NCBI GenBank assembly: GCA_046485285.1
Contig: JAWOHE010000034.1
Coordinates: forward strand, 1-24,790
Direction: 5' to 3'
DNA: 24,790 nucleotides
Source of the DNA: a bacterium
Lineage (GTDB): Bacteria > Hydrothermota > Tepidihabitantia > Tepidihabitantales > Tepidihabitantaceae
In this document: positions 1 through 24,790 of the stretch, in pieces
Position numbering within the stretch: position 1 is the first letter of the stretch
How the letters are laid out: each line of letters begins with the position of its first letter
Made by a program: the position numbers and the translations under genes
The notes under the pieces: model-generated
Told to the model about the DNA's origin: nothing
Database searches by the model: none
The model's input: the letters and a program-made list of their open reading frames with translations, nothing else

Positions 1-163
1 TTACTCCCCCAGTAACCCCGGGAGTAACCCCCGGAGTAACTACCCCAGTAACCCCCGGAGTAACCCCCGGAGTAACACCGGGAGTAACCCCGGGAGTTAC
101 TCCCGGAGTAACCCCCGGAGTTACTGGGGGAGTAATACCGGGTATGGGGGAGGGGGTAAATTC
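1..163. repeat. Quasi-palindromic tandem array of 12-bp units (consensus GTAACYCCSGGA, about 12 units at 1-143) plus G-rich terminus (144-163); truncated by window start
   Basis: Units in exact 12-bp register from 12: GTAACCCCGGGA, GTAACCCCCGGA, GTAACTACCCCA, GTAACCCCCGGA x2, GTAACACCGGGA, GTAACCCCGGGA, GTTACTCCCGGA, GTAACCCCCGGA, GTTACTGGGGGA, GTAATACCGGGT. Bases 1-16 are the exact reverse complement of 120-135. Confidence 0.95.
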
Positions 164-212
164 AGAGGTGAATGAAGTGCTGATTTTTCAACCGATTGTG
201 ACGATTTCGCGA

Positions 213-241
213 TTGACCGGGTCGTTAGTTCCTACTAACAT
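213..241 (+). promoter_or_regulatory. Sigma70-type promoter with an overlapping inverted repeat (candidate operator) for the XRE gene
   Basis: TTGACC (213-218), 17 bp, TAACAT (236-241), with ATG 5 nt downstream. Dyad GTTAGT-TCCT-ACTAAC at 224-239. Confidence 0.6.
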
Positions 242-246
242 AGGCT

Positions 247-570
247 ATGGATGGTAATGTGAGGGTGGCTGGCTTCAGACCGGGAGCGACGGTTGCGCCG
301 GGTGCGGCGTTACGCGGGTTGCGGCGGCGGGCCGGGCTGAGCCTGGTCGAACTGGCGCACCTGATGGGCCGGAAGCCTGGCTTCTACTCGCATCTCAGCC
401 GGCTTGAGCACGGCCGGGTGGGGCGCCCGACGCTGGGGCTGGTTGCCCATTGCCTGCGGGCCTGCCCGCGCGTTGCGCGCAGGCGGGCCTGCGGCGCGTC
501 GTTCGGGGAGCTTGCGCCGGTGCTGGACCGGCACGCCGGCGGTCGGTGCGGGAGAACCGGGTCCTCGTGA
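247..570 (+). CDS. XRE/Cro-family helix-turn-helix protein, possibly degenerate (C-terminus looks frameshifted or truncated)
   Basis: GAALRGLRRRAGLSLVELAHLMGR...HLSRLEHGRVGRPTLGLVAHCLRAC fits the HTH_3/HTH_31 pattern (LR.LR...GLS..ELA...G....lSRLE.G...P). Confidence 0.7.
   Translation: MDGNVRVAGFRPGATVAPGAALRGLRRRAGLSLVELAHLMGRKPGFYSHLSRLEHGRVGRPTLGLVAHCLRACPRVARRRACGASFGELAPVLDRHAGGRCGRTGSS
461..487. repeat. 27-bp palindromic in-frame insertion within the XRE gene
   Basis: CCTGCCCGCGCG-TTG-CGCGCAGGCGGG forms a 12-bp stem (1 mismatch, 1 G-T). GCGGGCCTGC is directly repeated at 456-465 and 483-492. Confidence 0.65.
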
Positions 571-776
571 CTGCGAGAGCCGGGCGCGGTGAACGGGGTA
601 ATCGGTTGAGTTGGAGAGGCGCGGGCGGGTTTCACGCCCGGCCGCGTGACGATTCGGCTTCAGGTTCCTCGGCCCGGCGGCAGCTAACAGGTGGGAGCGG
701 TGTGCCGGCTGCGAGCAGCGAGGGGTGCGAGGGCTGAGGCGATTGCCCGGCGCGGGGAGGCGGAGGGGCGCAGCGG

Positions 777-3016
777 CTAGAAGGTGCGGCCGATCTGGAA
801 GTGAGGTTCCCAGCGGCCGCCGCCCTCGCGGTCAAAGCCGTAGCCGAAGTCGAAGCCGAGGAGGCCGAGCATCGGGATTTCGATGCGGACGCCAAGGCCG
901 GCGCCGCGCTTGAGGTCGGAGAGGTTGATCTGTTCGAGCGTGTTCCAGGCGTTGCCGGCATCGGCGAAGGCGATGAAGGAGAGCTCGCGGCTGAGCCGGA
1001 GCTTGAGCTCGGTGGAGAAGAGCGCGAGCGCCTTGCCGCCGATGGCATAGCCGGCCTTGTACGGGCCGATGCTGCGGTCGCCGTAGCCGCGGACACCGTC
1101 GACGCCGGTGCCGCCGGCGTAGAAGCGCTCCGAGAGCGGGACCGCATCGGCGGAGGAGAAGCCATCGATGTAGCCGAGCCGGGTGCGGCCCATCAGCCCG
1201 AACTTCCAGAACAGCGGGAAGTACTGGGCGACGTCGAGAGTGTGGCGGTGGAAGCGGATGTCACCGAAGGAGGTGGCGACGGAGTAGGTGACGGCCGAGC
1301 CGGAGAGGGCGTTGAAAACGTAGTCGCGCGAGTCGCGGGTGAAGGTGATACTGGGAACGAAGGCGACCTTGTGGACGGTATCGCCGCGGACGTCGTAGGG
1401 GTTGTCTTCGCCCGGGTCGTAGCCGGAGCTGATCGAGGCGGGCGGGACAAAGGCGTCGGTGAGCCGGAGGCCGAGGTAAGCGCGGGTGTAGTCGAGGGGA
1501 AGGGGCCGGGAGAATGAGAGGCCGCCGCCGATCTCCTGGCGGTCGTAGTAGTCGTACTTGCGGGTGAGGTAGGCGATGTCCGCGCCGGCCGAGGTCGGCG
1601 TGTCGAAGAGCCAGGGTTCGGTGAAGCCGAGCGCGATGTTGGTGAGCTTGCCGCCCTTTTCGAGCTTGACGTTGGCGCGCTGGCCCCGACCGAAGAGGTT
1701 GGGTTGCTGGAGTTCGACGTAGCCGGTGAAGCCGTCCGGGCCGGAGTAGGTGACCCCGGCGCCGATGGTGCCGAAGAAGCTCTTTTCCTTGACCCGGTAG
1801 ACGAGGTCAATCGCGCCCGCGGTGTCGGCCCGGCGGTAGTCGAGCTTGACGTCCTCGAAGAAGCCGAGGTTGAAGATGTCGCGTTGACTGCGGATGACTT
1901 CGCTCCGGCGGAAGCGGTAGCCGGGCAGCGAGCTGATTTCGCGGCGGACGACCTTGTCCTGGGTCTGTTCGTTGCCTTCGACGGTGACGAGCCGGACGAG
2001 CGCGGGCTGGTTCTCGACGATCGCGTAGCTCAGGTCGACCGAGTCGCCCCGGACCTCCTCGGTCGGGATGACCGAGGCGTAGATGTAGCCTTCCTCGGAG
2101 TAGAGGCCGTAGATGCCGGCGAGGACGGCCTGGGTGTGGTCGGAGTTGTAGACCCTGCCTTCCTTGAGCCGGGCGGTGACCGCCTCGATGTCGGCGCGCG
2201 GGATGACCGAGTCGCCCGCGAAGGTGACCCGGCCGTAGCGGTACTGGCGGCCTTCCTCGACCTCGATGAAGATCGAGACCCAGCCCTTGTCAAAGCCCAT
2301 CCGGTAGTCGATGACCCGGGCGTCGAGGTGGCCGTTGCGCTTGTAGAAGTCGACGATGCGGTCGAGGTCCTTGATGAACTCGTCCTCGACGAGGCTGGCC
2401 TTGCGGTACCAGCGCTTCTCGCGGTTGGTGAGGTTGATTTCGATCTTCGGGTCCGGGAAGGCCTCGTTGCCGACGATTTCGATGCTTCGGATGCGGACCT
2501 GGTCGCCTTCCTCGATGTTGAAGGTGAGTTCGATGCGGCCGGCGGTGTCGGGCTGGCTATAGCCCGGCTCGATCTTGACGAGGAGGAAGCCCTTTTCCTT
2601 GTAAAGCTTGAGGACTTCCTGCCGCCAGTCGAAGACCTTGCGGTCGGTGAGAACCTCGCCGGGCTTGGCCTTGGCCCGGGACTCGAGGTCCTTGAGCTTG
2701 ACCCGGCGGAAGCCGGTGAAGAGGAGCCGGGCGATGCGCGGGTACTCGGCGACGCGGAAGGTGATGGTGACGCCGTCGGCGAGCATCGCGGTGTCGGCCG
2801 CGACCTGGCGGAACAGGCCGAGGCCGTGGATGCGGCGGATGGCGCCGGCAAGTTCGACCGAGAAGCCGGACGGGGTGAAGACCGCGCCGGTGGCGATGCC
2901 GGCGGTACGGACGACGAGCAGTGAGTCGGCGGTTTCGGTGCGGGCCTGGACCGCGAGAACAACCAGCTGGCCCGGCGGGGCAGGGGTTGTCGCGAGCAGG
3001 ACGAGGAGAAGGGCCG

Positions 3017-3020
<4 letters not shown>
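777..3020 (-). CDS. bamA: Outer membrane protein assembly factor BamA
   Basis: Signal-like N-terminus, five POTRA-like repeats (e.g. [29 protein letters not shown]), NLFGRGQ, VRGY motif in the barrel loop, C-terminal Phe. Confidence 0.95.
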
Positions 3021-5467
<2,447 letters not shown>

Positions 5468-5473
5468 AGTCCT

Positions 5474-7609
5474 TTAGAGTCTAGGCGGGCCGTCGGTTGA
5501 GTCAAGCGACGCACCCGCGGCGAGCACCGCGGCCAGTTCGTCGGGGTCGTGGACGGGCGGGCGGCACGTGCCGCCCGCGCAGGTCCAGGCCGTCGGCCGG
5601 CCGCCCAAGGCACCCCGGCCTCGGACGAGCGGGACGAGCTCTGCGAGTTCGGCCGGCGCCTCGGCAGACCGGACGAGAACCACGAGCCGGTCCGGGTCCG
5701 GCTGCCGGCGCAGGGCGGCGAGGAAGGCCGTCTCGTCGGCAGCGTCGGGAATGAAGAGCGCGACATCGAGCCCGGGGCGGAGATGCCGGTCGAGAGCGGC
5801 GAGCATCGTCGCGAAGGCTGTCGGCCAGCGCCGCATCACCGGGTTAAACCGGCGCAGGATGCCGAGCGCGGTCTCGCGCAGGTCGTCCCGGCCGGTGAGC
5901 CGGGCGAGGTCGAGGAGGTTACCGGCGATGACCGCGGTGCCGGCCGGGACCGGCGAGTCGACGCCGGAGACGGTCGCCGAGATGAGGCCCGGGGTGGCCG
6001 GATCCTGTGAGTAGAGGCCGCCGGCCGGGGCACGAAACCGCTTGACCGCCCGGTCGGTGAGGGCGCCGGCGAGGCGGAGGCAGGCCGGGTCGAAGTCGGA
6101 TTGGAACAGGTCGAGCAGGCCGCGACCGACAAGCGCGTAGTCGGCAAGCTGGCCCGGCACCGGCTCGAACCCAGCCCGCTCCCGGTGGATGACATCCGCG
6201 CCACGCAGGAGACGCTCCCGGATGAAGCCGGCCAGCGCCTGTGCGCGGTCGAGGAAGCGCACCGTGCCGGTCGCCTGGTGAGCGCGGGCAAGAGCGGACA
6301 GGACGAGCCCGTTCCAGTCGGCGAGGACCTTGTTGTCGCGGCGCGGGGCCGGGCGGCGGCCCCGGGCGGCAAGCAGCCGGGCCTTGACCTGTTCAAGTCT
6401 CGGCCAGAGTTCGTCCGGGCCGAGCCCGTGCGTGCGAAGCAGCGTATCGACCGGCTGCGCGACGTGGAGCACGTTCCGCCCGGCGAAATTGCCCTCTTCG
6501 GTGACGCCATAGAGGTCGGCGGCGAGCGGCGCGAGTCCCGGCCCGAGCGCGTCTTCGAATTCGTCCTTTGACCAGACGTAGTAGGCGCCCTCTGCGCCGG
6601 CGGCATCGGCGTCAAGCGCCGAGCAGTACGCGCCGCCGTCCGCCCGCAGTTCCCGTTCGAGCCAGTCGAGAGCCTCTTCGCCGATCGCGCGCCAAGACTC
6701 GTTCCCGGTGGCGGAGAAGGCCGCGTAGTACGCCCGGGCAAGCAGGGCCTGGTCGTAGAGCATCTTCTCGAAGTGGGGTACGAGCCAGAGCGTGTCGGTT
6801 GAGTAGCGGTGGAAGCCGCCGCCGAGCTGGTCCCAGATACCGCCTTCGGCCATCTTCCCCAGCGTCAGTTCGGCCATCGATGCGGCGTCTTCGAACCCGG
6901 GCCGGCTCGCGAGGCGTAGCAGCAACTCCAGGTCGGTCGGGCTCGGGAACCGGGGTGCGACCCCGAAGCCGCCGTGCTCGGAGTCGAAGGCTTCGCGCCT
7001 TTGGCGGTAGTAACGCTCGAGCAGGTCGGCTGAGGGGTCATTTGCATTCGGTTCCGGCCGGGAGAGTTCGTCCAGCTTCGCAACAACGGCCCCGGCGGCG
7101 CGGTCGATAGCCGCGCGTTCGGCCCGGTAGTAGTGGCTCACCGAAAGCAGGACCCGCTTGAACCCGGGCAGGCCGTGGCGAGGCTCGGGCGGGAAGTAGG
7201 TGCCGCCATAGAACGGCTTTAGGTCCGCTGTCAGGAAGACCGACAGCGGCCAGCCCGCCGAGCCGGTCAGCACGCGCACCGCCTCGACGTAGACATCGTC
7301 GATGTCGGGGCGTTCCTCACGGTCGACCTTGATACAGACGAAGTGCTCGTTCAGGATGGCGGCGGTTTCCGGGTCGGAGAAGCTCTCGCGGGCCATCACG
7401 TGGCACCAGTGGCAGGCGGAGTAGCCGATCGAGAGGAAGATAGGCTTATCCTCGGCACGCGCCCGGGACCAGGCTTCCGGTCCCCACGGGTGCCAATCGA
7501 CGGGGTTCCGGGCGTGATCGAGCAGATAGGGCGAGGTCTCCGCCGACAGGCGGTTACCAGTCGTCGGGCTTACGGGCGAGTCAGGGGCTTGAGCATCCGG
7601 TGAGCGCAC
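5474..7609 (-). CDS. Thioredoxin-domain (DUF255) / six-hairpin glycosidase-like protein, YyaL/SPATA20 family; start uncertain
   Basis: [63 protein letters not shown]...[23 protein letters not shown]. Confidence 0.92.
5478..5505 (-). promoter_or_regulatory. Sigma70-type promoter for clpC-bamA, inside the 3' end of the upstream gene
   Basis: Minus strand TTGACT (5505-5500), 16 bp, TAGACT (5483-5478), then CTAAAGGACT ATG. Confidence 0.55.
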
Positions 7610-7666
7610 AGTCTATTGGACGGCAGCCGGCGCCCTACCGGTGCTTGCCTTCCCGCCGCGGCACGC

Positions 7667-8017
7667 TCAGTAGCCGCAGACCGGGCAGTGCCAGCGGGTC
7701 TGTCCGGGCGGGAGCGGGTGCTCTTCGTTCTCCAGCCCGGCGCTCTCGCCGAAGTCGTGGTAGTTCCGGCACTCCTTGTCGAAGGCGGCCTTCTCGGACG
7801 GCGCATAGCTCCAGGCGAACCAGGTCGAGCCGTCCGTCTCCTGTTCCCGGAGCGTTCGGTTGAGGTCGGAATCGGACCGACCGACGTAGCGGACGACGAA
7901 CCTGCCGTCGTCGCGGCGGTAGCCGATTGCGAAGTTGCCCGGATGGGGCCGGGGCAGGACGCGATTGAGCTCCTCGGGGGAGAGCCGATATGGGCCTTTC
8001 ATGCCCAGCGATGGCAT
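7667..8017 (-). CDS. Small hypothetical protein with GIY-YIG-like N-terminal motif and C-terminal Cys/His cluster
   Basis: Strong RBS AAGGAGG-TGACCC-ATG. Motifs GNF...YVGRS, KEC..YH, HP, CPVC. Confidence is for the CDS; the function call is weaker. Confidence 0.8.
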   Translation of the reverse strand: MPSLGMKGPYRLSPEELNRVLPRPHPGNFAIGYRRDDGRFVVRYVGRSDSDLNRTLREQETDGSTWFAWSYAPSEKAAFDKECRNYHDFGESAGLENEEHPLPPGQTRWHCPVCGY

Positions 8018-8142
8018 GGGTCACCTCCTTCAAGACGTGGCGCCCGCGAAGCGGGCGTCGGTGAGTCTGACTCTGATGGGGATGCCCGGCCGGGGGGACG
8101 CCGGCCGAGTGCTGGCGGCTGTAACCCGAAACAGCACCAGTA

Positions 8143-8171
8143 ATGGTAGCCGTTCAGGAACCGGGCGTCAA
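8143..8171 (-). promoter_or_regulatory. Sigma70-type promoter for the 116-aa gene
   Basis: Minus strand TTGACG (8171-8166), 17 bp, TACCAT (8148-8143). Confidence 0.6.
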
Positions 8172-8192
8172 CCGGCTGTGGAGGCGGGCCGG

Positions 8193-9290
8193 TCAGGACG
8201 GGCGGCGGAGCGACGCGAGCAAGGTGTAGAGGAAGAGCCGGCGATTGGTGTTGAACCGGGTCTCGTCGAGGCGTTCGGTCAGGTAGCGGATGGCGCGGCG
8301 GAGGTAGTCGTCCGGAAAAGCCCGGGCGAGCCCGGCGAGCCCGGGGCTGGCGGCCGCGAATGAGGTGGAGATACCGTGGCGGGCGCGGAGCAACTGGCTC
8401 AGAACGAAGAGGAACGAGCAGGTGACGGTCGCGAGCGGCACGTCGCCGAGCCGGGACATCGTCTCGAAGACGAGCTTGTCGTCCGGCCGCGGGTGGGTCA
8501 GGAACTCGACTGCGGCCGGGGCGAGGTAGTCTTCCGGGTTGTCGAGGAAGCGAAGCGCCCGGCCTGGTGAACCGTCCGAGAGCTCGGCGGCAAGCGCTGC
8601 CTGGTCTGGCGGCACCCGGTTGCCGAGCCATTCCCTGACCTGCGTTACCGGAACCGCCGGGAAGCGGATGATCCGGCAACGAGAGCGAATCGTGTCCAGG
8701 AGCATCCCCGGGTTGCTGGTCGTCAGGATGAAGGCCGTCGCGCGCTGGGGTTCCTCGAGCATCTTGAGGAAGGCGTTGGCGGCTTCAGTGGTCATCCGTT
8801 CTGCGTGCAGGATGATGAAGCAGCGACAAGGGGCCGAGAATGGTGGTCGCGAAGTCTCGCCGCGCAGCCAGCGGATGAGCGCGATCGGGATGACCTGGCC
8901 GGCCTCGACCAGGGGCGCGGGACGGCCGGGCAGGTAGTCGGGCGTGTCCTCAGCGATTGCCGCGAGGGTGCCATCGGCCGTGTCGGATTCGGCGCCGCCT
9001 GCTCTCGAGCCGCGCCGGGCCGGGAACAGCAGTCGGGCGTCCGGATGCTTGAGCGCCGCGATCGAGCGGCAGGAGGCACACTGGCCGCAGGGCCGAAAAC
9101 TCGAGGCCCGGCAGTTCGCGGCCTGGGCCAGCCGAATGGCCACCGTTCGCTTGCCGACGCCCTGGGGACCGGCCAGCAGGAGCGAGGGAATCGGCCCGGC
9201 GGCCAGGAAGGCGTGGATTGCCCCGCAGGCGCGGTCGACCCCGACGAGGCCAGGGGTGAGGTCAAAGACGGGAGGTCCGGGTCGGCTCAC
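8193..9290 (-). CDS. holB: DNA polymerase III subunit delta'
   Basis: LLAGPQGVGK, zinc module C..PCGQCASC..HPD, AERMTTEAANAFLKMLEEP, TIRSRC. Start set at GTG 9290, which overlaps the envC stop (GTGA). Confidence 0.88.
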   Translation of the reverse strand: MSRPGPPVFDLTPGLVGVDRACGAIHAFLAAGPIPSLLLAGPQGVGKRTVAIRLAQAANCRASSFRPCGQCASCRSIAALKHPDARLLFPARRGSRAGGAESDTADGTLAAIAEDTPDYLPGRPAPLVEAGQVIPIALIRWLRGETSRPPFSAPCRCFIILHAERMTTEAANAFLKMLEEPQRATAFILTTSNPGMLLDTIRSRCRIIRFPAVPVTQVREWLGNRVPPDQAALAAELSDGSPGRALRFLDNPEDYLAPAAVEFLTHPRPDDKLVFETMSRLGDVPLATVTCSFLFVLSQLLRARHGISTSFAAASPGLAGLARAFPDDYLRRAIRYLTERLDETRFNTNRRLFLYTLLASLRRPS

Positions 9291-10411
9291 CGCTCGAGCC
9301 ATTGGAGCGGGTCGACCGGTTCGCCGGCGCGACGGATTTCGAAGTGAAGGTAGTCGCGGGTCTTGCCGACCGTCAAGCCGCCGGTCAGCTGTTCGCCGAC
9401 CGTCACAGCGATTTCCTCGAGGTTCCCGTAGAGGGTGTAGAAGCCGCCCTCGTGGTCGAGTATGACCAGGCGACCGTAGCCGAGGAACTGATCAGCGTAG
9501 GCAACCTTGCCAGCGTGAACCGCGGCGGCCGGAGTGCCGGCTCGCGCCGCGATGTCGATGCCGTTGTTGGCGGTGGTCGTCTTGTACCGAGGGTGGACCT
9601 TGGCGCCAAATCTGGCGATGACTTCGCCGCGGAGCGGCCAAGGCAGGCGGCCCTTGTTGACCGTGAAGTAGTGGTCATCGCTGGCGCTCTTCAGGGTGCC
9701 GCGCTGTTGTTCGAGCGACTGGATGACTTGCTCGAGCCGGCTGACCGACGAGGCCAATTCCTCGGAGATGCGACGCTGGGCGGTCTGTTCGGACCTGAGT
9801 CGGTTCAGGAGTCCGGTCTCGGTTTCGCGTGCGACGAGCAGGCGGCGTTCCTCGCCGAGTTGTTCCTCCCGCAGGCGCTCGAGGTCGGTCCGGGCCTCCA
9901 CGAGCCGGGCGCGGCGGCCGGCCAGCTCGGCCCTCTGGGCGGCGAGATCGAGCGCCAGCCGCCGGTCGGCGCGGGCGAGCCAGCGCAGGTAGAACAGCCG
10001 GCGGTGGAGCCGGGCCGGTGAGCCCGCATCGAGTAAGAGTTGGAGCGGTAGCAGGCGCCCGTGCTTGTAGATGCTGGTCAGGCGCAGTGCGAGCTCGGCC
10101 TTGCGGAGTTCCAGCCGGGTCGCGGCGATTTCGACTTCGCGCGAGAGCGCGGCGACCTCGGTCGTGCGGGCGCCGATGAGGTTAGAAAGCTGCGTGATGT
10201 AGCGACGCGTCGCCGCCATCTGCTCGCGCAGGTCCTCGATGCGGCCGAGGCTTGTTGACTCCGCCCGGGACAGGCCGGTGAGGCGCTGGCGAAGGTCTTC
10301 GAGGTCGCGGCGGGTGCGTGCGAGCTCGGCCTGGTGCTCGGCAATCCGGGCGTCAATCTGCCTGAGCGTGAGCGTGTTGCAGGTCAGCGCGAGGCAGATG
10401 AGCAGGTTCAC
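9287..10411 (-). CDS. envC: Murein hydrolase activator EnvC (coiled coil plus degenerate M23 domain)
   Basis: Long coiled coil, KGRLPWPLRG, NNGIDI (HxxxD His replaced by Asn), GYGRLVILDH, LHFEIR. Directly follows ftsEX. Confidence 0.88.
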   Translation of the reverse strand: MNLLICLALTCNTLTLRQIDARIAEHQAELARTRRDLEDLRQRLTGLSRAESTSLGRIEDLREQMAATRRYITQLSNLIGARTTEVAALSREVEIAATRLELRKAELALRLTSIYKHGRLLPLQLLLDAGSPARLHRRLFYLRWLARADRRLALDLAAQRAELAGRRARLVEARTDLERLREEQLGEERRLLVARETETGLLNRLRSEQTAQRRISEELASSVSRLEQVIQSLEQQRGTLKSASDDHYFTVNKGRLPWPLRGEVIARFGAKVHPRYKTTTANNGIDIAARAGTPAAAVHAGKVAYADQFLGYGRLVILDHEGGFYTLYGNLEEIAVTVGEQLTGGLTVGKTRDYLHFEIRRAGEPVDPLQWLER

Positions 10412-11253
10412 CGCGAAAGACGGCCGAGGGCAAATAGAGATCCGGCGAGGCCGAGCGCCAGGCCGAGGCCGGCAGCGCCCGCCGCAAGCGGGCCGAGCGG
10501 AATCGGGAAGGGAACGATGAAGGCCCGGGCGAGCGCGAGGAGCGTGAGCAGGATCAGGCCCGCGGCAGCGCCGCCAAGCAGACCCTGGATGCAGCCCTCG
10601 ATTACGAATGGGAGTCGGACCGAAGCCGGCGTCGCGCCGACCAGCTCCATTATCTCGATCTCCCGCGCGCGCGCGACGAGTGAGGCCTCGACCGTGCTGA
10701 AGGCGATGAAGACGACCGCAAGCGAGGCTACGACAATCACGACCGCGGTCACCGCAACGAGCACCCGCAGGATGCGGCCGAGGCGGGCGATGGTTTCGCT
10801 GCCTGACCAGATCTCAGAGACGCCGGGGAGCAGCGCGAGCTTGTGTTCGATGCCGGCCAGCTCCTCGGGGTCCGCGCCGGCCGCCAGAGTGACGCGATAG
10901 GAGGCCGGGAGCGGGTTGGTCTCGAGGACGGCGAGGAGGGCCGAGTCGGCGTCCAGCTCGGACTGCAGTTCGGCGAGCGCCTCCTCGCGCGAGACGAAGC
11001 GCGTTGCTGATACCCCGGAGAGGCAGGCAATCCTGCCCCCGGTTGCCGCGGCGTCGGCGTCGGGTTCGAGGAAGACCTGGATTTCGATTTGACGTCGGGC
11101 GGCGGTGGTGAACTGCGCGAGGCCGACCGCTGCGAGCACGAACATACCCAGTAGGACGAGGCAGACAGCCTGCACCGACGTCGCCATCGCGAAGCCGGCG
11201 CGGTTACGGGCGATCGAGCGCCAGGCGTCCTGGAGGAGCCAGCTAGCCCTCAT
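10408..11253 (-). CDS. ftsX: Cell division permease-like protein FtsX
   Basis: FVSREEALAEL, NPLPASY, ARAREIEIMELVGAT...VRLPFVIEG, four hydrophobic segments. Confidence 0.9.
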   Translation of the reverse strand: MRASWLLQDAWRSIARNRAGFAMATSVQAVCLVLLGMFVLAAVGLAQFTTAARRQIEIQVFLEPDADAAATGGRIACLSGVSATRFVSREEALAELQSELDADSALLAVLETNPLPASYRVTLAAGADPEELAGIEHKLALLPGVSEIWSGSETIARLGRILRVLVAVTAVVIVVASLAVVFIAFSTVEASLVARAREIEIMELVGATPASVRLPFVIEGCIQGLLGGAAAGLILLTLLALARAFIVPFPIPLGPLAAGAAGLGLALGLAGSLFALGRLSR

Positions 11254-11956
11254 CGCGCACCACCCTTCCCGCGTCGAGGGTTACGCAGCGCCGGCGCGTC
11301 CCCAGCGCCAGATCCGAGTTGTGGGTCGCCATCACCACGGTCGTTCCCCGGTAGTTGAAGTCCTTGAGTATGTTGATGATGTCCGCCGACCCACGCGGGT
11401 CGATGTTGCCGGTGGGTTCGTCGGCGAGGATCAGTTCCGGGTCTTTGACGAAGGCGCGGGCGATCGAGACTTTTTGCTGCTCGCCACCCGAAAGCTCGTG
11501 CGGACGGGCGTCGCGCCGGTGGATTATGCCGAGCCGGGTCAGGGTCTCGTTGATGCGGCCGGGGATGGTATCCGGTCGGGCGCCGATCGAGCGCAAGACG
11601 AACTCCAGATTCTCCGCCGCGGTTCGGTCCGCGAGAAGTTTGAAGTCCTGGAAGATGATGCCTATGCGTTTCCTGAGTTCCGGGAGCTGGCTCGGCGGGA
11701 GCTCGGGGACTTCGCGGCCGAGCACCCGGACCTTGCCCGAGTCGGGCCGCTGGGCTCCGTAGAGGAGCCTGAGCAGGGTGGTCTTTCCGGCCCCGGTCGC
11801 GCCGAGGATGAAGACGAAGTCGCCGCGCTCAACTCGGAAGCCAATGTCGGTGAGGGCTGGCCAGGTGCCGCCGTAGAGGAGCGATACACCCTCGACCTCA
11901 ACCGCGGCCTCGGTTGCCGGCGAGGGTAGGTTTCCCTGTGCTATCTCGCGTACCAT
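11243..11956 (-). CDS. ftsE: Cell division ATP-binding protein FtsE
   Basis: [42 protein letters not shown]. Upstream of ftsX. Confidence 0.92.
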
Positions 11957-12600
11957 TTCAGCAGGTAGTAGCAGGCCATTATGCCGTCCTTTGGTCCGAT
12001 CTTCTTGCCTTCCGTACGCGCCCGGTAGCGGATCGGAACCTCGGCGATGCGCACACCAAGGCGCAGGAGCTTGGCGGTGATCTCGGGTTCGATCTCAAAA
12101 CGGCTCGCAGTGAGCCTGAGCGACTGGAAGAGCGGGCGGCGAATCGCCTTGTAGCAGGTTTCCATGTCGGTGACCCGCCCGCCAAAGAGCGCGTTGGTGA
12201 GGATGGTCAGGAAGCGGTTGGCAAGCCGGCTGAGCAGGAGGAACCTGCTGTCGCCACGGAAGCGGGAGCCGTAGACTGCACCGACGCCCGGGGAAGAGAA
12301 TGGAGCAAGTAGTGTCGGGTAGTCGGCCGGGTCGTACTCGAGATCGGCGTCCTGGATTACCACGATGTCCCCGGCGGCATGACGGAGGCCGGTGCGGATG
12401 CCCGCTCCCTTGCCGCGGTTGACATCGTGGGTGAGCACGCGCACACCGGGCAGGCTGTGGAGTACCGCGAGGGTGTTGTCCGAGGAGTGATCGTCGACCG
12501 CGATGATCTCCTTCTCGACCGGGACCGCCTGAACCCGACTGATCAGTTCAGCAACCGACCGCTCTTCATTGTAGACCGGGACAATCACCGACAGGATCAT
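11941..12600 (-). CDS. Glycosyltransferase family 2 (DPM1/ArnC-like)
   Basis: LSVIVPVYNE, VDDHSSD, NRGKGA, IQDADLEYDP, TDMETCYK, FEIEPEITAK. Confidence 0.92.
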   Translation of the reverse strand: MILSVIVPVYNEERSVAELISRVQAVPVEKEIIAVDDHSSDNTLAVLHSLPGVRVLTHDVNRGKGAGIRTGLRHAAGDIVVIQDADLEYDPADYPTLLAPFSSPGVGAVYGSRFRGDSRFLLLSRLANRFLTILTNALFGGRVTDMETCYKAIRRPLFQSLRLTASRFEIEPEITAKLLRLGVRIAEVPIRYRARTEGKKIGPKDGIMACYYLLKWYAR

Positions 12601-13505
12601 GAGCTGACGAGCTGCGTTACCGTGCTTCTCACCGGTACCTCGTCGCCGGTGGACACTGCGGTGGTCATTGCCTCAAGACAACGGACTACCTCGAGGCCCA
12701 GGAAGGCGCCGGCGACGGGTTGCTGGCGCGAGCGGCAGGCAGTGACAAAGGCCCGGCAGAGGCGCGCGAGAGGTTGGTCGAGGGGTTGTGTCGTCCCGGC
12801 AGTCTCGTCGCAGACGAGCCTGAAGGTCGAGCCGGTGACCGTCAGTCTACGGAGAGCCGGAGCGGTCGTCCACCGAGCAGTCCCGGTGAAGACTGTGCCA
12901 GTGGCGTGATTGAGTTCGTACTCGACGCAGCTTGACTCGCCCGATGCCCGTATCGAGGCGACAGGTCCGAACAGGGTCAGGGCGGCCGCGACGTCGTGGG
13001 CGGCAAGGTCCCAGACCGGGGTCGTTCCGCGCGTCCCGACCGACGAGCGTTCCGCATGGGCGAAGCGCACCGGCCCGGCGCTCGGGAGAGCATCACGCAG
13101 CTGTGCGAAGGCGGGGTGGTACAGCGTCGTGTGGCCGACCATCAGGATTGAGCGGTTCTGCCGGGCCGCGGCAGCACAACTCCCGGCGTCGGAGGAACAG
13201 CGCGCCATCGGCTTCTCGACAAGGACGTCACATCCGGCGGCGATGCCGGTGAGCGCGAGCTTGGCATGGGCCGAGTCAGGGGTTGCGATGATGACGGCGG
13301 CGGGACGGATGTCGTTCAGCAGTTCATCAAGTCCGGTAAACACGGGTAGTGCCTTATCCACCAGGACGGCCCGGGCCCGGGCGGACTCGGGTTCGGCGAC
13401 AGCGACGAGTTGCAGGTCGGGCATTCCGGCCAGTGTGCGCAGGTAGTTGGTGCCCCAGCGGCCGGTCCCGGCGAGCGCAACCGTGACCGGGCCGTCGGTA
13501 CTCAT
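12597..13505 (-). CDS. Gfo/Idh/MocA family oxidoreductase
   Basis: Start set at ATG 13505 (ATGA overlap with the upstream stop) rather than the ORF-track start at 13775. GTGRWG, IATPDSAH, VLVEKPMA, WDLAAHD. Confidence 0.85.
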   Translation of the reverse strand: MSTDGPVTVALAGTGRWGTNYLRTLAGMPDLQLVAVAEPESARARAVLVDKALPVFTGLDELLNDIRPAAVIIATPDSAHAKLALTGIAAGCDVLVEKPMARCSSDAGSCAAAARQNRSILMVGHTTLYHPAFAQLRDALPSAGPVRFAHAERSSVGTRGTTPVWDLAAHDVAAALTLFGPVASIRASGESSCVEYELNHATGTVFTGTARWTTAPALRRLTVTGSTFRLVCDETAGTTQPLDQPLARLCRAFVTACRSRQQPVAGAFLGLEVVRCLEAMTTAVSTGDEVPVRSTVTQLVSS

Positions 13506-14443
13506 CGGGTCAGACCGGGTCGCCGACGAAACCAGTCTATGGTCAGCCTCAGCCCTTCCTCGAGCGAGACCCGGGGCTGCCACTTGAGAAGCCTTCGGGC
13601 CCTGGATATGTCCGGTCGGCGTCGCTTGGGATCGTCCTCGGGAAGGGGCTGGTGGGCGATCCGGCTGACTGAACCGGTGTGGCTGAGGACAATCCGGGCG
13701 AACTTCAGGATGCTGAACTCGCGGGGGTTCCCGAGGTTGACCGGGTCGGGTGAGGAACAGCCCGCGAGACGGCAAAGACCGTCCACCATGTCAGAGACGT
13801 AGCAGAAGCTTCGCGTCTGCCGACCGGTGCCGTAGATAGTCAGCGGCTGGTCGGTGAGGGCTTGGGCTATCAGATTCGGGACAACCCGGCCGTCGTCAAG
13901 CTTCATGCGCGGACCGTAGGTATTGAAGATCCGAGCGATGCGCGTGGGGAGACCATAGCGGCGATGGCAGCCCATCACGAGCGCTTCGGAGAAGCGCTTG
14001 GCTTCGTCATAGACTGAGCGGATGCCGACCGGATTGCAGTTGCCCCAGTAGTCTTCGCGTTGCGGGTGGACTTCCGGGTCGCCGTAGACTTCTGAGGTCG
14101 ATGCCTGGACGAAGACCGCCCGGGCGCGGCGCGCGAAGTCGAGCAGTTGCCACGTCCCGCGCGAGCCGGCCTTCAGTGTCTCGAGCGGGTGTGCGAGGTA
14201 GTCTCGGGGTGAAGCGGGCGAAGCGAGATTGTAGACCACGTCGAACCGTCCCCTGAGTGGCAGTTCGCGGGAGATGTCGGCACGGAGGAACCGAAATCGG
14301 GAGTCGGTCAGCAGTCGCCTGATGTTCGAGCGCCGCCCGGTGATAAGGCTGTCAATGCACACGACCCGGGAGCCCTCGCCGAGCAGGCGTTCGCAGAGGT
14401 GCGAGCCGATGAAGCCCGCGCCCCCGGCGACGAGCGCTTTCAA
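13502..14443 (-). CDS. UDP-glucuronate decarboxylase (UDP-xylose synthase-like extended SDR)
   Basis: TTG start overlapping the ugd stop. GGAGFIGSHL, LASPASP, ASTSEVYGDP, YDEAKR, RIFNTYGPRM, TRSFCYVSD, DDPKRRRPDI. Confidence 0.92.
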   Translation of the reverse strand: MKALVAGGAGFIGSHLCERLLGEGSRVVCIDSLITGRRSNIRRLLTDSRFRFLRADISRELPLRGRFDVVYNLASPASPRDYLAHPLETLKAGSRGTWQLLDFARRARAVFVQASTSEVYGDPEVHPQREDYWGNCNPVGIRSVYDEAKRFSEALVMGCHRRYGLPTRIARIFNTYGPRMKLDDGRVVPNLIAQALTDQPLTIYGTGRQTRSFCYVSDMVDGLCRLAGCSSPDPVNLGNPREFSILKFARIVLSHTGSVSRIAHQPLPEDDPKRRRPDISRARRLLKWQPRVSLEEGLRLTIDWFRRRPGLTR

Positions 14444-15729
14444 CGTCCGACCCCGATGTAGGTGAAGCCAAGGCGCTCGACCGCCGGTCGTTCGAATAGG
14501 TTGCGTCCGTCGCAGATTATCGGTACCCGCATCCGGGTCTTGAGTGTCGCAAGGTCCAATTCCCGGAACTGCGGCCATTCGGTCAGCACCGCAAGCAGGT
14601 CGGCGTCTTCGGCGACGTCCTCGGCCCGGGCGCAGAACTCGATGTCGGGAATGATCTTGCGGGCGCGATCCATCGCTTGCGGGTCGTACGCGCGCACTCT
14701 GGCGCCGCGCCCGGTCAGCTCCTTGATGATGTCGATCGAGGGCGCGAAGCGCATGTCGTCGGTCTCAGGTTTGAAGGCAAGGCCCAGTACGCCGATGTTC
14801 TTGTCGCGCAGGTTCCAGAGCACTCCCCGGATCTTCTGGACGAAGCGACGCTTCATATCGGCGTTGACGTTCTCGACCTCGCGAAGAAGCCGAAAGTCGT
14901 AGCCCAACTCCTCGGCGATGCGGATGAAGGCCCGCAGGTCCTTCGGGAAGCAGAACCCGCCGTAGCCGATGCCCGAGTTCAGGAAGGCCGGGCCGATTCT
15001 CTTGTCCATACCCATTCCCCCGGTGACCTGCCGTACGTCCGCCCCGGACTCCTCGCAGACGACCGATAGCGCGTTGGCGAACGAGATCTTCATGGCGAGG
15101 AAGGCATTCGAGGCGTGTTTGATCAGCTCGGCGCTGGCGATGTCCGTGACGACGATCGGCGCTTCGAAGGGACGGTAGGCCTCGACCAACAGGTCACGGG
15201 CCCGGTCGGACTCGACCCCGATGACGATCCGATCCGGTTTGAGGAAGTCGCTGACTGCCGAGCCCTCGCGCAGGAACTCAGGATTCGACGCGACGTCGAA
15301 CGGAGTGCCGGCCCGGTTGTAGCGTTCAATCGTCGTCCGGATCCACTTGTGCGTCTGTACCGGAACAGTGGATTTCTCGACGATGAGCTGGTACTCGTTC
15401 ATGTTCGCGGCGATGTCGCGGGCAACATCCTCGACGCAAGTCAGGTCCGGCTCGCCGGACTCGCGGGTCGGCGTGCCGACGGCGATGAACGCGACTACCG
15501 AGTTTCGGACTGCGTCGCCGATGTCGGTCGTGAAGCGCAGTCGGCCTGCCTGCACCGTCTCGCGGACGATCTCCTCAAGGCCGGGTTCATAGATCGGGAT
15601 ACCGCCCCGGTTTAGTGTCTCGATCTTGGCGACATCGCTGTCGACGCAGATAACGTCGTGACCGAGTTTCGCGAAGCAGGCGCCGGTCGTGAGTCCGACA
15701 TAGCCGGTGCCGACCATTGTTATCTTCAT
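14440..15729 (-). CDS. ugd: UDP-glucose 6-dehydrogenase
   Basis: GTGYVG, PIYEPGL, KSTVP, SNPEFLREG, GYGGFCFPKD, GLAFKPETDDMR. Confidence 0.95.
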   Translation of the reverse strand: MKITMVGTGYVGLTTGACFAKLGHDVICVDSDVAKIETLNRGGIPIYEPGLEEIVRETVQAGRLRFTTDIGDAVRNSVVAFIAVGTPTRESGEPDLTCVEDVARDIAANMNEYQLIVEKSTVPVQTHKWIRTTIERYNRAGTPFDVASNPEFLREGSAVSDFLKPDRIVIGVESDRARDLLVEAYRPFEAPIVVTDIASAELIKHASNAFLAMKISFANALSVVCEESGADVRQVTGGMGMDKRIGPAFLNSGIGYGGFCFPKDLRAFIRIAEELGYDFRLLREVENVNADMKRRFVQKIRGVLWNLRDKNIGVLGLAFKPETDDMRFAPSIDIIKELTGRGARVRAYDPQAMDRARKIIPDIEFCARAEDVAEDADLLAVLTEWPQFRELDLATLKTRMRVPIICDGRNLFERPAVERLGFTYIGVGR

Positions 15730-15735
15730 CCTGTG

Positions 15736-15763
15736 AATATATTGACCGCCTCCCGTGAGTCAA
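15736..15763 (-). promoter_or_regulatory. Sigma70-type promoter for the ugd operon (probably leaderless)
   Basis: Minus strand TTGACT (15763-15758), 16 bp, TATATT (15741-15736), 6 nt, ATG. No SD between -10 and start. Confidence 0.6.
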
Positions 15764-15785
15764 GGAACTGCGGTTCGAGAAACGA

Positions 15786-18362
15786 TCAGTCACCGGCGGC
15801 GAGCCGGCGCAACTCCACGAGGAGGGAGAGTGCTTCAAGCGGCGACATACGGTCGGGGTCGGCTGCCAGCAGGCGCTCGAGCGCCGGGTGTCGGGGCGGG
15901 CTTTCGGCGGCGTGCGCGGGGGCGTCGTCCCGGTCGCCGTTTTGGACGGCAGGCACGTCTCCGGCGTCGAACCGAGCCTGGAGTTCACGCGCTCGGGCGA
16001 TGACGGCGTCGGGCAGGCCGGCGAGGCGAGCAACCGCGATGCCATAGCTCCTGTTTCCGCTCCCGGGCTCCAAGCGGCGGAGGAAGGTCACGCCGTCAGC
16101 TCGCTCGCGGACCGCGAAGTTGTAGTTCCGGACCCGGGGTAGCTCCTCGGTAATCCCGGCGAGCTCGTGGTAGTGCGTGGCGAAGAGACAGCGCGGGCGT
16201 CGGTCGTGCGGACCGTGAAGGTGCTCGACCGCTGCCCAGGCGATGGCAAGCCCGTCGCTGGTGGCCGTGCCCCTGCCGACCTCATCGAGAATCACGAGGC
16301 TCCGTGAGGTAGCATTGTGCAGGATGTTGGCGGTCTCGGTCATCTCGGCGAGAAAGGTGGAGACACCCCGGGCGAGGTCATCGGATGCGCCGATACGAGT
16401 GAAGACCTTGTCGACAACGCCGATGCGGGCCCGGTCGGCTGGCACGAACGACCCGGCCTGAGCCATTATGGCAATGAGTGCGACCTGGCGCAGGTAAGTG
16501 GACTTGCCGGCCATGTTGGGGCCAGTGATGATGGCGACTTGCTCGGCATCGGTGTCGAGCCGTGTGTCGTTCGGCATGAACGGCTGGTCCAGCAGGACCT
16601 CGACGACCGGGTGGCGTCCTCGAGCGATGTCGATCGAGCCCGAGTCGTCGACGATCGGACGGACGTAACGTCGCTCGCGTGCGACCTGGGCAAAGCCGGC
16701 AAGGACGTCGAGTTCAGCGAGGAGCAGCGAGAGGCGGGCGAGGCGTTCTGCTTCGCGGCCCACCCGCCGGCGGAGTTCCCGGAACAATTCGAACTCAAGA
16801 GACTTGAGGCGTTCTTCGGCGTAAACGATCTTGGCCTCGTACTCCTTCAACTCAGGGGTGATGTAGCGCTCGCCGGTACTGAGCGTCTGTTTGCGTATCC
16901 AGCTTGCGGGTACCTGGGCGATGCCGGACTTGGTAACTTCGAGGTAGTAGCCGAAGACTGAGTTGTAGCCGACCCGGAGATTGGCTATCCCGGTCCGTTC
17001 GCGTTCCCGCTTCTGCAGGTCCGCCACGAATCTCTTGGCATTGCTGGACAGGTCGCGCAGTTCATCCAGCTCTGTGCTGACGCCGCGAGCGATTATCCCA
17101 CCGTCAGAAAGCGCCAGCGGCGGCGACTCGACCAGGGTGCCTTTAATCGCGTCGGCGACCGCCGAAAAGTCCTCGATGCCCTCATGGATCGATGCCAGCC
17201 GGGTGGAACGGAGGCCGCTGAGTGCGGCGCGGATGGGCGGGACCTTGCGCAGCCAGTTCTTCAGGCCGACTACGTCGCGCGCGTTCGCCCGCTCGAGTGC
17301 GATCCGCGCGGCCACGCGCTCGATATCGCCAATCGAGGAGAGGAGGTCCTGGAGCGGGGCGAGCGGTGCGTCGGCGCCAACAAGCTCTTCGACCGCGTCA
17401 AGTCTCAGGTTCACGGCGTCGGGGGAAACCAGCGGTGCGGTCAGCCAGCGCCGGATCAGCCTGCTGCCAGACGGCGTGCGGGTACGGTCAAGCACGGCAA
17501 GCAAGGTGCCCTCTCCCGGGGTTGCCTCGGGGTGGATGCGCTCGACCAGTTCGAGATTGCGGCGTGAAATCCTGTCGATGAGAAGGTGTTCGTCGGTGCG
17601 ATAGGGTGTCAGCCGGGAGAGATGCGGAAGCGCGCTTCTCTGAGTCTGCTCGAGGTAGTTCAGACAGGCGCCGGCCGCACAGATCGCTTCGGTGAGCTCA
17701 CCAACGCCGAATCCGTCCAATCCGGCCACGCCGAAGTGGGAAGTCAGGCGGTCGAATGCGAAGTCAGAGGTGAAGTAGTAGTCCTCGAGCCTGGTAACAT
17801 CGATTCCTCCCGGCAGGTCACGGTCCTGGGGCCAGGACTCGGGTATCAGCAGTTCGCGAGGTTCGATCTTCTGGATTTCCTCGGCCAGGGCCGACATCCG
17901 GACTTCAGCGAGCAGGAACTCTCCAGTCGAGACGTCTGCGAAGGCGATGCCGCAGTCGTCGCCGGCCGGGGACAGCGCCATGAGGTAGTTGCTGCGCTTC
18001 TCGTCAAGCAGTCCCGGACGGACCAGAGTGCCGGGCGTGATGACCTCGACGACCTCGCGGCGGACGACCGGTTTGCGCGACGACGGCAGTTCGAGCTGAT
18101 CGCAGATCGCGACTCGGAACCCCCTGGCAACGAGCCGGGCGACATAGGTGTCGAGCGATTTCGCCGGCACGCCGGCGAGCGGGACGCGGTTGTGCGGACC
18201 GTGGGGGCGCGAAGTCAGAGTCAGGCCGAGTGCCTTCGCGCCGACCTCCGCGTCCTCATAGAACATCTCGTAGAAGTCACCGACCCGGAACAGGAGCAGG
18301 GCGCCCCGGTGCCGGTCCTTGATGCGCCGGTACTGCTCGAGAAGCGGGGTCGCGGGAGGCAA
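15786..18362 (-). CDS. mutS: DNA mismatch repair protein MutS
   Basis: TPLLEQY, FRVGDFYEMF, GRHPVVE, ITGPNMAGKSTYLRQ, DEVGRGT, ATHYHEL, SYGIAVARLAGLP. Confidence 0.97.
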   Translation of the reverse strand: MPPATPLLEQYRRIKDRHRGALLLFRVGDFYEMFYEDAEVGAKALGLTLTSRPHGPHNRVPLAGVPAKSLDTYVARLVARGFRVAICDQLELPSSRKPVVRREVVEVITPGTLVRPGLLDEKRSNYLMALSPAGDDCGIAFADVSTGEFLLAEVRMSALAEEIQKIEPRELLIPESWPQDRDLPGGIDVTRLEDYYFTSDFAFDRLTSHFGVAGLDGFGVGELTEAICAAGACLNYLEQTQRSALPHLSRLTPYRTDEHLLIDRISRRNLELVERIHPEATPGEGTLLAVLDRTRTPSGSRLIRRWLTAPLVSPDAVNLRLDAVEELVGADAPLAPLQDLLSSIGDIERVAARIALERANARDVVGLKNWLRKVPPIRAALSGLRSTRLASIHEGIEDFSAVADAIKGTLVESPPLALSDGGIIARGVSTELDELRDLSSNAKRFVADLQKRERERTGIANLRVGYNSVFGYYLEVTKSGIAQVPASWIRKQTLSTGERYITPELKEYEAKIVYAEERLKSLEFELFRELRRRVGREAERLARLSLLLAELDVLAGFAQVARERRYVRPIVDDSGSIDIARGRHPVVEVLLDQPFMPNDTRLDTDAEQVAIITGPNMAGKSTYLRQVALIAIMAQAGSFVPADRARIGVVDKVFTRIGASDDLARGVSTFLAEMTETANILHNATSRSLVILDEVGRGTATSDGLAIAWAAVEHLHGPHDRRPRCLFATHYHELAGITEELPRVRNYNFAVRERADGVTFLRRLEPGSGNRSYGIAVARLAGLPDAVIARARELQARFDAGDVPAVQNGDRDDAPAHAAESPPRHPALERLLAADPDRMSPLEALSLLVELRRLAAGD

Positions 18363-18369
18363 GGTCGGC

Positions 18370-19476
18370 TCAGGCGTTCCCTGCCGGCTGCGAGTCGCCG
18401 CAAGCGGGGCAGGTGCGCTCGCCGCAGCTGAGTTCGCCGCCGCAACTGGGGCAGGAAGACGGCTGGTTCAACTCCTCGACCAGCCTGTCGACAAGGCGGG
18501 CGGCCTCGCCAGCCCGGCCGCGGTCGAGCTCGAGTGCGACCAGGGTCGCGGTGCAGAGCGGGTCAGTCCGGCCGGCGCAGGTTCGCATCAGCAGCCCCAC
18601 CGCCTCGTCGTAGTTCTCTTTTTTCCGATAGATCAGCGCCAGCGCGACCGCGAGTGCCGTGTCGCCGGGCACGCGGCGGAGCAGTTTCTCATAGGAGCTC
18701 GTGATGTCCTCATAGCGCCCGAGTTCGTAGTACGCGCGCTCAAGACGGCCGCGGACGACGGCGTTGCGGTCGGGGGCGATCTCGATGATTTCCTGCCAGC
18801 GGGCGAGCGCGGCTTTAGTTTCGCCTCGCTGGAGCAGGAAGTCGCCGAGGTAGAGCCGGCCAGTTACGGACTGCGGGTCCAGTCGCAGGCTGTCTTCGAA
18901 CGCCGCGCGCGCCCCCTCCGGGTCGCGCGCAATGGTCTCGCGGGCATACTCTGCGACCAGGCGGGACAGCCAGCGGCGGTCAGTCACTCCGTGCCTGAGT
19001 CCCTGTATCAGTGACTGGGACTTCTCGAAGGCGCCGGTGGCCTGATACAGCCTGAGCAGCCGCTCGACCGCGTCGTGGTCGTGGTTGCGGGCCAGCTCTT
19101 CGAGCACGGTGATCGCCTTGAGCTTGCGGTCGGTTCCTTCATAGTCGCGGGCGAGTGCGGACAGGACGCGGCGTTCGTCCTCGGGGCGGAGATTCCGCCG
19201 CAGGCCGAGATTCTCGTGGATCTTGATTCCCCGTTCGAGCTCGCCGGCCCGAATGTAAGCGTCACCGAGCCGAACCCACGCATCGATGTTGGCGGGTTCA
19301 GCATTGACCGCCTCCTTGAGCAGGGGGATTGCGTCGGAATCGCGTCCATCGAGGATCAGCCGCAGGGCCCCGACGTAGGCGGGCACGGTTGAGCGACGGC
19401 GCTGGATGAACTCCCGCACGAGAGGATAGAGCGCCACGACCGCGAGGGCGAGGATGATGATGATCAGCAGCGTCAT
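18370..19476 (-). CDS. lapB: LapB (YciM)-like TPR protein
   Basis: N-terminal TM helix, TPR repeats (LGDAYIRAGELERGIKIHENL), C-terminal rubredoxin-like CPSCG...CPACG. Follows a lapA-like gene. Confidence 0.75.
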   Translation of the reverse strand: MTLLIIIILALAVVALYPLVREFIQRRRSTVPAYVGALRLILDGRDSDAIPLLKEAVNAEPANIDAWVRLGDAYIRAGELERGIKIHENLGLRRNLRPEDERRVLSALARDYEGTDRKLKAITVLEELARNHDHDAVERLLRLYQATGAFEKSQSLIQGLRHGVTDRRWLSRLVAEYARETIARDPEGARAAFEDSLRLDPQSVTGRLYLGDFLLQRGETKAALARWQEIIEIAPDRNAVVRGRLERAYYELGRYEDITSSYEKLLRRVPGDTALAVALALIYRKKENYDEAVGLLMRTCAGRTDPLCTATLVALELDRGRAGEAARLVDRLVEELNQPSSCPSCGGELSCGERTCPACGDSQPAGNA

Positions 19477-19799
19477 GGCTCGTACCTCGAGGTGGAACCG
19501 GCTGTCAGATCGTCATCGAGCGGGGCGTTCCGAAAGGCCCTCAGTTCCTCGGTGAGGGCCTCGATCTCACGGCGGAGGCGACGAATGCGCGCTCGGAGCT
19601 GGAACTCGGAGACGAGGGAGAACACGCCGACGCAGGCGGCGCCGAAGGCAAACGAGTAGAGCATTGTGTAGACGACTGGTACGTCCGGGAAGACGGCGCC
19701 GAAGAGGTTCACGTCGGCGAGCTCGCGGGCATTTGTCAGACCCAGCACGAGCAGCAGGGTGAAGACAACCAGCACCAGGACGATCCTCAGGACAACCAT
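19473..19799 (-). CDS. lapA: LapA (DUF1049) family membrane protein
   Basis: AGGAGG RBS then TGATG overlap with the miaB stop. Two TM segments with a conserved Asn, followed by a basic coiled coil (RARIRRLRREIEALTEEL). Confidence 0.75.
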   Translation of the reverse strand: MVVLRIVLVLVVFTLLLVLGLTNARELADVNLFGAVFPDVPVVYTMLYSFAFGAACVGVFSLVSEFQLRARIRRLRREIEALTEELRAFRNAPLDDDLTAGSTSRYEP

Positions 19800-21226
19800 C
19801 AGCACCTCCTATGGTTGGGAAGGGGATAAGCCGTCTCGTGGACGCGGCCGACCGGGGTCCAGCCAACGACCCCGGTGACGGCGGCAGTGACCAGTTCACC
19901 GAGCGCCGGTGTCCCTTCGACGATCACGGTTCGATTGTTGCGGGCCCGGCCGAGCATACCCTCGCCGCGCGGGGCCGGAGCTTCTATCAGCACCTCGATC
20001 TCGCGACCGATGAGCTCACGGTTCTTCTCACGGGTGATGCGGTTCTGTAGTTCGATCAGCCGGGCCAGCCGGGAGCCGGCTTCAGCCTCGGCGACCTTCG
20101 GCCCCATCTTCGCGGCCTCGGTTCCCGGGCGGGCCGAGTAGCGGAACATATAGGCAGACTCGAACCGGACCTGGCGGACGAGGTCGAGCGTCGCGAGGTA
20201 ATCCTCGTCGCTCTCGCCCGGGAAGCCGACGAGGATGTCGGTTGTCAGGCCGAGCTCGGGGACGAGCGAACGAGCTGTCTCGACCCGCGATAGGTACTCC
20301 GCGCGCGTGTAGCCGCGCTTCATCAGTTTCAAGATTCGGTCCGAGCCGGACTGCACCGGCAGGTGCAGATCCGGGCAGACCGCCGGCATGACGGCCATCA
20401 GGCGGGCAATCGCCGGGGAGAGGTCCCTGGGGTGCGACGTCAGGAAACGCAGGCGCAGGAGCCCCGGCACGCCGGCAACCGTCTCGACGAGCTCCGGGAA
20501 CCCGGTTGCCCCGTCGCGGTAGGCAAGCACATTCTGTCCCAGCAGGGTCACGTCGAGGACGCCATTACCCACCAACGAACGGACTTCATCAAGGATGCGG
20601 CCCTTCGGGCGGGAGCGTTCCCGTCCTCTTGTCAGCGGGACGATGCAGTAGCTGCACCAGTTGTCGCAGCCGCGCATCACCGTCACCGAGCCGCGAATCT
20701 GGCGGGCGGGGGCTCCGCCGCGGCACGACCTCGCTACGGCAGGAACCGCGCGCGGGACAATGCCGTCATAGCATTCCCCGTTGGTGCCAGTCGCGACGAC
20801 CGTGCGCCCGGTCGCGGCGGCCTCGGCAATCGCCGCGGGCAGGAGGCGGTACTGGTCGGGCCCGAGGACAACGTCGGCGCCGTGGTCCTCGACGATGCTG
20901 TCTCTTGCGTGCTCGGAGACGCAGCCGAGCACGGCAATCACCCGGCCCGCGCGCTCCCGGCGCAGTGCCCGGAATGACGACAGGCGGCCCAGGGCCCGCG
21001 CCTCGGCGTGGCTTCGGACCGCACAGGTCAGCATCGCGTAGGCGTCCGCGTCGGTCTCGTCCGTGGTCTCCTCGAAGCCAGCGTCATCGAGGATCGCGCG
21101 CACCAGCCCGGCCTCGTACTGGTTCATCTGGCAGCCGTAGACCTGCAGGTAGTACTTCCCGGCGCGGAGCTGAGTCGCTCCCGGGGTCGGGGCGTCCACG
21201 TGCGGGTCGGTCAGGCCGTGTGTCAC
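19799..21226 (-). CDS. miaB: tRNA-2-methylthio-N6-dimethylallyladenosine synthase
   Basis: YGCQMN, TCAVRSHAE, radical-SAM CDNWCSYC, RGRERSR, TSHPRD, HLPVQSGS, YSARPGT, C-terminal TRAM. Start GTG 21226 or TTG 21229. Confidence 0.95.
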   Translation of the reverse strand: MTHGLTDPHVDAPTPGATQLRAGKYYLQVYGCQMNQYEAGLVRAILDDAGFEETTDETDADAYAMLTCAVRSHAEARALGRLSSFRALRRERAGRVIAVLGCVSEHARDSIVEDHGADVVLGPDQYRLLPAAIAEAAATGRTVVATGTNGECYDGIVPRAVPAVARSCRGGAPARQIRGSVTVMRGCDNWCSYCIVPLTRGRERSRPKGRILDEVRSLVGNGVLDVTLLGQNVLAYRDGATGFPELVETVAGVPGLLRLRFLTSHPRDLSPAIARLMAVMPAVCPDLHLPVQSGSDRILKLMKRGYTRAEYLSRVETARSLVPELGLTTDILVGFPGESDEDYLATLDLVRQVRFESAYMFRYSARPGTEAAKMGPKVAEAEAGSRLARLIELQNRITREKNRELIGREIEVLIEAPAPRGEGMLGRARNNRTVIVEGTPALGELVTAAVTGVVGWTPVGRVHETAYPLPNHRRC

Positions 21227-21233
21227 CAACCTG

Positions 21234-21260
21234 ATTCTACCCGACCGGGCGTGAAGTCAA
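21234..21260 (-). promoter_or_regulatory. Candidate promoter for the miaB operon
   Basis: Minus strand TTGACT (21260-21255), 15 bp, TAGAAT (21239-21234), 7 nt, GTG. The spacer is short. Confidence 0.45.
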
Positions 21261-21390
21261 GGAGGTCTCGCGGGTCGCTTTGCCCGGGCGCGGCGTTGCG
21301 CCCCGGCCCCCGCACGCGCGCCCGGGGCTACAGCGGCGACCGTGGCGGGCAGCCGGGCCAGAGTTCGTCGGACGCGGCGAGTCGGAGGCA

Positions 21391-21418
21391 TTGACAGGGG
21401 CGAGAGGGGCGCTATTCT
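21391..21418 (+). promoter_or_regulatory. Sigma70-type promoter for the Kelch-repeat gene
   Basis: TTGACA (21391-21396), 16 bp, TATTCT (21413-21418). Confidence 0.65.
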
Positions 21419-21521
21419 GTTTACCAAGGCTGGCGCTGCTGAGCCAATGCCCAGTTGGCGCCGGCCAAGAGAGGCATCGACCGGGCGGAACCCGGGAGAG
21501 CCACAACGAAAGGAGTCCTAG

Positions 21522-23645
21522 ATGAAAGGCAAGCTCGTGCTGGTGTTCGGCCTCGTCTTCGCCATCGCGGCGCAGGCCGGCGTCTCCGACGCAGTCCCGT
21601 CTTCCGGGGGTGAGGTCGACTCGCCGTTCAGTATCGTCGTCGGCGGTACCGAAGACATCACCTGGGAGGCCAGGACAGCAGCGCCGGCCCCGGCCCGCTA
21701 CTGGAGCCCGGGTACCGGTGTCGTCCGCGACACCATCTACTTCCTCGGCGGCAGGCAGTCAAACGCCGCCTCGGTCCGGACGATATTCGCCTATGACATT
21801 GCAAATGACGTCTGGATTACCAGCGGTCTTCCCAACCTGCTGACGACCCGTCGGGCCGGTGCGGGGGGCCGGATCGGCAACAAGATCTATGTCGCCGGTG
21901 GGCGGGACTCGTCGAGCGTGACGCTCAACACCTGCCAGGAGTTCGACGTCGATACCAAAACCGTGACTGCCAAGGCGAATATGCCCCTAGGGTCCTGGGC
22001 TAACTGCGGCGCAGTCGCCGGCGGCAAGCTCTACGTCATCGGCAGTGAGAACTCGGTCGGCAATACCTACGAGTACGACCCGGCGGCCAACACCTGGGCG
22101 ACCAAGGCCACGCTGGCGCCCGGCCGCGGCTGGGCCGCGGCGGCCGGCGCCGACGGCAAGGTCTATGTCACGGGCGGCTCAAGCACCGGTTCCACCCTCA
22201 GCGACTGTTGGATGTACGACCCGGCGGCCAACACCTGGACCCAGAAGGCAAACATGCCCGGCCCGCGCATCTACCACAACATGGTCTCCTACAACGACGA
22301 GACCATCTACGTCCTCGGCGGCTCGGCCGACGGCGCGGTTGCCGCGGACCGGCTCGTCTACAAGTATGACATCGCGTCCAACACTTGGTCGACCGAGACA
22401 CAGATGATAACCGCGCGCGGGTGGAGCATGCCGAATGTGGTCGGCAACTCGATCTGGATCGCCTACGGCTCGAACTGCACGACGCCGACCTATCTCCTCA
22501 ACAACGAGGAAGGCATCCTTGCGGTGCCTTACGCCACCGATGTCGGCGTGCAGACGATAGTTGCCCCGCCGCCGTCGATGTTCCAGGGAACGGTTGCCCC
22601 GCGGGCCGAGATCAAGAACTTCGGGACCGACCCGCAGAGCGACATCCCGGTCTACTGCCGGATCGACTCGGCCGGGAGCAACGTCTACTCCGAGGACGTG
22701 ACCCATGCCGGCCCGCTCGACCCGGGCGCGACCGCCGAGGTCGTCTTCCCGAACTGGAGCTCGGGCCCGGAGGGCAATGTCTACCAGGTGACGTTCTTCA
22801 CCGACCTGAGCGGCGACGAAAATCCCAACAACGACACGCTGAGCCGGACGACGACGATCAGCGGCGCTCCGCCAGAAGACACGATCCATGTTGACGGACC
22901 GTACAGCAACAACGCGGTCGGGCTGACCGCAGGCGGTACGTTCTACACCGCGGCGCGGCTGACCCCGACGGTCGGCTGCAACGTCATCGCCCTGATCTTC
23001 TACCACCACGACCCGTCCCAGGACCAGTATGCCTTCGTCTGGGGGCAGAACACCTCGAGCAATCCGGGCCCAGTCGTCGAGTCGATACCGTACACCGGTG
23101 CCGACACGATGTGGATCCGCTGCAACCTGGCGGCTCCGTACCACATCAACGCGAACGAGGACGTCTGGGTCGGTCCGCGCTACACCCACGCCGCCGGTCA
23201 GTACCCGGGTGGCGTTGATGCCGGTCCGGCGGCTCCGCAGCGCGGCGGCTTCATCAACTACGATGGCTCCTGGACCGAACTGCGGCTGGTCGGTTTGAAC
23301 TTCAACTGGAACATCCGCGCGATCGTCTGGTACGACGGCGGCGTCGAGGAGCAGGTCCTCGAGCCGGCACGGTTCGAGTTCCTTGGTGCCGCGCCGATGC
23401 CGGTCCGCGACTTCGCCAACATCCGCTACTCGCTGAGCAAGGATGCCCCAGTTAACCTGAGCATCTACAACGCGAGCGGCAGCCGCGTCCGGACGCTGGT
23501 GGACGGGGTTGTCGAGCGCGGCGAGCGGACCGTGTCCTGGGACCGCCAGGACGACGGTGGCCGCCTCGTTGCGAACGGCACCTACTTCTACCGTCTGACC
23601 GTTGATGGCCGGACCGTTTCGGCTAAGTCGGTGGTGCTGAACTAG
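21522..23645 (+). CDS. Secreted Kelch-repeat beta-propeller protein with a CARDB/Ig-like domain and a C-terminal FlgD-Ig / T9SS type A-like sorting domain
   Basis: RBS AAGGAG. Signal peptide MKGKLVLVFGLVFAIAAQA. About six Kelch repeats (IYFLGG, IYVAGG, YDPAANTW), DVGVQTIVAP..IKNFG..DENPNNDTL, tail IRYSL..VNLSIYNASGSRVRTLVDG..WD..D..G..VANGTYFYRL. Confidence 0.9.
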   Translation: MKGKLVLVFGLVFAIAAQAGVSDAVPSSGGEVDSPFSIVVGGTEDITWEARTAAPAPARYWSPGTGVVRDTIYFLGGRQSNAASVRTIFAYDIANDVWITSGLPNLLTTRRAGAGGRIGNKIYVAGGRDSSSVTLNTCQEFDVDTKTVTAKANMPLGSWANCGAVAGGKLYVIGSENSVGNTYEYDPAANTWATKATLAPGRGWAAAAGADGKVYVTGGSSTGSTLSDCWMYDPAANTWTQKANMPGPRIYHNMVSYNDETIYVLGGSADGAVAADRLVYKYDIASNTWSTETQMITARGWSMPNVVGNSIWIAYGSNCTTPTYLLNNEEGILAVPYATDVGVQTIVAPPPSMFQGTVAPRAEIKNFGTDPQSDIPVYCRIDSAGSNVYSEDVTHAGPLDPGATAEVVFPNWSSGPEGNVYQVTFFTDLSGDENPNNDTLSRTTTISGAPPEDTIHVDGPYSNNAVGLTAGGTFYTAARLTPTVGCNVIALIFYHHDPSQDQYAFVWGQNTSSNPGPVVESIPYTGADTMWIRCNLAAPYHINANEDVWVGPRYTHAAGQYPGGVDAGPAAPQRGGFINYDGSWTELRLVGLNFNWNIRAIVWYDGGVEEQVLEPARFEFLGAAPMPVRDFANIRYSLSKDAPVNLSIYNASGSRVRTLVDGVVERGERTVSWDRQDDGGRLVANGTYFYRLTVDGRTVSAKSVVLN

Positions 23646-23667
23646 CGCCTTCGACTTTCGATTTCCT

Positions 23668-23700
23668 GCGGGCCGCCCGGAAGGGCGGCCCGCCTGTCTT
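23668..23700 (+). terminator. Rho-independent terminator-like hairpin
   Basis: Perfect 11-bp stem GCGGGCCGCCC-GGAA-GGGCGGCCCGC (23668-23693) just after the stop, with a weak U-tract CTGTCTT. Confidence 0.7.
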
Positions 23701-24142
23701 GAGGGCAGCCCCGCACGGCCGAGCGCCCTCCCGAGCCGGCTACGGACTGCCCGCCGAAGGCGGCCAGGGCGGCGGCCGCCGGGGGGGGGCGCGACGAAAC
23801 CCGGAAGGGCGGGACGGGCGAGTTCCACGTGGACAGCCGGCGTCGCGGTCGACAAAGCGGACGGGTTCGGTGATGTCCGGCAAACTGGCAACTGTGGGCG
23901 TCCGGGCCGGCCCGGCAAAGCATTTCGGGAGCCGCTACCGGGATGTGCCCCGGGTAACGCCCTCTGGTCGGTTCGGGTCCGGAGATGAGCATTCGGCTGG
24001 TTGTGGCAAGTGCCGGCAATCCGTGCAGTTGGGGCGACCGGACCGGTTCTGCCCCGATGAAGCTGCGGATCCGATGTTAGCCTTCTTCCACTGCGGCATC
24101 CGACAATGGGGGACCCGACGACAGGCGGGTGAGGGCGGGGGT

Positions 24143-24495
24143 GGGCTGTTGAGAAACCCAACTTTGCGCGTCATCGGGCGGACAGAATGCAGGCTGTGGA
24201 CGAGGTCGAGGCCGAGTAGTCGGCGGTAACCGTCCATCAGGCGGTACAGCGCAGCAACAACCGGCCCCAACCGGGGATTTCCGGCCAGCGCCGCAGCCAG
24301 GCGCTTGAGATTGATCACGGCTGCCGTCAGATACGCCTGAATCGCCACGTTCCAGCGCCCGCGCCGCACCGCCCGGGCCAGTCCATGTTGTACCTTTGCT
24401 CCGCCGTGCCGCCTCTCAACCCACCACCGGTGCCGCCGGTACAGTTCCTTCCGGGCTTCGTCCCAACCCCGGCTTCTCGCGCGCCGCGGCCGGGA
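24143..24495 (-). pseudogene. IS1182-like transposase C-terminal remnant with probable right end
   Basis: Frame reads RGWDEARKELYRRHRWWVERRHGGAKVQHGLARAVRRGRWNVAIQAYLTAAVINLKRL...GFLNSP, the DDE_Tnp_1_6-type C-terminal pattern. Candidate terminal IR GGGCTGTTGAGAAA at 24143-24156. The N-terminal part is absent. Confidence 0.8.
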
Positions 24496-24554
24496 GAATC
24501 CACCCCCACCCGCACTCCCGGTGTCACTCCCCCAGTAACTCCCGGAGTAACCTC
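24496..24554. repeat. Second, inverted copy of the 12-bp-unit element, interrupted by IS3
   Basis: 24496-24539 matches the reverse complement of 120-163 at 36 of 44 positions without gaps. Units GTCACTCCCCCA, GTAACTCCCGGA, GTAACCTC... Confidence 0.85.
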
Positions 24555-24790
24555 TGGAGTGTCCCCGGTCTGATGGACAGACGGATTGGTGTCTGTAAGG
24601 TCAGATTGGAGGTAACACGTGAGTACGGAGAAACAGCAGCGCAAGGTCTACACGCGTGAGTTCAAGATCGAAGCGGTCCGACTGACGACCGAGGGCGGCC
24701 TGTCGGTCGCCCAGGCAGCGCGGGATCTGGGTCTCAATGAGAACACGCTGCACAACTGGCGGCGGCAGTTCCGGCAGTGGGGCGCGCCGC
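24555..24790 (+). mobile_element. IS3-family insertion sequence, left end (truncated by window end)
   Basis: IRL-like TGGAGTGTCCCCGGTCTGATGGACA (5'-TG) about 65 bp upstream of an OrfA gene. The exact boundary is inferred. Confidence 0.8.
24619..24790 (+). CDS. IS3-family transposase OrfA (HTH_Tnp_1), partial
   Basis: GGAGG at 24608-24612, GTG start. Reads MSTEKQQRKVYTREFKIEAVRLTTEGGLSVAQAARDLGLNENTLHNWRRQF. Not in the ORF track because it runs off the window end. Confidence 0.92.
   Translation, partial: MSTEKQQRKVYTREFKIEAVRLTTEGGLSVAQAARDLGLNENTLHNWRRQFRQWGAP

Follow-up and report, generated by a model that had tools for sequence, protein, structure and literature searches.

A dispersed, capped array of 12-bp units upstream of XRE-type regulator genes in an uncultivated WOR-3 bacterium

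The BrickBuilt MITE of Porphyromonas gingivalis, which occurs in 19 copies and is built from a 23-nt unit (PMC4596501), is one of the described systems closest to the element reported here. The two are alike in having a leader, a spacer-less tandem repeat, a tail and small inverted-repeat ends, and also in being multicopy, always intergenic, narrow in host range and equipped with promoter elements (PMC4596501). The REP, BIME and REPIN sequences, 20–40-bp hairpins with a GTAG or CGTC tag and a RAYT transposase (PMC3733652, PMC3116915), share with our element the extragenic palindromic repeats, the many copies, the alternating unit orientation and the strong hairpins. In the tubC–TubR system the gene for a small DNA-binding protein of the HTH type is preceded by blocks of short direct repeats, at its autoregulated promoter, and TubR extends along these repeats to build a curved higher-order complex (PMC6009700). 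The location of an array directly upstream of a small DNA-binding protein gene is common to tubC–TubR, parC–ParR and our element. The arrays of parC–ParR and of pBtoxis, the latter with a 12-bp tubC unit, are comparable centromere arrays. The element was studied in a 24,790-nt stretch of DNA, referred to as the window, from a metagenome-assembled genome of an uncultivated WOR-3 bacterium (2.34 Mb, 102 contigs, 88% complete). In a literature search of limited coverage no description of a capped 12-bp array element was found.

The first-pass annotation had described positions 1–163 as a 12-bp periodic, self-complementary array, and both properties were reproduced. Tandem Repeats Finder (TRF) gave a period of 12 at 11–121 (9.2 copies, 82% matches, score 152), and the reverse complement of 120–135 is identical to bases 1–16. 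In the window the motif GTWACNCCSGG was counted 18 times (16 in 12–124 and 2 in 24535–24551), while 0.22 ± 0.54 occurrences are expected by chance and none of 100 dinucleotide shuffles reached 18. Like CRISPR loci, the array consists of regularly spaced short palindromic repeats beside a conserved flank; however, its units abut without spacers, and the earlier statement that it is not a CRISPR holds. The features of the window are as follows:

1..139, + strand: T1 array of 12-bp units, consensus AGTWACNCCSGG, about 11.6 units (TRF, motif count)
140..163, + strand: capB, G-rich terminal cap GGGTATGGGGGAGGGGGTAAATTC (35 genome matches at ≤1 mismatch, reversed control 0)
164..246, + strand: conserved tail with a sigma-70-like promoter and a palindrome (conserved in T1–T4 copies)
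247..570, + strand: XRE-family HTH gene, truncated or decayed, 107 aa (Pfam HTH_31, E 9.6e-8)
600..720, + strand: right-end module (AATCGGTTGAGTTG ... GGCGGCAGCTAACAGG) (BLAST and alignment of 22 copies)
777..3020, − strand: bamA (Omp85/POTRA), flanking gene, convergent on the element and outside it (Pfam Omp85 3.1e-50, POTRA 6.3e-40)
24478..24554, + strand: left end of a second T1 module, with about 25 nt of shared upstream sequence, capA (..CCACCCCCACCCGCACTCCC..) and about 4 units (BLAST)
24555..24790, + strand: left end of an IS3-family insertion sequence, orfA from 24619 (100% identity to contig C50; Pfam)

The left part of the T1 array and its capA are missing from the window because the contig, and with it the window, starts at base 1. 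In the closest copy, on contig C39 (94.9% identity over 505 nt), the array runs on to capA, with a capA–capB distance of 227 nt. Window 1–163 is the right-hand part of a non-coding capped module composed of a C-rich capA, 12-bp units and a G-rich capB. An imperfect terminal inverted repeat bounds the module, and its right arm consists of capB and the final array units. The tail contains a promoter-like site TTGACC-17-TAACAT at 213–241 (one found versus 0.1 expected), and the palindrome GTTAGT-tcct-ACTAAC at 224–239, which overlaps the −10 hexamer, is the presumed operator of the HTH gene promoter; relatives have paralogue-specific palindromes at the equivalent position. Homology between copies spans the window from base 1 to about 700, stopping at ~690–720, while synteny with all four sister genomes begins precisely at base 775. 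The right-end module also terminates another kind of array element elsewhere in the genome (contexts on C7, C84 and C10).

The end of the window array had been reported to recur, inverted, 24 kb away. The comparison of 120–163 with the reverse complement of 24496–24539 gave the same 36 of 44 identical positions without gaps, with the likeness ending after AATTC/GATTC, and a repeat search extended the pair to 99–163 and 24496–24560 (65 nt, 78%). The similarity thus stands, but the two ends are not the same one: 24496–24554 belongs to a different copy, of which it is the opposite cap, capA, in diverged form. BLAST matched 24478–24554 to contigs C93, C58, C55, C95, C21, C35, C7 and C91 at 85–96% identity, with matches starting at 24478–24504 and ending at 24551–24552. 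From there, 24555–24744 is 100% identical to C50:190–1, and 24619–24789 matches Pfam HTH_Tnp_1 (E 2e-15), so that the second T1 module is truncated at 24555 by an IS3-family insertion. A mirror cap had also been predicted to the left of the window array. An exact capB is present at both ends in two loci (C95:192–404 and C65:3398–3466), but elsewhere the usual left end of the module is the diverged capA (..CCACCCGCACTCC..).

The genome-wide search revealed many more copies with the common terminus. The capB sequence was found at 35 sites in this genome (≤1 mismatch; reversed-pattern control 0), or 37 when two mismatches were allowed, and at 22, 3, 0 and 0 sites in four sister species; the proposal of a discrete dispersed element with defined termini and an internal 12-bp period, as opposed to local slippage, is borne out by these counts. 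Period-12 arrays of 90 bp or more number 57 and fall into unit types T1 (16), T2 (9), T3 (4) and T4 (28), and one and the same capB and tail sequence stands behind all four types. The REP tag GTAG is present only within T2 units. The module between the caps, 60–251 nt in size, is non-coding and multicopy, and the amplified unit contains in addition a gene or pseudogene: the tail is followed by an XRE-HTH gene or its remains in 31 of the 35 tail-bearing copies listed. At the ≤2-mismatch threshold, 33 of the 37 capB sites run into the conserved tail, either alone or joined to the XRE-HTH gene or its pseudogene, which does not agree with a free-standing MITE; the left flanks vary (spacer following a T9SS C-terminal-domain (CTD) gene end, another shared module, insertion sequence or unique sequence). 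Outside this pattern are 26 of the 28 T4 arrays, which have neither capB nor an adjacent HTH gene. The array-plus-gene cassette is a dispersed repeat in this genus, with dozens of mostly decayed copies in this genome, the window copy among them; only two of the 35 capB sites have a gene that is matched over almost all of the query.

In a public collection of genome contigs the array carriers were WOR-3-type MAGs only, and in a metagenome contig collection a first pattern gave 0 matches and a broader one 2 contigs. Motif matches in a Desulfobacteraceae MAG, two Alphaproteobacteria MAGs and a rumen MAG were rejected, as they lacked 12-bp arrays; those of the Desulfobacteraceae and Alphaproteobacteria MAGs lay inside unrelated CCCCTCCCC/GGGGAGGGG hairpins. 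The window array is located at a contig end, many copies lie ~190–220 nt from contig ends, and many contigs of the MAG end at or beside arrays, as would be expected if the repeats were an assembly artefact or the product of simple local slippage. The chance of this is practically negligible, because complete copies are found inside long contigs with unique flanks (e.g., C19, C55, C35 and C101), sister genomes that were assembled independently contain the element, as do metagenome contigs, and the contig breaks are explained by IS256-like copies adjoining the arrays.

The geometry of the module is more constant than its sequence. The capA–capB distance was ≡ 11 mod 12 in 20 of 23 complete copies of this genome; it was 215 nt in nine copies spanning T1, T2 and T3, and 227 nt in five, and in the sister genome G004 12 of 13 complete arrays had the 215-nt distance. 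T1 lengths range over 60–251 nt in steps of 12, and of the three copies outside the common register two deviate by one base. The first 56 nt and the reverse complement of the last 56 nt align in one register in all 23 copies, with an identity of 0.46–0.82 compared to ~0.1–0.5 off register. In the orthologous pair L106/L108 the cap and promoter are ~85% identical and the array ~35–40% (by eye on the alignment), while an AA..C signature recurs every 12 columns. These data suggest that selection appears to hold the geometry, which is the 12-bp phase, about 18 units and the cap position, while the unit sequence turns over.

A regular 12-bp period could also be produced by a protein-coding tetrapeptide repeat, (VTPG)n, in which the self-complementarity would be a by-product of GTNAC and CCNGG both being palindromes. 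Frame +3 of window 3–257 is indeed open and reads (VTPG)n, and, counted from capB, one frame stays free of stops through most of the arrays in each of the four types. However, the GC3 of this frame is 0.40 (214 T1 units) versus 0.87–0.92 in three window genes, position 3 of the T1 unit is only ever A or T, and valine is encoded by GTA or GTT in 217 of 218 array codons versus 19 of 191 in genes, with GTC or GTG accounting for 1 of 218 and 172 of 191, respectively. No conserved start codon or N-terminus was found for the array frame; in the intact locus on C4 it is stopped inside the array, 33 nt before capB, and the distance to the downstream stop varies between 21 and 342 nt. Moreover, 3 of 23 copies are off register, the peptides implied by the four types (VTPG, TVPP, RVTG and GAAP) are unlike each other, and four relatives (L106, L108, L113 and L122) have stops in all three sense frames. 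The coding explanation was rejected on codon usage, the missing start and these stops, and we consider it highly improbable. The arrays also fall outside conserved coding genes, the HTH ORF included, which settles a concern raised with the initial description.

The strand that carries the array has a marked potential to fold, as seen for C93:440–720, where −82.4 kcal/mol was predicted versus −43.9 ± 3.6 for shuffled sequences (z −10.9), and the z values were −3.8 to −9.2 for T1 and −7.1 to −8.1 for T2. Such folds would be consistent with a role at the RNA level, in which the array would be transcribed, through read-through from the upstream gene or by a promoter of its own, into a structured or C-rich RNA; this RNA might serve, for instance, for Rho loading or insulation ahead of the regulator promoter, as a stabilizer of mRNA ends, or together with the tail as a small RNA. 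Most arrays are oriented like the upstream T9SS cargo gene, an array lies within 330 nt after 9 of 111 CTD-like gene ends, with capA ~70 nt past the stop in 7 of the 9, the sense strand is C-rich (C/(C+G) 0.71–0.77 in T2), and short tails are bracketed by pairable GAAATTCGG ... CCGAAATTCG, which enclose a hairpin of variable sequence. We nevertheless regard this role as quite unlikely, as the T3 and T4 arrays lack the C skew and are no more structured than shuffles (z −1.7 to −4.8), Rfam gave no family at threshold in window 1–1200, only sub-threshold matches to hairpin-like miRNAs, and no terminator-like site was found in 1–900. The reading of the GGA motifs as a CsrA sponge was rejected, since no CsrA family match was found in the 88%-complete genome and the sponge would therefore lack its partner.

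The same surface-protein neighborhood raises the question of recombination. Neisseria pilin variation involves conserved 3′ repeats and a G4 motif, and by analogy the conserved T9SS C-terminal-domain ends, with the G-run caps and palindromic arrays downstream, could help cargo genes to swap their 3′ ends or flanks. In eight cargo genes with dissimilar upstream parts, the final ~90–340 nt are shared, as is a ~70-nt spacer, after which comes an array or, at the array position, an insertion sequence; four G-runs are present in each cap, on the strand ending at that point, and the arrays are located at synteny breaks with each of the four sister genomes. On the other hand, a cargo-type gene precedes only 9 of the 57 arrays, those of genus g10 follow unrelated genes (e.g., hypB-like), and T3 arrays have no G-runs, which makes such a device very unlikely.

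The HTH genes were compared across the family. The window ORF at 247–570 scored 32.7 bits with Pfam HTH_31 (cut-off 27), and its 107 aa match residues 7–91 of the intact 291-aa protein P0003 at 67% identity, diverging after that; intact relatives are 250–400 aa long. Homologs were found in all 43 genomes of the family. This genome has 22 HTH matches, of which, among the 19 listed, 2 are near the full query length, and therefore arrays persist without a working neighbor. A period-12 array was located upstream of the HTH gene in 14 of 29 loci examined (3/4 in genus g1, 10/11 in g10 and 1/2 in g14), versus 2 of 29 in the gene-body control and 270 of 38,838 windows in the genome background; the other 15 loci had no upstream array at the threshold used, and 9 of 11 sampled genera include such loci. 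Twelve loci from 5 genera have a G-rich cap between −143 and −164. The HTH genes of a second genus have upstream 12-bp arrays of unrelated unit sequence and without dyad symmetry, which also speaks against a free-standing MITE. Thus, intact versions of the gene are conserved family-wide, and 12-bp arrays precede it in at least two genera.

The modeled HTH domain of an intact copy resembles ClgR, C-proteins and other XRE regulators, with weak E-values from 2.4e-3; the structure search gave matches for the HTH domain only, and a protein atlas, PADLOC and NCBIfam returned generic HTH matches only. The intact copies are followed by heterodisulfide-reductase-like genes (C19) and by mgtE (C4). Three further candidates were rejected. 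The array as a row of operator half-sites was not borne out, as 5-mers of the half-sites were not enriched in cognate arrays (diagonal mean 0.87, off-diagonal 0.63, 15 loci). An AT-hook-like RGRP motif as the reader of the array was present in 1 of 14 array loci and 3 of 15 others (Fisher p 0.6), and Pfam AT_hook had no match in the regulator even at E 10. A small upstream ORF from a conserved GTGAAT was dismissed because it meets an early stop in the intact loci on C19 and C4 (by eye).

The module could instead be a purely selfish, non-autonomous element of the MITE, BIME or REPIN type, in which capA, array and capB were moved in trans by a transposase that recognizes the G-rich caps or the hairpin, with the HTH linkage being accidental and the period without function. 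The terminal inverted repeats in one register in 23 of 23 copies, the hairpin potential of T1 and T2, the high copy number with a majority of decayed gene copies, the patchy distribution of capB in the genus (35, 22, 3, 0 and 0 sites) and the two loci with capB at both ends (C95 and C65) all fit this idea, and BrickBuilt provides a published analogue with an internal minisatellite (PMC4596501). The only Y1_Tnp (IS200/RAYT-like) gene of the genome (C44:28803–29132, E 2.4e-13) ends 45 nt before a 4-unit array, which is located on its 3′ side only. This gene is, however, disrupted by a duplication, and the Y1_Tnp genes of the sister genomes G003, G004, G002 and G001 are flanked by inverted repeats of their own and not by arrays, so that RAYT as the mobilizer was rejected as weak. 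No insertion sequence was seen to share the ends of the module, and those of the IS256-like copies are unlike the caps. A target-site duplication was not observed either, since the sequence to the right of capB is nearly always the conserved tail, and no direct repeat of that flank was seen. A clean empty site was not found either, in the window, C55, C35, C95 or five reverse tests, the sister genomes being ~75–85% identical and rearranged at every locus. Target duplications, a cognate transposase and an empty site were not recovered in this 88%-complete genome and the four sister genomes. A fixed 215-nt length and a 12-bp phase kept over unit types and species are not expected of a neutral minisatellite, and arrays without dyad symmetry precede homologous genes in another genus. 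We consider a purely selfish origin unlikely.

The IS3, IS200-like and a fourth insertion sequence merely adjoin arrays in this 88%-complete genome of 102 contigs, and the arrays are strong insertion hot spots, in the way that REPs are preferred targets of insertion sequences.

The explanation that we favor, and hold to be somewhat probable, is an ancestral cis-acting array of an XRE regulator family that was amplified in this genome as a cassette and has a role at the DNA level. The order of this cassette is array, cap, promoter with palindromic operator, XRE-type HTH gene and right-end module. It is possible, and we propose it tentatively, that the array is an architectural or protein-binding platform, which would be placed directly upstream of the self-regulated HTH promoter. 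What would be kept is the 12-bp phase, the total length, the phased A/T patches in a G+C-rich background and a constant spacing between the G-run cap and the gene, and not the unit sequence itself. Copies and array types may have been exchanged and amplified through recombination that pairs conserved caps and flanks of different copies, or alternatively through an enzyme acting in trans, while the unit number would shift by slippage in 12-nt steps. Some observations weigh against a role tied to the regulator: the array type is independent of the gene, with one tail and HTH type combined with T1, T2, T3 and T4 and a C4-type tail paired with T3 (C4) and T1 (C26); operator 5-mers and the RGRP motif are not associated with arrays; and the capless T4 arrays and the array-less HTH loci (15 of 29) remain outside it. 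A bolder version, rather unlikely at present, is that the phase-locked, length-conserved array and its G-run cap are a functional chromosomal cis-element co-evolving with WOR-3-specific XRE regulators, as a scaffold for protein polymerization in 12-bp steps or as intrinsically superhelical DNA. If the scaffold were real, it would work like a plasmid centromere or iteron array (tubC, parC), but on a chromosome with up to ~20 paralogous genes, with a free unit sequence, a kept phase and length, and amplification like that of a mobile element, and regulator-linked DNA architecture would thereby gain a new class.

For candidate phyla there are hardly any descriptions of dispersed non-coding repeats, which break the assemblies of such genomes, and the arrays described here accompany one regulator family across genera. 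If they are protein-binding or defined by shape, they offer a natural series of sequence-divergent, isomorphic arrays for testing periodic DNA upstream of promoters, and if they are selfish, a new type is added to the bacterial repeats, the capped minisatellite; under either reading they attract insertion sequences very strongly and mark points of rearrangement between species.

The pneumococcal BOX elements are like this element in their fixed head, variable number of internal units and fixed tail and in being intergenic and multicopy, while their units are ~45 bp long and they are not known to have a linked gene or length conservation. Compared with BrickBuilt, the units here are 12 bp long and dyad-symmetric, four unrelated types stand behind one cap, the 215-nt length and the phase are conserved over types and species, and the array is joined to an XRE regulator gene whose homologs in another genus also have arrays. 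The REP and BIME sequences differ in that the 12-bp units here form hairpins only from unit pairs or from the two ends, and in that the single Y1_Tnp gene has an array on one side and is not flanked in inverted orientation. In contrast to the partition loci, intact copies have no motor NTPase gene (ParA, ParM or TubZ) beside them, the neighbor in the window being bamA; the element is chromosomal and present in dozens of copies, its array type does not co-vary with the protein, and operator words are not enriched in it.

The array at the start of the window is a tandem repeat with a period of 12 bp (TRF, 11-121, 9.2 copies), and, as the first-pass annotation had noted, it is self-complementary, the reverse complement of 120-135 being identical to bases 1-16. 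Because the window begins at the start of contig C1 of this genome (G000; 2.34 Mb in 102 contigs), the array is truncated by the assembly. The motif GTWACNCCSGG, which had been proposed for scanning, occurs 18 times in the window versus 0.22 expected, and 18 was reached by 0 of 100 shuffles. The copies are located at unique loci, and the module consists of a C-rich left end, 12-bp units of one of four types and a G-rich right end (window 140-163):

capA, left end of the module, oriented as window 1-720: core ..CCACCCGCACTCC..
capB, right end of the module: GGGKATRGGGGAGGGGGKAAAT
T1 unit, the type of the window array: AGTWACNCCSGG
T2 unit: TACSGTWCCCCC
T3 unit: GGTGACCGGCCG
T4 unit: GGAGCGGCCCCG

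A genome-wide scan showed that the same capB terminates all four unit types, and further copies with this terminus do exist, 35 sites in all having at most one mismatch, versus 0 for the reversed control pattern. Merging of TRF calls gave 57 arrays of period 12 that measure 90 bp or more (T1 16, T2 9, T3 4 and T4 28); 26 of the 28 T4 arrays were without capB, and 10 had a different cap. The capB word was also seen in a Desulfobacteraceae MAG and two Alphaproteobacteria MAGs (L053, L055, L058, L060, L062), where it sits within CCCCTCCCC...GGGGAGGGG hairpin repeats that have no 12-bp arrays; such G-run caps may be a repeat motif of wide occurrence.

The similarity between 120-163 and the reverse complement of 24496-24539 (36 of 44 nt identical, ungapped, ending after AATTC/GATTC) is real, and a repeat search of the window extended it to 65 nt at 78%. 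Its interpretation as the same end in inverted orientation did not hold, as 24496-24554 is the capA of another copy. The 44-bp shared end is the imperfect terminal inverted repeat of the module, because the first 56 nt and the reverse complement of the last 56 nt had one common best register in 23 of 23 complete copies. The identity of these ends was 0.68-0.82 for T1 (0.50 in the 60-nt copy on C21), 0.59-0.71 for T2, 0.46-0.59 for T3 and 0.73 for T4. The exact mirror of capB predicted on the left was present in two loci only (C95:192-404 and C65:3398-3466).

The conserved property of the arrays is their geometry. In 20 of 23 copies the capA-capB distance equals 11 modulo 12. Nine copies across T1, T2 and T3 measure 215 nt and five (T1 and T4) 227 nt; T1 lengths otherwise range from 60 to 251 nt in 12-nt steps. 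Of the 13 complete arrays in the sister genome G004, 12 also measure 215 nt, despite units that have diverged among themselves. Single-strand folds of T1 and T2 were far below shuffles (z -3.8 to -10.9) and those of T3 and T4 weakly so (z -1.7 to -4.8), with the caps pairing with each other in most minimum-energy structures.

Frame +3 of the window array reads (VTPG)n. Any run coding for VTPG would be self-complementary in any case, GTNAC and CCNGG both being palindromic, and the coding alternative was therefore tested explicitly. Among 214 units from 18 T1 arrays, GC3 in this frame was 0.40, versus 0.87-0.92 in bamA, clpB and the Kelch gene; Val was encoded by GTA/GTT in 217 of 218 cases versus 19 of 191 in the same three genes, and Gly by GGA in 138 of 167 versus 6 of 209. 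Within GTWAC, positions 1, 2 and 4 do not vary, and G or C never stands at position 3. The frame that stays open through most arrays has no conserved start or upstream sequence; the intact locus on C4 has a stop in it 33 nt before capB, and the downstream stop lies at a variable distance (21-342 nt). The implied peptides differ in character among the four unit types, and stops interrupt every one of the three sense frames in the arrays of the relatives L106, L108, L113 and L122. Hence, the possibility raised in the first-pass annotation, that the arrays are parts of protein-coding genes, was rejected on GC3, codon choice, stops and lack of a conserved start.

The homology between copies extends past base 163 and reaches approximately base 505, 583 or 690-720 of the window; the features along it and next to it are:

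213-241, sigma-70-like site in the tail, TTGACC-17-TAACAT, the sole such site in 1-900 (0.1 expected)
224-239, palindrome GTTAGT-tcct-ACTAAC, covering the -10 hexamer
247-570, ORF with an XRE-type HTH (HTH_31, 32.7 bits versus a cut-off of 27)
about 600-720, right-end module, which also terminates T4/T5-type elements elsewhere
777, stop codon of bamA, beyond the repeat

Synteny with all four sister genomes begins at base 775, and the neighbour there is different in each sister. The element is very probably the non-coding array module, with its caps, of an XRE cassette that has been amplified. The HTH ORF at 247-570 is a truncated derivative. The genome has 22 HTH matches, and among those listed only C19 (residues 1-291) and C4 (11-287) are near full length; each of the remaining 17 in the list spans 141 residues or fewer, and six of these contain stop codons. 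In the C-terminal part of the aligned regulators (A1, P0003-P0013) a basic motif is conserved, RGRPRKTR (RGRRRKTR in this genome's copies), which resembles an AT-hook and is confined to the closest relatives. Many copies in G004, G002 and G000 have a short tail without the gene (e.g. L009, L012, L017, L082, L092, L094, L096, C13, C33, C7:624). In these, capB is followed by GAAATTCGG, about 95 nt including a hairpin of variable sequence, and CCGAAATTCG at position 109-110, and the two bracketing words are able to pair. A second composite repeat was seen at C7:38650-39650, C84:42900-43900 and C10:11750-12750. Its left part has a T9SS gene end (seen in C7 and C84), a spacer and then a capA-like cap, its middle contains two T4 sub-arrays, each terminating in GGGGATATCCCC, and a spacer of about 230 nt, and its right part leads from capA through a degenerate fifth 12-bp array (GGCGCCCGGATG-like) to the right-end module of window 600-720.

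The association of arrays with this regulator family appears, from comparison of loci, to predate the genus. All 43 other genomes of the family hold homologues of the intact HTH protein (1-22 matches each); in the other four families of the order, 1 of 22 genomes does. Thirty loci were retrieved, best hits per genome only, 29 of them with upstream sequence, and an array was called when a 120-nt window no more than 650 nt upstream had a lag-12 autocorrelation of at least 0.5. Such periodicity was present upstream in 14 of 29 loci, while the same test was positive in 2 of 29 gene bodies and in 270 of 38,838 windows of this genome. The positive loci belong to the genera g1 (3 of 4), g10 (10 of 11) and g14 (1 of 2, borderline at 0.50); among best hits per genome from eight other genera, 0 of 12 loci reached the threshold. 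The g10 arrays (138-368 nt, outside the HTH ORF) have unrelated, non-palindromic units, e.g. GACAAACGAGCT, CAAAGCTCGNNN, GAAGTAGCNNNN and AAGACNNCNNNN. A GGGGAGG-like G-rich cap lies at -143 to -164 from the HTH match start in 12 loci of five genera, and about 70 nt ahead of the match every gene carries a promoter-like site that includes a palindrome particular to that gene. Between the orthologues L106 and L108, cap and promoter are about 85% identical and the array about 35-40% (estimated by eye on the alignment), with an AA..C signature kept every 12 columns.

The observations point to an element acting at the DNA level, in which phase, length and phased A/T patches would matter; next to an autoregulated promoter, it could serve as a platform that binds protein periodically, or its DNA could be intrinsically curved. 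This functional part is tentative, because several results weaken its simplest version, that the neighbouring regulator itself reads the array. Array type does not go with tail or gene type, one tail being found with T1-T4, and the C4-type tail being paired with T3 in C4 but with T1 in C26. Operator words are not enriched in the cognate arrays, the AT-hook-like motif does not track with arrays, T4 arrays mostly lack the HTH gene, and the neighbouring HTH genes in this genome are mostly dead.

The left contexts of 21 capA sites form a mosaic. Five have the conserved end of a T9SS C-terminal-domain gene followed by a spacer of about 70 nt, and the others a second shared module of about 110 nt, a T4-element spacer, an IS or unique DNA. 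Among GVYFVRRQ-subfamily cargo genes, 8 of 22 carry the 70-nt spacer or a variant, followed by an array in six and by an IS at that position in two. The 22 T9SS cargo gene ends (e.g. C55, C93, C95, C7, C84, C89) terminate in ...PGVYFVRRQDTGESSRLVL.. and share 80-93% nucleotide identity over their final 90-340 nt, the genes being dissimilar upstream. The window's Kelch-repeat protein (707 aa, 21522-23645), with a FlgD_ig/CHU_C-type T9SS C-terminal domain, is encoded by an ordinary cargo gene. Sites of capB are patchy within the genus (35, 22, 3, 0 and 0), and the element was not found in 56 other relatives searched; the named relatives of the genome's proteins and repeats are WOR-3 MAGs. No target duplication, cognate transposase or clean empty site was found in comparisons with four sister genomes and IS ends. 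Recombination or gene conversion, acting between conserved caps and flanks, is at least as compatible as transposition with the mosaic of left contexts and with the exchange of array types behind a single tail. At C69:26380-27234, where a contig ends, a T1 array is fused directly to the middle of an EF-Ts (tsf) gene; this most likely reflects chimeric assembly and not an insertion.

The arrays are a hot spot for insertion sequences:

IS256-family left ends: G000 contigs C94, C95, C96, C98, C39, C7, C11
IS256-family right ends: G000 contigs C87, C68, C63, C57, C85
Window 24555-24790: IS3-family left end, orfA start 24619, end identical to contig C50
G000:C44:28764-29506 (L063:1765-2507): IS200/RAYT-like Y1_Tnp gene, the only one in the genome

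The IS256-family element (Transposase_mut, E 1.6e-27) has nine readable left and six right ends, and 11 of these 15 fall in an array or a cap or no more than 35 nt away from one. Arrays, with margins of 75 nt included, occupy 0.81% of the genome. The binomial tail of 4e-20 was computed for 11 of 16 ends, the actual number being 15 and the ends of one insertion being non-independent; the enrichment stands. A 9-bp target duplication flanks it both in capB (GGAGGGGGT) and at a unique site (CGTTCGCCA), and it explains why many contig breaks lie about 190 nt from arrays. The IS3-family element is inserted behind the fourth unit of the T1 array at 24555, and a fourth IS touches arrays at C21, C33 and C11. 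The Y1_Tnp gene is disrupted by an internal duplication (EHYLLAAVRYVERNPVRARLAKRAWD is present twice), and its 3' inverted repeat adjoins a 4-unit T1 array. On the minus strand of 23650-24480 an open frame reads ...AIQAYLTAAVINLKRLAAALAG... and had no Pfam match; we take it to resemble the C-terminal end of an IS5/IS1182-type transposase, and it is probably a remnant between the Kelch/T9SS gene and capA.

No description of the array element was found in the literature searched. BIME/REP arrays and pneumococcal BOX elements are likewise modular, palindromic and intergenic. The nearest published system is the BrickBuilt MITE of P. gingivalis, with a leader, a 23-nt minisatellite, a tail and small inverted ends, which has 19 copies and carries promoters (PMC4596501). 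The layout of a repeat array ahead of its own HTH gene is shared with tubC-type centromere arrays, where tubC lies upstream of tubR and TubR spreads over it (PMC6009700). None of the four systems is known to unite several unrelated unit types under one cap, conservation of length and phase across species, dyad-symmetric 12-bp units and linkage to one regulator family. We class it as either a capped minisatellite repeat or a regulator-linked iteron-like array.
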